Source of the DNA: Escherichia coli
Lineage (GTDB): Bacteria > Pseudomonadota > Gammaproteobacteria > Enterobacterales > Enterobacteriaceae
DNA length: 64,000 bases
Assembly (NCBI RefSeq): GCF_024223415.1
Contig: NZ_CP100500.1
Reading direction: 5' to 3' (one strand)
Shown: one piece after another, positions 1 through 64,000 of the stretch
Layout: every line of letters starts with the position of its first letter
Position numbering within the stretch: the first letter of the stretch is position 1
Notes under the pieces: model-generated
What the model saw: the letters and a program-made list of their open reading frames with translations, nothing else
What the model was told of the DNA's origin: nothing
Databases searched by the model: none
Program-made: the position numbers and the translations under genes

Positions 1-5563
<5,563 letters not shown>

Positions 5564-5875
5564 GCTTACCTTCCCTGAACGAGCTAACATAAATGCGCCC
5601 TTTCTAGCACAGCGAAAAAATGTAAATCCTGATAGCAATATGATTGAAAATTAATAACTTTTCGTTAAGCAGTTTTGGGTGTGAGTTGCAAGAGGGGAGA
5701 CTACTGAATTACTCAAGTTTTGTAATCGAGGGGAAAATGGTGATGGCGTTCATAGCAAAACGCCCTCAACCATAAAGGTCGAGGGCGCTTAAGATGTCAA
5801 AAACCCGCTATCCGTTAAAAAGCAATGCTCAACTAAGGTCAGTGACATTGCGCTAAAAAGCGAATTTTTAGAATT

Positions 5876-5951
5876 TGGCTCCTCTGACTGGACTCGAACC
5901 AGTGACATACGGATTAACAGTCCGCCGTTCTACCGACTGAACTACAGAGGA
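5876..5951 (-). tRNA. asnT: tRNA-Asn (GTT)
   Basis: Reverse complement reads TCCTCTGTAGTTCAGTCGGTAGAACGGCGGACTGTTAATCCG...GAGGAGCCA with cloverleaf and CCA end. Confidence 0.9.
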
Positions 5952-6051
5952 ATCGTGAGAACGGGGCGCATATTACTTAGCGGTACCTTGTCTGTCAACA
6001 CTAAATTTCATAAGTCATTTCAATTGGTTAATTAATCCGCAAAGTTGTTAA

Positions 6052-6849
6052 TTAATGAACATTCGTCGCCGAAAACGAGTCTGTATCATTAGCGTGATGC
6101 AGTCTCTGCAAAGGATCTTGTTGATAAAATTGGCAGAAACGTTGCCACAATGAAGGGAAACGAGGAGCAAAAAGTTCTGGGGCGCTAAAGAAATATTCAG
6201 AAAGTACGGCAAAACACTCAGCAGGATCACTGGCAGCATAAGCATCGATGCTCGCCGCATTCTCGCCAACTAATTCGATTTCTTCCTGAATGTTGTTCAT
6301 TGCAGCATGAAGATCGTGTTCCCAGCCAGCAACCTCACGCAACGGAATAAAGGGAACTCCGCTGGCGCGATCGCCGTTACGGGTGTCCAGCTTATGAGCG
6401 ACTTCATGAATAATCAGGTTAAAACCAGAAGCATCAAAAGAATCTTGTATATCCAACCAGTTCAAAACGATAGGCCCTTGCTGCCAGCTCTGACCTGACT
6501 GAACAATACGTTGGTTATGCACCAGACCGATATCGTCTTCCCATTCGTCATCGACCACAAATGGCGCAGGATAAATTAAGACTTCATGAAAACCATCCAG
6601 CCATTCCAGTCCTAACTCCAGAACGGGCAGGCAAAATAGAAGTGCTATCCGGCAGCTTCTTAATGAATCCAGTTCAAAGTCCTGTAAAGGAACAAGCCGC
6701 TTTTGCTGTAAAAAACGTTCGGCAAGAGTGACTAATTTGCTTTGTTCCTGTTCCGTCAGACACGTTAAAAGGGGGATCGATAGTGCTTCCTGCCAGGGAA
6801 GGGCAGTTTGATGTGCTGATTCTTGTACTTTCCAGGGCCACTTAATCAT
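6052..6849 (-). CDS. mtfA: Mlc titration factor A (265 aa)
   Basis: ORF 6052..6888; product begins [28 protein letters not shown] at internal Met; length matches MtfA. Confidence 0.85.
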
Positions 6850-6942
6850 CGTTTTGCTCGCAAACTCGTCACTTGAACAAAATTGCACGGACAGGGACTG
6901 TTAAAATGCCAAATTTCCTGGCATCATGGCAACCATCTGAAC

Positions 6943-7032
6943 GGAGAGATGCCGGAGCGGCTGAACGGACCGGTCTCGAAAACCGGAGTAGGGGCAACTC
7001 TACCGGGGGTTCAAATCCCCCTCTCTCCGCCA
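6943..7032 (+). tRNA. serU: tRNA-Ser (CGA)
   Basis: GGAGAGATGCCGGAGCGGCTGAACGGACCGGTCTCGAAAACCGG...CTCTCCGCCA, long variable arm, anticodon CGA. Confidence 0.9.
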
Positions 7033-7586
7033 CTTTATCAATGACTTATCTCCCGACTTACCGCCTTGCTTTTCCTAAACAGAACAATCGTAGAATATTC
7101 TTGAAGGGTTAGATCGTCACTGTTTTCTGTTCGATACTGTGACATTCAGCACTTGATTCGCTATGGATCTGACAGGAAGGTTTCGAGCGAAAATCTGCAG
7201 TTATTCAGTCGTTTTCTTATCGGTCACCATTATTCTTTTAGACATTGATCCTACGAAGCTGCCGCAAAGTTGGTGGTGGGAACTGAAGTTGCGTAGAGAA
7301 GGGGTCAATAATTGAGCCAAAAAAGGAACGCGGCCGTCAGATTAAAGCCGCGGGACAAAGTCCATAATTTCCAAGAGTTGTTGAATTTCCCAGCTTTTTT
7401 GAAAGCCTTTGTATCATACTAACAAGTAAAAAAGGTTTAAATACCAAAATTAACCTATATTTCTGGTTAGCTTTACCATGACAGATGACTTGCTCCTGGA
7501 GACATTGGCGCTGCCAGTCTGTATTGGTGAGTTGTGTATTTATTGTTCGCCGCTTTCTCGGTTTTTTTCTACAGACATAATAAAAA

Positions 7587-7613
7587 AGACACGTCTCAAG
7601 CATGAGCGTGTCT
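7587..7613. terminator. Hairpin (AGACACG..CGTGTCT) flanked by A/T runs, probable bidirectional intrinsic terminator downstream of zinT
   Basis: 7-bp inverted repeat with 13-nt loop, T-rich on both sides; about 90 bp past the zinT stop. Confidence 0.45.
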
Positions 7614-7701
7614 GAGTTTGTTTTATTTATTTGTCTTGGTAAATTATTGTCGTTACTACCAGGCACTGTTCTGTTAAATAATTGAAGTCAGCGCAAAAAA
7701 A

Positions 7702-8352
7702 TCAATGAGACATCATCTCCTCGACCACTTCTTCGCTACTCAACTGATAGGGATAATACGTTGGCCAGTTTTCCATTTCATTCAATAAAGATTGCTGTGA
7801 ATCATTACCCATAAAAATGTGAAAATGAGATGATTTTCGTGGTGCAATTATATGATCGCTAAATTGAATATATTTAGGGGCTTTGCTTTCAGGATCTTTA
7901 CATTCGAATAAGTAACGAACGCCTTTCTTGCCTGATTTATAGGTGAGTATTTTGTATCCCTCGTAATCATATTTACAGGATGTTGTTTCATTATTTCTAT
8001 GGAATTCAACAATGCCGTCCTCAATGCCAATCATCTCGATATCTGTCGCATAACCTTTGTGATAATAATCTTTAATTTCAGCAAATGTTTTAGTTTTATC
8101 TGCATCCGCTTTCTTCTGAAAGACGGGATCAAGTTTGCCACTTTGCAGTAAAGGATAAACGGATTGCCAGACTCCATCCCAGTCACTGAGCGTTCGATTT
8201 TGTACATTGGCATCATCAAAAACACCATTAGCAGCTTTTTGTTCGATCTCTGTTAAAGGTTTGCCGTGTGAGTGATGACCATGCGAAAAGGCAGGAGCGC
8301 TAACAATAAAGACGCCTAAAGCAACAGCCAGTTTATGAAGACGAATCGCCAA
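7702..8352 (-). CDS. zinT: Zinc/cadmium-binding periplasmic protein ZinT (216 aa)
   Basis: [30 protein letters not shown]..., His-rich N-terminus, lipocalin-like fold signature. Confidence 0.9.
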
Positions 8353-8388
8353 AACAGTTTCCTCCAGAGTTATTGTACATGATGTGTT

Positions 8389-8405
8389 ATGTTATATTGT
8401 AACAT
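8389..8405. promoter_or_regulatory. Zur box-like palindrome upstream of zinT
   Basis: ATGTTATATTGTAACAT, imperfect palindrome matching the Zur consensus core (TGTTATA-N-TATAACA), about 40 bp upstream of the zinT start. Confidence 0.55.
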
Positions 8406-8546
8406 ATGGCGAAATGCAATAACTCTTAGAAAACGAGAGCATAGTTTTCTCAGGTGTATTTACCTATCTTATTGAAATAAAATAAATTATGTCGATGATT
8501 TGAGGTTGATGACAAACGAAACATAACCTGATGCGATCTGTGTGGG

Positions 8547-8575
8547 CCGGATAAGGCGCTCGCGCCGCATCCGGC
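8547..8575. repeat. REP (repetitive extragenic palindrome) element
   Basis: GCCGGATAAGGCGCTCGCGCCGCATCCGGC, classic REP palindrome downstream of msrQ. Confidence 0.7.
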
Positions 8576-8608
8576 AGGGATAACGCGTACTTTGTCGGCA
8601 ATATGAAG

Positions 8609-9244
8609 TTATAGAGATAATTTGTTGTGAACCTGCTTGCGTAACCGGTTGAAAAAGGAAAGCAACTTCTTATACCGTAAGGCTAAAAGCAGTACCGCCA
8701 GCCCAGCGTAGATGAGCGGCTGCGGTGAAATAATCTTCACTGACCACAGATAATGTATTGGGGCCAGGATCGCGACAAGATAGACGAAATTATGCAACTG
8801 TTGCCAGTGCTTGCCGAGTTTTCGCTGCATCGCCTGGGTTGAAGTAAACGCTAAAGCAAGCAAAATAACCCAGCTGATAATTCCTAACGTTAAATAAGGC
8901 CGGGTAATTAACTCCTTACCTAATAACGCCAGATTATTCACGCCCAGCTCCAGCAATGCGTAACTGGTTAAATGCAGTGTCGCCCAGGCAAAGCACCATA
9001 AGCCTAACAGGCGGCGAGTGCGTATCAATAACGGCTGTTTTGCGTAGCGTGCCAGAGGTGTGATTAACAAGGTCGCCAGCAAAAATTTCAGTGCAGTGCG
9101 ACCGGTAAAATGCTGAATATCTTTCACTGGATCGGCACCCAGTCCACCGTGATTGATCGCCCAGACCAGCCAGAGAAACGGCAACAATCCGGCAAGATGC
9201 AGGCAAACTTTCAGCCATGTCACCTGTTTTGCTGTCAGACGCAT
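8609..9244 (-). CDS. msrQ: Methionine sulfoxide reductase heme-binding membrane subunit MsrQ (211 aa)
   Basis: [26 protein letters not shown]..., polytopic membrane protein; adjacent to msrP. Confidence 0.85.
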
Positions 9245-10255
<1,011 letters not shown>

Positions 10256-10357
10256 TCACACTTTTTTGTCGTTAGCCAGCAAGAGCCGTTTACTGTTAAT
10301 CTGTCAGGGAGTCACCTCCCTAACAGTAGCAGAGATCTGCTTTTATATATTTATGCA

Positions 10358-10771
10358 TTAACTGCCACGATAGGTTGAATACCCATATTGGCTGAGTAAT
10401 AAAGGCACATGATAATGCTCGTTCACTTTATTGATATGAAATTCAACGGGGATCTCAGGGAAGAAACTTTCAAGATTTTGTTTCTTGAAATAGTCCCCGG
10501 TTTTAAATACGACACGGTAATCGCCAGTAGTCGCAGTTTGCTCGGGCCACAGTGCCTTAATTCGTCCATCCTTATCTGTTTTGGCGGTATTAAGTTGTAA
10601 CCAGCCGTTGTCCGCTTTCTTTTCAAGAGTGACTGTCACGTCGGCAGCGGGTTTTCCTGTTTGCTGGTTCAAAATATGCACGCTAAGAATGTTTTGTTGT
10701 GCAGCATAGACCAAAGAAGGTAATGAAAATGCAGCCGTTACTACGGAGAGTACTAAATAACGCTTTAACAT
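10358..10771 (-). CDS. hiuH: 5-hydroxyisourate hydrolase, transthyretin-like (137 aa)
   Basis: Signal peptide then transthyretin-family sequence ending YRGS. Confidence 0.85.
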
Positions 10772-10903
10772 GTTTATATCCTTGTCATGTGAATGATTTT
10801 TGAGGATAGCGAAAAAACGTCCAGGGTAACCTTACAGAAGCATTACAATTTTGTAATGAACCAGGCTGTTTCTATAACATATGATTTATGGCATATTATT
10901 TTC

Positions 10904-11575
10904 ATGAAGATTCTACTTATTGAAGATAATCAAAGGACCCAGGAATGGGTAACGCAGGGGCTTTCCGAAGCGGGTTATGTCATTGATGCCGTTACTGATG
11001 GCAGAGATGGGCTTTATCTTGCGCTGAAGGATGATTATGCATTGATCATTCTGGATATTATGCTTCCGGGTATGGATGGCTGGCAGATCTTACAAACGTT
11101 AAGAACGGCAAAGCAAACTCCTGTTATTTGCCTTACTGCAAGAGATTCTGTCGATGACAGAGTCAGAGGGCTGGACAGTGGGGCAAATGATTATCTGGTA
11201 AAACCTTTTTCATTTTCTGAGTTGCTGGCAAGGGTTCGGGCACAATTAAGGCAACATCACGCTTTGAATTCAACACTAGAAATCAGCGGCTTAAGAATGG
11301 ACTCTGTTAGTCAAAGTGTGAGCAGGGACAATATCAATATTACACTGACGCGCAAGGAGTTTCAGTTACTTTGGCTACTGGCCTCCAGAGCTGGCGAAAT
11401 TATACCCAGAACGGTTATTGCGAGTGAAATTTGGGGAATCAACTTTGATAGTGATACCAATACGGTGGATGTCGCCATTCGCAGGCTCCGCGCAAAAGTT
11501 GATGATCCTTTTCCTGAAAAGCTAATCGCCACAATCCGGGGGATGGGCTATTCATTCGTAGCGGTAAAAAAATAA
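10904..11575 (+). CDS. hprR: OmpR-family response regulator HprR (223 aa)
   Basis: MKILLIEDNQRTQEWVTQGL... receiver domain plus winged-helix; ORF-track start at 10793 is an upstream extension. Confidence 0.85.
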   Translation: MKILLIEDNQRTQEWVTQGLSEAGYVIDAVTDGRDGLYLALKDDYALIILDIMLPGMDGWQILQTLRTAKQTPVICLTARDSVDDRVRGLDSGANDYLVKPFSFSELLARVRAQLRQHHALNSTLEISGLRMDSVSQSVSRDNINITLTRKEFQLLWLLASRAGEIIPRTVIASEIWGINFDSDTNTVDVAIRRLRAKVDDPFPEKLIATIRGMGYSFVAVKK

Positions 11576-12933
11576 TGAAAAGATTATCTATAACCGTCCG
11601 TTTAACCTTGCTTTTTATATTGCTGCTGTCTGTTGCTGGCGCTGGAATTGTATGGACTCTCTATAATGGCCTGGCAAGTGAGTTGAAATGGCGCGATGAT
11701 ACAACACTCATTAACCGGACAGCGCAGATCAAGCAGTTGTTAATTGATGGGGTAAATCCAGATACGTTACCTGTGTACTTTAACCGGATGATGGATGTTA
11801 GTCAGGATATCTTGATCATTCATGGTGATAGCATCAACAAAATTGTTAACCGGACGAATGTCAGTGATGACATGTTAAATAACATACCTGCTACTGAGAC
11901 AATCAGCGCAGCTGGCATTTACAGAAGCATTATTAATGACACAGAGATAGATGCTTTACGAATTAATATTGATGAAGTTTCGCCATCATTAACGGTTACT
12001 GTGGCTAAATTGGCTTCAGCCAGACATAACATGCTTGAACAGTATAAAATTAATAGCATTATAATTTGCATTGTCGCCATTATACTGTGCTCAGTATTAA
12101 GTCCGTTGTTAATCAGAACGGGGTTACGAGAGATCAAAAAGTTGAGTGGTGTAACGGAAGCGCTGAATTATAACGATAGCCGAGAGCCTGTTGAGGTTAG
12201 CGCATTACCGAGAGAACTAAAACCTCTTGGGCAGGCGTTGAATAAAATGCACCAAGCCTTAGTCAAAGATTTTGAACGCCTAAGTCAATTTGCTGACGAT
12301 CTCGCTCATGAACTTAGAACGCCAATTAATGCATTACTGGGTCAGAATCAGGTTACGCTCAGTCAAACCAGAAGTATCGCTGAATATCAAAAAACAATTG
12401 CCGGAAACATTGAAGAGCTGGAAAATATTTCGCGGTTAACAGAGAATATACTGTTTCTTGCCAGGGCAGATAAAAACAATGTTTTGGTGAAACTGGATTC
12501 GCTTTCTCTCAATAAGGAAGTCGAAAATTTGTTGGACTATCTTGAATACCTTTCAGACGAGAAAGAGATTTGCTTTAAGGTCGAGTGCAATCAGCAAATC
12601 TTTGCGGATAAAATTTTACTGCAACGAATGTTATCGAATCTTATTGTTAACGCCATTCGATATTCACCAGAAAAATCGCGCATTCATATAACCAGTTTTC
12701 TTGATACCAACGGCTATCTTAATATTGATATCGCCAGCCCTGGAACGAAAATTAATGAGCCTGAAAAACTCTTCCGTAGATTTTGGCGGGGAGATAATTC
12801 GCGTCATTCCGTAGGTCAGGGACTTGGTCTTTCTTTAGTCAAAGCGATTGCCGAATTACATGGAGGAAGTGCTACGTATCACTATCTCAATAAGCATAAC
12901 GTGTTCCGAATTACGTTACCGCAAAGAAATTAA
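11575..12933 (+). CDS. hprS: Sensor histidine kinase HprS (452 aa)
   Basis: Two TM segments, H-box LAHELRTPINAL, ATPase domain; start overlaps hprR stop (TAATG). Confidence 0.85.
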   Translation: MKRLSITVRLTLLFILLLSVAGAGIVWTLYNGLASELKWRDDTTLINRTAQIKQLLIDGVNPDTLPVYFNRMMDVSQDILIIHGDSINKIVNRTNVSDDMLNNIPATETISAAGIYRSIINDTEIDALRINIDEVSPSLTVTVAKLASARHNMLEQYKINSIIICIVAIILCSVLSPLLIRTGLREIKKLSGVTEALNYNDSREPVEVSALPRELKPLGQALNKMHQALVKDFERLSQFADDLAHELRTPINALLGQNQVTLSQTRSIAEYQKTIAGNIEELENISRLTENILFLARADKNNVLVKLDSLSLNKEVENLLDYLEYLSDEKEICFKVECNQQIFADKILLQRMLSNLIVNAIRYSPEKSRIHITSFLDTNGYLNIDIASPGTKINEPEKLFRRFWRGDNSRHSVGQGLGLSLVKAIAELHGGSATYHYLNKHNVFRITLPQRN

Positions 12934-13040
12934 CATAGGGCTTCAGTACGCCATAAATTAACCGTGAAAAAACGCAGTCACGTCGTAAGTACTAACGCAG
13001 CTGCGATTGATTATGCGCTTACATTCAAACGTAACAGGGA

Positions 13041-13892
13041 TTAACCCGCGTAAGCTGCCAGCATTTCCTGCGCCGCCAGTTTACCCAACGCATTCGCTGC
13101 GAAAGGACTGTCGCCGGTGAGAACTTTACGGTCCTTATGTACTCGCCCGGTGATGTCGTCATTAATAATGCTCATGCCCATTTTCTTCAGCTCTTCGCCG
13201 AAGTACCAGGTGAGATGACCCGGCATATAGCCAATATCTGGCGTTTGTTTGTCTGCGGCGTCTGGGAATGCGCAAATGGAATAACCATTCAGTGGGTTAT
13301 CGCCGTGGCGAAGCGCCAGAAATGCCGCCGGGCCGTGGCAAAGGGAGATAACAAAACGGTCATTTTTGATTGCCCACTGTAAAGCGGCAGCCACGTCCTG
13401 GCTTTCTGGTAAACCAATAAGTGCGCCATGACCACCAGGAACAAAGATTGCTGCATATTCGCTGTCAGCGTTGAGGCTGGCGACAACATCCGCGAGTTTC
13501 TTCGGATTGCGGAACAACGATTTATGCTGCTCAAAGAATGGCATTACTTTTTCATCTTTGTGTGGCATAGCCCAGTATTCAAACTTGGTCATCAGACCGG
13601 AAATGGTCGCCACTTCGAATTCGAAACCTGCAGCATGGAGATGATACAACGGCAGCAACGTTTCAATCGGATGGTTACCGGTCGAGAACAGTTTTCCGTT
13701 ATCGGTCGGCAAATAACGTTCGTCCGCGGCGATCACCAGAATTTTATGTTTCCCGCGATACGGTTTTGGATAGTCCACGCCATCAAGATCAGAGACGGGA
13801 CTCGTATATTGGCTAAGCGAATATTCTGAAGGGAAGAATGCATTATCTTCAGCAATATCGACCTGCGGGTTTTTACTTGTTTGAACAGTCAT
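13041..13892 (-). CDS. hchA: Hsp31 glyoxalase/chaperone (283 aa)
   Basis: MTVQTSKNPQVDIAEDNAFFPSEYSLSQYTSPVSDLDGVDYPKPYRGKHKILVIAADERYLPTDNGKLFSTGNHPIETLLP..., DJ-1/PfpI family. Confidence 0.9.
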   Translation of the reverse strand: MTVQTSKNPQVDIAEDNAFFPSEYSLSQYTSPVSDLDGVDYPKPYRGKHKILVIAADERYLPTDNGKLFSTGNHPIETLLPLYHLHAAGFEFEVATISGLMTKFEYWAMPHKDEKVMPFFEQHKSLFRNPKKLADVVASLNADSEYAAIFVPGGHGALIGLPESQDVAAALQWAIKNDRFVISLCHGPAAFLALRHGDNPLNGYSICAFPDAADKQTPDIGYMPGHLTWYFGEELKKMGMSIINDDITGRVHKDRKVLTGDSPFAANALGKLAAQEMLAAYAG

Positions 13893-14400
13893 AGTGTATT
13901 CCTTATTGTTGCTTAGTTAGGGTAGTCACTATATTTGCGACTGAGCTGGTCGTTATTTTTACCCAGGCTGGAAAATTGAGTCAATATATCGAAAGCGGTA
14001 GTCGGCGGGCGTAAGTATGTAATGATGATGCTGCACTGGTGTTGAATATTATTCACACCAACTTTTCCTTATTGAGCAACGCCGTCGCAAGTGGCCTCAA
14101 TGATTTTAGACCATTATCAGAGATCCGGGGCGGCAGGGAGAGATTTAGTGCTGTGGAATATTGTGGTGCTGATGAATATTTATATCCCGGATTGGCAGAG
14201 AAAAAGCTTTTTTCATGCACTATTTTTGCAAATATTTCTATATGGACGGCGGTTTTGTTGCGGATTAATTCATAAAGAAATGCATTTGGGTGTTGGCTGG
14301 AAGAAACGCTGGTAGATTTTATTGAGCCAGGAGGGGCGGGGTAATGTGCTGTATCGATATGCTTTGGCAATTGCGTGTGCCGCAGATGGAGATGAAATGC

Positions 14401-14440
14401 CAATAAAAAAGCCTGAGTTCGATGAGGGACGAACTCAGGC
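14401..14440 (-). terminator. Intrinsic terminator downstream of yedS
   Basis: Perfect 11-bp stem GCCTGAGTTCG/CGAACTCAGGC followed by a T-run on the minus strand. Confidence 0.7.
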
Positions 14441-14483
14441 TAGTGTTTAGTTTTACAGTAACACGCCGCGGCGCGTTGGCTGA

Positions 14484-15671
14484 TTAGAACTGGTAGACTA
14501 AGCCCACAGCAACGATATCATCGGTAGCGATACCGTTTTCTTTGTAGAAGTCGTCGTCGTTGTCCAGCAGGTTGATTTTGTAATCAACGTAGGTGGACAT
14601 GTTTTTGTTAAAGTAATAGGTCGCACCGACTTCAACGTATTTAACCAGATCTTTGTTTGCGTAGTGATGATTACCCTGGCTATCAAAGTTATCACCATTC
14701 AATCCGCCTAAATCCTTACCTTTAGATTGCAGGTAAGCGATGGACGGGCGCAGACCGAAGTCGAACTGATACTGAGCAACAACTTCAAAGTTTTGGGTTT
14801 TGTTAGCGATGGCATCAGCATCACCGTAACCAGTCATGTTACGGGTTTCAGCATACATAGCTGCTAAGTAAACGTTATTAGCGTCGTATTTAGCACCAAC
14901 GGTCCATGCTTCTGCTGTTTCACCGCCAGCAGTTGCATCGAAGCGATCTCCATAACGAGTGTTATGCAAACCTTTGTGAACCTGATTGTCAGTACGGTCA
15001 GAATTAGAATATGCAGCACCCAGACTTAAACCAAAGTCAAAGTCATAGGAAGTGGACATACCGTAACCGTCGCCGTTCTCTTTAGCAAGTTTACGGCCAT
15101 TCCCGTTACCTGAACCTTCTTGATCAAATAATCCGCTTTTCTCGTTGTTACCTTGATACTGGAGTGCAAAGTTCAGACCATCAACTTGACCAAAGAAACC
15201 ATTGTTACGATAGGTTGCTACGCTGTTAGCACGACCGTTCATGAAGTTGTCGGCACCAGCATAGGTATCGCCACCAAATTCTGGCAGCATATCGGTCCAT
15301 GCTTCGATGTCATATACGACACCGTAGTTACGACCATAGTCGAAAGTACCATTCTGACCAAAGCCTAAACCTGCAAATGCCAGACGCGTTGCGGTATTAC
15401 CTTTGTCGCTTTCAGGACCGTTTGCGCCAATGTTAAATTCCCACTGACCATAACCAGTGAATTGGTCAGCGATCTGAGTTTCACCTTTGAAACCGATACG
15501 GGCATATGACATGTCGCCATCGCTGCCAGCATCATCAGAGAAGTAGTGCAGGCCCGCTACTTTTCCGTACAAATCCAGTTTATTACCATCTTTATTATAG
15601 ACTTCAGCCGCATTTGCTGCGCCAGCAACTAATAACGCCGGGACCAGCATTGCCAGAACTTTTCTTTTCAT
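14484..15671 (-). CDS. yedS: OmpC/OmpF-family outer-membrane porin, apparently intact (395 aa)
   Basis: [38 protein letters not shown]...VGLVYQF, typical porin N-terminus and C-terminal Phe. Confidence 0.85.
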
Positions 15672-15980
15672 TATGTATTCCCTTGTGATTATAATCTTCA
15701 TGGATATATCAATAAGTGCCGTTATCCAAAAAAGCACATTTGGATACTATTCTATGAAGTTCATTTTATTTTAAGGGTTACATGTAACAAATGTATTTAA
15801 AAGATTTCAAAATGTTTCCAATCTATTTAATATAATTCAGAATTATGAATTCTAGATATAAGCATTCATGAGATTTATAAATATATATCAATATGTTATG
15901 AGTTAATCGGAAAGATAGGGAGTATCAATGAGTGTTGCGCTAAACGGCTGGTGTGATCACGCGCATATTAATGAAGGCAT

Positions 15981-16005
15981 AAAAAAAAGCCGGCATCATG
16001 CCGGC
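15981..16005 (-). terminator. Hairpin GCCGGCAT-C-ATGCCGGC with 8-nt T-run on the minus strand; possible terminator of an RseX-like sRNA
   Basis: Strong GC stem followed by TTTTTTTT on the minus strand in the yedS-yedR intergenic region, with no protein gene upstream on that strand. Confidence 0.45.
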
Positions 16006-16235
16006 CCAAAAAATATAAACAAGACGATAAAAGGCTAATAACGGGGTTATCATGACACAGAAATCAAAAAAGGTATAATTGAATTCGGTGCTAATATATT
16101 GTTTAGGTGAATTAATAAAACCATTACCATAGATAATAATAAATCTTTATTGCTGTTTTTCCGGTAATTATTGCCATTGCGCAAAAATTATCTATTTGTT
16201 CAAAAAATGATTGAGTCTTGACTGGCTCATCCAAT

Positions 16236-16601
16236 GTGAAAAAATGTGACTTTTATCACATAATAGTACTAAGTCTGAATTTTCCGGGTTATCTCAAAAT
16301 GGAATACGGTTCGACAAAGATGGAAGAGAGACTCTCTCGCAGTCCTGGTGGCAAACTGGCTTTGTGGGCTTTCTATACATGGTGTGGCTATTTTGTCTGG
16401 GCAATGGCGCGTTACATCTGGGTGATGAGCCGGATCCCCGATGCCCCTGTGTCGGGATTTGAAAGCGATTTAGGCTCTACCGCGGGAAAGTGGTTAGGGG
16501 CACTGGTTGGCTTTTTATTTATGGCTCTGGTCGGGGCATTGTTAGGCAGCATTGCCTGGTACACCCGACCTCGTCCCGCACGTAGCAGACGCTATGAATA
16601 A
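16236..16601 (+). CDS. yedR: Inner-membrane protein YedR (start uncertain; 121 aa if GTG at 16236)
   Basis: ...MEYGSTKMEERLSRSPGGKLALWAFYTWCGYFVWAMARYIWVMSRIPD..., two TM helices. Confidence 0.7.
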   Translation: MKKCDFYHIIVLSLNFPGYLKMEYGSTKMEERLSRSPGGKLALWAFYTWCGYFVWAMARYIWVMSRIPDAPVSGFESDLGSTAGKWLGALVGFLFMALVGALLGSIAWYTRPRPARSRRYE

Positions 16602-16640
16602 AAACTGCTAAGGTTGCGACTCTTTGGCAACGGAGCGCGT

Positions 16641-17336
16641 ATGGACGTACAACACTGGCAGGCACAGTTCGAAAACTGGTTGAAAAACCATCACCAGCAC
16701 CAGGACGCGGCCCATGACGTGTGTCATTTTCGCCGCGTCTGGGCTACGGCACAGAAGCTGGCGGCAGATGACGATGTCGATATGCTGGTGATTTTAACCG
16801 CCTGTTATTTTCACGATATTGTGAGCCTGGCGAAAAATCATCCACAACGGCAGCGTTCTTCAATCCTGGCGGCAGAAGAGACGCGTCGCCTGCTCCGTGA
16901 AGAGTTCGTGCAATTTCCGGCGGAGAAAATCGAGGCCGTTTGTCATGCCATTGCCGCTCACAGTTTCAGCGCGCAAATCGCCCCCTTAACAACGGAAGCT
17001 AAAATCGTCCAGGATGCGGATCGGCTGGAAGCCCTGGGGGCGATTGGCCTGGCGCGCGTCTTTGCTGTTTCAGGGGCATTGGGCGTGGCGCTGTTTGATG
17101 GCGAAGATCCGTTCGCACAGCATCGCCCGCTGGATGATAAACGCTACGCGCTGGATCATTTCCAGACTAAGTTGCTGAAGCTACCGCAAACCATGCAAAC
17201 CGCAAGAGGCAAGCAGCTGGCGCAGCACAACGCGCAATTTTTAGTCGAGTTTATGGAGAAGCTCAGTGCCGAACTGGCGGGGGAGAATGAAGGTGTCGAT
17301 CACAAGGTGATAGATGCGTTTTCACCCGCGGGATAA
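16641..17336 (+). CDS. yedJ: HD-domain phosphohydrolase YedJ (231 aa)
   Basis: [38 protein letters not shown]..., HD motif (YFHDIV). Confidence 0.85.
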
Positions 17337-17402
17337 GCGCGTGGCCCTAAATGGCTGTAATTATGTTAACCTGTCGGCCATCTCAGATGGCCGGTTAAAT
17401 CT

Positions 17403-18821
17403 ATGCAGGAAAATATATCAGTAACCGATTCATACAGCACCGGGAATGCCGCACAGGCAATGCTGGAGAAACTGCTGCAAATTTATGATGTTAAAACGCT
17501 GGTGGCGCAGCTTAATGGTGTGGGTGAGAATCACTGGAGCGCGGCAATTTTAAAACGTGCGCTGGCGAATGACTCGGCATGGCACCGTTTAAGTGAGAAA
17601 GAGTTCGCCCATCTGCAAACGTTGTTACCCAAACCACCGGCACATCATCCGCATTATGCGTTTCGCTTTATCGATCTATTTGCCGGAATTGGCGGCATCC
17701 GTCGCGGTTTTGAATTGATTGGCGGACAATGCGTGTTTACCAGCGAATGGAACAAACATGCGGTACGCACTTATAAAGCCAACCATTATTGCGATCCGGC
17801 GACGCATCATTTTAATGAAGATATCCGCGATATCACCCTCAGCCATAAAGAAGGCGTGAGTGATGAGGCGGCGGCGGAACATATTCGTCAACACATTCCT
17901 GAACACGATGTTTTACTGGCCGGTTTCCCTTGTCAGCCATTTTCGCTGGCTGGCGTATCGAAAAAGAACTCGCTCGGGCGGGCGCACGGTTTTGCCTGCG
18001 ATACCCAGGGCACGCTGTTTTTTGATGTGGTACGCATTATCGACGCGCGTCGTCCGGCGATGTTTGTGCTCGAAAACGTCAAAAACCTGAAAAGTCACGA
18101 CCAGGGTAAAACGTTCCGCATCATCATGCAGACGCTGGACGAACTGGGCTATGACGTGGCTGATGCAGAAGATAACGGGCCGGACGATCCGAAAATCATC
18201 GATGGTAAACATTTTCTGCCGCAGCACCGTGAACGCATCGTGCTGGTGGGTTTTCGTCGCGATCTTAATCTGAAAGCCGATTTTACTCTGCGTGATATCA
18301 GCGAATGTTTCCCTGCACAGCGAGTGACGCTGGCGCAGCTGTTGGACCCGATGGTCGAGGCGAAATATATCCTGACGCCGGTGCTGTGGAAGTACCTCTA
18401 TCGATATGCGAAAAAACATCAGGCGCGCGGTAACGGCTTCGGTTATGGAATGGTTTATCCGAACAATCCGCAAAGCGTCACGCGTACGCTGTCTGCGCGT
18501 TATTACAAAGATGGCGCGGAAATTTTAATCGATCGCGGCTGGGATATGGCCACGGGTGAGAAAGATTTTGACGATCCGCTGAATCAGCAACATCGTCCAC
18601 GTCGGTTAACGCCTCGGGAATGCGCGCGCTTAATGGGTTTTGAAGCGCCGGGAGAAGCGAAATTCCGCATTCCGGTTTCGGACACTCAGGCCTATCGCCA
18701 GTTCGGTAACTCGGTGGTCGTGCCGGTCTTTGCCGCGCTGGCAAAACTGCTTGAGCCAAAAATCAAACAGGCGGTGGCGTTGCGTCAGCAAGAGGCACAA
18801 CATGGCCGACGTTCACGATAA
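17403..18821 (+). CDS. dcm: DNA-cytosine C5 methyltransferase Dcm (472 aa)
   Basis: [12 protein letters not shown] (motif I), GFPCQPFS (motif IV), ENV, QFGNSV motifs. Confidence 0.95.
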
Positions 18822-19272
18822 GGCCACTCGCAGCAAAAATATGCGCGCGATTGCCACGCGTGATACGGCGATTGAGAAGCGCCTCGCCAGTCTGTTAACC
18901 GGGCAGGGCCTGGCGTTTCGCGTTCAGGACGCCAGTCTGCCCGGAAGCCCGGATTTTGTCGTTGATGAATATCGCTGCGTGATATTTACCCATGGCTGCT
19001 TCTGGCATCATCATCACTGCTATCTGTTTAAAGTGCCTGCGACTCGAACCGAGTTCTGGCTGGAGAAGATAGGTAAAAATGTTGAACGCGATCGCCGCGA
19101 TATCAGTCGTTTGCAGGAACTCGGCTGGCGCGTACTGATTGTCTGGGAGTGTGCATTACGTGGGCGCGAGAAGCTGACGGATGAAGCGCTTACCGAGCGT
19201 CTGGAAGAGTGGATCTGCGGCGAAGGTGCCAGCGCGCAGATCGACACGCAGGGGATTCATTTACTCGCTTGA
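18802..19272 (+). CDS. vsr: Very-short-patch repair endonuclease Vsr (156 aa)
   Basis: [32 protein letters not shown]...; start lies inside the dcm 3' end (20-nt overlap, different frame). Confidence 0.9.
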
Positions 19273-20181
19273 TGCGTCCTGAATAACTGGCGCAACTAAG
19301 GGTTTTGCCGGGAAGAGATATTTTCCCAACGTGACCAGTACCACCGCGAAGACAATTACGCCGAGCGCCAGCCATTCAATCTTCGACAGCGTCTCTCCGC
19401 CCAGTCCCGTACCCAGCAAGACCGCGACCACCGGGTTAACGTAGGCGTAGCTGGTGGCGAGAGCCGGACTGACATTACGGATTAAATACATATAAGCGTT
19501 GATGGCGATAATCGAACCAAACAGCGCCAGATAGCCGACCGCAAGGAAGCCTGAAAGGGAAGGGAGCGCCGTCAGTTTTTCACCTGCAATCATCGACGCG
19601 ATCATTAACACCACGCCTGCCGCCAGCATCTCAATCGCACCCGCCATCATCCCTACAGGTAAGGTAATGCGCGAGCCATAAACCGAGCCAAACGCCCAGC
19701 TAATCGAGCCGATTAAAATCAGAATCGCGCCCCACGGATTGCCGCTTAAATTTCCACCGCTATTGAGCATGATGATTCCGGCAAGCCCAATGGCAATACC
19801 CACCCATTCCAGTTTGCGCGTTTTAATGCCAAACAGGCGGCTGAAGCACAGGGTAAAGAGGGGCACGGTTGCAACCACTACGGCGGCGATGCCGGAAGGA
19901 ACATTTTGATGTTCGGCAACCGTCACCATGCCATTACCGACAGCCAGCAATAATAGGCCAATCAGCGCGGCATTAAGCAGCGGACGTAGCGGGGGGAGTT
20001 TGTGTCCGCGCAGTAGCAAAAATGCCAGCAATAAAATACCGGCTGCCAGGAATCGCACGCCTGCCATCATTAACGGAGGCCAGCTTTCCACGCCAATCCG
20101 AATGACAAAATAGGTTGAGCCCCAAATGATATACAACGCAAACAGCGCGCCAAAAAGCGGTAACAACTGGCGGAAACGCAT
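19261..20181 (-). CDS. yedA: EamA/DMT-family transporter YedA (306 aa)
   Basis: MRFRQLLPLFGALFALYIIWGSTYFVIRIGV..., 10-TM DMT signature. Confidence 0.85.
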   Translation of the reverse strand: MRFRQLLPLFGALFALYIIWGSTYFVIRIGVESWPPLMMAGVRFLAAGILLLAFLLLRGHKLPPLRPLLNAALIGLLLLAVGNGMVTVAEHQNVPSGIAAVVVATVPLFTLCFSRLFGIKTRKLEWVGIAIGLAGIIMLNSGGNLSGNPWGAILILIGSISWAFGSVYGSRITLPVGMMAGAIEMLAAGVVLMIASMIAGEKLTALPSLSGFLAVGYLALFGSIIAINAYMYLIRNVSPALATSYAYVNPVVAVLLGTGLGGETLSKIEWLALGVIVFAVVLVTLGKYLFPAKPLVAPVIQDASSE

Positions 20182-20353
20182 AATCCCTCACGGTGGAAAT
20201 AAAAAGGTGGGTCATAGTAAACGTGAAAATCATTCTGCTGACGAGAGATATAATTGCACTTGATTGTTAAAAAAATGTTGACCTGTGAAGCAAGTATCAG
20301 AGCTGCCGTTTTTGCTTCATACTTACACCCTTCAACAATAAAAATGAGAGGGA

Positions 20354-21271
20354 ATGCTTTTGGCCGGGAGTAGTTTACTGACGTTGCTCGATGATATCGC
20401 CACACTGCTGGACGATATCTCCGTGATGGGCAAACTGGCGGCGAAGAAAACCGCCGGTGTATTAGGGGATGACTTATCGCTCAATGCGCAACAAGTTTCA
20501 GGCGTGCGGGCCAACCGGGAACTTCCCGTGGTCTGGGGCGTGGCGAAAGGATCGCTGATTAATAAAGTGATTCTGGTGCCGCTGGCGCTGATCATCAGTG
20601 CGTTTATCCCGTGGGCGATTACGCCTCTGTTGATGATTGGTGGCGCGTTTCTCTGCTTTGAAGGAGTAGAGAAAGTGCTGCATATGCTGGAGGCTCGTAA
20701 ACATAAAGAAGATCCGGCGCAGAGCCAGCAGCGTCTGGAGAAGCTGGCGGCGCAGGATCCGCTGAAGTTTGAAAAGGACAAAATAAAAGGGGCGATTCGT
20801 ACCGATTTTATATTGTCTGCGGAAATCGTCGCCATCACGCTGGGGATTGTGGCCGAAGCGCCGTTGCTTAATCAGGTGCTGGTGCTTTCAGGCATCGCGC
20901 TGGTAGTGACCGTGGGCGTCTACGGTCTGGTAGGGGTTATCGTTAAGATTGATGACCTGGGGTATTGGCTGGCGGAAAAATCCAGCGCGCTGATGCAGGC
21001 ATTAGGTAAAGGGTTATTGATCATTGCGCCCTGGTTGATGAAAGCATTATCGATTGTCGGCACGCTGGCGATGTTCCTCGTCGGCGGCGGGATTGTGGTA
21101 CATGGTATTGCGCCGCTGCATCACGCCATTGAACATTTCGCCGGGCAGCAAAGTGCAGTGGTGGCGATGATATTACCGACTGTTTTAAATCTGATTCTTG
21201 GATTTATCATCGGCGGCATCGTGGTGCTGGGAGTGAAAGCCGTAGCGAAAATACGCGGTCAGGCACATTAA
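20354..21271 (+). CDS. yedI: DUF808 inner-membrane protein YedI (305 aa)
   Basis: [41 protein letters not shown]... Confidence 0.85.
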
Positions 21272-21349
21272 TACTCGCACAGGCTATTATGCAAAATTCG
21301 CCATCTTCAACTAAGGTGAACAAGTTTCACTCGAAAAAAGGAGGCGAGT

Positions 21350-21592
21350 ATGAGCTTTATGGTTAGTGAGGAAGTTACGGTTAAAGAGGGCGGCCCGCGG
21401 ATGATTGTCACTGGATACTCCAGCGGTATGGTTGAGTGTCGTTGGTATGACGGTTACGGGGTCAAGCGGGAGCTTTTCATGAAACCGAGCTTGTTCCGGG
21501 GGAGGGGAGTCGTTCTGCGGAAGAAGTTTGAAAGGGTATCATTAACACCAGGCCGGATCACATCCGGCCTGGTGTGCCAATGCCTGCAATGA
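21350..21592 (+). pseudogene. yodC: yodC (DUF2158), probably frameshifted: present frame gives 80 aa; a -1-nt correction after codon 41 gives a 60-aa product ending at 21529..21531
   Basis: First 41 codons MSFMVSEEVTVKEGGPRMIVTGYSSGMVECRWYDGYGVKRE; the alternative frame continues FHETELVPGEGSRSAEEV-stop, while the in-frame tail reads through a perfect hairpin. Confidence 0.5.
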
Positions 21593-21701
21593 ATGATAGT
21601 CGCGTCTTATCATGCCACCATTATAAAATTATCGCTGTTTTGCGGTACGCTATCGCCAGGTTATGCCAGAATCATAAAAAAGCAGGTTGGGAGTCGTCAG
21701 G

Positions 21702-24226
<2,525 letters not shown>

Positions 24227-24405
24227 TTACCAGGATGATTCTCAAAACAGCACAAATTATCAAAGATGATTTTTTCGGGAGCGATCCCGCTGACGCCAGA
24301 GCCACCAAGGGGTGACGTGCGTCACATTTCTATTCATAAGTAGCGTTAATCATTCATATAGCGAATATTTTCTTGTCAGCGAAAAAAATTGCGGATAAGG
24401 TGATG

Positions 24406-24492
24406 AACACATCAGATTTCCTGGTGTAACGAATTTTTTAAGTGCTTCTTGCTTAAGCAAGTTTCATCCCGACCCCCTCAGGGTCGGGATTT
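24406..24492 (+). ncRNA. dsrA: DsrA small regulatory RNA (87 nt)
   Basis: AACACATCAGATTTCCTGGTGTAACGAATTTTTTAAGTGCTTCTTGCTTAAGCAAGTTTCATCCCGACCCCCTCAGGGTCGGGATTT, matches DsrA including the terminator. Confidence 0.95.
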
Positions 24493-24505
24493 TTTTATTG
24501 TGCAT

Positions 24506-24733
24506 TCAACGATTCACTTCAGAGACGCTGAAGTCATGAATATCCAGTTCGAAGGCATCCGCCAATTCACGCCATGTATGATATTCACGTCCATCGACGC
24601 TAACGTGTTCAGAATCGTTCTGGCTGCGATGAACCTCGCTTTCGCTAATTTCATTGATCGCCGCCAGCAGGGCATCGACATCGACGCTGACCTCACGTTT
24701 TGCGGTATCGCTGTACTCTTTTGCGGTTTTCAT
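24506..24733 (-). CDS. yodD: Stress-induced small protein YodD (75 aa)
   Basis: MKTAKEYSDTAKREVSVDVDALLAAINEISESEVHRSQNDSEHVSVDGREYHTWRELADAFELDIHDFSVSEVNR. Confidence 0.85.
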   Translation of the reverse strand: MKTAKEYSDTAKREVSVDVDALLAAINEISESEVHRSQNDSEHVSVDGREYHTWRELADAFELDIHDFSVSEVNR

Positions 24734-24805
24734 CATCTTTCCTCGCAACCGTTACTCTGTTGTTGCCGCCAGTCGTTAAGTCCGCCTGGCATCTCTTAAG
24801 TATAG

Positions 24806-25084
<279 letters not shown>

Positions 25085-25095
25085 TCTTATTCAGC

Positions 25096-25121
25096 CTGAC
25101 TGGTGGGAAACCACCAGTCAG
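25096..25121. terminator. Bidirectional terminator hairpin between convergent dsrB and rcsA
   Basis: CTGACTGGTGG-GAAA-CCACCAGTCAG perfect stem. Confidence 0.6.
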
Positions 25122-25127
25122 AATGTG

Positions 25128-25751
25128 TTAGCGCATGTTGACAAAAATACCATTAGTCACATTATCCGTCAGTCGGACGACATGGTAGATAACCTGTTTA
25201 TTATGCGTTTTGATCTTACGTTTAATATTACCTTTATGCGATGAAACGGTCTTGGCTTTGATATTCATTTGGTCAGAGATTTGAATGGTTCCCTGACCTG
25301 CCATCCACATTCGCAACATACTCGATTCGGTTCGGCTCAATGATAACGTCGGCATATTTAAAAAAGAGGTTATCGTTGTCTCTTTTTTCAGAATATCGCC
25401 AAGGATATCGTCGAGAGATTCCGGTTTAATCGATTTAGAACTTATCAATAAATTTTTTCTGACCAATAGATATTCATCAAAATGAACATTGGCAATTGCC
25501 ATAAAAACGATAAATAACGTATTGGGATGTTGATTAATGATGTGCTTGATGTGCTGACTGTTAGAAGCATCATGGATGAAACAGTCCTCATTAATAAACA
25601 CCACTGAAGGGCGCTGTGAATCACAAGCTATGGCAAGGTCATCAACGGTTTCAATGTCGTTGATTTCTCTTTTTTTAACCCCTCTACTCAACAGATACCC
25701 GGTTAAACCTAGTCGGGTGTAACTACATAAATCCATAATAATCGTTGACAT
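25128..25751 (-). CDS. rcsA: Capsule synthesis co-regulator RcsA (207 aa)
   Basis: [39 protein letters not shown]..., LuxR-type HTH at C-terminus. Confidence 0.95.
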
Positions 25752-26040
25752 GGCATACCCTCACTCAATGCGTAACGATAATTCCCCTTACCTGAATATT
25801 TCATCATGACTAAACGGAACAACATGGGTCACCTAATGCGCCACTCTCGCGATTTTTCAGGCGGACTTACTATCCCGTAAAGTGTTGTATAATTTGCCTG
25901 GAATTGTCTTAAAGTAAAGTAAATGTTGCGATATGTGAGTGAGCTTAAAACAAATATTTCGCCGCAGGAGTATCCTGGAAGATGTTCGTAGGTATTATTT
26001 TTCGGATAATCCTTAGGATAACATGATAAACGTTACGGAA

Positions 26041-26826
26041 TTATATTAATGGCAATTCACTAATAATATCAGCCAGCAAATTAAACATCTCACTGAATAA
26101 ATGTTCGCAAAAAGGCGCAATTAACGGCATTAATGCCGCCATTAAAGAGATACCGACAGTCAGAGTTAATGGAAATCCAATAACAAAAATGGATAATTGC
26201 GGGGCCATACGATTCAGTAAACCTAATGCCAGATTCAGGGTCAGCAGCAGAGTAATGAGCGGTAACGCCAGCATCAGCCCGTTAAGGAAAATCAAACTCC
26301 CTGCTTTGGTGAGTGCCAGAAACGCATTGCTGTTCAACGGTTCGCCACCAATCGGCAGGGTGTGAAAGGTATCGACCAGCAGTGAAATCAACCATAAATG
26401 ACCGTTAAATGTCAGGAACAGCAGTAACGCCAGCATATCCATGATACGCGCTAGAACGGGCATGTTGAGATGGCTGGCCGGATCGACAAACGTCGCAAAT
26501 GACAGCCCCATTTGCAGACCGATAATTTCGCCAGCGGTTCGCACAGCGGCAAAGGCAAATTGCATGGTGAAACCAAGCGCAATGCCGATCAGGATCTGCT
26601 GCACGGCCAGCCACAGAGCAAAGAACGAAAAAACAGGAACATCGTTGGCAGGTAATGATGGGGCAATAGCGAACGTGATCATCATTGCCAGACCCAGTTT
26701 TACCCGCTTCGGCACGCTGCGTTCGCTCAGAATTGGCGCGGTAGAAATGAGCGCCAGCACGCGCAGTAACGGCCAGAAGTACAGACTTAGCCAGGAAAGC
26801 CATTGATCGCTTGTCACCTGCAACAT
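26041..26826 (-). CDS. fliR: Flagellar export apparatus protein FliR (261 aa)
   Basis: [35 protein letters not shown]... Confidence 0.9.
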
Positions 26827-26833
26827 AGTACGG

Positions 26834-27103
26834 CTACCCGATGGTATACGGCAGGTTAGTGAACAAGGTGCGGACGTAATCCAGCAACAGATTGAGCATC
26901 CACGGTCCGGCAATAATAATGGCAATAAATACGGCGATGATTTTCGGAATAAACGACAGCGTCATTTCGTTAATCTGGGTGGCGGCCTGCAAAATACTGA
27001 TGATAAGGCCCGTGACCAACGCTACCAACAATAGCGGGGCAGCCAGTGCCAGCGCGACTTTCATCGCTTCAGTCCCCATCATCATGACCGATTCAGGTGT
27101 CAT
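26834..27103 (-). CDS. fliQ: Flagellar export apparatus protein FliQ (89 aa)
   Basis: [55 protein letters not shown]... Confidence 0.9.
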
Positions 27104-27112
27104 TTTGCCTCT

Positions 27113-27850
27113 CTAGCTGTAAAAGCTCTGCGCCAGCGAACCGACCAGCAATTGCCAGCCATCCACCAGTACAAACAGCATCAGTTTAAAGGGCAGAGCA
27201 ATGGTGGCGGGGGGAACCATCATCATCCCTAATGCCATCAACACGCTGGCTATCACCAGGTCGATAATCAAAAAAGGGATGAAAATCGTGAAGCCTATCT
27301 GAAATGCGGTTTTCAACTCGCTGGTCACGTAGGCCGGGAGCAAAATGCGCATCGGCACGGCTTCAGGTCCCTGCAACGGGTCGGTATTCGCTAGTCTGGC
27401 AAACAACCCTAAATCTGCCTCACGGGTCTGACGCAGCATAAACTCACGTAGCGGCTGCGCCCCTTTTTCCAGCGCCTCCTGCATTGATATTTTCTCTTCG
27501 CTGAATGGCTGGTACGCATCGACATAAATTTTGTCGATCACCGGTGACATAATAAAAAAGGTCAAAAATAGTGCCAGCCCCAGCAATACCTGGTTAGGTG
27601 GCGCGGAGGGCGTTCCCAGCGCGTTACGCAATAAACCAAAAACAATGATGATGCGGGTGAAACTGGTCATCATCAGTAAAATTGCCGGAATAAACGTCAA
27701 CGAGGTGATGAACACCAGCGTCTGCACCGGGAGCGACCAGCTTTGTCCACCGCCAGGCAGCGGCTGGCTGGTGATACCCGGCAGTTGCGCGAAGGCGAGG
27801 GGCGTAACCAGCCAGAGAAGGACAGGTGCGATAGACAACAAACGACGCAT
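27113..27850 (-). CDS. fliP: Flagellar export apparatus protein FliP (245 aa)
   Basis: [70 protein letters not shown]... Confidence 0.9.
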
Positions 27851-28218
27851 CAGGATCTCCCACTACGCTTAAGCAAATTTTTCATGACCGACTGAAAATC
27901 GGTTTGCGGTATCTCTTCTGTTGGTGCTGAAGGGGGAAGTTTATGCAGCAGATTGATTTGCCCTGCGGTAACGCCGAGCACCAGCCGTGCATCTTCCACA
28001 TCGACCACCACAACCCGTTCACGCGCGCCCAGCGAAGCACTGGCGCTAATTTTCAGACCGTTAACGCCAGTGCGTTTCGGGGCAAATCCCAACCGTTTTA
28101 CCAGCCAGGCAGCAGCGAGGATCAGGGCAATAATGGCGATGAGTGCGCCGCTGACCTGCAGCAGTGGCGCAGCAGAAACCGGCGTGGAAGATTGCACAGT
28201 AGCGTGGTTATTCATCAC
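27850..28218 (-). CDS. fliO: Flagellar protein FliO (121-122 aa)
   Basis: [45 protein letters not shown]... Confidence 0.85.
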
Positions 28219-28631
28219 TAACGGCTCAGGCGACGCATTCGCTCAGACGGAGTAATGATATCGGTGATCCGCACGCCATATTTATCGGCAACGACCACCA
28301 CTTCGCCCTGGGCGATTAAATAACCGTTGATCAGAATATCCAGTGGTTCGCCCGCCAGACCGTCCAGCGCCACGACGGACCCTTGCGTCAGACGCAACAG
28401 CTCTTTGATGGTCATCCGCGTACGGCCCAGCTCGACGGTCAGCTTGACCGGAATATCCATTATCAGGTCGATATCCTGCAACGTTCCGCTGACATCACCA
28501 CCGCCAAATTGCTGGAACACCGCGTCGGCAGCGCTTTTGCTGCTGGTTGATTTTTGTTCGCTCAACGCTTCAGCCCACAGATCGTCCATTGCGCCGTTGT
28601 TGTCATCGGCCGGATTATTCATGTCACTCAT
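28218..28631 (-). CDS. fliN: Flagellar motor switch protein FliN (137 aa)
   Basis: MSDMNNPADDNNGAMDDLWAEALSEQKSTSSKSAADAVFQQF... Confidence 0.9.
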   Translation of the reverse strand: MSDMNNPADDNNGAMDDLWAEALSEQKSTSSKSAADAVFQQFGGGDVSGTLQDIDLIMDIPVKLTVELGRTRMTIKELLRLTQGSVVALDGLAGEPLDILINGYLIAQGEVVVVADKYGVRITDIITPSERMRRLSR

Positions 28632-29632
28632 TTGGGCTGTTCCTCGTTCAGAGAATTTAAAATCGGGTTAATCAAATGTTCTATCCGTAACGCATACTGA
28701 CCGTTGAGAGTGCCGTACTGACTGGTCAGCACCGGGACGCCGTCAACATGGGCGATGATGCGATCGGGTTTTTCTATCGGCAGGACGTCGCCGGGTTTCA
28801 GTTTTAAAATCTGCGACAGGCGTAGCGAGATATCGGCAAAGTTGGCGACCAGCTCCAGCTGTGAATGCTGCACCTGGCGCACCAGGTTATCGCGCCAGTT
28901 CTGATCTTCATTACGCGAGTTTTCCAGCGGCGGGTTAACCAACAATTCCCGTAGCGGCTCGATCATGCTGAATGGCAGACAGATATTAAATTCGCCGGTC
29001 AGGTTGCCAATCTCCACATGGAACGGCGTGTTAACCACAATGTCGTTCGGCGAGGTGGTGATATTGGTAAATTTCACCTGCATTTCCGAACGCACGTACT
29101 CAACTTCCAGCGGATTAATCGCCTTCCAGGCGTCGCTATAGCCTTCAAGCGCCAGCTTTAACATGCGGTTGATGACGCGCTGTTCGGTATGGGTAAACTC
29201 GCGACCTTCCACTTTGGTCGGGAAGCGTCCATCGCCGCCAAACAGGTTATCCACGGCGATAAACACCAGACTCGGTGAAAACACCACCAGCCCTGTGCCG
29301 CGCAGCGGTTTCAGATGGATAAGGTTCAGGTTGGTCGGCACCGGCAGGTTGCGGGCAAATTCATGGTACGGCTGAATGCGGATGGCCCCGACGGTTATAT
29401 CCGGGCTACGACGCAGCAGGTTGAACAGCCCCATACGAAAATGGCGGGCAAAGCGCTCATTAATGATTTCCAGCGCCTGCAAACGTTCGCGCACAACCCG
29501 TCGTTGGGTATTCGGATCGTACGGACGAATGTCACTTTCGCCGCTAACACTGGCTGTCGGTTCGTCTTTGACTTCGCTGTCACCATTCAACAGCGCATCA
29601 ATTTCAGCTTGAGAAAGAATACTATCGCCCAT
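28628..29632 (-). CDS. fliM: Flagellar motor switch protein FliM (334 aa)
   Basis: MGDSILSQAEIDALLNGDSEVKDEPTASVSGESDIRPYDPNTQRRVVRERLQALEIINERFARHF... Confidence 0.9.
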   Translation of the reverse strand: MGDSILSQAEIDALLNGDSEVKDEPTASVSGESDIRPYDPNTQRRVVRERLQALEIINERFARHFRMGLFNLLRRSPDITVGAIRIQPYHEFARNLPVPTNLNLIHLKPLRGTGLVVFSPSLVFIAVDNLFGGDGRFPTKVEGREFTHTEQRVINRMLKLALEGYSDAWKAINPLEVEYVRSEMQVKFTNITTSPNDIVVNTPFHVEIGNLTGEFNICLPFSMIEPLRELLVNPPLENSRNEDQNWRDNLVRQVQHSQLELVANFADISLRLSQILKLKPGDVLPIEKPDRIIAHVDGVPVLTSQYGTLNGQYALRIEHLINPILNSLNEEQPK

Positions 29633-29636
29633 GTCG

Positions 29637-30101
29637 TTATCGCAGAATAAAAGCGGTATACAGCACGTCGGTGACATCCTGTTTCGGTTGCCCGGCAACA
29701 AGCGGGGTGGAAAGCGTGGTTTTAATCTCGGCAATCAGGTTTTTCTTGCCTTCTTCTGTCGCCAGTACGGCAGCATCCTGACGCGAAAACAGTAACAGCA
29801 AACGGCTACGGACTTCCGGCAAATACTCACTCAGCCGCGAGCGGGTAGCTTCATCTTTCAGGCGCAGGGTTATGCCGATATAAAGTACGCGATCTGCATC
29901 GCCCAGATTGACCGTAAAGGTATCCAGCGCATAGAAGACCGGGGAGGGCACGACGCGTTGCTGCGCTTTGTCGTCAGCGGCAACCTGATGCGAATGCCAG
30001 TAGCTGTAACCTGCGCTGGCACAGGCCGCGAGGGTAATGAATACCAGAATCGGGATCCAAAGCGATCGCTTGCTTTTCTTGCTTATCGCGTAATCAGTCA
30101 T
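29637..30101 (-). CDS. fliL: Flagellar basal-body-associated protein FliL (154 aa)
   Basis: [39 protein letters not shown]... Confidence 0.9.
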
Positions 30102-30205
30102 GTGTTGCGGTCTTCCTGTGTCGCTACTGCTTATCGGCTAATTATCCTGCGTCTTGAGCGCAACAAAGCGGGGAAAAGACGCGGATTACGGTGCTACCTC
30201 TGACG

Positions 30206-31333
30206 TTAGGCGAAAATATCAACGCCGCTGTTGCCTGTTACACGTACTTGTAAAGAGACGGGAACCGGAAGCGTATCGTCGTCTTCCCCCGCCAGAGGTT
30301 CATGGTTTGCTGTGCGTTGGCTTTGCTGTTGCTGGGAAGCGGCCTGCTGCTGACCACTAAAGCTTTCGCCACTGATGTTGCTTTGCCCTAACTGAATGCC
30401 ACTTTCGGCCAGCTGCGTTCGCAGTACCGGAAGCGCTGCTTCCAGGGCGGCGCGTACGTGTTGATGCGGTGAAACCATCTGGATTTGCGCCTGGTTATCA
30501 TCCACTTTGAGGGAGATTTGCACTTCACCTAAATCCTGCGGGTGCAGACGCAACTCTGCACTTTGTTGCCCCTGGCGGGTGAACAGCGAAATATGCTGGC
30601 TTAATGATTGTTGCCATTCGTGAGAACCCAGCGGTGCACTCAACACAGGCGCGGCGACGGTGGGCAGTGGCTGTGTCTGGTGTGGAGTGATTAGCGGGCT
30701 GGCGGCAGCGGTCACCGGTGAAGGTGTGCTGATGACTTCCGCTTTACTCTGGGCTTCTGCTACCAGCGGTGTTAATGGCTGAGCTGGCGTGCCGGGGGCA
30801 TCATCAGGCTGTGCTGTTGTGAGTTGCGCAGAAGTCAGTTTTGTGAAGAGCGTTGGTTTCTCTGCCGGTAACACGGTTGACGGCACATCAGTCACTTTGG
30901 GCGTATTGTCAAAACCCGGCAACATCGCAAAAAGGGCGCTCAGGCTTGCGGTGACGTCTTCATTCAGATCATCCGCTTTTTCGTCTTTTGCCGTATTGTT
31001 GCCAGCCACCGCAGCCAACGTCATCGTTTGAGCGGTGGTTAATGGTGTTGATGTGGATTGTTCGTCGTTGATGACAGGCGGTGTTTCATCCACGGGGATC
31101 AGTAAATCCGCTTGTTGCGCGTCGGCAAGAATATCGCTGATCAGCGGCTCGCCTTTTGTCGTGGGCTTATCTGTTGCCACCAGCAACTGGGGGGCCGCTT
31201 TGTCGGTAGTTGTCTCGCCTGCTAATGCTTCGCTCAACAACGCGAGAAAATCTTGTGCAGCATCGCTGGCTTTGCCGCCAGGCAATGTGGTGGTGTCAAC
31301 GTCGGCGGTAATTAAGGGCGCTAAGCGAATCAT
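30206..31333 (-). CDS. fliK: Flagellar hook-length control protein FliK (375 aa)
   Basis: [74 protein letters not shown]..., Pro/Gln-rich. Confidence 0.9.
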
Positions 31334-31773
31334 TCAGGTTTCCTCATGGCGGCGCGCTGGGCGAACTCATCCATCTTTTTCTGATCGAGGCGGTTTTCTG
31401 CAAGCAGTGCCGCCGTGGATTGCCGTTCCTGCAGTGTCTGCCAGGCCTGCAAACGTTGTTTCTTTTCTCGCCAGCTGTTCAGGGCAATGTCAACTTTCTG
31501 CGTCCACTGATTAAGTTGCTGGCGATGCTGAGTAATGGCTTTTTCCAGCGTCTGGATAAACTGCTGATAGTTGATCCAGCGGTTGCTGGTCATCCCGGCA
31601 CTCATATCGCTGTTGAGGTTATTGCGATATTCATTCTGATAATCGATCAGCATTTTGAGCTGTTCTTCCGCCTGCTGACACCCGCGACGCATTTCACCCA
31701 GCAGGCGCGCGGCATCCTCTACCTCTTTTTCTGCCAGATCTTTCAGGGTCGCCAGCGCGCCATGTTCTGCCAT
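31330..31773 (-). CDS. fliJ: Flagellar export chaperone FliJ (147 aa)
   Basis: [53 protein letters not shown]... Confidence 0.9.
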
Positions 31774-31791
31774 CTGCCGTTATCTCCTGGG

Positions 31792-33164
31792 TTATGACAC
31801 TGTCGGGAAAATACGCTCCAGCCCCTGGAGAGACGCTTCCCAGTCCGCACGTTCAAAAATGCCTTGTTGCAAATAGCCCTCCAGCTGCGGCCACAGGGCG
31901 ATGGCTTTGTCGAGCATCGGATCGCTGCCTTTGGCATACGCGCCGACGCTAACCAGATCGCGGTTACGCTGAAAACTCGACAACAGCTGTTTGAAGGTGC
32001 GCACTCGCGCGTAATGTTGCTCACTGATCAACGCCGTCATTGCGCGGCTGATCGACGCTTCAATATCGATAGCCGGATAGTGCCCGGCTTCCGCCAGTCG
32101 GCGAGACAGCACAATGTGACCGTCGAGGATCGCCCGCGCGGAGTCTGCAATGGGGTCCTGCTGGTCATCGCCTTCGGTGAGCACGGTATAAAACGCGGTA
32201 ATCGAGCCGCCGCCGCTAATTCCATTTCCGGCACGCTCGACCAGTGCCGGTAATTTGGCAAACACCGACGGTGGATAACCTTTAGTGGCAGGTGGTTCGC
32301 CAATCGCCAGCGCAATTTCACGCTGGGCCATCGCGTAGCGGGTGAGGGAGTCCATAATCAGCAACACATGCTGACCACGATCGCGAAAATCTTCGGCAAT
32401 TCGCGTGGCATAGGCGGCACCTTGCATTCGCAGAAGCGGAGAGACATCCGCCGGAGCGGCAATCACCACGGAGCGTGCACGTCCCTCGGCACCGAGGATA
32501 TTCTCAATAAAATCTTTTACTTCGCGCCCACGTTCACCAATCAAACCCACGACAATGACATCGGCGCGGGTGTAACGGGCCATCATCCCCAGCAGCACAC
32601 TTTTACCAACGCCAGACCCGGCAAACAGTCCCATACGCTGCCCACGCCCAACGGTAAGCAGGGCATTGATTGGGCGCACGCCGGTGTCCAGCACATGTTC
32701 AATCGGTGTACGTTGCAACGGGTTAAATGGCGGGGTAATCAGCGCACCGGTTTCCGTCGTATCGGGGGAGGGGAGGCCATCGAGCGGTTTACCGCTGCCG
32801 TCCAGAACACGACCTAATAACGCCGGACCGAGCGGTAACTGCTTGCCGCTTTGCAGCCCTTCTGCCGAAATGTTTTTGGCATAAACACGCGCGCCGGGCA
32901 GGACACCTTCGACTTCCTCCAGCGGCATTAAAAACAGCCGTTGACCGTTAAAGCCAACGACTTCACTTTCTACTTCGTGCGTTTCAGTGCCGTTCTGGCG
33001 TTCAATGACACAGGTTGCGCCGAGCGGCAATTGTAATCCGGTGGCTTCCAGCACCAGCCCGGTAGCGCGGGTTAATCGCCCATAGCGACGTACCGCAGGC
33101 AACTGCGCCATTTTGGCTTCAAAGTTATCCAGCGTGGTTAGCCAGCGAGTCAGGCGCGTGGTCA

Positions 33165-33165
<1 letters not shown>
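31792..33165 (-). CDS. fliI: Flagellum-specific ATPase FliI (457 aa)
   Basis: Walker [19 protein letters not shown]1/V-type ATPase fold. Confidence 0.95.
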
Positions 33166-36490
<3,325 letters not shown>

Positions 36491-36704
36491 CGCGCACCTC
36501 GTGGCTGATTATGGACGGCGTTATTGGCAAAGTGGAACAAGACTCACTCCCGGGTCAGCAAACTCGAAAAATTGACGCTGCCATTATTTGTGCTTTCGTT
36601 TTTTTCTATCCGCCAATAAACCCGTTTTTTTGTTGCTATTTAGCGCCTTTGTCTTATTGACTTACTGGTAGGCTTTGCTACCAGAAATTATCCAGGAGAC
36701 GAAA
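36491..36704. promoter_or_regulatory. Divergent fliF / fliE class 2 (FlhDC-dependent) promoter region
   Basis: Intergenic region between divergently oriented fliF and fliE; assignment from conserved flagellar regulon architecture, sites not individually mapped. Confidence 0.4.
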
Positions 36705-37019
36705 ATGTCAGCGATACAGGGGATTGAAGGGGTTATCAGCCAGTTACAGGCTACGGCGATGAGTGCGCGTGCACAGGATTCACTGCCGCAACCGACCATT
36801 AGTTTTGCCGGGCAGCTGCACGCCGCGCTCGATCGCATTAGCGATACACAAACAGCTGCCCGCACGCAGGCAGAAAAATTCACCCTCGGTGAACCCGGCG
36901 TGGCGTTAAACGATGTGATGACCGATATGCAAAAAGCCTCAGTTTCTATGCAAATGGGGATTCAGGTGCGTAATAAGCTGGTGGCCGCGTATCAGGAAGT
37001 GATGTCCATGCAGGTGTAG
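36705..37019 (+). CDS. fliE: Flagellar hook-basal body protein FliE (104 aa)
   Basis: [104 protein letters not shown]. Confidence 0.95.
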
Positions 37020-37352
37020 GTTTTGTAACCTGTTGTTAATTACTTCCAATCTCACCGCTTGGGGCATGGATGGGGCAAACTCACTCAATTTCTGGTTTAA
37101 AATGGATACCTGATCCTGAAAGTTTTCTGCCATCCACGATCCGTAAACGCGATAACATGTTTTGTCTTCGCTTTGCTCATAGGAAGAGTGAACTCTTTTG
37201 TTAGCCTGGGGTTCCTTCTGATCATTATTGTTCCTGCCTTTATCTCTTGCCACGCCAGAGCCCCCTGGATACACATACACCAGGATGAAAACGGTGAGTT
37301 GTGTTCAAACTGTAGTACAATTCTCTCCAGTATGAACAGGAAAGAATATGCT

Positions 37353-37685
37353 ATGAACCCTTATATTTATCTTGGTGGCGCAATACTTGCAGAGGTCATT
37401 GGTACAACCTTAATGAAGTTTTCAGAGGGGTTTACACGGTTATGGCCCTCTGTTGGCACAATTATTTGCTATTGTGCATCATTTTGGTTATTAGCTCAGA
37501 CACTGGCTTATATACCTACAGGGATTGCTTATGCTATCTGGTCAGGAGTCGGTATCGTTCTGATTAGTTTGCTTTCCTGGGGATTTTTTGGCCAACGACT
37601 GGACTTGCCAGCCATCATAGGCATGATGTTGATTTGTGCCGGTGTGTTAGTCATTAACTTGTTGTCACGAAGCGCACCGCATTAA
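37353..37685 (+). CDS. emrE: SMR-family multidrug efflux transporter EmrE (110 aa)
   Basis: MNPYIYLGGAILAEVIGTTLMKFSEGFTRLWPSVGTIICYCASFWLLAQTLAYIPTGIAYAIWSGVGIVLISLLSWGFFGQRLDLPAIIGMMLICAGVLVINLLSRSAPH; conserved Glu14. Confidence 0.9.
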   Translation: MNPYIYLGGAILAEVIGTTLMKFSEGFTRLWPSVGTIICYCASFWLLAQTLAYIPTGIAYAIWSGVGIVLISLLSWGFFGQRLDLPAIIGMMLICAGVLVINLLSRSAPH

Positions 37686-37853
37686 AAAATAATCATCCTT
37701 GAGATAACAGGAATCTGATTTGTGCATATTATGGCTAATGTTCGGGGCAACTTTATAATTATGATTGCATTTGCGCGATCATTGCGCCTTTTTGCATAAT
37801 GAGATCAATGCACATCAAATAAAATAACGATAGGTCACAACAAAGAGGTTTTT

Positions 37854-38405
37854 ATGAAAAAACTTATCGTTTCAAGTGTATTGGCATTCATAACATTTTC
37901 TGCGCAGGCCGCAGCATTTCAGGTCACTAGTAATGAAATAAAAACAGGAGAGCAACTTACAACGTCTCATGTATTTTCTGGATTTGGGTGTGAGGGGGGT
38001 AATACATCGCCCTCATTAACCTGGTCTGGTGCTCCAGAAGGCACCAAAAGCTTTGCCGTAACTGTGTATGATCCAGATGCGCCTACAGGCAGCGGATGGT
38101 GGCACTGGACTGTTGCTAATATTCCAGCAACGGTAACATATTTGCCCGCTGATGCAGGAAGACGTGATGGTACAAAACTTCCGACTGGTGCTGTCCAAGG
38201 CCGAAATGATTTTGGTTATGCGGGATTTGGTGGAGCATGTCCTCCCAAAGGAGATAAACCCCATCATTACCAGTTTAAAATATGGGCTCTAAAAACTGAT
38301 AAGATTCCTGTGGATTCTAATTCCAGCGGAGCGTTAGTTGGTTATATGCTTAATGCCAATAAAATTGCAACCGCTGAGATAATACCCGTTTATGAGGTAA
38401 AGTAG
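37854..38405 (+). CDS. ybcL: Secreted PEBP-family (Raf kinase inhibitor-like) protein YbcL (183 aa)
   Basis: Signal peptide MKKLIVSSVLAFITFSAQAAAF, PEBP motifs (YDPDAP, HHYQFKIWAL). Confidence 0.85.
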   Translation: MKKLIVSSVLAFITFSAQAAAFQVTSNEIKTGEQLTTSHVFSGFGCEGGNTSPSLTWSGAPEGTKSFAVTVYDPDAPTGSGWWHWTVANIPATVTYLPADAGRRDGTKLPTGAVQGRNDFGYAGFGGACPPKGDKPHHYQFKIWALKTDKIPVDSNSSGALVGYMLNANKIATAEIIPVYEVK

Positions 38406-38414
38406 GATAAGAGT

Positions 38415-39212
38415 ATGCTGGCAAAAGATAGGACTAACCTAAAGATTGAAGAAATACGGATGCATAAACATCATGAGATTCACAGGGTTAAGCCTCTTAT
38501 GCCAGCTTTATGTCGTATCCGTCAGGGAAAAAAAATTATCAATTGGGAGACGCATAGTCTAACTGTTGATAATAATCAGATAATATTATTTCCCTGTGGA
38601 TATGAATTTTATATTGCGAATTACCCAGAAGCAGGTCTTTATCTTGCAGAAATGCTTTATTATCCCATTGATCTAATTGAAAAGTTCCAAAATCTTTATG
38701 CGATAACCGATCAAATTCGTAACACGACAGGTTTCTGCTTACCTCAGAATCCCGAGTTAATATATTGTTGGGAGCAACTAAAAACATCTATTTCCCGAGG
38801 CTTCTCAACGCAAATTCAGGAACACTTAGCAATGGGCGTTCTACTTTCATTAGGAGCACATCATGTTAATTGTTTACTTTTATCAGATAGTAAACAATCA
38901 TTAATAAGTCGTTGTTATAACCTAATGCTATCCGAACCTGGAACAAAATGGACAGCAAACAAGGTAGCGAGATATCTCTACATTTCTGTTTCCACATTGC
39001 ATCGCCGTCTGGCAAGCGAGGGAGTAAGTTTTCAAAGTATATTGGACGACGTGAGGTTAAATAATGCGTTGTCTGCTATACAAACGACAGTAAAACCCAT
39101 CAGCGAGATTGCCAGGGAAAATGGTTACAAGTGTCCTTCTCGTTTTACTGAAAGGTTCCATAATCGTTTTAAGATAACACCAAGAGAGCTAAGAAAAGCG
39201 TCCAGAGAGTAA
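38415..39212 (+). CDS. ybcM: AraC/XylS-family transcriptional regulator YbcM (265 aa)
   Basis: C-terminal AraC HTH ([47 protein letters not shown]...[20 protein letters not shown]). Confidence 0.85.
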
Positions 39213-39503
39213 AAGTATTTTATGAAGGAGCAACAGCATAGATTTTTATTTTGGAAAATAAATACGGCATACTCAACCTATTGGAGCCTGAACAATCCGG
39301 TGACTTCTGCGCTAATCGGGGACGTTTATAAGCACATATAATTGATACTATCTTCCTCCATCACAATTTCAGAAATGCACGTGTGATTTTTTTGCATCCG
39401 GCGTTTGGACTATGTGGAGTTCAAGAGTGGGAAAGTTACAAGAGGTTGAGGGGATAATTAAAGGGATGCTTATGACATTAGATATCCGGATAGGTACGGA
39501 TAT

Positions 39504-39543
39504 CGTTGTTATTAAATCTAGTTCGTTGTTATTAAATCTAGTT
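39504..39543. repeat. Perfect 2-copy tandem direct repeat of a 20-bp unit (CGTTGTTATTAAATCTAGTT)
   Basis: Two adjacent identical 20-mers inside AT-rich non-coding DNA. Confidence 0.9.
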
Positions 39544-40175
39544 TATACGTTAAGATGCAGCTACAGCAGAAATTGCCACTGTTAATTTTTTCATCGTGAG
39601 CCTTTTATTTGAACTATTATTTAAAAATGATGTCACTGCACTACAAATATTCATCCAATCAATGAGATTATTTCAAGATGTAAGTTTTAGTTTCTCATTT
39701 AAATTGTGAAGTAGATCCCTATCTTTATCTGAACTGTTTCTATTGCACACAATGCATGACTATTTTGTGAACGAATATAAATTTGGTAGTTAAATTATAT
39801 TAAAGGTTGTTATTTATGATTGACTCATAATTTATTTATTTAATTTAAATAGCCTAGAAATAACCATGGAAATTATTTGCATGATGTTTGTTTAGATTTA
39901 TTAATGTAATTGAGGTGGTTTTATTTAATACGCAATATAGCGCCGCTTGATATTAGTTCTATTTTTTTTGCGTAAGATAGATGAGACAAACTGAGACGCA
40001 TAATGGTTTGCAAGGCTCTAATACTTTGATGTTGAGGATGTGATGGGGCATGTACGGGGCATAGTACAATGATGTCCATGCTGGTGTAGATAATCTCCAG
40101 GCTTATCCGGTGCGCCGTAAAACCCCGTCCTTCAGGGCAGGGATATAAGGCGTGGTTTTCCACCTGACCAGGTGT

Positions 40176-40595
40176 TTGCTGTTGTTCAATGTATTGGCGG
40201 ATGACGGATATTGGCGCACCTCCGCAGCTACTGGCAAAATAGCCAGGACTCCACAAAACGCCTTTGTAGTAATACCTGACTGCAATATCTGGTCGATCTC
40301 GTCGCAGTCACCTACCCGATACGCCTTTGAGGCTGTTTACCAGACTGGATATCGCCAGTTTGGGAGGATAGTTAATTAACAAATGGACGTGATCTGGTTC
40401 GCCATCCATTTCAACCAGTTCAGCTTCAAAATCAGCACATACATTTGAAAAGTAAGTGCGTAGTTTTTCTGTCGCGTCATGGTCAAAAATCTGACGTCGG
40501 TATCTGGTGACAAAGACCAGGTGAACATGCATCAGGAAAACACAATGCCTTCCACGCCGGATATCGGTTTCTTTTTTCACAGACCAAAGTATCAT
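40176..40595 (-). pseudogene. tnpA: tnpA (HUH Y1 transposase of IS200/IS605 family) interrupted by an in-frame TGA
   Basis: N-part MILWSVKKETDIRRGRHCVFLMHVHLVFVTRYRR...EPDHVHLL (HUH motif) ends at TGA 40308..40310; same frame continues LRRDRPDIAVRYYYKGVLWSPGYFASSCGGAPISVIRQYIEQQ (catalytic Tyr region). Confidence 0.75.
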
Positions 40596-40602
40596 TTGGC
40601 CT

Positions 40603-41811
40603 GTGAAACGACTACAAGCATTTAAATTCCAGTTAAGACCCGGTGGTCAACAGGAGCGTGAAATGAGGCGCTTCGCAGGCGCATGTCGTTTCGTTTTCAA
40701 TCGTGCTCTGGCACGTCAGAATGAGAATCATGAGGTCGGTAATAAATACATCCCTTACGGGAAAATGGCTTCCTGGCTGGTTGAGTGGAAAAATGCCACT
40801 GAAACGCAATGGCTTAAAGATGCCCCGTCACAGCCATTGCAACAGTCACTGAAAGACCTTGAGCGGGCTTACAAAAACTTCTTCCAGAATCGGGCTGCTT
40901 TTCCCCGATTCAAAAAGCGGGGACAGAATGATGTATTCCGCTACCCGCAGGGCGTTAAGCTCGATCAGGAAAACAGCCGTATTTTTCTGCCGAAACTGGG
41001 CTGGATGCGCTACCGGAACAGCCGTCAGGTCACGGGTGTTGTGAAAAATGTCACTGTCAGCCAGTCCTGCGGTAAGTGGTACATCAGTATTCAGACAGAA
41101 AGTGAAGTATCAACTCCGGTTCACCCTTCAGCATCAATGGTCGGGCTGGATGCTGGCGTGGCTAAACTCGCCACGCTGTCAGATGGCACAGTCTTTGAGC
41201 CTGTAAACAGTTTTCAGAAAAACCAGAAGAAGCTGGCGAGACTTCAGCGACAGTTAAGCCGCAAGGTCAAATTCAGCAACAACTGGCAGAAGCAGAAACG
41301 CAAAATACAGCGACTGCATTCCTGTATCGCAAATATCCGCAGGGACTACCTTCACAAAGTCACAACGACCGTCAGCAAAAACCACGCAATGATAGTCATT
41401 GAGGATTTGAAGGTCAGCAACATGTCAAAGTCAGCAGCGGGTACGGTCAGCCAGCCGGGGCGCAATGTCCGGGCAAAATCAGGTTTAAACCGTTCGATAC
41501 TGGATCAGGGCTGGTATGAAATGCGCCGCCAGCTTGAGTACAAGCAGCTCTGGCGTGGCGGTCAGGTGCTTGCTGTTCCGCCAGCGTACACAAGCCAGCG
41601 TTGCGCGTGCTGTGGTCATACAGAGAAAGAAAACCGCCTGTCACAAAGTAAATTCAGATGCCAGGTATGTGGATATACAGCGAACGCCGATGTAAATGGC
41701 GCTCGTAACATTTTAGCGGCGGGGCACGCCGTTCTTGCCTGTGGAGAGATGGTGCAGTCAGGCCGCCCGTTGAAGCAGGAACCCACCGAAATGATTCAGG
41801 CGACAGCCTGA
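40603..41811 (+). CDS. tnpB: TnpB (IS605 OrfB family RNA-guided endonuclease), apparently intact, 402 aa
   Basis: RuvC-I ([12 protein letters not shown]), RuvC-II ([11 protein letters not shown]), zinc finger CACCGH...CQVCG, RuvC-III ([10 protein letters not shown]). Confidence 0.85.
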
Positions 41812-41850
41812 ACGTAGCAGGGATCCTCGTCCTTCAGGGCGTGGAGGATG

Positions 41851-42522
41851 TCAACAAACAGGTTGAATTAACTCCGCGCCCTGGTTTTTGACATTACCTA
41901 CCGCGCGCGATACCGGGTGCCAGGTGAACTGGTTTGCTGGCACACAGCCGTTGGTAGCAATTTCTGATGCTTCTTTACCGCCAATCTCTTGCCGCATCCA
42001 TTCCTGTGCAGCTTCTGGCGACAGAACCAGCGGGCGGCGGTCATGAATATCTACCAGACCCTGGTCTGCTGCTGCAGTGACAATTAAAAATCCTTCGGCT
42101 TCGTCACCGCGCTCAAACGGTGTGCTACCTATCGCGGCCATAAAAACAGGTTGTCCATCAGCGCGATAGATAAAATAAGGCTGTTTTTTGTCGCCTTCTT
42201 TTTTCCACTCAAACCAGCCATCGGCAAAACAGATTGCCCGACCATGTTGCCAGAGCGGTTTAAACATACGACTGGTGGCCGCAGTTTCTACGCGGGCGTT
42301 AATCAGCGGCGGTTTATCCCACCATCCGGGAGCATATCCCCAGAAAACCGGATCCAGATGAAGGTGTTCATCACGTTCACTGAGCAGAAGAACTTTGGTT
42401 CCCGGCGCGACGTTGTATCTGCCAATGGGTTCGGGATCGTAGGGAATATCGCGTTCAATATCTTCCGCGAGAAGCGCAAGGTAATCTTCACGCGTTTGGG
42501 ATTGGGCAAAGCGTCCACACAT
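41851..42522 (-). CDS. yedK: SRAP-family abasic-site processing protein YedK (223 aa)
   Basis: MCGRFAQSQTREDYLALLAEDIERDIPYDPEPIGRYNVAPGTKV..., N-terminal Cys2 nucleophile. Confidence 0.9.
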   Translation of the reverse strand: MCGRFAQSQTREDYLALLAEDIERDIPYDPEPIGRYNVAPGTKVLLLSERDEHLHLDPVFWGYAPGWWDKPPLINARVETAATSRMFKPLWQHGRAICFADGWFEWKKEGDKKQPYFIYRADGQPVFMAAIGSTPFERGDEAEGFLIVTAAADQGLVDIHDRRPLVLSPEAAQEWMRQEIGGKEASEIATNGCVPANQFTWHPVSRAVGNVKNQGAELIQPVC

Positions 42523-42628
42523 AGAAACCTCCTGAGATCATACTGAAAAGAATAGGAGAGGGGGCGGGTAAAATCTATGTGTCAGAGGCAACGATGTTCC
42601 CGCTGTGGGCCACAGCGGGAATGAGGGA

Positions 42629-42862
42629 TTACTTCTGAATTAAATAACGAATGGTCGGCCCGTCTTGCTGAATATCCAGCACCGTATAGCCGTGATTACG
42701 CGCATCCAGTGGAATATTATTGATCGACTGTGGACAGTCGCTCACCACTTCCAGGATTTCCCCTTTTTTTAACTGCGGCATCGCCTCAAGAGTTGCGACT
42801 GCCGGATAAGGGCAGGGTTCACCCACCATATCAAGGCGGTAATCAGGAACGATATTTTTCAT
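42629..42862 (-). CDS. yedF: TusA-like sulfurtransferase-fold protein YedF (77 aa)
   Basis: MKNIVPDYRLDMVGEPCPYPAVATLEAMPQLKKGEILEVVSDCPQSINNIPLDARNHGYTVLDIQQDGPTIRYLIQK (CPxP motif). Confidence 0.9.
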   Translation of the reverse strand: MKNIVPDYRLDMVGEPCPYPAVATLEAMPQLKKGEILEVVSDCPQSINNIPLDARNHGYTVLDIQQDGPTIRYLIQK

Positions 42863-44064
42863 GCGATCTCCTTAGCAGTCTGCGGTGCCGCACGGCGGAA
42901 GAAGCGTTTTTCCCAGCCGATAATCAACATCAGCGCAGTAAACAACAGCAAATATGTCACCAGCAGGCCACCCATCGGGCCAAAGGTTTTCAGCAGGTTG
43001 ATTTTGTCCCAGTCGGTGGCCAGCGCCGGAGCGAAATCATCCCAGTAATACGCCAGAATCGTCGAGCCGATCACATTGCCCAGACCGACCCACCAGTAGT
43101 GCACCTGGCCTTCTACCGCGCGGTACATCCAGCCGGTTTCGCAGCCGCCTGCCAGCACGATGCCAAAACCAAACAGTAAACCACCAATTACCGCGTTTGG
43201 TCCCGCCCACATGATTTTGGGTTCAACGCCTAACTGTACGTAACTGAAGATCCCGATGGCACTCACCGCCATACCGATAATGATTGCTTTCGCCATATGG
43301 GTACGTCCGGTGATCCACATATCGCGGAACGCCGAAGTAAAGCAGATTTGCGCACGTTCAATCAGTAAACCAAAGCCGACGCCAAACAGCATTGCCAGCC
43401 CCAGTTTGGGTTGGTTCATCGCCGTGAGCAGCGCCCAGCCCAGCATGCCGAAAAAGACCAGCATCCCGAGACGAAAACGACGCCGCGCCTGATCCGGTTT
43501 TTGCGTCAGCGGTGAGGCGGCAGAAACTTTCTGCATTTTCACGGGAATACGGAAGATGGGCAGCAGGGTAAAGCGCGCGCCAAACCATGAACCAATGGCC
43601 GTGGCGATGGCAAAGAACCAGGCATGCAGCGAGAACTGAGGAATGCCGGTAAAGAACGCCGCCAGGTTACAGCCCATTGCCAGACGCGCGCCAAAACCGG
43701 CGATAATGCCGCCAATAATGGCCTGCATAATGCGGATACGGCTGCGCGGCATGCGCAGTTTGACATTGTTGGCCCACAGCGCTGCGGCAAAGCAGCCGCC
43801 AAACATGCCGAGGATCATCATCCCGTCGATGCGGGTTAATGGCGATCCTTCCAGATGGATAATTTTAAAATAACCCCACTCTTCAGCATGGACGCCAAAC
43901 AGCTGCAGGAGCTGACCGCCCCAACGGGTAAATTCACCCGTGACAGCCCAAAAGGTGCCAGTAATGCCAAAATAGTAAGTGGAGAGAATACCCGCCGCGA
44001 TGACCGCAGGGATGGGTGCCCAGAATTTAATCAACCAGGCGTGTTTGAATTGCTGCCATGACAT
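42859..44064 (-). CDS. yedE: YedE/YeeE-family inner-membrane transporter (401 aa)
   Basis: MSWQQFKHAWLIKFWAPIPAVIAAGILSTYYFGITGTFWAVTGEF..., overlaps yedF by 4 nt. Confidence 0.85.
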   Translation of the reverse strand: MSWQQFKHAWLIKFWAPIPAVIAAGILSTYYFGITGTFWAVTGEFTRWGGQLLQLFGVHAEEWGYFKIIHLEGSPLTRIDGMMILGMFGGCFAAALWANNVKLRMPRSRIRIMQAIIGGIIAGFGARLAMGCNLAAFFTGIPQFSLHAWFFAIATAIGSWFGARFTLLPIFRIPVKMQKVSAASPLTQKPDQARRRFRLGMLVFFGMLGWALLTAMNQPKLGLAMLFGVGFGLLIERAQICFTSAFRDMWITGRTHMAKAIIIGMAVSAIGIFSYVQLGVEPKIMWAGPNAVIGGLLFGFGIVLAGGCETGWMYRAVEGQVHYWWVGLGNVIGSTILAYYWDDFAPALATDWDKINLLKTFGPMGGLLVTYLLLFTALMLIIGWEKRFFRRAAPQTAKEIA

Positions 44065-44247
44065 GAATGTAGCCTCTGAACTCAGAAGGTTTGAAACAAG
44101 AATCGCGAATCATACATCATGCAAATTTATTTTCGGGGTAATAATTCACAAAAATAATAGTTAGATCAAATTTCTCTCTGAACCTGGAAAGGCTGGCGAT
44201 ATCAGGGCTTTAATGCCACAATCCTCTTTTCTTCTCATGCAGGACGA

Positions 44248-44664
44248 ATGATGAAAAAACTCGCAATTGCAGGCGCGCTCATGTTGCTGGCGGGCTGTGC
44301 CGAAGTCGAAAACTATAACAATGTCGTGAAAACCCCCGCGCCGGACTGGCTGGCGGGCTACTGGCAGACCAAAGGGCCGCAACGTGCGCTGGTCAGTCCG
44401 GAAGCGATAGGCAGCCTGATTGTCACTAAAGAGGGCGATACCCTGGATTGCCGTCAGTGGCAGCGGGTGATTGCCGTGCCGGGCAAGTTGACATTGATGT
44501 CTGATGATCTCACTAACGTTACCGTAAAACGTGAGCTGTACGAGGTTGAGCGTGACGGTAACACCATTGAGTACGATGGTATGACGATGGAGCGTGTGGA
44601 TCGCCCGACGGCAGAGTGTGCCGCCGCGCTGGATAAAGCGCCGTTACCGACGCCACTGCCGTAA
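44248..44664 (+). CDS. yedD: Lipoprotein YedD (about 137 aa)
   Basis: MMKKLAIAGALMLLAGCAEVE (lipobox LAGC). Confidence 0.85.
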   Translation: MMKKLAIAGALMLLAGCAEVENYNNVVKTPAPDWLAGYWQTKGPQRALVSPEAIGSLIVTKEGDTLDCRQWQRVIAVPGKLTLMSDDLTNVTVKRELYEVERDGNTIEYDGMTMERVDRPTAECAAALDKAPLPTPLP

Positions 44665-44697
44665 TGAAATCTCCCCGGCTTGCCGCCGGGGATGAAT

Positions 44698-46185
44698 TTA
44701 AATCACCTCTTCGATAACCCACACGCTGACGCTGCCGCCGTTGCAAAAGAAGGTCGCTTCGCCGTTTTCGTCGGTCACTACGCTCTCTTGCCGATTCCCC
44801 AGAAAATCACGCCAGGTTTTATTGCCGTAATTCTCTCCCAGATGAATGGTTTTTTCGCCATCATCCCCGTTCGACATGACCACCACGCAGCCGGGATATT
44901 CGTCAGTGCCACTGCGACTAAAGGCAATGCAGTTCGGATGGTCGAAAAATAACGTCTGTACACCGTGGGCGAAACGCTGACGGGCGAGAATTAACTCATC
45001 AAGCTGTTCGATTATTGGCATATCTATCGGATAGGTTTGCCCGTCACCACCGACATCTTCGTAATGCGCACCGTAGAGGTCCGGATAGAATACCGAAGGA
45101 ACGCCATTTTCCCGCAACAAAATTAAGGTATACGCCAGCGGTTTAAACCACGGTTCGACCGGCGCTTCGAGGGCTTGCAACGGTTGGGTGTCGTGATTGG
45201 CAACGAGCGTCACGGCGTGGAAAGGATCGGCTTCCACTAATGTACCCGTGAAAATCTGCGTCATGTCGTAGTCGCGCCCCATGCGCGATGCTTCATGGAA
45301 TTTCATCTGCAGCGGCGCATCGAACAGCATGGTTTTGCCTTCCACCTGATCAATATACGTTTGCAGTTTATCGACTTCATGCGACCAGTACTCCGCCACA
45401 ATAAACAGCGGCTTTGGCGCAACTTCCTGTACGTGTTCGATCCACTCTTTATAAAACCACGCCGGAATATGTTTGACCGCATCAAGACGAAAACCGTCGC
45501 ATTGTGTTTGTTCCATCACCCAGCGCGCCCAGTATTTAATCTCTTCCGTCACGGCATGATTGCGGAAATCGATATTCTCACCCATCAGATAATCGAAATT
45601 ACCGAGTTCATCATCAACCTGATCGTTCCAGCCTTCACCGGTGTAGTCGTTAACAATTTTAAAAATGCCATCTTCATCAGGGTTTTCGATATGGTCGATA
45701 CCGCTAAAACATTTGAAATCCCAGATAAACTGCGAGTATTGCCCGGCACGGGCGGGGAAGGTGTAACGCGTCCAGCCTTCGCACTCTATGATTTCTTCGT
45801 CAATTTGCGTACGGTCATCAGCATTTACACGCTGCACGCGAATAGCTTCTTTTTCATCCGCGCCCATTTTGTGGTTGACTACCACGTCCAACAGCACCGC
45901 AATGTCATTACGTTTCAGAGCGTCAATGGCGGCCAGCAGTTGTGCTTTATCGCCATATTTAGTAGGGATGCTGCCTTTCTGATCAAACTCGCCTAAATCA
46001 AATAAATCATAGGAGTCGTAGCCGACCGAATACCCGCCCGATGCGCCTTTATAGGCGGGCGGCAACCAGACCATATTGATACCAATATCATTAAAACCGT
46101 CGGCGCGCTCGGCCAGTTCAGGCCAGAGCTTACCGCCTTCCGGGTAATACCAGTGAAAACATTGTAACAGCGTGGGATTACGCAT
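44698..46185 (-). CDS. amyA: Cytoplasmic alpha-amylase AmyA (495 aa)
   Basis: [47 protein letters not shown]..., GH13 motifs (GFRLDAVKH). Confidence 0.9.
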
Positions 46186-46262
46186 TCTTCGACTCCATTC
46201 AAGGGGAACATTAGAAGCGTAGCCGTAATCGGATTATTCGCGAGCCATCGACTCGTTCAGAT

Positions 46263-46628
46263 TCAAAAGAGGTTATCCTGCGGAGCCAGCACAAAGCCGC
46301 CCTGATCGCCATAGGCACTTAACACCGATTTTTGCACCGATGACTGACCGACCAGTTTCGCCAGTTCATCCATCCGAATCTGTAATAACTGCTTTACCTT
46401 GCTTTCGTTGTCGAGAATCAGGCGCAGCATCGGGCGGAGCTGCTCCTGCATCGTGGTGGACGGGTCAATCTCTTCAGTCAGATGTGCAATCTCCTGCACC
46501 GCATTCACATACGCCATTTCGCTGGCGATGAGTTCTTCCCATTGTTCTTCCGTTGCCAGGCGTAACATGAGCTGGCTTTTTTCGACGAGTTGTTGCCAGG
46601 CGAAATACAAATGCGGTGCATGGTTCAT
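46263..46628 (-). CDS. fliT: Flagellar export chaperone / anti-FlhDC factor FliT (121 aa)
   Basis: [50 protein letters not shown]... Confidence 0.9.
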
Positions 46629-47038
46629 CAGACTGGGTCCTGAATCAAAGAAGGGGAGAGTAACGACTCTTTCCAGGCATCGGCAATATTACGCATTAAT
46701 GCTTCCACTTCTTCGACTGCGGAGACATCGTTGCGTAAATTGGCTTGCAGCAAGCGCCTGACCATATAGCTATAAAGAGCAATCAAGTTTTGGGTTAATT
46801 CGTCTTTGCTCTCTTCATCAAGACTCACCCGCAGTCCGTTCTCAATGATGTTGATCGCTTTTGACAAAGAGACGCCTTTGCCTTGCTGATTGTTGTCCTG
46901 CATAAACAGGCGCGCTCTAACCAGTGCGCTCAGCACTCCATCAAATAGCATGGTGACCAGCTGCTGCTGGCTGGCGCTCATTACGGCGCTTTCGACGCCA
47001 ATTTGTGCATAGGCTTTTGAGCCGCTCGCGGTATACAT
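46628..47038 (-). CDS. fliS: Flagellin-specific chaperone FliS (136 aa)
   Basis: [50 protein letters not shown]... Confidence 0.9.
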
Positions 47039-47052
47039 GCTGACCTCCGTGA

Positions 47053-48465
47053 TCAGGAATTACTCATTGCAGTAAATTGTTGGCTGAGATAGGTACTGGT
47101 GTTATTCAGTTTGCTCATCATGGTATCTAATTGCGTAAACTGTGCAGTGTAACGCGCCACGGTGTCATCAATGCTGGCACTGACGGATAGATACTGTTTG
47201 GTTAGTTTTTTCAGTGTGGCGTTAATACTGTCCTGTGCGCTATCAATAATGCCATCATCGGCAAGGTAACCTTTTACCTCGGTGGCAATTTTGGTGGTAA
47301 TTCCTGTTTCTTTACCATCGCCTACCAGCAATTCACGTACGGATGCTGTATTTTCATTCAGGACTTTTTTGAGTTTATCATCATCAATTTTCAGCTTACC
47401 CGTCGTGCCGTCCTGCTTAATCCCGATCTCGTTTAATGTTTTGAAGGCACCGTCGCTGGCACCGTTTGCAAATTGTGCGCGGATGCCGCTTTGAATTGTA
47501 CGTACAACGCTGTCTCCGAGAAGTGCACCATTATTTTTATCTTGTGCTTCAGCACCTGGGTCTACTTCTTTATATTTTGTCAGGGTGTTAAAGGTGTCAA
47601 TGAGGGAGTTATATGAATCCACCCAGCCTTTAATTGCTTCGGTTGCTTTATCGTTGCTTTTTGTCACAGTGACCCGGACGTCAGTGACTTTTTTGGTCAA
47701 ATCGAGAGTCACTCCCTGAGGAGCATCGGTAATTTTGTTACTTGAACGTTCAATATCGATACCGTTAACGTTTAGCTGTGCATTTTGCGCGTTAACCAGT
47801 TCCTTCATATTCCCGGTGTTGGTCTTGCTGTCATAAGCCAGCAGATCATTTAATTTACTGTCACCCTCAACAGATATGGTCATTTTATTGGCCAGACCTT
47901 CACTGGCGGTCAATACCAATTGATAGTCACCATCTTTGACTTTAACGATACTAGCGGAAATTCCACTATCGGCATCGTTAATGGTTTTGCTGATCTCATC
48001 CAATGACGTCTGATCTTTATTGAGCTTGATTTCCAGCGGCTCTTTACGGCCGTCTTGGGTAATTTTTATTGTGCGTGTATCTGATGACTCATCACCCAGT
48101 GCATCTTTTGTTGATGCAATGATTGTCGGGGAATCAGTTCGTAAAGATTGCGCCTGCGCCAGTTGGGTTACGCTGATGGTATAGATACCGGGGGCAGCAC
48201 CTGCTTCGGTGGAAACTTTAAGGTCTTCATTGCTACTGGTAACGGTAGTGCTTTTGAACAGATCGGCTTTATTTAACGCAGTATTTGCAGTCTGGAATTT
48301 TTCTAATGCACTTTTTAATGTGCCATAGGCTGTCAGACGTGCGGTGTTGTCACTCTGTTGCTGAGTAATTGGGTTTAAGCGTTTTTTTTCAGCGATGGTC
48401 AGGTTGTTTAGCAATGTATCCAGCGGCAGATTCGAACCAACGCCAAGAGATGTAAATGAAGCCAT
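47053..48465 (-). CDS. fliD: Flagellar filament cap protein FliD (470 aa; strain-variable allele)
   Basis: MASFTSLGVGSNLPLDTLLNNLTIAEKKRLNPITQQQSDNTARLTAYGTLKSALEKFQTAN...; SD AAGGAA upstream. Confidence 0.85.
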   Translation of the reverse strand: MASFTSLGVGSNLPLDTLLNNLTIAEKKRLNPITQQQSDNTARLTAYGTLKSALEKFQTANTALNKADLFKSTTVTSSNEDLKVSTEAGAAPGIYTISVTQLAQAQSLRTDSPTIIASTKDALGDESSDTRTIKITQDGRKEPLEIKLNKDQTSLDEISKTINDADSGISASIVKVKDGDYQLVLTASEGLANKMTISVEGDSKLNDLLAYDSKTNTGNMKELVNAQNAQLNVNGIDIERSSNKITDAPQGVTLDLTKKVTDVRVTVTKSNDKATEAIKGWVDSYNSLIDTFNTLTKYKEVDPGAEAQDKNNGALLGDSVVRTIQSGIRAQFANGASDGAFKTLNEIGIKQDGTTGKLKIDDDKLKKVLNENTASVRELLVGDGKETGITTKIATEVKGYLADDGIIDSAQDSINATLKKLTKQYLSVSASIDDTVARYTAQFTQLDTMMSKLNNTSTYLSQQFTAMSNS

Positions 48466-48503
48466 ACCTAATTCCTTTTGATTGCAAACAGTAGATAAGC
48501 GGG

Positions 48504-48530
48504 TTATCGGCAATTTGTGCGCAAAGTTTA
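48504..48530 (-). promoter_or_regulatory. Sigma-28 (FliA) class 3 promoter of fliD
   Basis: Minus strand reads TAAA-N15-GCCGATAA, matching the sigma-28 consensus. Confidence 0.7.
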
Positions 48531-48623
48531 ATAGTTGATTCACGAAGATGATGCGCAGAGTAGAGTTGTATATTACGGATATTTCAGCCGTTAAGAAAAA
48601 ACAGGAGAGAAACTAAAATTTTC

Positions 48624-48650
48624 TAAAGTTCGAAATTCAGGTGCCGATAC
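48624..48650 (+). promoter_or_regulatory. Sigma-28 (FliA) class 3 promoter of fliC
   Basis: TAAAGTTCGAAATTCAGGTGCCGATAC: TAAA-N15-GCCGATAC. Confidence 0.75.
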
Positions 48651-48719
48651 AAGGGGTACGGTGAGAAACCGTGGGCAACAGCCCAATAACATCAAGTTGT
48701 AATTGATAAGGAAAAGATC

Positions 48720-50180
48720 ATGGCACAAGTCATTAATACAAACAGCCTGTCGCTGTTGACCCAGAATAACCTGAACAAATCTCAGTCTTCTCTTGGCTCT
48801 GCTATTGAGCGTCTCTCTTCTGGCCTGCGTATTAACAGTGCTAAAGATGACGCAGCAGGTCAGGCGATTGCTAACCGTTTTACGGCAAATATTAAAGGTC
48901 TGACTCAGGCTTCCCGTAACGCGAATGATGGTATTTCTGTTGCGCAGACTACTGAAGGTGCGCTGAATGAAATTAACAACAACCTGCAGCGTGTACGTGA
49001 ACTGACTGTTCAGGCAACTAACGGTACTAACTCTGACAGCGATCTTTCTTCTATTCAGGCAGAAATTACTCAACGTCTGGAAGAAATTGACCGTGTATCT
49101 GAGCAAACTCAGTTTAACGGCGTGAAAGTCCTTGCCGAAAATAATGAAATGAAAATTCAGGTTGGTGCTAATGATGGGGAAACCATCACTATCAATCTGG
49201 CAAAAATTGATGCGAAAACTCTCGGCCTGGACGGCTTTAATATCGATGGCGCGCAGAAAGCAACTGGCAGTGACCTGATTTCTAAATTTAAAGCGACAGG
49301 TACTGATAATTATCAAATTAACGGTACTGATAACTATACTGTTAATGTAGATAGTGGAGCAGTTCAAAATGAGGATGGTGACGCAATTTTTGTTAGCGCT
49401 ACCGATGGTTCTCTGACTACTAAGAGTGATACAAAAGTCGGTGGTACAGGTATTGATGCGACTGGGCTTGCAAAAGCCGCAGTTTCTTTAGCTAAAGATG
49501 CCTCAATTAAATACCAAGGTATTACTTTCACCAACAAAGGCACTGGTGCATTTGATGGCAGTGGTAACGGCACTCTAACCGCTAATATTGATGGCAAAGA
49601 TGTAACCTTTACTATTGATGCGACAGGGAAGGACGCAACATTAAAAACGTCTGATCCTGTTTACAAAAATAGTGCAGGTCAGTTCACTACAACTAAGGTT
49701 GAAAACAAAGCCGCTACAGCATCGGATCTGGACTTAAATAACGCTAAAAAAGTGGGTAGTTCTTTAGTTGTAAATGGCGCTGATTATGAAGTTAGCGCTG
49801 ATGGTAAGACAGTAACTGGGCTTGGTAAAACTATGTATCTGAGCAAATCAGAAGGTGGTAGCCCGATTCTGGTAAAAGAAGATGCAGCAAAATCGTTGCA
49901 ATCTACTACCAACCCGCTCGAAACCATCGACAAGGCATTGGCTAAAGTTGACAATCTGCGTTCTGACCTCGGTGCAGTACAAAACCGTTTCGACTCTGCT
50001 ATCACCAACCTTGGCAACACCGTAAACAACCTGTCTTCTGCCCGTAGCCGTATCGAAGATGCTGACTACGCGACCGAAGTGTCTAACATGTCTCGTGCGC
50101 AGATCCTGCAACAAGCGGGTACCTCTGTTCTGGCGCAGGCTAACCAGACCACGCAGAACGTACTGTCTCTGCTGCGTTAA
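48720..50180 (+). CDS. fliC: Flagellin FliC (486 aa; non-K-12 H-antigen allele)
   Basis: MAQVINTNSLSLLTQNNLNKSQSSLGSAIERLSSGLRINSAKDDAAGQAIANRF...SRIEDADYATEVSNMSRAQILQQAGTSVLAQANQTTQNVLSLLR. Confidence 0.95.
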   Translation: MAQVINTNSLSLLTQNNLNKSQSSLGSAIERLSSGLRINSAKDDAAGQAIANRFTANIKGLTQASRNANDGISVAQTTEGALNEINNNLQRVRELTVQATNGTNSDSDLSSIQAEITQRLEEIDRVSEQTQFNGVKVLAENNEMKIQVGANDGETITINLAKIDAKTLGLDGFNIDGAQKATGSDLISKFKATGTDNYQINGTDNYTVNVDSGAVQNEDGDAIFVSATDGSLTTKSDTKVGGTGIDATGLAKAAVSLAKDASIKYQGITFTNKGTGAFDGSGNGTLTANIDGKDVTFTIDATGKDATLKTSDPVYKNSAGQFTTTKVENKAATASDLDLNNAKKVGSSLVVNGADYEVSADGKTVTGLGKTMYLSKSEGGSPILVKEDAAKSLQSTTNPLETIDKALAKVDNLRSDLGAVQNRFDSAITNLGNTVNNLSSARSRIEDADYATEVSNMSRAQILQQAGTSVLAQANQTTQNVLSLLR

Positions 50181-50196
50181 TTTACACTTATCGCTC

Positions 50197-50222
50197 AAAC
50201 CCCGCCAACGGCGGGGTTTTTT
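50197..50222 (+). terminator. Intrinsic terminator of fliC
   Basis: AAACCCCGCCAACGGCGGGGTTTTTT. Confidence 0.85.
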
Positions 50223-50344
50223 CTGTCCGCAATTTACCGGTAACCCCCAAATAACCCCTCATTTCACCCACTAATCGTCCGATTAAAAACCCTGCAGAAA
50301 CGGATAATCATGCCGATAACTCATATAACGCAGGGCTGTTTATC

Positions 50345-51064
50345 GTGAATTCACTCTATACCGCTGAAGGTGTAATGGATAAACACTCGCTGTGGCAGCG
50401 TTATGTCCCGCTGGTGCGTCACGAAGCATTGCGCCTGCAGGTTCGACTGCCCGCGAGCGTGGAACTTGACGATCTGCTACAGGCGGGCGGCATTGGGTTA
50501 CTTAATGCCGTCGAACGCTATGACGCCCTACAAGGAACGGCATTTACAACTTACGCAGTGCAGCGTATACGTGGCGCTATGCTGGATGAACTTCGCAGCC
50601 GTGACTGGGTGCCGCGCAGCGTGCGACGCAACGCGCGTGAAGTGGCACAGGCAATAGGGCAACTGGAGCAGGAACTTGGCCGCAACGCCACGGAAACTGA
50701 GGTTGCGGAACGTTTAGGGATCGATATTGCCGATTATCGCCAAATGTTGCTCGACACCAATAACAGCCAGCTCTTCTCCTACGATGAGTGGCGCGAAGAG
50801 CACGGCGATAGCATCGAACTGGTTACTGATGATCATCAGCGAGAAAACCCGCTACAACAACTGCTGGACAGTAATCTGCGCCAGCGGGTGATGGAAGCCA
50901 TCGAAACGTTGCCGGAGCGCGAAAAACTGGTATTAACCCTCTATTATCAGGAAGAGCTGAATCTCAAAGAGATTGGTGCGGTGCTGGAGGTCGGGGAATC
51001 GCGGGTCAGTCAGTTACACAGCCAGGCCATTAAACGGTTACGCACTAAACTGGGTAAGTTATAA
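50345..51064 (+). CDS. fliA: Flagellar sigma factor sigma-28 FliA (239 aa, GTG start)
   Basis: MNSLYTAEGVMDKHSLWQRYVPLVRHEALRLQVRLPASVELDDLLQAGGIGLLNAVERYD..., sigma-70 regions 2-4. Confidence 0.95.
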   Translation: MNSLYTAEGVMDKHSLWQRYVPLVRHEALRLQVRLPASVELDDLLQAGGIGLLNAVERYDALQGTAFTTYAVQRIRGAMLDELRSRDWVPRSVRRNAREVAQAIGQLEQELGRNATETEVAERLGIDIADYRQMLLDTNNSQLFSYDEWREEHGDSIELVTDDHQRENPLQQLLDSNLRQRVMEAIETLPEREKLVLTLYYQEELNLKEIGAVLEVGESRVSQLHSQAIKRLRTKLGKL

Positions 51065-51109
51065 CGTCAGTAAATGCCGCACTTTAATTTTGACTACCAG
51101 GAGTTCTTA

Positions 51110-51661
51110 ATGATGGTGCAGCACCTGAAAAGACGGCCATTAAGCCGCTATCTTAAAGACTTTAAACACAGCCAGACTCATTGCGCGCATTGCCGTAAAT
51201 TACTCGATCGCATTACCTTAGTTCGCGACGGCAAAATAGTGAATAAAATCGAGATTTCCCGCCTGGACGCGCTGCTTGATGAAAATGGCTGGCAAACGGA
51301 ACAAAAATCATGGGCGGCATTGTGCCGATTTTGCGGTGATTTACATTGCAAAACGCAGAGTGATTTTTTCGATATTATCGGCTTTAAGCAATTTCTTTTT
51401 GAGCAAACTGAAATGAGCCCAGGTACGGTGCGTGAATATGTCGTTCGTTTGCGCCGTTTGGGGAATCATCTACACGAGCAAAATATTTCCCTCGATCCGC
51501 TGCAGGACGGTTTCCTTGATGAAATCCTCGCCCCGTGGCTGCCCACCACCAGCACCAACAATTACCGCATCGCATTACGGAAGTATCAACACTATCAGCG
51601 TCAAACGTGTACCGGACTTGTGCAGAAATCCTCCAGCCTGCCTGCTTCTGATATATATTAA
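51110..51661 (+). CDS. fliZ: Regulator FliZ (183 aa)
   Basis: MMVQHLKRRPLSRYLKDFKHSQTHCAHCRKLLDRITLVRDGKIVNKIE... Confidence 0.85.
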   Translation: MMVQHLKRRPLSRYLKDFKHSQTHCAHCRKLLDRITLVRDGKIVNKIEISRLDALLDENGWQTEQKSWAALCRFCGDLHCKTQSDFFDIIGFKQFLFEQTEMSPGTVREYVVRLRRLGNHLHEQNISLDPLQDGFLDEILAPWLPTTSTNNYRIALRKYQHYQRQTCTGLVQKSSSLPASDIY

Positions 51662-51748
51662 ATAAGAATAAGATGTAGCGGAGTTGTTTTTGTGTTTACA
51701 AACAATGGCTCTACACTGCAAACAGACATAACAACATTCGGGGTAAAT

Positions 51749-53640
<1,892 letters not shown>

Positions 53641-53654
53641 CTCCGGGAACGCTC

Positions 53655-54323
53655 ATGCAAGAAAGTATACAACTGGTTATTGATTCCTTGCCGTTCCTGC
53701 TGAAAGGGGCTGGGTATACGCTGCAACTCAGTATCGGCGGCATGTTTTTTGGCTTACTGCTCGGGTTTATTCTCGCGCTGATGCGCCTGTCGCCAATCTG
53801 GCCCGTGCGCTGGCTGGCGCGTTTTTATATCTCTATTTTTCGTGGTACACCGCTCATCGCACAACTGTTTATGATCTATTACGGCCTGCCGCAGTTTGGT
53901 ATCGAATTAGATCCCATTCCGTCAGCAATGATTGGTCTGTCGCTGAACACTGCCGCCTATGCCGCCGAAACACTGCGCGCCGCCATTTCTTCTATTGATA
54001 AAGGTCAGTGGGAAGCAGCTGCCAGTATTGGTATGACGCCATGGCAGACTATGCGTCGCGCGATTTTGCCACAGGCGGCGCGGGTGGCGTTGCCGCCGCT
54101 GTCGAACAGCTTTATCAGCCTGGTAAAGGATACGTCGCTGGCCGCGACAATCCAGGTGCCGGAGCTGTTCCGTCAGGCGCAGTTGATTACCTCGCGCACG
54201 CTGGAGGTGTTCACCATGTACCTGGCGGCTTCGCTCATCTACTGGATCATGGCGACAGTATTATCGACGTTGCAGAACCATTTTGAGAATCAACTTAATC
54301 GCCAGGAGAGAGAACCAAAATGA
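53655..54323 (+). CDS. tcyL: L-cystine ABC transporter permease TcyL (222 aa)
   Basis: MQESIQLVIDSLPFLLKGAGYTLQLSIGGMFFGLLLGFILALMRLS... Confidence 0.9.
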   Translation: MQESIQLVIDSLPFLLKGAGYTLQLSIGGMFFGLLLGFILALMRLSPIWPVRWLARFYISIFRGTPLIAQLFMIYYGLPQFGIELDPIPSAMIGLSLNTAAYAAETLRAAISSIDKGQWEAAASIGMTPWQTMRRAILPQAARVALPPLSNSFISLVKDTSLAATIQVPELFRQAQLITSRTLEVFTMYLAASLIYWIMATVLSTLQNHFENQLNRQEREPK

Positions 54324-55072
54324 GTGCCATTGAAGTTAAGAACCTGGTGAAAAAATTTCACGGTCAGACGGTGCTGCACGGTATCGACCTTGAGGTAAAG
54401 CCTGGCGAAGTGGTGGCAATTATCGGTCCGAGTGGTTCCGGCAAAACCACGTTGCTACGCAGCATAAATCTGCTGGAACAACCCGAAGCGGGAACGATCA
54501 CCGTTGGCGATATCACTATTGATACTGCACGTTCATTAAGTCAGCAAAAATCGCTGATTCGCCAGTTGCGTCAGCACGTCGGGTTTGTCTTCCAGAACTT
54601 TAATTTGTTTCCGCATCGTACGGTGCTGGAAAACATTATTGAAGGGCCGGTGATCGTCAAAGGCGAACCGAAAGAAGAGGCCACGGCGCGCGCTCGCGAG
54701 CTGTTGGCGAAAGTTGGGCTGGCCGGTAAAGAAACCAGCTATCCACGTCGTTTGTCTGGCGGTCAACAGCAACGTGTTGCGATTGCACGTGCGCTGGCAA
54801 TGCGTCCTGAGGTGATTTTGTTTGACGAGCCAACGTCGGCGCTGGATCCAGAGCTGGTGGGCGAAGTCCTGAACACCATCCGTCAGCTGGCGCAGGAAAA
54901 GCGCACGATGGTGATTGTGACGCACGAAATGAGCTTTGCCCGGGATGTTGCGGACCGGGCGATCTTTATGGACCAGGGGCGGATAGTCGAGCAGGGGGCC
55001 GCAAAAGCGTTATTTGCCGATCCCGAGCAGCCTCGCACCCGCCAGTTCCTCGAGAAGTTTCTGCTGCAATAA
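54320..55072 (+). CDS. tcyN: L-cystine ABC transporter ATP-binding protein TcyN (250 aa)
   Basis: Walker A GPSGSGKTT, signature LSGGQQQRVAIARAL, Walker B ILFDEPTSALD. Confidence 0.9.
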   Translation: MSAIEVKNLVKKFHGQTVLHGIDLEVKPGEVVAIIGPSGSGKTTLLRSINLLEQPEAGTITVGDITIDTARSLSQQKSLIRQLRQHVGFVFQNFNLFPHRTVLENIIEGPVIVKGEPKEEATARARELLAKVGLAGKETSYPRRLSGGQQQRVAIARALAMRPEVILFDEPTSALDPELVGEVLNTIRQLAQEKRTMVIVTHEMSFARDVADRAIFMDQGRIVEQGAAKALFADPEQPRTRQFLEKFLLQ

Positions 55073-55301
55073 TAAGAAAAAATCAGCCCCGACGATTCAC
55101 CTGTCGGGGCTGGACGCCATTTCAAGCCTGATAAAACTGCTTAACAAATCAGCATAACTCATTAATAACATAAGAGAATGCGATGGCTTGCAAAAGTAAT
55201 TCATTGCCTGAATAATATAAATTATATATAAATCTTATTTATGTGATAGTTTGAATTATCATTATAAATGATACTCACTCTCAGGGGCGTTGCGGTTTAC
55301 T

Positions 55302-56024
55302 ATGCAGGATAAGGATTTTTTCAGCTGGCGTCGCACGATGCTGTTGCGTTTTCAGAGGATGGAGGCCGCAGAAGAGGTCTACCATGAAATAGAGTTTCAG
55401 GCTCAGCAGCTGGAGTACGATTACTATTCGTTATGTGTTCGCCACCCGGTACCATTCACGCGACCTAAAGTGGCTTTCTACACCAATTACCCTGAGGCGT
55501 GGGTTAGTTATTATCAGGCAAAAAACTTTCTCGCAATTGATCCGGTGCTGAACCCTGAAAACTTTAGTCAGGGCCATTTAATGTGGAATGATGACTTATT
55601 CAGCGAAGCACAGCCGTTATGGGAAGCCGCGCGCGCACATGGTTTACGCCGCGGTGTCACTCAGTATTTAATGCTGCCAAACCGGGCGCTGGGCTTTTTG
55701 TCCTTTTCCCGTAGCAGCGCGCGCGAAATACCCATTCTTAGTGATGAACTGCAATTAAAAATGCAGTTACTGGTGCGCGAAAGTCTGATGGCTCTGATGC
55801 GTTTAAATGATGAAATAGTGATGACGCCAGAGATGAATTTCAGCAAGCGCGAAAAAGAAATTTTGAAATGGACGGCGGAAGGGAAGACATCAGCAGAGAT
55901 AGCGATGATTTTGTCAATCTCTGAGAATACGGTCAATTTCCATCAGAAAAACATGCAGAAAAAAATCAATGCACCAAATAAGACCCAGGTTGCCTGTTAC
56001 GCGGCCGCTACTGGCTTAATTTGA
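55302..56024 (+). CDS. sdiA: LuxR-family quorum-sensing regulator SdiA (240 aa)
   Basis: MQDKDFFSWRRTMLLRFQRMEAAEEVYHEIEFQAQQLEYDYYSLCVRHPVPFTRPKVAFYTNYPEAWVSYYQAKNFLAIDPVL... Confidence 0.95.
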   Translation: MQDKDFFSWRRTMLLRFQRMEAAEEVYHEIEFQAQQLEYDYYSLCVRHPVPFTRPKVAFYTNYPEAWVSYYQAKNFLAIDPVLNPENFSQGHLMWNDDLFSEAQPLWEAARAHGLRRGVTQYLMLPNRALGFLSFSRSSAREIPILSDELQLKMQLLVRESLMALMRLNDEIVMTPEMNFSKREKEILKWTAEGKTSAEIAMILSISENTVNFHQKNMQKKINAPNKTQVACYAAATGLI

Positions 56025-56051
56025 TCGCTTTTCTTTCTGCGTGCCAGATGC

Positions 56052-56088
56052 AAAAACCGGCTGAAAGGCACGCTATCAGCCGGTTTTA
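56052..56088. terminator. Bidirectional terminator between convergent sdiA and yecF
   Basis: AAAAACCGGCTGA...TCAGCCGGTTTTAT. Confidence 0.7.
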
Positions 56089-56090
56089 TA

Positions 56091-56315
56091 TTACTGACGG
56101 TAGGCTTGTTTAATTTGCTTAACCGTTTTGGAAAATACTGCAGCCTGGGTTTCGTCTTCGATCAGCGCAAGCTGTTTTTCCATCTTTAACATCACGCGGC
56201 CCGCGTCAGCTTGTCCCATCGCCTGTAGCATCAGCGTCAGCATCGCTTTCAGGCAGGAGACTTCATTTGCCAGTTCTTGATTATTCTCGGCAGTAGAAAA
56301 ATCAGGCGTACTCAT
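56091..56315 (-). CDS. yecF: YecF (DUF2594 small protein, 74 aa)
   Basis: [74 protein letters not shown]. Confidence 0.85.
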
Positions 56316-56456
56316 TTATTTTCCTCGTCATGTTGCAATGAAAATTTGCGGTGAAAAATGTTAAGGCGGCGGAGTATACCATAAGCTTTGCTAAAAATAG
56401 CAGTGGTTGTTTTTTGAGCGTGATATCGGCAGTGCTATAAAATACGTTAATATAAT

Positions 56457-56465
56457 GACCAATTA
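56457..56465. repeat. IS1 target-site duplication (left copy, GACCAATTA)
   Basis: Identical 9-mer directly flanks both IS1 ends. Confidence 0.9.
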
Positions 56466-56480
56466 GGTAATGACTCCAAC

Positions 56481-56984
56481 TTACTGATAGTGTTTTATGT
56501 TCAGATAATGCCCGATGACCTTGTCATGCAGCTCCACCGATTTTGAGAACGACAGTGACTTCCGTCCCAGCCTTGCCAGATGTTGTCTCAGATTCAGATT
56601 ATGTCGCTCAATGCGCTGAGTGTAACGCTTGCTGATAACGTGCAGCTTTCCCTTCAGGCGTGATTCATACAGCGGCCAGCCATCCGTCATCCATACCACG
56701 ACCTCAAAGGCCGACAGCAGGCTCAGAAGACGCTCCAGTGTGGCCAGAGTGCGTTCACCGAAGACGTGCGCCACAACCGTCCTCCGTATCCTGTCATACG
56801 CGTAAAACAGCCAGCGCTGACGTGATTTAGCACCGACGTAGCCCCACTGTTCGTCCATTTCAGCGCAGACAATCACATCACTGCCCGGTTGTATGCGCGA
56901 GGTTACCGACTGCGGCCTGAGTTTTTTAAGTGACGTAAAACCGTGTTGAGGCCAACGCCCATAATGCGTGCACTGGCGCGACAT
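56481..56984 (-). CDS. insB: IS1 InsB (transposase frame, normally expressed as InsAB' by -1 frameshift)
   Basis: ...[52 protein letters not shown]...[18 protein letters not shown]. Confidence 0.9.
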
Positions 56985-57178
56985 CCGACGCCATTCATGG
57001 CCATATCAATGATTTTCTGGTGCGTACCGGGCTGAGAGGCGGTGTAAGTGAACTGTAGTTGCCATGTTTTACGGCAATGAGAGCAGAGATAGCGCTGATG
57101 TCCGGCAGTGCTTTTGCCGTTACGCACCACGCCTTCAGTAGCGGAGCAGGAAGGACATCTGATGGAAATGGAAGCCAC
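56903..57178 (-). CDS. insA: IS1 InsA (91 aa)
   Basis: [91 protein letters not shown]. Confidence 0.95.
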
Positions 57179-57233
57179 GCAAGCACCTTAAAATCACCAT
57201 CATACACTAAATCAGTAAGTTGGCAGCATTACC

Positions 57234-57242
57234 GACCAATTA
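57234..57242. repeat. IS1 target-site duplication (right copy, GACCAATTA)
   Basis: Identical to 56457..56465. Confidence 0.9.
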
Positions 57243-57550
57243 ATATTTTTATCATGAATGTTTTTTGCCCGTATTGTTCGGGTTAATTAATGTTACATAT
57301 TCAGCGGGCTGATTTTCATTTTTGCTGAATAAAGTCAATTTTTGTCACATTTCATCGTAGGGCTTACTGTGAAACGATCCGGTAAGCCGTTGGTGACGGG
57401 CGTGACCATAACTGTGGACAATCGAATTGACAAAAACGAGAGAAAAATCGAATACCCACCATTTTTAACGTTTCAAAGTTGCAATAAAAACCGCTAATAT
57501 ACGAATGACTAACTATCAGTAGCGTTATCCCTATTTCTGGAGATATTCCT

Positions 57551-58207
57551 TTGATCAACGTTCTACTTGTTGATGACCACGAACTGGTGCGCGCAGGGAT
57601 ACGACGCATTCTGGAAGATATAAAGGGTATAAAAGTCGTCGGTGAGGCATCGTGCGGTGAAGACGCCGTTAAGTGGTGCCGGACAAATGCCGTTGACGTG
57701 GTGCTAATGGACATGAGTATGCCGGGCATTGGCGGTCTTGAGGCGACGCGTAAAATCGCGCGTTCCACAGCTGATGTCAAAATCATCATGCTTACCGTCC
57801 ATACAGAAAACCCTTTACCAGCGAAAGTCATGCAGGCCGGTGCTGCGGGCTACCTCAGCAAAGGCGCGGCTCCGCAGGAAGTCGTGAGTGCGATTCGTTC
57901 TGTCTATTCAGGGCAGCGTTACATTGCTTCTGACATCGCTCAACAAATGGCGTTAAGCCAGATCGAACCAGAAAAAACAGAAAGCCCATTTGCCAGTTTG
58001 TCTGAACGTGAATTGCAGATTATGCTGATGATCACCAAGGGCCAGAAGGTCAATGAGATCTCAGAACAGCTCAATCTCAGTCCGAAAACGGTGAACAGCT
58101 ACCGCTATCGTATGTTCAGTAAACTAAACATTCATGGCGATGTTGAGCTGACTCACCTGGCAATTCGCCATGGTCTGTGTAATGCGGAGACATTATCAAG
58201 TCAGTGA
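57551..58207 (+). CDS. uvrY: Response regulator UvrY (218 aa)
   Basis: [44 protein letters not shown]..., LuxR-type HTH. Confidence 0.95.
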
Positions 58208-60036
58208 GTGATCAGTTTGACGCAAAAGCGTTTTTAAAAACCGTAACCAGCCAGCCAGGCGTTTATCGCATGTACGATGCTGGTGGTACGGTTATCTATG
58301 TCGGCAAAGCGAAAGACCTGAAAAAACGGCTTTCCAGCTATTTCCGTAGCAACCTCGCTTCGCGCAAAACCGAAGCGCTGGTCGCCCAGATCCAGCAAAT
58401 TGATGTAACGGTTACTCATACAGAAACCGAAGCGCTGTTGCTGGAACACAACTACATCAAACTCTATCAGCCGCGTTACAACGTTTTGCTACGCGATGAT
58501 AAATCTTATCCTTTTATCTTCCTGAGTGGCGATACCCACCCGCGTCTGGCGATGCATCGTGGTGCGAAGCATGCCAAAGGTGAATATTTCGGCCCGTTCC
58601 CGAATGGCTATGCCGTACGTGAAACACTGGCGCTACTGCAAAAGATTTTCCCCATTCGCCAGTGCGAAAATAGTGTTTATCGCAATCGCTCGCGTCCGTG
58701 TCTGCAATATCAGATAGGGCGCTGTCTGGGACCGTGCGTTGAAGGACTGGTGAGTGAAGAAGAATACGCTCAGCAGGTCGAGTATGTGCGCCTGTTTTTG
58801 TCTGGCAAAGATGATCAGGTGCTTACGCAACTCATTAGTCGTATGGAAACTGCCAGCCAGAATCTGGAGTTTGAAGAAGCGGCACGTATTCGCGACCAAA
58901 TTCAGGCGGTGCGACGCGTCACCGAAAAACAGTTTGTTTCCAATACCGGCGACGACCTTGACGTTATTGGTGTGGCGTTCGATGCGGGCATGGCTTGTGT
59001 CCACGTATTGTTCATTCGTCAGGGCAAAGTGCTCGGCAGCCGCAGCTATTTCCCGAAAGTGCCTGGCGGTACGGAACTGAGCGAGGTGGTAGAAACCTTC
59101 GTAGGTCAGTTCTATTTACAAGGCAGCCAGATGCGCACCTTACCGGGTGAGATCCTGCTCGATTTTAATCTTAGCGATAAAACGCTGCTCGCCGATTCCC
59201 TTTCAGAACTGGCGGGACGCAAGATTAATGTTCAAACCAAACCTCGCGGCGATAGGGCGCGTTATCTGAAACTCGCGCGCACCAATGCGGCGACGGCCTT
59301 AACCAGCAAACTTTCGCAGCAATCTACCGTTCACCAGCGACTGACCGCGCTTGCCAGCGTGTTGAAATTGCCGGAAGTGAAGCGGATGGAGTGCTTTGAC
59401 ATCAGCCATACCATGGGCGAACAAACCGTCGCTTCCTGTGTGGTGTTTGATGCTAACGGCCCGCTGCGTGCGGAGTATCGGCGCTATAACATTACAGGCA
59501 TCACGCCGGGCGATGATTATGCGGCGATGAATCAGGTGCTGCGTCGGCGTTATGGTAAAGCCATTGACGACAGTAAGATCCCGGATGTGATCCTTATCGA
59601 CGGCGGCAAAGGCCAGCTTGCGCAGGCGAAAAATGTCTTCGCCGAACTGGATGTCTCATGGGATAAAAATCATCCGCTGCTACTTGGCGTTGCCAAAGGA
59701 GCAGATCGTAAGGCTGGACTGGAAACGCTGTTCTTTGAGCCGGAAGGTGAGGGATTTAGTTTGCCGCCAGATTCACCCGCGCTGCATGTTATCCAGCATA
59801 TTCGCGATGAATCACATGATCACGCGATTGGCGGGCACCGTAAAAAACGGGCGAAGGTCAAAAATACCAGTTCCCTGGAAACCATTGAAGGCGTCGGGCC
59901 AAAACGTCGGCAAATGTTGTTGAAATATATGGGCGGTTTGCAAGGTTTACGTAACGCCAGCGTCGAGGAAATTGCAAAAGTGCCGGGTATTTCGCAAGGT
60001 CTGGCAGAAAAGATCTTCTGGTCGTTGAAACATTGA
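58204..60036 (+). CDS. uvrC: Excinuclease ABC subunit C UvrC (610 aa, GTG start overlapping uvrY stop)
   Basis: [47 protein letters not shown] (GIY-YIG domain). Confidence 0.95.
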
Positions 60037-60092
60037 TGTCTCTGTAGCAACATAGGGGTAATCTTACTGACAACAGATAGTTACCCGTCATT

Positions 60093-60641
60093 ATGCAATT
60101 TAATATCCCTACGTTGCTTACACTGTTCCGTGTCATCCTTATCCCATTCTTTGTATTGGTCTTTTATCTGCCTGTCACCTGGTCGCCGTTTGCCGCCGCG
60201 CTCATTTTCTGCGTCGCGGCGGTGACTGACTGGTTCGATGGTTTTCTGGCACGCCGCTGGAACCAGAGTACCCGGTTTGGTGCTTTCCTTGACCCTGTAG
60301 CAGATAAAGTTCTCGTGGCTATCGCCATGGTGCTGGTAACCGAGCATTATCACAGCTGGTGGGTGACCCTACCGGCGGCAACGATGATCGCCCGTGAAAT
60401 TATTATTTCTGCGCTACGCGAATGGATGGCGGAGTTGGGTAAACGCAGTAGCGTGGCTGTCTCCTGGATTGGGAAAGTGAAAACCACTGCCCAGATGGTG
60501 GCGTTGGCCTGGCTGCTGTGGCGTCCGAACATTTGGGTTGAGTACGCCGGTATTGCACTTTTCTTTGTGGCTGCGGTACTGACTCTGTGGTCAATGTTGC
60601 AATATTTGAGCGCTGCGCGTGCAGATTTGCTTGATCAGTGA
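60093..60641 (+). CDS. pgsA: CDP-diacylglycerol--glycerol-3-phosphate 3-phosphatidyltransferase PgsA (182 aa)
   Basis: [58 protein letters not shown] (CDP-alcohol phosphatidyltransferase motif). Confidence 0.95.
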
Positions 60642-60792
60642 TCGTTTCGGCGTAATTTTCAGCAAACGATCAAAAGTGGTGAAAAATATCGTTGACTCAT
60701 CGCGCCAGGTAAGTAGAATGCAACGCATCGAACGGCGGCACTGATTGCCAGACGATAATAAAATCAAGTGATTAACTGATTGCTTGATGAAT

Positions 60793-60868
<76 letters not shown>

Positions 60869-60922
60869 GTTTAAAAGACATCGGCCTCAAGCGGATGTCT
60901 GGCTGAAAGGCCTGAAGAATTT

Positions 60923-60996
60923 GGCGCGTTAACAAAGCGGTTATGTAGCGGATTGCAAATCCGTCTAGTCCGGTTCGACTCCGGAACGCGCCTCCA
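60923..60996 (+). tRNA. cysT: tRNA-Cys (GCA)
   Basis: GGCGCGTTAACAAAGCGGTTATGTAGCGGATTGCAAATCCGTCTAGTCCGGTTCGACTCCGGAACGCGCCTCCA. Confidence 0.95.
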
Positions 60997-61008
60997 CTTT
61001 CTTCCCGA

Positions 61009-61095
61009 GCCCGGATGGTGGAATCGGTAGACACAAGGGATTTAAAATCCCTCGGCGTTCGCGCTGTGCGGGTTCAAGTCCCGCTCCGGGTACCA
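61009..61095 (+). tRNA. leuZ: tRNA-Leu (TAA)
   Basis: GCCCGGATGGTGGAATCGGTAGACACAAGGGATTTAAAATCCCTCGGCGTTCGCGCTGTGCGGGTTCAAGTCCCGCTCCGGGTACCA. Confidence 0.95.
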
Positions 61096-61139
61096 TGGGA
61101 AAGATAAGAATAAAATCAAAGCAATAAGCAGTGTCGTGA

Positions 61140-61163
61140 AACCACCTTCGGGTGGTTTTTTTG
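61140..61163 (+). terminator. Intrinsic terminator of the glyW-cysT-leuZ tRNA operon
   Basis: AACCACCTTCGGGTGGTTTTTTT. Confidence 0.85.
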
Positions 61164-61290
61164 TGCCTGCAACTTGTCGTTACACCCTCCTTAATTTTTA
61201 ATCACCAGCAAAGCCACTCAAAAAGTATCTCTGATACGGACCGGCATGTAAGATAGGTGCTGGCGAGTTGAGATCCACAAGGAAAATCGT

Positions 61291-61956
61291 ATGAAAACGG
61301 GACCGTTAAACGAAAGTGAGTTGGAATGGCTGGACGATATTCTGACCAAATACAACACTGACCACGCCATCCTTGATGTGGCGGAGCTGGACGGTTTATT
61401 GACGGCGGTGTTGAGTTCTCCGCAAGAGATTGAACCGGAACAGTGGCTGGTTGCCGTGTGGGGTGGGGCTGACTATGTGCCGCGCTGGGCGTCAGAGAAA
61501 GAGATGACGCGCTTTATGAATCTGGCTTTTCAACATATGGCCGATACCGCAGAGCGTCTGAACGAATTCCCGGAGCAGTTTGAGCCGTTATTCGGCTTGC
61601 GAGAAGTTGATGGCAGCGAGCTGACGATTGTTGAGGAGTGGTGCTTTGGCTATATGCGGGGCGTGGCACTTTCTGACTGGTCAACGTTGCCCGATTCGTT
61701 AAAACCAGCGCTGGAGGCGATTGCGCTGCACGGTACTGAGGAAAACTTCGAGCGGGTAGAGAAAATGTCGCCAGAAGCGTTTGAAGAGAGCGTAGATGCC
61801 ATTCGACTGGCGGCGCTTGATCTACATGCGTACTGGATGGCGCATCCGCAGGAAAAAGCTGTTCAGCAACCGATCAAAGCAGAAGAGAAACCGGGGCGTA
61901 ACGATCCTTGCCCGTGCGGTAGTGGTAAGAAATTTAAGCAGTGCTGCCTGCATTAA
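61291..61956 (+). CDS. yecA: SEC-C motif / UPF0149 protein YecA (221 aa)
   Basis: [41 protein letters not shown]..., C-terminal [13 protein letters not shown] metal-binding motif. Confidence 0.9.
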
Positions 61957-62017
61957 GAGGTCAAATTGGGTGTCAGCGTTAATTCTGGCACCCAATAAGG
62001 AATTTGAGGCTATCTGA

Positions 62018-63229
62018 TCACCCCACTTCTGGTAACAACCCTGCCGCAATCAAAAATTGCACGCCAATCACAGCAATACCACAGAGAAACACCACCACCA
62101 GCGCCGGACGACCACCTTTCACCCGGTAACCCGCCTGAGGATTGTGCTTTCTGCTTTGCCAGGTCAACAGCGAAGGGATAATCAATGCCAGTACCGCCAG
62201 CGCCACACCGGCGTAACCCAGCGCCATCACAAATCCTCGTGGATAAAACAGTGCAAACGCCAACGGCGGCAGAAAGGTAATTGCACCAGTTTGCAACCGT
62301 CCACCAACGGTATTTGAACGCTGAAATAAATCAGCCAGATAATCAAATAAGCCTAACGCAACGCCGAGAAATGACGTGGCGAGGGCTAAATCAGCAAATA
62401 AATGCACTGCCAGCTCAACATGCGGAGAGGCCACCATTTCGCGTAACGCCTGTAACAGCCCGTTTAATCCAGCATGATTAGCCAGCAATCCCATAAAGGT
62501 TGTTGAATCAATGCTGCCAAGCGTTGCCACCTGCCAGAAAATATATGCCACCAAGGGGATCGCACTACCGGTTATAAACACCCAGCGTAGCTTACGAACG
62601 TTGCCATCCATATAGCTGACAATACTCGGCACGCTACCGTGAAAACCAAATGAGGTAAAAATCACCGGGATTGCTGACAGAGCCAGCCCCTGTTGCAACG
62701 GCAGGGTTAAAAGATTCACTTTGTGAATATGCGGTAGCAGCAATACCAGCATCACCACCAGAAAAATAATTTTGGCGCTGAACAGAAAACGGTTAAATAA
62801 ATCGACCAGCGATGTTCCAACACAAACCACGCCACCGGCAACAAAAGTGAACAACAGCACGCCAGCGGTTGCCGACATTGAAATACCTGTCCAGTCGCTG
62901 ATGCTGGAGGCCAACAATTCACCGGCACCGCTGATGTATGCCGCAGTCAGAGCATACATTAAGAACATCATACTGAAGCCCGTCAGCCATTGACCGTAGC
63001 GTCCCAGATAGCGTTTTGCCAGCGTGCCCAGACCGGTATCTGCCGGAACATGCTGGTACACCTCCAGCAGTAATAGCGCCGTGTAGCACATCAACGCCCA
63101 AAGCCCAATCAACAAGATTAACGTAACGCTAAAACCAACACCGGCCGCAGCCAGCGGCATTGCCAGCATGCCTGCGCCAATTGTGGTTCCCGCCACGATA
63201 AAAACACTTCCCAGGGTTCTGTTTTTCAC
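62018..63229 (-). CDS. tyrP: Tyrosine-specific transporter TyrP (403 aa)
   Basis: [76 protein letters not shown]... Confidence 0.9.
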
Positions 63230-63419
63230 GCTTTCTTCTGTCCTGACGATCTTTATGAGTGATATCTGCGGCGCAGGTTAAGGCATAACGGCTGCTTCGT
63301 CAAACCGACGTTACATATGGTGTAAATATAAATGTACAATAAAAAGCATTCAGTCCTGCGCTGGCGCAAAGTCTTCATAAGCGGCAATCGCTACGCTAGG
63401 CTTTTTTTGAGGAGGGACG

Positions 63420-63659
63420 ATGGACTCTATTCACGGTCATGAAGTGTTAAATATGATGATTGAATCAGGCGAGCAATATACGCATGCCAGTCTGGAAGCT
63501 GCGATTAAAGCGCGTTTTGGTGAACAGGCACGTTTTCACACCTGCTCGGCAGAAGGGATGACAGCGGGAGAGCTGGTAGCGTTTCTGGCAGCAAAAGGCA
63601 AATTTATACCTTCGAAAGACGGTTTTTCGACCGTTCAGAGTAAGATTTGCCGTCACTGA
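63420..63659 (+). CDS. yecH: DUF2492 protein YecH (79 aa)
   Basis: MDSIHGHEVLNMMIESGEQYTHASLEAAIKARFGEQARFHTCSAEGMTAGELVAFLAAKGKFIPSKDGFSTVQSKICRH. Confidence 0.85.
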   Translation: MDSIHGHEVLNMMIESGEQYTHASLEAAIKARFGEQARFHTCSAEGMTAGELVAFLAAKGKFIPSKDGFSTVQSKICRH

Positions 63660-63663
63660 TTTG

Positions 63664-63690
63664 AAACGGCGGCAGTAAACCTGCCGCCGG
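63664..63690. terminator. Bidirectional terminator hairpin between convergent yecH and ftnA
   Basis: CGGCGGCAG-TAAAC-CTGCCGCCG. Confidence 0.6.
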
Positions 63691-63696
63691 AGAGCA

Positions 63697-64000
63697 TTAG
63701 TTTTGTGTGTCGAGGGTAGAGAGTTCTTTGTCGATAAAATACAGACCTTCGCCGCTTTTGCCTGCCAGGCTTAATTTATCAATAATCGATTTGAACAGTT
63801 TCTCTTCTTCATGCTGCTCAGAAACATACCATTGCAGGAAATTAAATGTTGGGTAGTCCTGATTGGTCATTGCAGCATGAGCCAGTTCGTTAATTTTCTG
63901 GGTGATTAATTGTTCGTGTTTATAGGTTTCCTGGAATAATTCATCAAGTGAGGAATATTCAGCAAACGGAGATTCAACGGTATTAATACGCGGTAAATTG
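63697..64000 (-). CDS. ftnA: Ferritin FtnA, C-terminal part only (5' end beyond window)
   Basis: Minus-strand translation ends ...LSTLDTQN-stop; upstream residues consistent with ferritin C-terminus ([54 protein letters not shown]). Confidence 0.8.

Follow-up and report, generated by a model that had tools for sequence, protein, structure and literature searches.

The 888-bp interval at positions 39213-40100 of the 64-kb window (the whole stretch of E. coli DNA that was analysed) is no anonymous spacer but what decay has left of the right end of a DLP12-like lambdoid prophage, which lies at the 3' end of fliE. From left to right it comprises a ylcH fragment, the tail of a Q antiterminator gene, a deletion junction, a porin gene stump and the porin upstream region, and a 20-bp sequence in the Q tail is perfectly duplicated. 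Taken as a whole, the explanation that this is a decaying prophage end with a neutral, slippage-type repeat in a dead Q tail is very probably correct.

The duplication consists of CGTTGTTATTAAATCTAGTT twice head-to-tail at 39504-39543 (+), with zero mismatches on direct reading of the window. TRF called it at 39503-39543 (period 20, 2.0 copies, 100% matches, no indels), and a separate direct-repeat search returned the same two 20-mers at 39504-39543. It is the sole perfect full duplication with a period of at least 10 in the window, and the longest run at such periods (21) was reached by none of 200 block shuffles, whose maximum was 14. The duplication claimed in the earlier note is thus real, and the same site carries one to five copies elsewhere. 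The 20-bp unit has no internal symmetry and a predicted structure of 0.0 kcal/mol. A terminator-like scan returned an inverted repeat with an 8-bp stem (GATATCCG / CGGATATC) at 39481-39504 (+), which abuts the array. This is Q-coding sequence that folds at -7.2 kcal/mol as DNA, and one might speculate that it favours polymerase stalling beside the array. A search of 36500-42600 with Rfam, run with a permissive threshold, found no RNA family within the interval; its only two hits, both sub-threshold, lie inside the neighbouring IS element.

The island to which the interval belongs is bounded by two copies of the fliE 3' end, detected as a direct repeat. The last 20 bp of fliE (TGATGTCCATGCAGGTGTAG; 37000-37019, +), whose ORF ends at 37019, form an attL-like left boundary, and an attR-like copy (TGATGTCCATGCTGGTGTAG) lies at 40070-40089 (+). 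These copies are 19/20 identical and enclose the whole emrE-ybcL-ybcM island. Comparison with K-12 identified an integrase-gene relic at 37020-37156 that is common to both (intG, "cryptic prophage PR-G"); identity between window 36300-37156 and the fliE/intG region of K-12 is 98%, the backbone match breaks at 37156 inside this relic, and it starts again exactly at 40090. This boundary repeat, the return of the K-12 backbone right behind its second copy and the intG relic of K-12 at this site together make the fliE 3' end look like a lambdoid phage integration site. The island thus combines a repeat of the target-gene 3' end at both boundaries with an adjacent integrase remnant and phage gene order. 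A GGGGCAT motif at 11-bp spacing is found just inside both island ends, at 37060-37077 (TGGGGCATGGATGGGGCA) and at 40044-40067 (TGGGGCATGTACGGGGCATAGTAC), the latter returned by both TRF and the direct-repeat search; these motifs may be relics of recombinase-binding sites. The right-end island DNA at 39932-40069 is present in the corresponding locus of strain M1/5 (L001), and no match to it was found in DLP12 or in the phage collection.

The island is colinear with DLP12, the identity being 92% for emrE (37277-37690), 90% for ybcL and ybcM together with the initial 79 bp of ylcH (up to 39407), 83% for the 3' end of quuD (39429-39520) and 82% for the 5' end of nmpC with its upstream region (39554-39931). 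The left neighbour of the interval is ybcM (38415-39212, +), which encodes an AraC-family regulator; its 265-aa ORF is annotated as ybcM in orthologous loci and has approximately 90% DNA identity to the DLP12 gene. In strain CFSAN061772 (L003), where the interval is 100% identical to the window, ybcM (3204-4000) is annotated as frameshifted (797 bp), whereas the window has an intact 798-bp ORF. DLP12 (emrE-ybcK-ybcL-ybcM-ylcH-...-quuD-nmpC-essD) and the island have a common gene order at 82-92% DNA identity, and the porin is inactivated in both, by a 1222-bp deletion in the window and by an IS5 insertion in K-12 nmpC. They differ in chromosomal site; the island lies at the 3' end of fliE, a position occupied in K-12 by the PR-G/intG relic. 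In contrast to DLP12, the island has no ybcK between emrE and ybcL, no lysis genes and no structural genes, and everything between the 3' end of ylcH and the 5' end of quuD is likewise missing. The GC content of the interval is 33.2%, compared with 49.1% for the whole window, and the proposal that this is horizontally acquired DNA is well supported by a prophage relic with DLP12 colinearity, a phage gene module and a boundary repeat. Of the earlier note's picture of foreign DNA silenced by H-NS, the AT-richness and the foreign origin are established, and the silencing itself is a conjecture.

The left part of the interval holds the remains of two phage genes. Window 37754-39407 aligns to DLP12 locus 4794-6447 and so reaches into ylcH (6369-6470), which indicates a 5' remnant of ylcH with an internal stop at 39329-39407 (+; start approximate), whose translation LPPSQFQKCTC compares with LPSQMQKCTC in YlcH. 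This is followed at 39429-39523 (+) by the final ~30 codons of a Q antiterminator gene of the quuD type, identified by blastn to the DLP12 quuD 3' end (83-88% DNA identity), by alignment with phage Q genes and by BLASTP to residues 98-127 of the 127-aa QuuD (63% identity, E 7e-11). A complete Q frame of ~127 codons with its own start is absent; the ~30 codons are fused to the ylcH fragment, and the Q remnant is a pseudogene fragment, not a gene. The segment 39407-39429 is the older deletion junction that joins the 5' part of ylcH to these codons, and relative to DLP12 this deletion lost ybcN-ninE-ybcO-rusA-ylcG and most of quuD.

In single-copy alleles the 20-bp unit covers the final six codons of the Q remnant and reaches one base into the stop codon. 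The Q tail ends in DIVVIKSN before the stop in M1/5 and in DIVVNNSN in QuuD; across the repeat, the frame reads KLQEVEGIIKGMLMTLDIRIGTDIVVIKSS and continues in the window, while it stops after DIRLGTDIVVIKSN in M1/5 and after KAEGIIEGMLMALDIRLEMDIVVNNSN in K-12 QuuD. The longest ORF wholly within the interval (57 codons, 39412-39585, +) lies in this frame and crosses the repeat; in the single-copy state the ORF across the site has only 37 codons. The repeat had been suggested to disrupt a small gene remnant. A gene remnant is indeed present, matching QuuD residues 98-127 at E 7e-11, but the duplication did not break it, because the 5' three-quarters of the Q gene had already been lost in the older ylcH-to-quuD deletion and the single-copy ORF spans just 37 codons. 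An independent small gene was also considered and rejected; the 37-codon ORF is merely the Q tail, and no genome annotates a gene there.

The right part of the interval is explained by the loss of a porin gene. When the 888-bp interval was searched by megablast against 5,426 complete E. coli genomes, the query was split at the repeat, with positions 1-311 and 342-888 matching different partners, and the right part adjoined or fell inside a gene annotated as a porin. The M1/5 locus has the order fliE, emrE, ybcL, ybcM, porin gene and yedK; the porin has 360 aa, is encoded on the opposite strand and scores 520.8 bits for the NCBIfam OmpC subfamily, above the cutoff of 484. Window 39000-39520 corresponds to L001 3245-3765 and window 39554-40107 to L001 5001-5556, and direct reading of both sequences places a 1222-bp deletion at 39553/39554, where L001 3779-5000 is missing. 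The junction has no microhomology. Lost in the window are all porin codons from the 15th through the stop, the porin terminator hairpin (L001 3803-3822, -) and the -10 element of a predicted late promoter (TTGATA-18-TATTAT) just after the Q-remnant stop, and the full-length beta-barrel coding sequence that is present in M1/5 is therefore absent.

What is left of the porin is a stump at 39550-39594 (-), comprising an ATG and 13 further codons (MKKLTVAISAVAAS) with a TAA supplied by the junction, within an ORF at 39550-39654 and continuous with the M1/5 porin; MKKLTVAISAVAAS is identical to residues 1-14 of K-12 NmpC, in the N-terminal signal peptide. Upstream of it, 39595-39931 (-; 26-32% GC) is the orphaned 5' untranslated and upstream region, which is 98% identical to that of the intact M1/5 porin and 81.6% identical to that of DLP12 nmpC, phage homology extending to L001 5379 (window ~39931). 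The description of the interval as a gene-free spacer therefore has to be revised, since two-thirds of it derives from a deleted porin gene, whose 5' end and upstream region are left here as orphans. No gene is annotated at the interval in any RefSeq genome listed among the matches. The accompanying statement that it contains no ORF of 60 codons or more holds for internal ORFs, the longest of which has 57 codons. It does not hold at the right end, which is overlapped by the only longer ORF touching the interval (111 codons, 39921-40256, -, TTG start); this ORF begins inside the IS element and is read-through of a broken tnpA frame, not a gene.

The intact allele belongs to a known type of phage module. 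Lambdoid phages PhiR34_1, ev243, ev099, 2G7b and Perceval carry a Q-porin-holin module with 87-92% identity to it; the module is also represented by nmpC in K-12, and the porins of PhiR34_1, ev243 and Perceval are annotated as OmpD/OmpC. The likeness extends to the Q 3' end, the convergent porin, the AT-rich DNA upstream of this porin and a shared terminator hairpin (GGGGCG..CGCCCC). We take lc of phage PA-2 to be a further member of this group. Unlike these modules, the window retains only the two ends (30 Q codons, and 14 porin codons plus the upstream region), its Q tail is duplicated and there is no holin.

The orthologous site was read directly in twelve loci besides the window; the segment that holds the array can be delimited by GGTACGGATAT and TACGTTAA. 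Alleles with an intact porin have one copy of the 20-mer (L001 and L012), as do K-12 DLP12 and the three phages that were read, and all seven sampled database rows for intact-porin alleles show the single-copy span. Among porin-deleted alleles there is one copy in L002 and L010, two in the window, L003, L006 and L007, three in L005 and L011, four in L004 and five in L009. A spread sample of 17 rows from the ~1,070 genomes with the deleted allele and its upstream region gave match spans of 242, 261-262, 282 and 322 bp and comprised two one-copy, 11 two-copy, three three-copy and one five-copy allele. Multi-copy arrays were thus seen only where the porin is deleted, a result that comes from samples (nine alleles read plus seven and 17 sampled rows) and not from a census. 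By the same spread sampling, which again is no census and gives only rough shares, the present allele accounts for ~20% of complete genomes, a further-deleted ST131-type allele for ~20% and the intact porin for ~8%.

The earlier note took the presence of the same two-copy arrangement within a conserved functional element in other genomes as an argument against its reading. The arrangement does recur, but the repeat is not within such an element. Its suggestion of a replication-slippage footprint fits the polymorphism of one to five copies that other E. coli show at this site. Its alternative of a duplicated attachment site does not; the two 20-mers are directly adjacent and flank nothing, and the att-like repeat sits instead at 37000-37019 and 40070-40089. 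An origin as the target duplication of an IS was likewise rejected, the nearby IS200/IS605 element being 565 bp away and having made no duplication.

Could the two copies in the window be an assembly or sequencing artefact? This is a general possibility for short repeats, and nothing more specific speaks for it. Two-copy alleles occur in independent complete genomes, including CFSAN061772 and ECCHD184 (100% identity), strain 042 and O111:NM, and the two-copy span is found in 11/17 sampled full-length matches; moreover, every read length used today exceeds the 40 bp of the array. The identical two-copy alleles in many independent complete genomes exclude an artefact for practical purposes, and we give it next to no credence.

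The order of events can be read from the deleted alleles. The junction ACGTTAA/GATGCA is identical in all nine that were read, which indicates that the porin deletion happened once. In L002 the 20-mer occurs once, with the ancestral GATACG behind it and next to this junction, which argues that the porin deletion preceded the duplication. The 3-, 4- and 5-copy arrays differ solely in the count of one internal variant unit (TGTT...AGTT), and this variation by whole internal units is the pattern that stepwise slippage predicts. Two features are less easily placed: flanking microhomology for the first duplication amounts to just 1 nt, and multi-copy alleles have a G-to-T change just after the array, for which simple duplication does not account.

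These features bear on the alternative that a single complex rearrangement, such as template switching, produced both the porin deletion and the adjacent duplication. The array is just 10 bp from the junction, multi-copy arrays are seen only in deleted alleles, and a junction lacking microhomology together with the G-to-T change between array and junction would fit an error-prone event. However, two kinds of deleted allele, the ST131 type with GATACG and the ZH48 type with TATACG, are single-copy with an identical junction, the ancestral GATACG of L002 indicates a one-copy deleted ancestor, and variation from two to five copies requires slippage anyway. We consider a single event improbable, though less so should the single-copy deleted alleles be contractions, and favour stepwise decay. 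In this stepwise reading, a DLP12-like lambdoid prophage integrated at the fliE 3' end, and an old deletion brought a ylcH fragment up against the last ~30 Q codons. A later 1222-bp deletion without microhomology took an nmpC/ompD-type porin from codon 15 on, together with its terminator, and left the 14-codon stump and the AT-rich porin upstream region. The 20-bp unit, the tail of the dead Q gene, would have been duplicated once by replication error after the porin deletion, and from two copies slipped-strand mispairing would have lengthened and shortened the array to the one to five copies of present-day strains. The genomic context suggests that the array is without function and that its variation is neutral.

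A functional array, providing regulator binding sites or a length-variable transcript element, was weighed against this neutral reading. In a related version, the orphan porin promoter, now without a terminator, would drive an antisense transcript into ybcM-ybcL-emrE, and copy number might tune these neighbours. The porin terminator (L001 3803-3822, -) is deleted, and the scan found no terminator-like site on the minus strand from 39553 to 39100; the porin upstream region is kept at 98% identity, and copy number is heritably variable. Against function, the unit is the Q coding tail and is single-copy wherever the module works, there are one to five copies without a preferred state, the unit has neither symmetry nor structure (0.0 kcal/mol) and there is no Rfam match. 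The promoter scan returned one weak promoter-like site, at 39803-39774 (-), and such sites are rarer than in shuffled sequence (one against a mean of 4.9). A functional array is accordingly very unlikely, and we regard the antisense version as equally doubtful. There would be consequences if it were true, in that copy number (1-5) would heritably tune expression of ybcM-ybcL-emrE, ybcL included, a prospect to which we attach very little weight. A uropathogenic ybcL variant suppresses neutrophil migration (PMC4810123).

The right neighbour of the interval is an IS200/IS605-family element (40108-41855), recognized from the empty site in L001 and from annotations in L003. It comprises a broken tnpA (40164-40595, -) and an intact tnpB (40603-41811, +; 402 aa, NCBIfam TnpB 387.8 bits). 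The element lies at the yedK stop codon without a target duplication, the empty site in M1/5 being GGCTTATC/AAACAGG, and its insertion makes yedK 223 codons long as opposed to 222. Subterminal direct repeats are present at 40123-40143 and 41825-41845, and the tnpB 3' end (41738-41781) gives a sub-threshold Rfam match to RAGATH-18 (25.4 bits against a gathering threshold of 44.9, E 0.2).

Further rearrangements are found in other strains. In L002 (strain 2/0; the same allele occurs in EC958 and other ST131 genomes) a second deletion at 5281-5340 connects the porin stump with the frame of tnpA via a common 8-bp sequence, GCAGCTAC, whose window equivalents are 39557-39564 and 40225-40232; it takes the whole porin upstream region and the island right end, and one copy of the 20-mer is kept. 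Extra IS elements are present in L007 (IS2, 3734-4962), L010 (IS1, 2097-2794) and L011 (IS1, 1-456). The locus thus keeps gaining insertions within or beside the relic.

The closest known systems are ordinary bacterial VNTRs, DLP12 and the lambdoid Q-porin-holin module. As in the VNTRs used as MLVA loci and attributed to slipped-strand mispairing, short units are arranged head-to-tail, copies are perfect or near-perfect, and copy number at the orthologous site differs by whole units, from one to five among strains. In contrast to VNTRs in genes or promoters, this array lies in a non-coding prophage relic and no phase-variation consequence is apparent. To our knowledge the locus is not part of the known E. 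coli MLVA panels, and a literature search on the ybcL/ybcM/emrE/nmpC island and on Q-porin modules found context only and no description of this repeat.

The finding carries little biological weight; it turns an unexplained spacer into accounted-for prophage decay, a good example of its kind that would not surprise a specialist and gives no reason to treat the interval as a candidate new element. The array is nevertheless a clean polymorphism of one to five copies, carried by about one in five complete E. coli genomes, and might be used as a typing marker. Between fliE and yedK it forms part of a series of events, namely integration, internal deletions, porin loss, repeat expansion, IS insertion and secondary deletion, a readable record that could be of use for following the history of lineages or recombination here.

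What the first reader, a model, noticed from the sequence alone, without database searches (positions are those of the whole stretch)
40100..41850. IS200/IS605-family element whose right-end hairpin directly abuts the yedK stop codon
The left and right subterminal imperfect hairpins (40123..40142 and 41825..41847) share the core CGTCCTTCAGGGC, typical of single-strand transposons of this family, and bracket divergent tnpA and tnpB. The right hairpin ends 3 nt before the yedK stop codon (41851..41853 on the opposite strand). The element therefore sits precisely at a gene end, as expected for insertion 3' of a short target motif. Exact tips could not be determined by eye.
Basis: partly seen in the sequence, partly recalled or inferred. 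Interest (0 to 1): 0.5.

Follow-up and report, generated by a model that had tools for sequence, protein, structure and literature searches.

The report
IS609 copy inside yedK stop codon
This is an ordinary, already catalogued E. coli insertion sequence (IS609) with a dead transposase gene and an intact RNA-guided nuclease gene. It landed inside the stop codon of yedK and supplies a replacement stop codon from its own right tip.

Summary
The 13-nt core CGTCCTTCAGGGC occurs exactly twice in the 64-kb window, at 40126 and 41828 (0.06 expected), inside two subterminal hairpins that bracket divergent tnpA and tnpB.

The element is IS609, of the IS200/IS605 family. It is 1748 bp and 98.5% identical to the E. 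coli K-12 copy.

Two empty sites (…TTAT|CAAACAGG…) fix the tips at 40107 and 41854. There is no target duplication, and TTAT (40103-40106) abuts the left end.

The right hairpin is 41825-41844 and the element runs 10 nt further. The yedK stop codon (41851-41853) therefore lies inside the IS.

The IS split yedK's native stop (TG|A). The right tip …TCAA then gives TGT-TGA, so YedK gains one Cys (223 aa against 222).

This copy is non-autonomous:
- tnpA has a nonsense codon at 40308-40310 and has lost its own stop.
- Each hairpin carries one mismatch.

tnpB (402 aa, catalytic D183/E267/D363) is intact. A covariation-supported guide-RNA (omega RNA) scaffold spans 41708-41854. It would be followed by a guide matching the empty site.

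The same insertion is present in 1093 of 5426 complete E. coli genomes.

This is a known element and of low interest. One side observation: 6-7 of 28 related insertion sites use the same stop-codon geometry.

The parts
40103..40106 (+). TTAT, the target tetranucleotide (left cleavage site). It is the predicted transposon-adjacent motif (TAM) for TnpB. It is flanking DNA, not part of the IS.
   Evidence: Empty sites L002 and L003 read ...GGCTTAT|CAAACAGG. TTAT lies immediately 5' of the left tip at 10 of 10 independent E. coli and plasmid sites.
40107..41854 (+). IS609 copy, 1748 bp, with no terminal inverted repeats and no target-site duplication.
   Evidence: BLAST boundaries of copies at other loci fall at 40103 and 41854, and yedK-only matches start at 41855. 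Empty sites confirm the tips. There are 27 differences in 1748 bp against the K-12 copy (98.46%).
40119..40122 (+). AAAA, the predicted left guide tetranucleotide, immediately 5' of the left hairpin foot.
   Evidence: By analogy with IS608, where the guide AAAG reads the target TTAC (PMC3201880). Relatives with a TTAC target carry AAAG here in 3 of 4 cases. Those with TTAT carry AAAA.
40123..40142 (+). Left subterminal imperfect palindrome CCCCGTCC-TTCA-GGGCAGGG. This copy has G>A at 40139, giving a C.A mismatch.
   Evidence: Other copies have G at 40139.
40164..40595 (-). tnpA pseudogene (Y1 HUH transposase). It has an in-frame TGA at 40308-40310 (TTA in intact copies). Its own stop at 40164-40166 is changed from TAG to CAG.
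   Evidence: Pfam Y1_Tnp matches both halves. PGAP annotates 'internal stop' in L001. Codon comparison across 11 copies is. Relatives have CTA (TAG) at the stop position.
40603..41811 (+). tnpB (insQ-type RNA-guided endonuclease), intact at 402 aa with a GTG start. RuvC residues are D183, E267 and D363. The zinc-finger cysteines are present.
   Evidence: Pfam hits. E = 5.7e-55 to ISDra2 TnpB 8bf8, with the catalytic positions aligned. The gene is intact in 12 of 12 copies, with pairwise dN/dS of 0.09-0.57.
41708..41854 (+). Predicted guide-RNA (omega RNA / reRNA) scaffold. It overlaps the 3' end of tnpB and the right end. A long-range helix pairs 41708-41713 with 41846-41851.
   Evidence: RNAalifold on 17 relatives gives 49 pairs that are 97% paired. 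13 pairs have compensatory changes against 4.0 +/- 1.1 in shuffles (0 of 500) and 1-5 in slid controls. There are sub-threshold Rfam hits to HgcC and RAGATH-18.
41821..41824 (+). GGAT, the predicted right guide tetranucleotide, 5' of the right hairpin foot. It is GAAT in most relatives.
   Evidence: Placed by register with the left end. The position rule comes from IS608 (PMC3201880).
41825..41844 (+). Right subterminal imperfect palindrome CCTCGTCC-TTCA-GGGCGTGG. This copy has T at 41827, where A or C restores the pair in other copies.
   Evidence: The third stem pair is U.G in 6, A-U in 5 and C-G in 5 sequences; it is broken in only one sequence, this one.
41851..41854 (+). TCAA, the right cleavage site and right tip of the IS. 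Positions 41851-41853 are the present yedK stop codon (TGA on the - strand).
   Evidence: GGAGGATGTCAA| is invariant in 17 relatives, and conservation collapses immediately after it. IS608 uses the same TCAA, 10 nt 3' of the hairpin foot.
41855..41874 (+). Predicted guide segment of the omega RNA (CAAACAGGTTGAATTAACTC). It is also the last codons of yedK on the other strand.
   Evidence: This is flanking sequence directly 3' of the right tip. It is identical to the sequence following TTAT in empty sites L002 and L003. The guide role is inferred from the TnpB family.
41851..42522 (-). yedK (SRAP / SOS-response-associated peptidase), 223 aa, ending ...QPVC*. The third base of the Cys codon and the whole stop codon come from the IS.
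   Evidence: Pfam SRAP, E = 3e-52. The empty-site yedK is 669 nt, or 222 aa. The junction was read.

Best explanation
Window 40107-41854 is a non-autonomous copy of the known E. coli insertion sequence IS609 (IS200/IS605 family).

**How it arrived.** It arrived by single-strand 'peel-and-paste' insertion 3' of a TTAT on the + strand. That TTAT is the complement of the A-TAA that closes yedK. The IS therefore entered between the 2nd and 3rd base of the yedK stop codon (TG|A). Its right tip, 5'-TCAA-3', reads T-TGA on the yedK strand. This makes a Cys codon followed by a new stop, so YedK is intact plus one residue.

**Why this copy is stuck.** Its tnpA is inactivated by a nonsense codon upstream of the catalytic tyrosine region and by loss of its own stop. 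Each end hairpin also carries a mismatch.

**What still works.** Its tnpB is intact. Together with a structured RNA transcribed through the right end into yedK, TnpB most likely forms an RNA-guided nuclease. Its predicted target is the empty allele (TTAT followed by CAAACAGGTTGAATTA...). Cutting that allele would favour retention of the IS through recombinational repair.

**Shown versus inferred.** Shown here: identity, tips, target, stop-codon geometry, tnpA lesions, tnpB integrity and RNA covariation. Inferred from the family: the transposition chemistry, expression of the omega RNA, and TnpB cleavage of the empty site.
For: **Tips and lack of duplication.**
- Copies at other loci match only up to 41854 and from 40103. 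yedK-only matches start at 41855.
- Two empty sites in different left-flank contexts both read TTAT|CAAACAGG.

**Identity.**
- All full-length copies compared are 1748 bp and 98.0-98.5% identical to this one.
- PGAP names the intact transposase 'IS609 family'.
- The K-12 copy is called IS609 in the literature (PMC5009759).

**Target.**
- TTAT is present at 10 of 10 sites.
- The fourth target base (T or C) co-varies with the fourth guide base (A or G) in relatives. This is the IS608 rule (PMC3201880).

**Stop-codon geometry.**. yedK is 222 aa in the empty site and 223 aa in the occupied site.

**tnpA lesions.**

**tnpB.**
- Intact in 12 of 12 copies, with dN/dS 0.09-0.57.
- The catalytic D/E/D residues align with ISDra2 TnpB.

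**RNA structure.** 13 compensatory pairs against 4.0 +/- 1.1 in shuffles.

**Family mechanism.** TnpB acts as a homing nuclease that cleaves vacant sites (10.1101/2023.03.14.532601 and 10.1101/2023.11.20.567912, abstracts).

**Population.** The same insertion occurs in 1093 of 5426 complete genomes.
Against: - No Rfam family reaches its gathering score. HgcC scores 19 against 50 bits and RAGATH-18 scores 25 against 45 bits.
- No sigma-70-like promoter for the omega RNA was found by the simple scan.
- Nothing here shows RNA expression or nuclease activity.
- With tnpA dead there is no excision in cis, so a retention role for TnpB needs either TnpA supplied in trans or incoming empty alleles. 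Neither was shown.
- The ISfinder reference sequence could not be consulted, so the name rests on PGAP and K-12 usage.
Confidence: 0.87

Rival explanations
1. The copy is still an autonomous, active IS. The TGA at tnpA codon 96 is read through or otherwise tolerated, and the extended TnpA is functional.
For: The same TGA is present in copies at two different loci, yedK and K-12 ydcO. That would fit a tolerated variant that still moved. Copies with the CAG stop loss occur at many loci.
Against: - Intact copies have TTA (Leu) at this codon, and PGAP flags it as an internal stop.
- The truncation removes the C-terminal third of the Y1_Tnp domain.
- The K-12 copy with the same lesion gave 0 new insertions out of 758 IS insertion events in mutation-accumulation lines (PMC5009759).
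- Both hairpins of this copy carry mismatches.
- A shared TGA is also explained by trans-mobilisation or by gene conversion.
Confidence: 0.04
2. The two hairpins are REP elements or transcription terminators unrelated to the IS, and the IS ends lie elsewhere.
For: Hairpins next to gene ends are typical of terminators. The junction TTATCCGG loosely resembles part of a REP sequence (from memory only).
Against: - Both hairpins travel with the 1748-bp unit to at least 10 different loci and into other genera.
- Neither is followed by a T run, and neither is called by the terminator scan.
- The core occurs nowhere else in the 64-kb window.
- Empty sites lack both hairpins.
Confidence: 0.01
3. The IS did not insert at yedK. 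It came in as the edge of the emrE-ybcL-ybcM island, so the junction with yedK is an island boundary.
For: The left flank is an AT-rich (33% GC) variable island that replaces yedL and its neighbours of other strains.
Against: - A genome with the same island and the same left flank has no IS and reads TTAT|CAAAC (L003).
- A genome without the island has the same 17 nt downstream of yedK and the same empty junction (L002).
- The IS is therefore an independent, precise insertion into a site shared by both contexts.
Confidence: 0.03
4. tnpB and its RNA at this locus are kept for a host function rather than for IS maintenance. One example: the RNA's 3' guide segment is antisense to the last 20 nt of yedK mRNA and modulates yedK.
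For: - tnpB is intact at 10 of 10 sites (12 of 12 copies), while tnpA is broken or missing at most sites and intact in only 2 of the copies examined.
- The insertion is retained in 20% of genomes.
- The guide segment is complementary to yedK mRNA by construction.
Against: - The catalytic residues are intact, unlike domesticated TnpB regulators (PMC10705468).
- tnpB is retained equally at sites with quite different neighbours.
- A high ratio of tnpB to tnpA is a general property of the family.
- There are no expression data.
Confidence: 0.06

Closest known systems
IS609 of Escherichia coli (K-12 copy between ydcL and ydcO, genes insP/insQ)
   Same: - Same length, 1748 bp.
- 98.46% nucleotide identity.
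- Same tips (CCGGTGCGCC... and ...GGAGGATGTCAA) and the same TTAT target.
- Same divergent tnpA and tnpB.
- The same TGA at tnpA codon 96.
- The same use of the right-tip TGA as the stop of a convergent gene (ydcO).
   Different: - It sits at a different locus (yedK).
- There are 27 substitutions, including one in each hairpin (40139 G>A and 41827 A>T).
- This insertion is polymorphic, present in 20% of complete genomes.
IS608 of Helicobacter pylori (mechanistic reference for the family)
   Same: - Subterminal imperfect palindromes at both ends.
- Insertion 3' of a tetranucleotide that abuts the left end.
- Right cleavage site TCAA, 10 nt 3' of the right hairpin foot.
- A guide tetranucleotide 5' of each hairpin foot: AAAG for TTAC there, AAAA for TTAT here (PMC3201880).
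   Different: - The target is TTAT rather than TTAC.
- The spacing from the left cleavage site to the hairpin is 16 nt rather than 19 nt.
- tnpA and tnpB are divergent here.
ISDra2 TnpB and its omega RNA (Deinococcus radiodurans)
   Same: - TnpB is homologous over its full length (E = 5.7e-55), with the RuvC D/E/D residues and the zinc finger conserved.
- A structured RNA overlaps the 3' end of tnpB and the right end.
- The guide is taken from the flank directly after the right tip.
   Different: - The TAM would be TTAT rather than TTGAT (the ISDra2 TAM is quoted from memory).
- Activity of the IS609 enzyme on its native target was not examined here. IS609 TnpB is mentioned only as one of nine purified candidates in PMC12781874.
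tnpA-less derivatives of the same element (IS1341-like, on P1-type plasmids)
   Same: Same left hairpin, tnpB and right end. Same TTAT target. Same stop-codon supply to a convergent gene, the P1 head-processing gene (L013).
   Different: They are 1336 bp with tnpA deleted outright. The window copy keeps a full-length but broken tnpA.

Membership tests
IS200/IS605 family | Encodes a Y1 (HUH) transposase TnpA | tested here: met
   Pfam PF01797 matches both halves of the ORF (E = 4.7e-26 and 4.3e-8). The gene is a pseudogene in this copy.
IS200/IS605 family | Subterminal imperfect palindromes at both ends and no terminal inverted repeats | tested here: met
   The hairpins are at 40123-40142 and 41825-41844 and share a 13-nt core in direct orientation. 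Compensatory changes occur in relatives.
IS200/IS605 family | Insertion 3' of a specific tetra- or pentanucleotide that abuts the left end, with no target-site duplication | tested here: met
   The empty sites read TTAT|CAAAC. TTAT is present at 10 of 10 sites, and the flanks differ on the right with no repeat.
IS200/IS605 family | Cleavage sites read by guide tetranucleotides 5' of the hairpin feet | tested here: inconclusive
   Covariation of TTAT with AAAA and of TTAC with AAAG fits the rule (3 of 4 TTAC sites). The right tip TCAA matches IS608.
IS200/IS605 family | Single-strand peel-and-paste transposition | not testable with these tools
   Inferred from the family only.
IS609 (as an ISfinder isoform, >95% DNA identity) | At least 95% nucleotide identity over full length to the named element | tested here: met
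   98.46% identity to the K-12 copy, which the literature calls IS609. PGAP labels the intact TnpA 'IS609 family'. The ISfinder reference itself was not available.
TnpB RNA-guided nuclease with omega RNA | RuvC D-E-D catalytic triad and zinc-finger (TNB) domain | tested here: met
   D183, E267 and D363 align with the catalytic positions of ISDra2 TnpB. CxxC motifs lie at 334-337 and 353-356. Pfam OrfB_IS605 and Cas12f1-like_TNB both match.
TnpB RNA-guided nuclease with omega RNA | Conserved structured RNA spanning the tnpB 3' end and the right end, terminating at the transposon boundary | tested here: met
   49 pairs, 97% paired, with 13 compensatory pairs against 4.0 +/- 1.1 in shuffles. Conservation ends exactly at 41854. 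Rfam gives only sub-threshold hits.
TnpB RNA-guided nuclease with omega RNA | TAM-dependent, guide-dependent DNA cleavage | not testable with these tools
   The predicted TAM is TTAT and the predicted guide is CAAACAGGTTGAATTAACTC. No assay was possible.

The most novel reading that the evidence does not exclude
IS609-type elements survive disproportionately at ochre-type stop codons of convergent genes, because their chemistry makes such insertions nearly silent.

**Geometry.** The target TTAT is the complement of A-TAA. The obligatory right tip TCAA reads T-TGA on the other strand. A gene ending NNA-TAA (or TGA-TAA, or TAA-TAA) therefore becomes NNT-TGA.

**Observed.** 6-7 of 28 independent sites have exactly this geometry. 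They are yedK, ydcO, yfeD, the P1 pro gene, Pantoea malQ, a Serratia phnP-like gene, and one unassigned ORF.

**Expected.**
- 1.7% of all TTAT sites in the window have this geometry.
- About 21% do if only stop-neutral sites and sites between convergent genes are tolerated.

The novel reading is that this is a systematic, previously unremarked niche of the family. It would place the TnpB guide inside conserved coding sequence. The alternative is that it is only a by-product of purifying selection.
Probability: 0.35. Interest if true: 0.4.

Novelty: already known. Interest (0 to 1): 0.2.

Why it matters
There is little new here. IS609 is catalogued, and this very insertion is annotated by RefSeq in more than a thousand genomes.

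The practical value lies in four points:
- **Annotation.** The yedK stop codon and the last base of its final codon are IS-derived. The element's exact limits are 40107-41854.
- **Strain marker.** The insertion is a clean presence/absence marker, found in 20% of complete E. coli genomes.
- **Testable prediction.** The TAM and guide pair for the native IS609 TnpB is TTAT plus CAAACAGGTTGAATTA.
- **Small generalisation.** The family's end chemistry lets it sit in stop codons of convergent genes without harming them.

Tried and rejected
- **Rfam scan of 39000-43000 at E <= 1.** It gave only sub-threshold hits to HgcC and RAGATH-18. I used these as a lead, not as evidence.
- **Single-sequence DNA folding of both ends.** I relied on comparative evidence instead.
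- **Inverted repeats between the right tip with its flank and the yedK 3' coding region.** These are 41848-41862 with 41880-41894, and 41835-41846 with 41872-41883. They are not nested. They are no stronger than many other 12-16-nt matches in the same output, so I judged them chance.
- **Dcm-site deamination as the cause of the recurrent TAG/CAG polymorphism at tnpA codon 144.** Rejected on reading the sequence: the C is in TCAGG, not in CCWGG.
- **The 14-bp palindrome across the divergent start codons (40575-40588 and 40595-40608).** It is not conserved in relatives at 80-85% identity, so I did not pursue it as a regulatory element.
- **Promoter scan for an omega RNA promoter.** Nothing was found above the shuffle expectation.
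- **Literature search for IS609 TnpB function.** The only hit is one mention as a purified candidate.
- **Literature search on stop-codon insertion.** The search failed on term syntax and I did not repeat it.
Full report
**1. What is in the sequence**

The region holds two divergent ORFs 7 bp apart.
- On the - strand, a Y1/HUH transposase frame runs from 40595 downwards. Pfam Y1_Tnp matches both halves (E = 4.7e-26 and 4.3e-8). An in-frame TGA interrupts it.
- On the + strand, a 402-aa ORF lies at 40603-41811. It carries the HTH_OrfB_IS605, OrfB_IS605 and Cas12f1-like TNB domains.

Downstream, on the - strand, is yedK at 41851-42522 (Pfam SRAP, E = 3e-52).

Shuffles give 0.06 expected. The two ends share a 21-nt direct repeat.

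**2. Exact limits and target**

BLAST of the two ends against 5426 complete E. coli genomes gave these boundaries:
- Copies at other loci match from window 40103 (some from 40097 or 40102) and up to 41854.
- yedK-only matches begin at 41855.

Two genomes without the element were read directly. One has yedL downstream of yedK. The other has the same ybcM-side left flank as the window. Both read ...CTCCAGGCTTAT|CAAACAGGTTGAATTAAC....

It follows that:
- the element is 40107-41854, 1748 bp;
- TTAT (40103-40106) is flanking target DNA;
- there is no target-site duplication.

At ten independent sites the left tip CCGGTGCGCC is always preceded by TTAT, and the right tip is always ...GGAGGATGTCAA. 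The sites are eight chromosomal loci and two plasmids.

**3. Name**

The full-length copies compared (yedK, ydcO in K-12/DH1, ytfA, yoaG, yfeD) are all 1748 bp and 98.0-98.5% identical to the window copy. PGAP names the intact transposase of one of them an 'IS200/IS605-like element IS609 family transposase'. The K-12 copy is listed as IS609 in the literature (PMC5009759). ISfinder could not be queried, so the name rests on these sources.

**4.

In the empty site the yedK strand reads CCT GTT TG|A TAA, that is ...P V stop. The IS entered between the second and third base of the stop codon. The right tip 5'-TCAA-3' reads TTGA on the yedK strand, so the occupied allele reads CCT GTT TGT TGA, that is ...P V C stop.

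Consistent with this, yedK is 669 nt (222 aa) in the empty site and 672 nt (223 aa) here.

The stop codon at 41851-41853 is therefore inside the IS, not 3 nt beyond it.

The right hairpin is 41825-41844, by register with the left one and by covariation. It is followed by 10 nt (AGGATGTCAA) to the tip. IS608 has the same 10-nt spacing and the same TCAA (PMC3201880).

Neither hairpin is followed by a T run, and neither is called by the terminator scan. Both are absent from the empty sites. This excludes the REP or terminator alternative.

**5. State of this copy**

- **tnpA** carries TGA at 40308-40310 (codon 96), where intact copies have TTA. The K-12 copy shares this lesion. It also carries CAG instead of TAG at its natural stop (40164-40166), so the frame runs out through the left end to 39921.
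- **The stop-loss is derived.** Relatives in other genera almost all have the TAG at the natural stop position.
- **The left hairpin** has G>A at 40139, giving a C.A mismatch.
- **The right hairpin** has T at 41827, where A or C pairs in other copies. The window is the only one of 17 sequences with that pair broken.

IS609 in K-12 produced none of the 758 new insertions seen in mutation-accumulation lines (PMC5009759). This copy is best described as a fixed, non-autonomous fossil.

**6. tnpB and its RNA**

tnpB is intact (402 aa) in 12 of 12 copies examined. This includes three derivatives in which tnpA is truncated or deleted. Pairwise dN/dS is 0.09-0.57. Among the copies examined, tnpA is intact in only two, L005 and L010.

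The protein aligns over its full length with ISDra2 TnpB (8bf8, E = 5.7e-55). D183, E267 and D363 fall at the catalytic positions, and the zinc-finger cysteines are present.

I aligned the last ~200 nt of the element plus 20 nt of flank from 17 relatives. They include Escherichia, Citrobacter, Serratia, Morganella, Klebsiella and Pantoea, plus more distant proteobacteria. The results are:
- Conservation runs up to GTCAA and collapses immediately after it.
- The consensus structure has 49 pairs that are 97% paired.
- 13 pairs have compensatory changes, against 4.0 +/- 1.1 in column shuffles (0 of 500) and 1-5 when partners are slid.
- The structure includes a long-range helix, 41708-41713 with 41846-41851, that closes the scaffold at the transposon end.

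Rfam gives only sub-threshold hits to HgcC and RAGATH-18, both known to be TnpB-associated RNAs (PMC11061315).

By the family mechanism, TnpB-omega RNA cuts the vacant site and repair restores the element (10.1101/2023.03.14.532601 and 10.1101/2023.11.20.567912). The guide here would be CAAACAGGTTGAATTAACTC and the TAM would be TTAT. That is exactly the empty yedK allele seen in L002 and L003. This step is inferred, not shown.

**7. Guide rule**

In IS608 the cleavage sites are read by tetranucleotides 5' of the hairpin feet, with AAAG reading TTAC. Here AAAA (40119-40122) precedes the left hairpin and the target is TTAT. Among relatives, three of four elements sitting next to TTAC carry AAAG, and those next to TTAT carry AAAA. 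This is independent comparative support that the hairpins and tips are the functional transposon ends.

**8. Population**

A place covering at least 80% of window 39900-42100 requires the IS contiguous with flanking DNA. Such a place exists in 1093 of 5426 complete genomes, at 99.5-99.9% identity in the listed rows. Sequence matching the IS609 left end is present in 4994 genomes, with a median of 2 and a maximum of 7 places per genome.

**9. Side observation**

The stop-codon trick is not unique to yedK. PGAP places the end of ydcO, yfeD and a P1-type head-processing gene at the same offset, tnpB stop + 40. Reconstruction gives these native ends:
- ydcO: TA|A-TAA
- yfeD: GC|A-TAA
- P1 pro: AA|A-TAA

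In other genera the same holds for malQ in Pantoea, for a metallo-beta-lactamase-fold (phnP-like) gene in Serratia, and possibly for one unassigned 103-aa ORF. That is 6-7 of 28 sites.

In the window with the IS removed, 12 of 690 TTAT sites (1.7%) have this geometry. If only stop-neutral sites plus sites between convergent genes are tolerated, the expectation rises to 12 of 56, or 21%. Most of the excess can therefore be explained by purifying selection acting on a fortunate geometry. TCAA is required for cleavage anyway, so no special adaptation need be invoked.

**10. Verdict**

The element is a known IS (IS609). The copy is defective for transposition but keeps an apparently functional TnpB and guide-RNA module. 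It sits inside the yedK stop codon, not next to it. Novelty: already known. Interest: low.

Noticed in passing
window 41851-41854; L004 4249-4252; L007 4249-4252; L013 2752-2755; L029 3749-3752; L053 1725-1728: The right tip TCAA of IS609-type elements serves as the stop codon (TGA) of a convergent gene at 6-7 of 28 independent sites. The genes are yedK, ydcO, yfeD, P1 pro, malQ, a phnP-like gene and one unassigned ORF. Only 1.7% of TTAT sites in the window have that geometry.
   Followed up: partly
window 40164-40166 (tnpA codon 144): TAG and CAG alternate at the natural tnpA stop, even within one locus. At yedK the window has CAG and L001 has TAG. At yoaG, L006 and L012 have CAG and L010 has TAG. 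With CAG the frame reads out through the left end into flanking DNA. Gene conversion between copies is a possible cause.
   Followed up: partly
window 40308-40310: The same nonsense codon (TGA for TTA at tnpA codon 96) is present in copies at two different loci, yedK and K-12 ydcO. This implies trans-mobilisation of an already dead copy, or gene conversion.
   Followed up: no
window 40575-40608: A 14-bp inverted repeat (TTTCACAGACCAAA / TTTGGCCTGTGAAA, 6-nt spacer) spans the divergent tnpA and tnpB start codons. It is present in E. coli copies but not conserved in relatives at 80-85% protein identity. In those relatives the tnpA ATG aligns with window 40578-40580 (GTG here), so the true tnpA start may be 40580 rather than 40595.
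   Followed up: partly
window 39524-39553 (compared with L003 1214-2445): Relative to a genome with the same emrE-ybcL-ybcM island, the window lacks about 1.23 kb containing an ompC/nmpC-like porin gene between ybcM and yedK. About 30 unmatched nt sit at the junction.
   Followed up: partly
window 38415-40106: The DNA left of the IS is a 33% GC variable island. Its emrE, ybcL and ybcM genes are homologues of DLP12-prophage-region genes. It replaces yedL and its neighbours of other strains. The island boundary lies about 17 nt downstream of the yedK stop.
   Followed up: partly
L008 1256-2755; L013 and L014 1420-2755: Shorter derivatives of the same element exist that keep the left hairpin, tnpB and the right end. 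One is 1500 bp with a truncated tnpA (ST131 chromosome, near hslO). Two are 1336 bp with no tnpA, on P1-like and other plasmids. In the plasmid copies tnpB starts with ATG instead of GTG.
   Followed up: partly
window 41835-41894: The right end with the first 8 nt of flank, and the yedK 3' coding sequence, contain two crossed complementary segments. They are 41848-41862 with 41880-41894 (13 of 15) and 41835-41846 with 41872-41883 (11 of 12). This is probably chance, though it could fold in the yedK mRNA or in the omega RNA guide region.
   Followed up: no

Follow-up and report, generated by a model that had tools for sequence, protein, structure and literature searches.

The 64-kb stretch of the E. 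coli chromosome analyzed here (hereafter the window) most probably carries a copy of IS609 in which the transposase gene, tnpA, was killed by two point lesions and tnpB is intact, leaving a non-autonomous element of a kind that is typical of this species; we put the probability of this account as a whole at about 0.85. A dead tnpA accompanied by an intact tnpB is an already known and annotated state of this IS609, and a tnpA pseudogene with an intact tnpB is the typical condition of IS609 across E. coli. In a preprint, Meers et al. reported tnpA in the neighborhood of just ~25% of tnpB genes and a predominance of non-autonomous elements, and the retention of tnpB with decay of tnpA fits this documented norm of the IS200/IS605 family.

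The IS609 copy occupies positions 40107..41854 of the window (1748 bp, with the top strand of the element on the + strand) and was 98.5% identical to IS609 of K-12 MG1655 in an end-to-end alignment covering 1748/1748 bp. The corresponding reference feature, designated "insertion sequence:IS609" (NC_000913.3, 1503161..1504908), contains the pseudogene yncK and a 402-aa insQ. The gene order in the window is fliE, emrE, ybcL, ybcM, an AT-rich spacer, IS609, yedK, yedF and yedE, as part of the E. coli chromosome, and the adjoining of the selenium genes yedE and yedF is a coincidence of location. In K-12, the yedK locus is free of the insertion, and the matching empty site (...CCAGGCTTAT directly followed by CAAACAGGTTG...) shows no duplication. 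Read in the orientation of the window, this K-12 site (...AATCTCCAGGCTTAT directly followed by CAAACAGGTTGAATTAACTCC...) is exactly the left and right flanks of the window copy joined together, such that TTAT-CAAACAGG of the empty site corresponds to TTAT-[IS]-CAAACAGG of the occupied site. IS609 thus inserted 3' of TTAT without target duplication, and insertion 3' of a short motif without a target-site duplication is a hallmark of IS200/IS605 elements. The TTAT at the left end (40103..40106, + strand) was also found in the left flank of 13/13 copies with printed flanks, which were distributed over six chromosomal loci. By analogy with the way the family works, this tetranucleotide is presumed to be the TAM of TnpB as well.

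This arrangement would have arisen when a peel-and-paste IS609, whose tnpA and tnpB are divergent, inserted precisely into the yedK stop codon, 3' of TTAT. This gene (SRAP peptidase; 41851..42522, - strand) had its stop codon split between TG and A, and the right end of the element, ...GTCAA, provided a new TGA, formed from the last bases of the IS. The empty site reads CCT GTT TGA and encodes 222 aa, and the occupied site reads CCT GTT TGT TGA and encodes 223 aa, the product having one extra Cys.

Both ends of the element contain a putative subterminal imperfect hairpin that was read from the sequence of the + strand: CCCCGTCC-TTCA-GGGCAGGG at the left end (40123..40142) and TCCTCGTCC-TTCA-GGGCGTGGAGGA at the right end (41824..41848), the element terminating with ...GATGTCAA at 41854. 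Their common 13-nt core, CGTCCTTCAGGGC, had just two occurrences in the 64-kb window (0.06 expected), one at each IS609 end and both on the same strand. Folding energies of the end hairpins were not better than those of shuffled sequences (z-scores for the hairpins and the omega-RNA ranged between -1.6 and +0.1), and the proposed hairpins are supported by sequence and architecture and not by thermodynamics. The copy thus shows whole-length near-identity to IS609, a gene for a Y1 HUH TnpA (as a pseudogene), insertion at TTAT, absence of a target-site duplication and of terminal inverted repeats, and subterminal hairpins on the same strand, all characteristic of IS200/IS605 and IS609. It lacks the capacity for autonomous transposition that characterizes IS609, as its tnpA has a premature stop before Tyr135 and the same allele was reported inactive in K-12.

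The tnpA pseudogene (40164..40595, - strand; 143 codons and the stop position) was recognized by Pfam, NCBIfam and PGAP. In profile searches with a conceptual translation carrying X at codon 96, it matched the complete Pfam Y1_Tnp model (E=1.5e-41) and NCBIfam transpos_IS200 (NF033573) at 146.5 bits (cut-off 55), and it was 97.9% identical to the intact TnpA of O157. Minus-strand translation of window:39921-40595 gave one frame, M1...EPDHVHLL...KGVSGR*LRRDRPDIAVRYYYKGVLWSPGYFASSCGGAPISVIRQYIEQQQTPGQVENH..., whose sole internal stop within tnpA was codon 96, TGA (tca on the + strand, 40308..40310). The codons of the HUH motif, H69-V70-H71 (40383..40391, - strand), were placed by alignment to H64/H66 of IS608 TnpA, and the codon of the catalytic tyrosine, Y135 in RQYIEQQ (40191..40193, - strand), by alignment to Y127 of the same protein and its ..QYIENQ.. 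motif. The alignment, which included other solved TnpA structures, places the TGA downstream of HUH and upstream of Y135. The initial annotation had described this TGA as the only break of the frame, located between the two motifs, and our translation and alignments agree with it on both counts; the protein would be truncated after HUH and before Tyr135. However, TGG, which it had considered as a possible source of the TGA, is not what intact family members have. Codon 96 is TTA (Leu) in the intact O157:H7 copy, in the B2.3 copy and in the S4 remnant at the same yedK locus, and L96 aligned with Leu/Ile in the solved TnpA structures.

It had also been noted that the tnpA frame runs on through the left end, which translation bore out; the cause, a stop-loss, had been missed. 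Codon 144 (40164..40166, - strand), the natural TAG stop in the intact IS609 of O157:H7, reads CAG in the window, and because of this change the frame runs 81 codons past its normal end. This run-on frame (39921..40163, - strand) passes via the left end into the flank, ends at TAA (39921..39923) and is not a gene; its portion past the left end, being flank, varies between loci. Relative to O157:H7, the two point lesions of tnpA are therefore a T-to-G change (TTA, Leu96, to TGA) and a T-to-C change (TAG stop to CAG). At yedK, strain CFSAN061772 has an IS609 that is 99.9% identical to the window copy and combines TGA96 with TAG144, which indicates that the stop-loss in the lineage of the window is recent or was gained by conversion.

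Several observations agree with the earlier proposal that TnpA is non-functional. In the PGAP annotation, the tnpA of the window is a pseudogene ("internal stop"), and the K-12 copy (yncK) bears both lesions, TGA at codon 96 and the CAG stop-loss. For that copy, the stop was published in 2010 and transposition was reported to be absent (Umenhoffer et al., PMC2891674). Besides the 98.5% identity and the two lesions, the K-12 MG1655 element shares with the window copy the TTAT left flank, the terminus ...GATGTCAA and a 402-aa TnpB. In contrast to the window copy, it is located at ydcL/ydcO (yncK with insQ/ydcM) and not at yedK, it differs by 27 substitutions, and its InsQ has C336Y, at a position that is not a zinc ligand, whereas the TnpB of the window has a private A341E. 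IS609 of O157:H7, which is inserted in a gene of the TetR family, between yjfZ and ytfB, is 98.1% identical to the window copy and agrees with it in architecture, ends and TnpB length (402 aa), but it has TTA96 and TAG144 and encodes a complete TnpA (WP_000604943.1; an uninterrupted 143 aa, named "IS609 family transposase" by PGAP), and is presumably autonomous. The suggestion that the element is immobile held only in part. In cis, the window copy would be unable to excise or transpose by itself, as shown for the equivalent K-12 copy. In trans, by contrast, it could be mobilized, as its ends, TTAT context, tnpB ORF and guide-RNA region all appear intact and an intact IS609 TnpA exists in O157:H7; only such a TnpA would be expected to move it. 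The 64-kb window contained no second TnpA or TnpB able to act in trans and no intact IS609 tnpA.

The tnpB gene (40603..41811, + strand) encodes an insQ-type RNA-guided endonuclease of 402 aa, has a GTG start and is intact, as judged by NCBIfam, Pfam and phmmer. The protein scored 387.8 bits with NCBIfam guided_TnpB (NF040570; curated cut-off 100), contained full HTH_OrfB_IS605, OrfB_IS605 and Cas12f1-like_TNB (TNB/zinc-ribbon) domains in Pfam, and could be aligned over its full length with the ISDra2 TnpB structures 8bf8/8exa (E=5.7e-55, phmmer). Residue alignment to ISDra2 identified the RuvC D-E-D triad as D183 (ISDra2 D191; 41149..41151, + strand), E267 (D. radiodurans E278; 41401..41403, + strand) and D363 (D361; 41689..41691, + strand, codon GAT). 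D183 was present in all in-frame sampled copies, and E267 was likewise seen in sampled copies. Similarly, the zinc finger C334-x2-C337 ... C353-x2-C356 (41602..41670, + strand), which gives the CxxC...CxxC pattern of the family, corresponds to C331/C334/C351/C354 of ISDra2. The only private substitution mentioned above, A341E, lies in the loop that separates the two pairs of cysteines. Thus, the previous statement that the 402-aa TnpB keeps its RuvC and zinc-finger residues was confirmed, and careful alignment to ISDra2 revealed no inactivating RuvC substitution. A promoter scan upstream of tnpB found no sigma-70-like promoter, counts being the same as in shuffled sequences.

According to the architecture of the family, the omega-RNA scaffold is presumed to consist of the 3' end of tnpB and the right end (41700..41854, + strand, the start being approximate). 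By analogy, the guide RNA would be expected to begin in the 3' end of tnpB, to cross the right end and to use ~16 nt of the right flank as guide, and the presumed guide is CAAACAGGTTGAATTA, located inside the 3' end of yedK (41855..41870, + strand). Rfam matches in this region were sub-threshold (HgcC, 41748..41867, E=0.25; RAGATH-18, 41738..41781, E=0.13), and its fold was not better than those of shuffles (z=-0.98). The IS609 copies were too alike for a covariation test of the omega-RNA; the region expected to encode it is uninterrupted. TTAT followed by CAAACAGGTTGAATTA is precisely the empty yedK site, as in K-12. Judging by the mechanism of ISDra2 and Geobacillus TnpB, the empty yedK site, TTAT-CAAACAGGTTGAATTA, would be a predicted cleavage target of the TnpB-omega-RNA complex. 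We found the occupied yedK junction in 1098 genomes and the empty site, as TTAT plus guide, in 1533/5426 (28% of complete genomes). Thus, alleles of this site with and without the insertion coexist in E. coli. IS609 TnpB is among nine candidates purified in a 2026 paper, and our literature search found no activity result for it, including in the portion of that paper available to us.

To place the two lesions in the species, 5,426 complete E. coli genomes were searched with 41-nt queries in which each 28-mer seed spanned the diagnostic base. At codon 96, the TGA of the window occurred at 3371 places in 2727 genomes, compared with 6351 places and 3894 genomes for the ancestral TTA. At codon 144, the window allele, CAG, was found at 6676 places (4199 genomes) and the natural stop, TAG, at 1739 (1558 genomes). 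L96* was present at the yedK, ydcL, yeaR and gltX insertion sites, and TTA alleles were found elsewhere at three of these loci: yedK (S4), ydcL (55989, Z503 and PCP06102) and gltX (99-3311). Two same-locus pairs, B27/PCP06102 and 377323_2f/99-3311, had a common 1-bp frameshift but differed at codon 96, and four gametes with the codon-96 site were observed at 42/68 informative sites. Besides, Y76* was common to the ydcL and tsx loci. The same-locus differences at codon 96, together with the pervasive four-gamete incompatibility, indicate that IS609 copies are mosaics. A single clonal origin followed by transposition is untenable as the sole source of multi-locus L96*, since codon 96 varies on shared backgrounds. 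The simplest explanation is gene conversion between copies, plus recombination between strains, and trans-mobilization of already-dead copies may contribute. The presence of L96* on mosaic haplotypes at four or more loci would then reflect conversion between IS609 copies.

We then compared the two genes of the element in 21 full-length copies (the window copy and 20 others) from the yedK, ydcL/ydcO, ytfB, yeaR/yeaQ, tsx/nrdR and gltX/yfeD loci; these copies form a small sample, are non-independent and recombining, and were picked from BLAST lists. Pairwise Nei-Gojobori dN/dS was 0.285 for tnpB and 1.08 for tnpA, and restricting the comparison to broken-tnpA copies left the tnpB value at 0.29. 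Distinct variant codons were synonymous and nonsynonymous in ratios of 36:53 in tnpB vs 8:35 in tnpA (Fisher p=0.017; 21 copies), and the departure from neutrality was significant for tnpB (p=1.7e-4) and not for tnpA (p=0.59). Disabling lesions numbered at least 8 in the 432 bp of tnpA vs 4 in the 1209 bp of tnpB (binomial p=0.004), i.e., they were ~5.6x denser in tnpA. Although tnpA is 2.8 times shorter than tnpB, it had more of them. It was fully intact in 1/21 copies (O157), and the lesions and changes seen in tnpA comprised the premature stops R33*, E62*, Y76* and L96*, deletions of 5 bp, of 1 bp (two different ones) and of 6 bp (in frame), and the stop-loss. In contrast, the full 402-aa tnpB ORF with a valid start was kept in 17/21 copies, the exceptions being frameshifts in TOK-001 and KE41, loss of the start in Z503 and Q399* in Lstone01; one further copy, SK6988, had C334Y at a zinc ligand. 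At the yedK locus, the S4-type allele has lost the left end, the 3' end of tnpA and most of tnpB by deletion, and many lineages lost tnpB in this way. Across E. coli IS609, tnpB appears to be constrained while tnpA decays. This constraint is only moderate (dN/dS 0.29-0.43) and not universal, and part of the low dN/dS of tnpB could date from an era of active lineages. Taken together, the data fit a history in which tnpA would have been broken in many independent ways and have evolved neutrally, and tnpB would have stayed mostly open under moderate purifying selection.

Two alternative explanations concern the TGA itself. A sequencing or assembly error in an otherwise intact tnpA might be considered, as the allele differs from the intact reference by a single base. 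The same base, however, was present at the 3371 places mentioned above, in 2727 of the 5426 independently assembled complete genomes, including K-12 MG1655; it is therefore a common allele and not a sequencing error, and the chance of an artefact is negligible. Alternatively, the stop might be leaky, with read-through or recoding (e.g., as selenocysteine) yielding some full-length TnpA. The context of the codon, UGA-C, would favor this, UGA followed by C being a leaky stop context in E. coli, and the occurrence of L96* at no fewer than four insertion sites looks as if TGA copies had still moved. Nevertheless, the ancestral residue is Leu and read-through would not restore the wild-type protein; the natural stop is lost as well, which adds 81 unrelated residues; tnpA evolves neutrally and many TGA copies have accumulated more nonsense or frameshift lesions (R33* in CREC-591 and 1-bp deletions in B27 and 377323_2f); and no transposition was reported for the K-12 copy, which has this TGA too (PMC2891674). 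The differences at codon 96 between alleles of the same locus on shared backgrounds also fit gene conversion better. We regard a leaky stop as scarcely credible. For programmed UGA recoding in particular, an Rfam search of positions 39000..43000 found no SECIS or other recoding RNA at E<=1; with Leu/Ile in the homologues at this position, neutral tnpA and an inactive K-12 copy, selenocysteine was rejected.

The open tnpB also admits more than one reading. It might be intact by chance or recency, the whole element decaying neutrally without selection once TnpA was lost. The copies differ by only ~2%, 4/21 tnpB genes are broken and SK6988 has lost a zinc ligand, many lineages with the S4-type deletion at the yedK locus dispensed with most of tnpB, and gene conversion from active copies could restore an open tnpB without selection on each copy. 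Against this, dN/dS differs between the two genes (0.285 in tnpB vs 1.08 in tnpA) in the same copies with the same histories, the synonymous excess and the lesion density both set tnpB apart from tnpA, and tnpB remains constrained among the broken-tnpA copies alone. This within-copy contrast between genes makes neutral decay of tnpB possible but disfavored, and we consider it unlikely. The proposal that tnpB is retained independently of transposition was accordingly supported in one part, by the dN/dS and lesion contrast in the 21 copies; the other part, that TnpB is domesticated, was without support. Under domestication, TnpB would have exchanged its role in the transposon for a host function, for example in RNA-guided regulation of transcription, like TldR, or as a nuclease in defence. 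Moderate purifying selection on tnpB at fixed sites with dead tnpA, and the age and wide distribution of the insertion (yedK site occupied in 1098 genomes), would be in line with this. But all three RuvC residues are kept, the guide position still corresponds to the own flank and the empty site (a selfish configuration), no new partner genes were seen and tnpB is dispensable in many lineages, and we consider such a role very improbable. TldR-type regulators have reportedly lost RuvC residues; the window copy retains the catalytic residues and both transposon ends, unlike a TldR-like domesticated TnpB. More speculatively, IS609 TnpB (InsQ) might be selectively maintained at fixed chromosomal sites after the death of TnpA, either by a TnpA-independent protection of the occupied allele through cutting of empty-site alleles brought in by recombination or by a benefit to the host, an idea to which we give little weight. 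If it were true, InsQ would be a gene drive or addiction module operating at the level of recombination, with its target at the yedK site present in 28% of complete genomes, and the spread of L96* and Y76* over loci would reflect frequent gene conversion between copies stimulated by double-strand breaks.

The preferred reading, an IS609 copy with dead tnpA and intact tnpB, can be compared with better known systems. ISDra2 of Deinococcus radiodurans, the biochemical and structural prototype, has the same TnpB triad and zinc finger and the same Y1 HUH fold of TnpA, and it likewise inserts 3' of a short motif, which also serves as the TAM. In contrast to ISDra2, the window element uses TTAT and not TTGAT, its genes are divergent and not co-directional, its tnpA is dead, and its nuclease activity is a predicted one. 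The window copy also resembles the tnpB-only IS200/IS605 elements (~50 in Geobacillus stearothermophilus, Meers et al.; IS1341 group, ISfinder), which are without a working tnpA, have functional ends, tnpB and guide RNA, are mobilizable only in trans and have a TnpB that targets the empty donor joint. Unlike in these elements, the tnpA remnant of the window is of full length with two point lesions, consistent with an early stage of decay. TldR is similar in that a TnpB-family protein is kept without an active transposase, but its RuvC residues are lost and it has no transposon ends, whereas TnpB of the window keeps D183/E267/D363 inside intact IS ends. The window copy, a standard and correctly annotated IS609 remnant, matters little by itself. 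The ~10,000 IS609 copies present across 5,400 complete genomes of E. coli, on the other hand, provide a clean natural example in which tnpA dies repeatedly (at least eight kinds of lesions) and tnpB stays open under moderate purifying selection, and E. coli IS609 is a convenient, genetically tractable system for the role of TnpB after loss of the transposase. We found no literature on the population genetics of insQ, and the question of what TnpB does after TnpA is gone concerns the population and not the yedK locus alone.

Six IS609 loci were sampled, and at three of them, yedK, ydcO and yfeD, the convergent host gene terminates within the last four bases of the IS609 right end (41851..41854 in the window, 8906..8909 in L002, a locus of the ydcL/ydcO group, and 4244..4247 in the comparison locus L009). 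The TGA stop codon of these genes is supplied by the right end itself (...GTCAA), and in the window YedK has one extra Cys, giving 223 aa vs 222. ATAA, to which the IS609 target TTAT is complementary, has a stop codon within it; thus, insertions at gene ends, which leave the protein hardly changed, may be those that persist.

On the other side of the element, we found emrE, ybcL and ybcM between fliE and yedK (37173..39212), genes which in K-12 are part of the DLP12 prophage. The corresponding position of K-12 (L014, its yedK region) is occupied by yedL, yedN and intG of the cryptic prophage PR-G. To the left of the IS, the window and this K-12 region have only ~17 bp in common (ATAATCTCCAGGCTTAT), which places an island boundary directly beside the IS. 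The ybcM gene was intact in the window (265 aa) but carried a frameshift in CFSAN061772 and TOK-001, both near-identical strains. The interval from ybcM to the IS is a non-coding AT-rich spacer of ~890 bp (39220..40106), with 33% GC vs 49% across the window, which contains a direct tandem duplication of ~20 bp (CGTTGTTATTAAATCTAGTT) at ~39505..39545.

An alternative allele of the yedK locus was observed in strain S4 (L004, 2833..4088) and recurred in seven rows of the BLAST spread list (H82-H88). In S4-type strains, a deletion fuses ~39530 to ~40224 (window positions), such that the AT-rich spacer, the IS left end and the 3' end of tnpA are gone; the allele has also lost most of tnpB and, from yedK, the 3' part. 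The remaining S4 "tnpA" ORF, which was taken as intact by PGAP, is 174 aa long, lacks the catalytic-Tyr region and has TTA at codon 96. Divergence between this allele and the window copy was ~4-5%.

Within the IS, the divergent start codons of tnpA (ATG at 40595) and tnpB (GTG at 40603) are just 7 bp apart (40596..40602), and therefore the promoter of each gene must be located inside the other. A consensus scan, in which counts equaled those of shuffled sequences, yielded no site for tnpB and, on the minus strand, two weak promoter-like sites that fall within tnpB (41417..41389 and 41113..41086). The T-to-G change that created the premature TGA in tnpA has a further effect in the minus-strand mRNA, where it completes a 7-bp inverted repeat (UGACUGC...GCAGUCA; 40308..40345) with a 17-nt loop containing the stop codon itself. 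This repeat showed no likeness to bacterial SECIS elements, and its occurrence at the TGA is probably a coincidence.

Variation was also observed in the TnpB zinc finger. C336Y, in the CACC motif, was present in K-12 InsQ and in most copies at the ydcL locus (sampled loci L002, L008, L016-L018, L020 and L021); based on alignment to ISDra2 TnpB, C336 is not among the four zinc ligands. The SK6988 copy, at the yeaR locus, carried C334Y, and residue 334 is a zinc ligand.

Follow-up and report, generated by a model that had tools for sequence, protein, structure and literature searches.

The stretch of DNA analysed here (the window) comprises 64,000 nucleotides of Escherichia coli, and at positions 40107-41854, on the + strand, it contains an insertion sequence of 1,748 bp belonging to the IS200/IS605 family (IS609/insQ type), which we take to be the IS609 of ISfinder. 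The element sits in the fli/yedK neighbourhood of E. coli, where the order is fliE, a block resembling emrE/ybcL/ybcM, the insertion sequence, yedK, yedF and yedE. Within it lie tnpB (40603-41811, + strand), whose K-12 paralogue is named insQ in RefSeq, and a pseudogene of the Y1 transposase gene tnpA (40164-40595, − strand). On the right, tnpB converges with yedK (41851-42522, − strand), the stop codon of which (41851-41853) is the TCA of the element's right end, and YedK has one additional Cys relative to K-12.

The limits of the element were obtained from a comparison with empty sites and from the point at which conservation stops in relatives. In K-12 MG1655, where the element is absent, the yedK site reads GGCTTAT followed by CAAACAGG (in a longer reading, ...AATAATCTCCAGGCTTATCAAACAGGTTGAATTAACTCC), while the occupied site in the window reads ...CCAGGCTTAT, then CCGGTGCG...GGAGGATGTCAA, then CAAACAGGTTGAATTAACTCC. 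A second empty/occupied pair, at yfeD, where the K-12 empty site is TTTATTTAT followed by GCTGATTC, is concordant on the ends. With TnpB as query, a protein search yielded nothing but near-identical proteins of E. coli, and the diverse loci, 51 with 28-94% protein identity to TnpB, came from a scan in which each species was represented by a single genome; 44 of the 51 could be aligned downstream of a conserved 10-residue protein motif. In all but three of these 44 the scaffold described below ends in ...GTCAA, with unrelated flanks thereafter, and the right-end sequence shared with relatives from other genera is ...GGAGGATGTCAA, with divergence at the very next base. The junction has a one-base ambiguity, and the alternative reading, TTATC on the left and TCAAC on the right, was rejected in favour of TTAT and TCAA, since the base that follows TCAA is free to vary in relatives; this places the right end at 41854, and the element accordingly spans 40107-41854. 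Thus the preliminary description, which had an IS200/IS605-family element ending beside yedK, was right on this point, with both tnpB and yedK placed and the right end fixed by 44 relatives and two empty/occupied pairs. Directly to the left of the element is TTAT (40103-40106, + strand), the expected transposon-adjacent motif (TAM), as seen in the K-12 empty sites; in about 20 independent insertions this position is occupied by TTAT or TTAC (in one case TTGAC). For such elements TTAT is the commonest left cleavage motif and TCAA the commonest right one (PMC9956272).

The product of tnpB, 402 amino acids long, appears to be an intact RNA-guided nuclease, with Pfam matches to OrfB_IS605, Cas12f1-like_TNB and HTH_OrfB_IS605, and RefSeq labels it an RNA-guided endonuclease. 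Residues 3-376 match ISDra2 TnpB (8BF8/8EXA) with an E-value of 5.7e-55, and the RuvC D/E/D residues and four zinc-finger cysteines align with those of ISDra2 TnpB. Given the location in the fli region, TldR, a nuclease-dead transcription factor derived from TnpB and in some cases found beside fliC, was also considered; it was rejected, as the RuvC residues and both transposon ends are present, and the guide matches the 3' end of yedK, where that of a TldR would be directed at a promoter. In the literature on the IS609/insQ/ydcM TnpB we found no study of the scaffold RNA; IS609 TnpB has been purified, in a paper whose text has no result for the IS609 guide RNA (PMC12781874).

The state of tnpA is different. 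Its reading frame is interrupted by an in-frame TGA (40308-40310), upstream of the region of the catalytic Tyr, with a Pfam Y1_Tnp match before it and another after it, and RefSeq records an 'internal stop'. In relatives this codon encodes Leu, and the natural stop codon of tnpA is changed as well. The same TGA is found in the ydcO copy of K-12, and it is absent from the yfeD copy. Since its own tnpA is inactive, excision of the yedK copy would need transposase in trans, and the yfeD copy, judging from the lack of the nonsense codon in its sequence, could be a source of TnpA.

At the right end, a stretch of 147 nt (41708-41854, + strand) is predicted to be the scaffold of a guide RNA (omega or right-end RNA), based on an RNAalifold consensus, covariation, a covariance model and synonymous-codon identity. 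Taken singly, the sequence has a fold somewhat better than those of its shuffles (z = -2.81), and an alignment of 29 scaffolds (A1), with helices taken from RNAalifold, one of them extended by hand, and the pairs counted, yields 51 pairs in 8 helices. Standard pairs are found in 93.2% of cells, vs 38.8-49.6% in a slid control, with the 3' partners displaced by 1-3 columns; compensatory changes on both sides occur in 19 of the 51 pairs (6-15 when slid), and the covariation score is 0.249 (0.04-0.09 when slid). None of 500 shuffles reaches any of the observed measures, but because many of the aligned sequences are related, the shuffle control overstates significance and the slid control, whose outcome is clear, is the fairer of the two. 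The compensatory changes are located in H3 (41716-21 with 41727-32), H4 (41738-42 with 41775-79), H5 (41746-53 with 41762-68), H7 (41790-801 with 41806-16, spanning the tnpB stop codon at 41809-11) and H8 (41824-32 with 41837-45); further helices are H2 (41708-13 with 41846-51) and H6 (41786-87 with 41820-21), all on the + strand. Eleven pairs are mainly G.U and would become A.C on the opposite strand, and hence the structure belongs to the strand that is sense for tnpB.

Two helices deserve separate mention. H4 and H5 fall within a module (41738-41779, + strand; CCUGUGGAG ... CGUUGAAGCAGG) that resembles the kink-turn core of RAGATH-18, to which it has a sub-threshold Rfam match; four of the seven pairs of its inner helix covary, and the motif is found also at the 3' end of the Nostoc tnpB. 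H8 forms the right-end hairpin (41824-41845, + strand), with a UUCA loop at -22 to -19. For the 3' tail, whose counterpart in ISDra2 and in Cas12 guide RNAs forms a pseudoknot with an upstream loop, there are two candidate partners, 41708-13 with 41846-51, i.e. H2 (99.4% paired), and the H3 loop, 41723-26, with 41849-52 (99.1% paired), both nearly invariant on both sides and devoid of covariation. A UUGA:UCAA pairing of 41770-73 with the 3' tail was rejected, its upstream side varying without compensation. We do not count a helix at 41685-41701 towards the RNA, since its pairs lack compensatory changes and the identity of synonymous codons across it does not exceed that of several stretches further upstream in tnpB. 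In the last 20 codons of tnpB, on the other hand, synonymous-codon identity among 22 tnpB genes is 0.865, vs 0.44-0.72 (mean about 0.58) elsewhere, which is what one expects of a sequence under constraint from an RNA as well as from the protein.

A covariance model (R1, from alignment A2) was built from 20 relatives, without Escherichia, Citrobacter or near-identical sequences. In the 64-kb window it matches 41706-41854 on the + strand over its full length, at 160.8 bits (E-value 1e-46), and its only other match is a partial one of 7.9 bits to a hairpin at the left end of the element, which shares with the scaffold the terminal hairpin only. The preliminary description had proposed that the guide-RNA scaffold overlaps both the 3' end of tnpB and the right end, which agrees with a conserved + strand structure at 41708-41854 and a tnpB that ends at 41811; it had also named a lack of conserved structure, or an RNA positioned differently, as results that would speak against a guide RNA, and what we observe is a structure that covaries and that ends at the right end. 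Its coordinates, 41650-41870, hold on the 3' side and are too generous on the 5' side, where support begins at 41708; the scaffold then runs to 41854 and the guide from 41855. The search with covariance models that it had recommended gave a strong match to R1 and, when the region and ten relatives were scanned with Rfam 15, no family at gathering score.

Below that score, the strongest Rfam matches, to HgcC, sot0042 and RAGATH-18, all fall in the scaffold region and on the + strand. HgcC (RF00062), presumably a family of TnpB guide RNAs linked to tnpB, matches 41748-41867 in the window with 19.3 bits (gathering score 50), and in seven of the ten relatives it matches the same place with 20-32 bits and E-values down to 0.0013. 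For sot0042 (RF02656), at 41684-41845, scores in the window and relatives are 14-22 bits against a gathering score of 88; sotRNAs, including the haloarchaeal sot0042, are nowadays counted among the guide RNAs of TnpB (PMC12558985). The IS607 TnpB guide RNA has RAGATH-18 (RF03064) as its core (PMC11061315), and this family matches 41738-41781 with 25.4 bits, vs a gathering score of 44.9, and reaches 30.9 bits in one relative (L038). All these scores are resemblances and not memberships, and in the case of RAGATH-18 the likeness is limited to one module: the conserved kink-turn/E-loop flanks, CCUGUGGAG ... CG(U/A)UGAAGCAGGAA, and an inner stem are common to both, whereas the inner segment is 17 nt here and 44 nt in RAGATH-18, and the transposase is of the Y1 type here and a serine one in IS607. 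The scaffold described here, moreover, overlaps tnpB, while the IS607 RNA is wholly downstream. With HgcC and sot0042 it shares position and strand relative to tnpB and a terminal hairpin and GGAGGAnGUCA tail that can be aligned, although those are archaeal families of TnpB-only elements.

Among systems with a Y1 transposase, IS608 of Helicobacter pylori has subterminal hairpins, inserts 3' of TTAC and has TCAA as the last bases of its right end. The yedK element resembles this IS608/IS605 group in its Y1 transposase, its subterminal hairpins, its insertion 3' of a tetranucleotide (TTAT) and its TCAA right end; it differs from IS608 in host and sequence and in gene arrangement, tnpA and tnpB being divergent, as they are in IS605, and not co-oriented. 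The likeness to ISDra2 of Deinococcus radiodurans extends to the RNA. The TnpB proteins are homologous, and in both cases the RNA overlaps the 3' end of tnpB, stops at the right end, carries a final stem whose 4-nt loop lies some 20 nt ahead of the guide (UUCA at -22 to -19 here, UUUA at -20 to -17 in ISDra2) and ends in UCAA; in ISDra2 bases -5 to -3 pair with -103 to -105 as a pseudoknot (PMC10097598), and here the tail could likewise pair with the loop of an upstream hairpin. On the other hand, the motif is TTAT (TTGAT in ISDra2), the supported scaffold is about 147 nt long (116 nt in ISDra2), there is an additional kink-turn-like module, and tnpA is divergent and a pseudogene in the yedK element. 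For a direct comparison we used Deinococcus plasmid loci, with TnpB 81-82% identical to ISDra2 TnpB, and one Nostoc locus. With filters off, the best match of R1 in these loci is to the 3' end of tnpB in the sense orientation, at weak scores of 15.2, 10.3 and 11.0 bits (E-values 0.001-0.04), and the terminal parts are visibly similar (AAUCACGCGACUUCAGUCGUGUGAGGUUCAA in Deinococcus, GAUCCUCGUCCUUCAGGGCGUGGAGGAUGUCAA in the window).

The first base past the right end that is not conserved is 41855, where the guide is predicted to start. As the preliminary description had proposed, the flank consists of the last codons of yedK: 41855-41870 (CAAACAGGTTGAATTA) reads, in reverse complement, as yedK codons 218-223 (LIQPVC), and the predicted guide, CAAACAGGUUGAAUUA (+ strand), is antisense to the 3' end of yedK; its length, 16 nt, is taken by analogy from ISDra2. 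The further suggestion that such a guide would fit the empty yedK site holds at the level of sequence, since TTAT followed by CAAACAGGTTGAATTA, the exact TAM and target (TTATCAAACAGGTTGAATTA), occurs in K-12 at the empty yedK site but nowhere in the window. There, the only perfect match to the guide is the flank itself, and this is preceded by GTCAA rather than TTAT, so that the occupied yedK site should be immune. Across 5,426 complete E. coli genomes, counting cases where at least 80% of a 120-nt probe was covered, the junction between the right end and yedK was found in 667, and the K-12-type empty yedK junction in 2,357 (at least 43%). The scaffold was present in 4,932 genomes, in most cases with ydcO, yedK or yfeD as its neighbour; these three E. 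coli copies of the element have three different flanks and hence each a different guide.

Taken together, these observations indicate that 41708-41854 is very probably the guide-RNA scaffold of an IS609-type TnpB, with the roughly 16 bases from 41855 as its guide. No sigma-70-like promoter was found in a scan of the + strand inside tnpB, nor was a terminator found in a scan of the region after the guide, between tnpB and yedK (counts in these scans were within about 2 SD of those in shuffles), which makes the tnpB transcript the presumable source from which the RNA is processed, as published for other TnpBs. By analogy with characterised systems we infer that transcription from the yedK copy would most likely be followed by the RNA being cut out of the tnpB message and bound by TnpB, and that the complex would recognise and cleave TTAT followed by CAAACAGGTTGAATTA, i.e. 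the uninterrupted yedK site; TTAT-CAAACAGGTTGAATTAACTC is thus the predicted target DNA for this tnpB and right end. Such a target would be confined to sites that lack the element or have lost it by excision. Cutting of a vacant site would favour its repair from an occupied copy, and so the element would be retained or copied in again. A homing mechanism of this kind has been published for IS605-family TnpB (PMC10690162, PMC10055086), and the proposed role resembles that of Geobacillus IS605-family elements in that the nuclease, guided by right-flank sequence, cuts the vacant site beside the TAM and the element is retained (PMC10055086, PMC10690162). Homing in Geobacillus, however, depends on excision by TnpA, which is inactivated in the yedK copy.

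One may also consider that the locus descends from a working guide-RNA gene but that the yedK copy is now inert, an immobile element whose features are inherited and not maintained. The in-frame TGA and the altered natural stop of tnpA would fit such a relic, as would a U.U mismatch in the terminal hairpin of the yedK copy, which is an A-U pair in the K-12 copy, a Glu at TnpB residue 341 where all aligned relatives but one have Ala, and the finding of the same tnpB split by IS1203 in O111 strains. Nevertheless, the tnpB reading frame is open over its full length and encodes the catalytic residues, its dN/dS is 0.11-0.31 between copies (0.26-0.31 vs the two further E. coli copies), only one base of 146 separates the scaffold from that of the K-12 copy, and the yfeD copy, lacking the nonsense codon, could provide TnpA in trans. 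We therefore regard decay of the yedK copy as unlikely, though it is the best of the alternatives to a guide RNA that is still in use.

A second alternative is that the pairing reflects nothing but DNA, namely the single-stranded hairpins that TnpA needs at the right end, with no RNA involved. Subterminal hairpins at the ends of IS200/IS605 elements are indeed recognised by TnpA, a near-identical hairpin is present at the left end (40123-40142, + strand; CCCCGTCC-TTCA-GGGCAGGG, read from the sequence, conserved in relatives and corresponding to the weak second match of R1), and G.T wobbles are tolerated in such DNA hairpins. For the terminal hairpin taken by itself, recognition of DNA by TnpA explains the covariation equally well, and this hairpin probably has a dual use, being bound by TnpA as DNA and forming the final stem in the RNA. 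The covarying helices, however, reach about 140 nt inward, past the tnpB stop and into coding sequence (41716-41816), a span that far exceeds the roughly 30-nt hairpin common to the left end, and it is the inner module that resembles RNA families bound by TnpB, whereas the left end shares the terminal hairpin only. An explanation by DNA signals alone thus appears very improbable. Least probable of all, and hardly credible, is a structure that guides no nuclease and merely stabilises the 3' end of the tnpB mRNA or, through read-through, yields an antisense regulator of yedK: tnpB and yedK do converge, with the yedK stop supplied by the element and no terminator in between, but conservation ends exactly at the transposon end whichever gene lies beyond, the same scaffold neighbours ydcO and yfeD and, in other genera, genes that are unrelated, and there is no U-tract terminator.

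Returning to a TnpB guide RNA as the preferred reading, the locus is an ordinary, typical member of a well-known system and not a new one. Two bolder extensions may be raised, although we consider them improbable. In the first, the immobile copy would act as a stand-alone drive, with tnpB and the scaffold kept under purifying selection and a fixed guide cutting any incoming empty yedK. If so, an empty allele met via transduction, conjugation or recombination would be cut by the fixed guide, and the occupied allele would resist replacement or be copied in without transposition. In the second, a smaller one, the RAGATH-18-type module, which was thought to be specific to IS607, would be common in a diverged form to Y1 elements of Enterobacterales, of Janthinobacterium (Betaproteobacteria) and of Nostoc.

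Since the mechanism is already known, what is gained here is of practical and not of conceptual value. The TnpB element most common in E. coli now has a base-accurate annotation of scaffold, guide, motif and target, for an RNA that is covered by no curated family although RefSeq names the protein an RNA-guided endonuclease. Natural strains with an occupied yedK (667) and with an empty one (at least 2,357), K-12 with its perfect target among the latter, form a ready experimental system.

The tnpA of the insertion sequence beside yedK carries a TGA nonsense codon (window 40308-40310) that is shared with the K-12 copy at ydcO, but is lacking in the copy at yfeD and in those of other genera. This distribution implies that copies bearing the mutation were mobilised in trans, or underwent gene conversion, after it had arisen. 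At the position of the natural tnpA stop (40164-40166), the window has CAG, as opposed to TAG in its closest relative (locus L002).

In several O111 genomes (matches H12-H16) the tnpB at the yedK site is interrupted by an insertion of IS1203, an IS3-family element, and the TnpB nuclease is therefore dispensable, at least in that lineage. Residue 341 of TnpB (41623-41625), located directly past the first zinc-finger cysteine pair in the context CCGHT-A/E-KEN, is Glu in the window copy and Ala in all other aligned relatives except the one at locus L015. Toward the 3' end of the gene, a GCCUGUGGAG...CG(U/A)UGAAGCAGGAA motif (41737-41781; about 1897-2042 in comparison locus L059 and 3398-3441 in L038) resembles the core of RAGATH-18 (PMC11061315), which has been reported as specific to IS607 TnpB. 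Y1-type elements from Enterobacterales, a Janthinobacterium and Nostoc PCC 7120 also carry this motif where their tnpB genes end on the 3' side.

Compared with K-12 (locus L001, 6491-7080), which has yedL there, the window (38415-40106) contains emrE/ybcL/ybcM-like genes on the left side of the element, and past the yedK stop only about 17 bp are common to the two. This places the insertion sequence at the edge of a variable yedK-fliE segment. An AT-rich stretch upstream of the element contains two tandem copies of a 20-nt unit, TCGTTGTTATTAAATCTAGT (39503-39542).

The element's three E. coli sites, yedK, ydcO and yfeD, all coincide with a convergent gene's stop codon, and in each case the right end (...GTCAA) donates a new in-frame TGA to that gene (window 41851-41854; 2712-2715 in both L054 and L055, and 3177-3250 in L056, the comparison loci). 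As a result yedK gains one Cys, and the switch from GCA TAA to GCT TGA in yfeD is silent. Read from the opposite strand, the target TTAT is ATAA and thus contains a TAA stop, which may explain why the insertions that persist are harmless ones at gene ends.

Follow-up and report, generated by a model that had tools for sequence, protein, structure and literature searches.

The insertion sequence at 56466..57233 of the 64-kb window (the whole stretch of Escherichia coli DNA analysed here) is, with high probability, the product of a recent and simple transposition of IS1 into the AT-rich 5' end of yecU, a small gene lying between uvrY and yecF, and the insertion is likely neutral or nearly so. 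The insertion site is new, and the kind of event is already known, i.e., an ordinary IS1 insertion.

The element is a complete IS1 of the IS1F type, which occupies the minus strand and carries its transposase genes pointing leftwards, to yecF. Members of the IS1 family measure ~768 bp and end in inverted repeats of ~23 bp starting GGT(A/G)ATG; the window element is 768 bp in length and is bounded by imperfect inverted repeats of ~23 bp, the right one (IRR, insB end) located at 56466..56488 and the left one (IRL, insA end) at 57211..57233, which pair with each other over 23 nt (87% complementary). The reading frames follow the arrangement of the family as well: insA (56903..57178, minus strand; 91 codons with a GTG start) is open and is followed, in the -1 frame relative to it, by an open insB reading frame (56481..56984, minus strand), while the programmed -1 frameshift motif TTAAAAAAC (the A6C slippery motif) is located at 56921..56929 on the same strand. 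Computed translation with a -1 shift at TTAAAAAAC yields the fusion product InsAB' of 232 aa without interruption. For insA, matches to the NCBIfam IS1/IS1595 zinc-binding domain and transpos_IS1 models were obtained, the latter (NF033558, cut-off 100) scoring 147.9 bits on the InsB part and 89 bits on InsA. A candidate promoter of the element itself (CTGCCA, 16-nt spacer, TATGAT) is found in IRL at 57226..57199, reading on the minus strand. The open reading frames together with the intact ends suggest that the element is competent for transposition.

With respect to isoform, the element is nearly identical to IS1F of K-12 (99.35%, with 5 of the 768 positions differing) and displays 91.15% identity to IS1A. 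The IS1F copy of K-12 MG1655 (4518472..4519239) has the same 768 bp, inverted repeats and insA/insB layout, but occupies a different chromosomal site, and its insB7 carries a pseudogene annotation, in contrast to the open InsAB' frame of the window element. Many E. coli genomes carry IS1 copies which are 100% identical to the window copy over all 768 bp; therefore, the element has not diverged since its insertion. It is the sole IS1 copy within the window.

A direct-repeat search recovered the 9-mer GACCAATTA as a perfect repeat on both sides of the element, the left copy at 56457..56465 and the right copy at 57234..57242 (a chance match of a 9-mer being 4^-9 = 3.8e-6). The inverted repeats, insA/insB and this target-site duplication (TSD) bear out the initial annotation, which had described a complete 768-bp IS1 with a perfect 9-bp duplication at this position. 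Direct duplications generated by IS1 are typically 9 bp, sometimes 8 bp, in length; here, GACCAATTA occurs twice at the IS1 and only once in the empty allele of the assembly GCA_021454005.1, which aligns to the window, with the IS1 and a single TSD copy taken out, at 100.000% identity over 6,177 bp. By alignment, the locus of GCA_021454005.1 represents the exact pre-insertion state of the window; another close relative, compared over 8.7 kb, differs at just 5 sites. Staggered cleavage of the target followed by gap repair would have produced the duplication of the 9-bp GACCAATTA. Since IS1 is a multi-copy repeat which often breaks or confuses assemblies, misplacement of an IS1 copy by the assembler was considered; however, such misplacement would not give rise to an exact 9-bp duplication when the empty allele holds the target just once, and an artefact of this type is extremely improbable.

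Both TSD copies hold a T which was matched in none of 5,365 complete E. coli genomes (searched with a reconstructed 81-mer). This rare SNP, which results in the substitution F5L in YecU, falls within the duplicated 9-mer and is also present in the GCA_021454005.1 allele. A mutation tied to the insertion was considered as its origin and rejected, as the F5L allele is found uninterrupted on 112 contigs (on which the identical protein is annotated as YecU) and in the assembly that is identical over 6,177 bp. Judged from these alleles, the T is a lineage SNP older than the insertion and was duplicated along with the target.

The distribution of the insertion is equally narrow. Neither IS1 junction was found at the same site in any of 5,426 complete RefSeq E. 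coli genomes, and the exact junction strings had no match in GTDB representative genomes or in JGI metagenomes, while the reconstructed 500-bp empty site is continuous in 5,360 complete E. coli genomes. The lone one-piece junction match, from strain YPE10, was set aside, since it represents a different IS1 variant, which lies 21 bp from the window site and has a separate TSD. The initial annotation had considered the insertion relatively recent, had described K-12 MG1655 as lacking IS1 at this site, and had proposed comparison with IS-free strains, stating that the same IS1 and duplication in reference strains would contradict recency. Comparison with K-12 confirmed the absence, the empty site is present in K-12, GCA_021454005.1 and the 5,360 complete genomes mentioned above, and none of the 5,426 complete genomes carries this IS1 with this duplication. 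The alternative, an ancestral insertion of old date that became fixed in a lineage, has nothing in its favour except the presence of the element and is extremely improbable in view of the missing junction in all 5,426 genomes, the perfect TSD, the identity of the IS1 to copies elsewhere, and an empty site in an assembly with zero differences across the 6,177-bp flank. Because an exact empty allele exists, the TSD is perfect and the IS1 is undiverged, the compared sequences establish that the insertion is recent and strain-specific, an intact IS1 having moved by simple transposition at a lineage tip.

The target of this transposition is a gene which the initial annotation missed, i.e., yecU. 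K-12 annotation places yecU (b4752, 58 aa) between uvrY and yecF, with its 3' end overlapping the yecF start by 14 nt; yecU has been described as a new small protein (PMC6001520), and YecU orthologues give matches to Pfam PF23680. Removal of the IS1 and one TSD copy from the window brings back a 58-aa YecU ORF, distinguished from K-12 YecU by F5L and located upstream of yecF with the same 14-nt overlap with the yecF start; with the IS1 present, the gene is split. The IS1 site corresponds to codon 7/8 of yecU. The 5' stump of the gene (57229..57255, minus strand; ATG at 57255) encodes MIKILIGR and comprises seven native codons, one junction-spanning hybrid codon (Arg) and a stop located in IRL, i.e., 8 codons. 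The 3' part (codons 5-58; 56302..56465, minus strand), with codons 5-7 falling inside the left TSD copy, is severed from the start codon. As read from the sequence, yecU is certainly disrupted, the gene being cut to 8 codons, which makes the strain a natural knock-out; since the IS1 lies within yecU codons, the event is one of gene disruption and not merely of a promoter region. The initial annotation had placed the insertion in a divergent promoter region, 150 bp upstream of yecF and 318 bp upstream of uvrY. These distances are correct within 1 bp (150 nt to the yecF ATG at 56315, minus strand, and 317 nt to the uvrY TTG at 57551) and the site does lie between yecF and uvrY, but it interrupts yecU after codon 7 and separates yecF from the sequence that drives the overlapping yecU-yecF pair.

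The neighbouring yecF (DUF2594; 56091..56315, minus strand; NCBIfam NF007904, 148.4 bits) is located downstream of the IS1 in the direction of transcription, and the transposase genes, yecU and yecF all read in one direction. A candidate yecU-yecF promoter (TTGTCA, 17-nt spacer, TATGGT), identified by consensus match only, is present at 57405..57433 on the minus strand and constitutes the sole promoter-like match upstream of yecU; the IS1 now parts it from yecF. No experimental transcription start was found for this promoter. IS1 insertions are classically polar. Thus, yecF would be deprived of its native upstream transcription and left depending on read-through from IS1, and its expression is probably reduced, as suggested by this loss of native transcription (through separation from the promoter) and by the polarity of IS1. 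Nevertheless, since yecF retains its own ribosome-binding site (Shine-Dalgarno sequence), read-through from IS1 could still provide some yecF expression. The window strain would therefore offer a natural yecU knock-out, probably with a yecF knock-down as well, in an otherwise wild-type background; pairing with the exact empty-site sister allele could help to assign phenotypes to the uncharacterised YecU and YecF, and the insertion is usable as a strain marker. An Rfam search of 54500-58500 returned no match. In many E. coli genomes, PGAP predicts a 38-aa ORF between yecU and uvrY (57293-57409, minus strand), the label of which varies between 'transcriptional regulator' and 'hypothetical protein'; it is flagged partial in several genomes and, in the window, stops early, after 24 codons. 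This ORF is probably not a real gene.

IS1 prefers AT-rich DNA, and the target region, with a GC content of 35-41%, fits this preference. The insertion is most likely neutral or nearly neutral, rather than a selected regulatory change. A selected loss of function, in which the insertion was favoured for inactivating yecU and/or lowering yecF, was weighed against a set of interruption counts, for which a genome was scored as interrupted when it was matched, with less than 80% of a 500-bp query in one place (interrupted or truncated), irrespective of shared ancestry. On this measure, the stretch comprising part of yecF, yecU and the spacer is interrupted in 14 of the 5,374 genomes matched, as compared to 1 of 5,424 for the uvrC interior, which served as control, and to 8 of 5,375 in the case of the tcyN-sdiA spacer; the uvrY leader and 5' end are interrupted in 48 of 5,420, probably for the most part in laboratory strains of the B lineage. 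Furthermore, yecU carries independent IS1 insertions in two or more further complete genomes, among them YPE10 (56437-44) and Br_190 (56366-74). Although these observations would be expected under selected loss, the low GC content of the stretch could by itself account for repeated hits, the counts ignore shared ancestry, the insertion is confined to a single lineage tip, and both yecU and yecF are genes of uncharacterised function; selected loss is accordingly regarded as quite unlikely. The counts give a hint that the target region is permissive, and perhaps favoured, but they do not establish selection.

On the other side of the insertion, uvrY (57551..58207, plus strand; TTG start) is intact. 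In K-12, the uvrY mRNA starts 1 nt before a 5-codon 5'-terminal uORF, which ends 28 nt ahead of the uvrY start codon (PMC4965119). The same layout was located in the window: the leader (57504..57550, plus strand) has its 5' end at ~57504, ~47 nt before the TTG of uvrY, and carries the uORF ATGACTAACTATCAGTAG at 57505-57522, leaving 28 nt to the start codon. The leader and the first 442 bp of uvrY display 100% identity with many E. coli genomes, and the 5' end of the transcript is ~270 bp away from the IS1 end. As the IS1 lies ~270 bp upstream of the transcription start, the core promoter appears untouched, and the alignments indicate that the coding sequence, leader and core promoter of uvrY are all intact. 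For the same reason, i.e., that the IS1 ends ~270 bp upstream of the transcription start, uvrY expression is probably unchanged or merely mildly altered. The effect on uvrY, uvrC and CsrB/CsrC suggested in the initial annotation is thus unsupported, and a change in the BarA/UvrY-Csr circuit may be regarded as possible but unsupported. The insertion would gain in importance only if the output of UvrY or CsrB/CsrC were altered, the global regulatory Csr circuit being under UvrY control.

The outward-reading promoter invoked in the same annotation has found a concrete candidate, albeit a weak one. An IS1/flank hybrid promoter may be formed at 57220..57249 (plus strand) by TTGGCA in IRL, an 18-nt spacer and TATTTT in the flank, which together match the consensus at 9 of 12 positions; AATATT at a 16-nt spacer provides an alternative -10, and both -10 candidates match at 4 of 6 positions. 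In a simulation that inserted IS1 at each window position in turn, matches of this quality arose at 5.5% of sites overall and at 14% of those that are AT-rich. Hybrid ('fusion') promoters of IS1 were reportedly described by Prentki et al. in 1986. The fusion promoters of IS1 (for example, afaA in ST131) resemble the window candidate in having an outward-pointing -35 within the terminal repeat and a -10-like hexamer 16-18 nt away, but in the window the -10 is weak and the gene is ~300 bp away. It is documented that IS1 can create hybrid promoters, with outcomes ranging from ~7-log2 activation, through no change, to repression (PMC8764528; PMC9330008). Rewiring of uvrY, either through the -35 of IRL and the -10 of the flank or through displacement or disruption of silencing DNA upstream, would alter the expression of uvrY and of the co-transcribed uvrC and shift CsrB/CsrC and CsrA activity. 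The candidate on the uvrY strand and the documented precedents are in line with such an effect, as is a consensus scan, which found no terminator-like site between the candidate and uvrY. Nevertheless, the match is weak and would be expected at 14% of AT-rich sites as well, the native promoter and leader of uvrY are intact ~270 bp off, and the new transcript would have a leader of ~300 nt; rewiring of uvrY is therefore considered unlikely.

The window IS1 has several counterparts in the vicinity. Complete E. coli genomes carry at least seven independent IS1 insertions within the sdiA-yecF-yecU-uvrY locus (window-equivalent 55944-57703). The IS1 of the PCN061 group is inserted in sdiA (window-equivalent 55944-52), those of Br_190 and YPE10 in yecU, that of FDAARGOS_1291/TUM1857 in the uvrY leader (window-equivalent 57516-24), that of 2020N21-246 at the uvrY start codon, and those of N25 and GN03551 inside uvrY. 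All lie within ~1.8 kb, each at a site other than that of the window IS1, and are variants with 90.9-96.1% identity to it; moreover, several of them destroy uvrY or detach its promoter, whereas the window IS1 does neither. Several carriers of IS1 at this locus are human blood or cerebrospinal fluid (CSF) isolates, in which uvrY is inactivated or parted from its promoter. The nearby insertions share the orientation of the window IS1 (8 of 8), in a sample biased by junction queries that joined same-strand pieces only; the shared orientation was rejected as a finding owing to this bias. In 2020N21-246, the first base of the IS1 TSD coincides with base 2 of the TTG that starts uvrY (3278-3295), and the annotation gives a full-length uvrY from a CTG start composed of the last IS1 base and TG.

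These insertions raise the question of whether the sdiA-yecF-yecU-uvrY locus might be a recurrent IS1 target through selected change in the BarA/UvrY-Csr circuit, with the window as a mild case in which a hybrid promoter raises or deregulates uvrY and YecU is lost; such a scenario is very unlikely. A recent, near-neutral insertion into yecU is the preferred reading.

The locus of E. coli B (REL606/BL21) offers a further comparison, as IS1 abuts uvrY in this laboratory reference strain, too, its transposase being oriented relative to uvrY as in the window. In E. coli B, the element is of the IS1A type, ~41 kb and the uvrY N-terminus are deleted and uvrY is a pseudogene, whereas the window carries a simple insertion with a TSD and retains uvrY, sdiA and the fli genes. 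This 41-kb deletion (uvrY..hchA) in E. coli B has been reported as IS1-mediated (PMC3032704). In REL606 (NC_012967.1, 1972696-1974685), the IS1A-type element is located between a uvrY lacking its N-terminus and a truncated hchA. Since the uvrY N-terminus is deleted, strains of the B lineage are natural uvrY mutants.

Beyond the insertion, the window corresponds colinearly to ~1.989-2.037 Mb of K-12 MG1655, read in the opposite orientation, and the flanks of the IS1 show 98.5% (left) and 99.4% (right) identity to K-12. The fliC/fliD region (47014-50200) gave no K-12 alignment at megablast stringency, as expected of a difference in the flagellin (H-antigen) allele. A segment at 37156-41855, which has no K-12 counterpart at this position, encodes an SMR-like membrane protein, a PEBP/YbhB-like protein and an AraC-family regulator. 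An element of the IS200/IS605 type is located in the same segment; it has a TnpB-like ORF of 402 aa (40603..41811, plus strand) and a tnpA-like gene split over two frames (40595..40308 and 40256..39921, minus strand).
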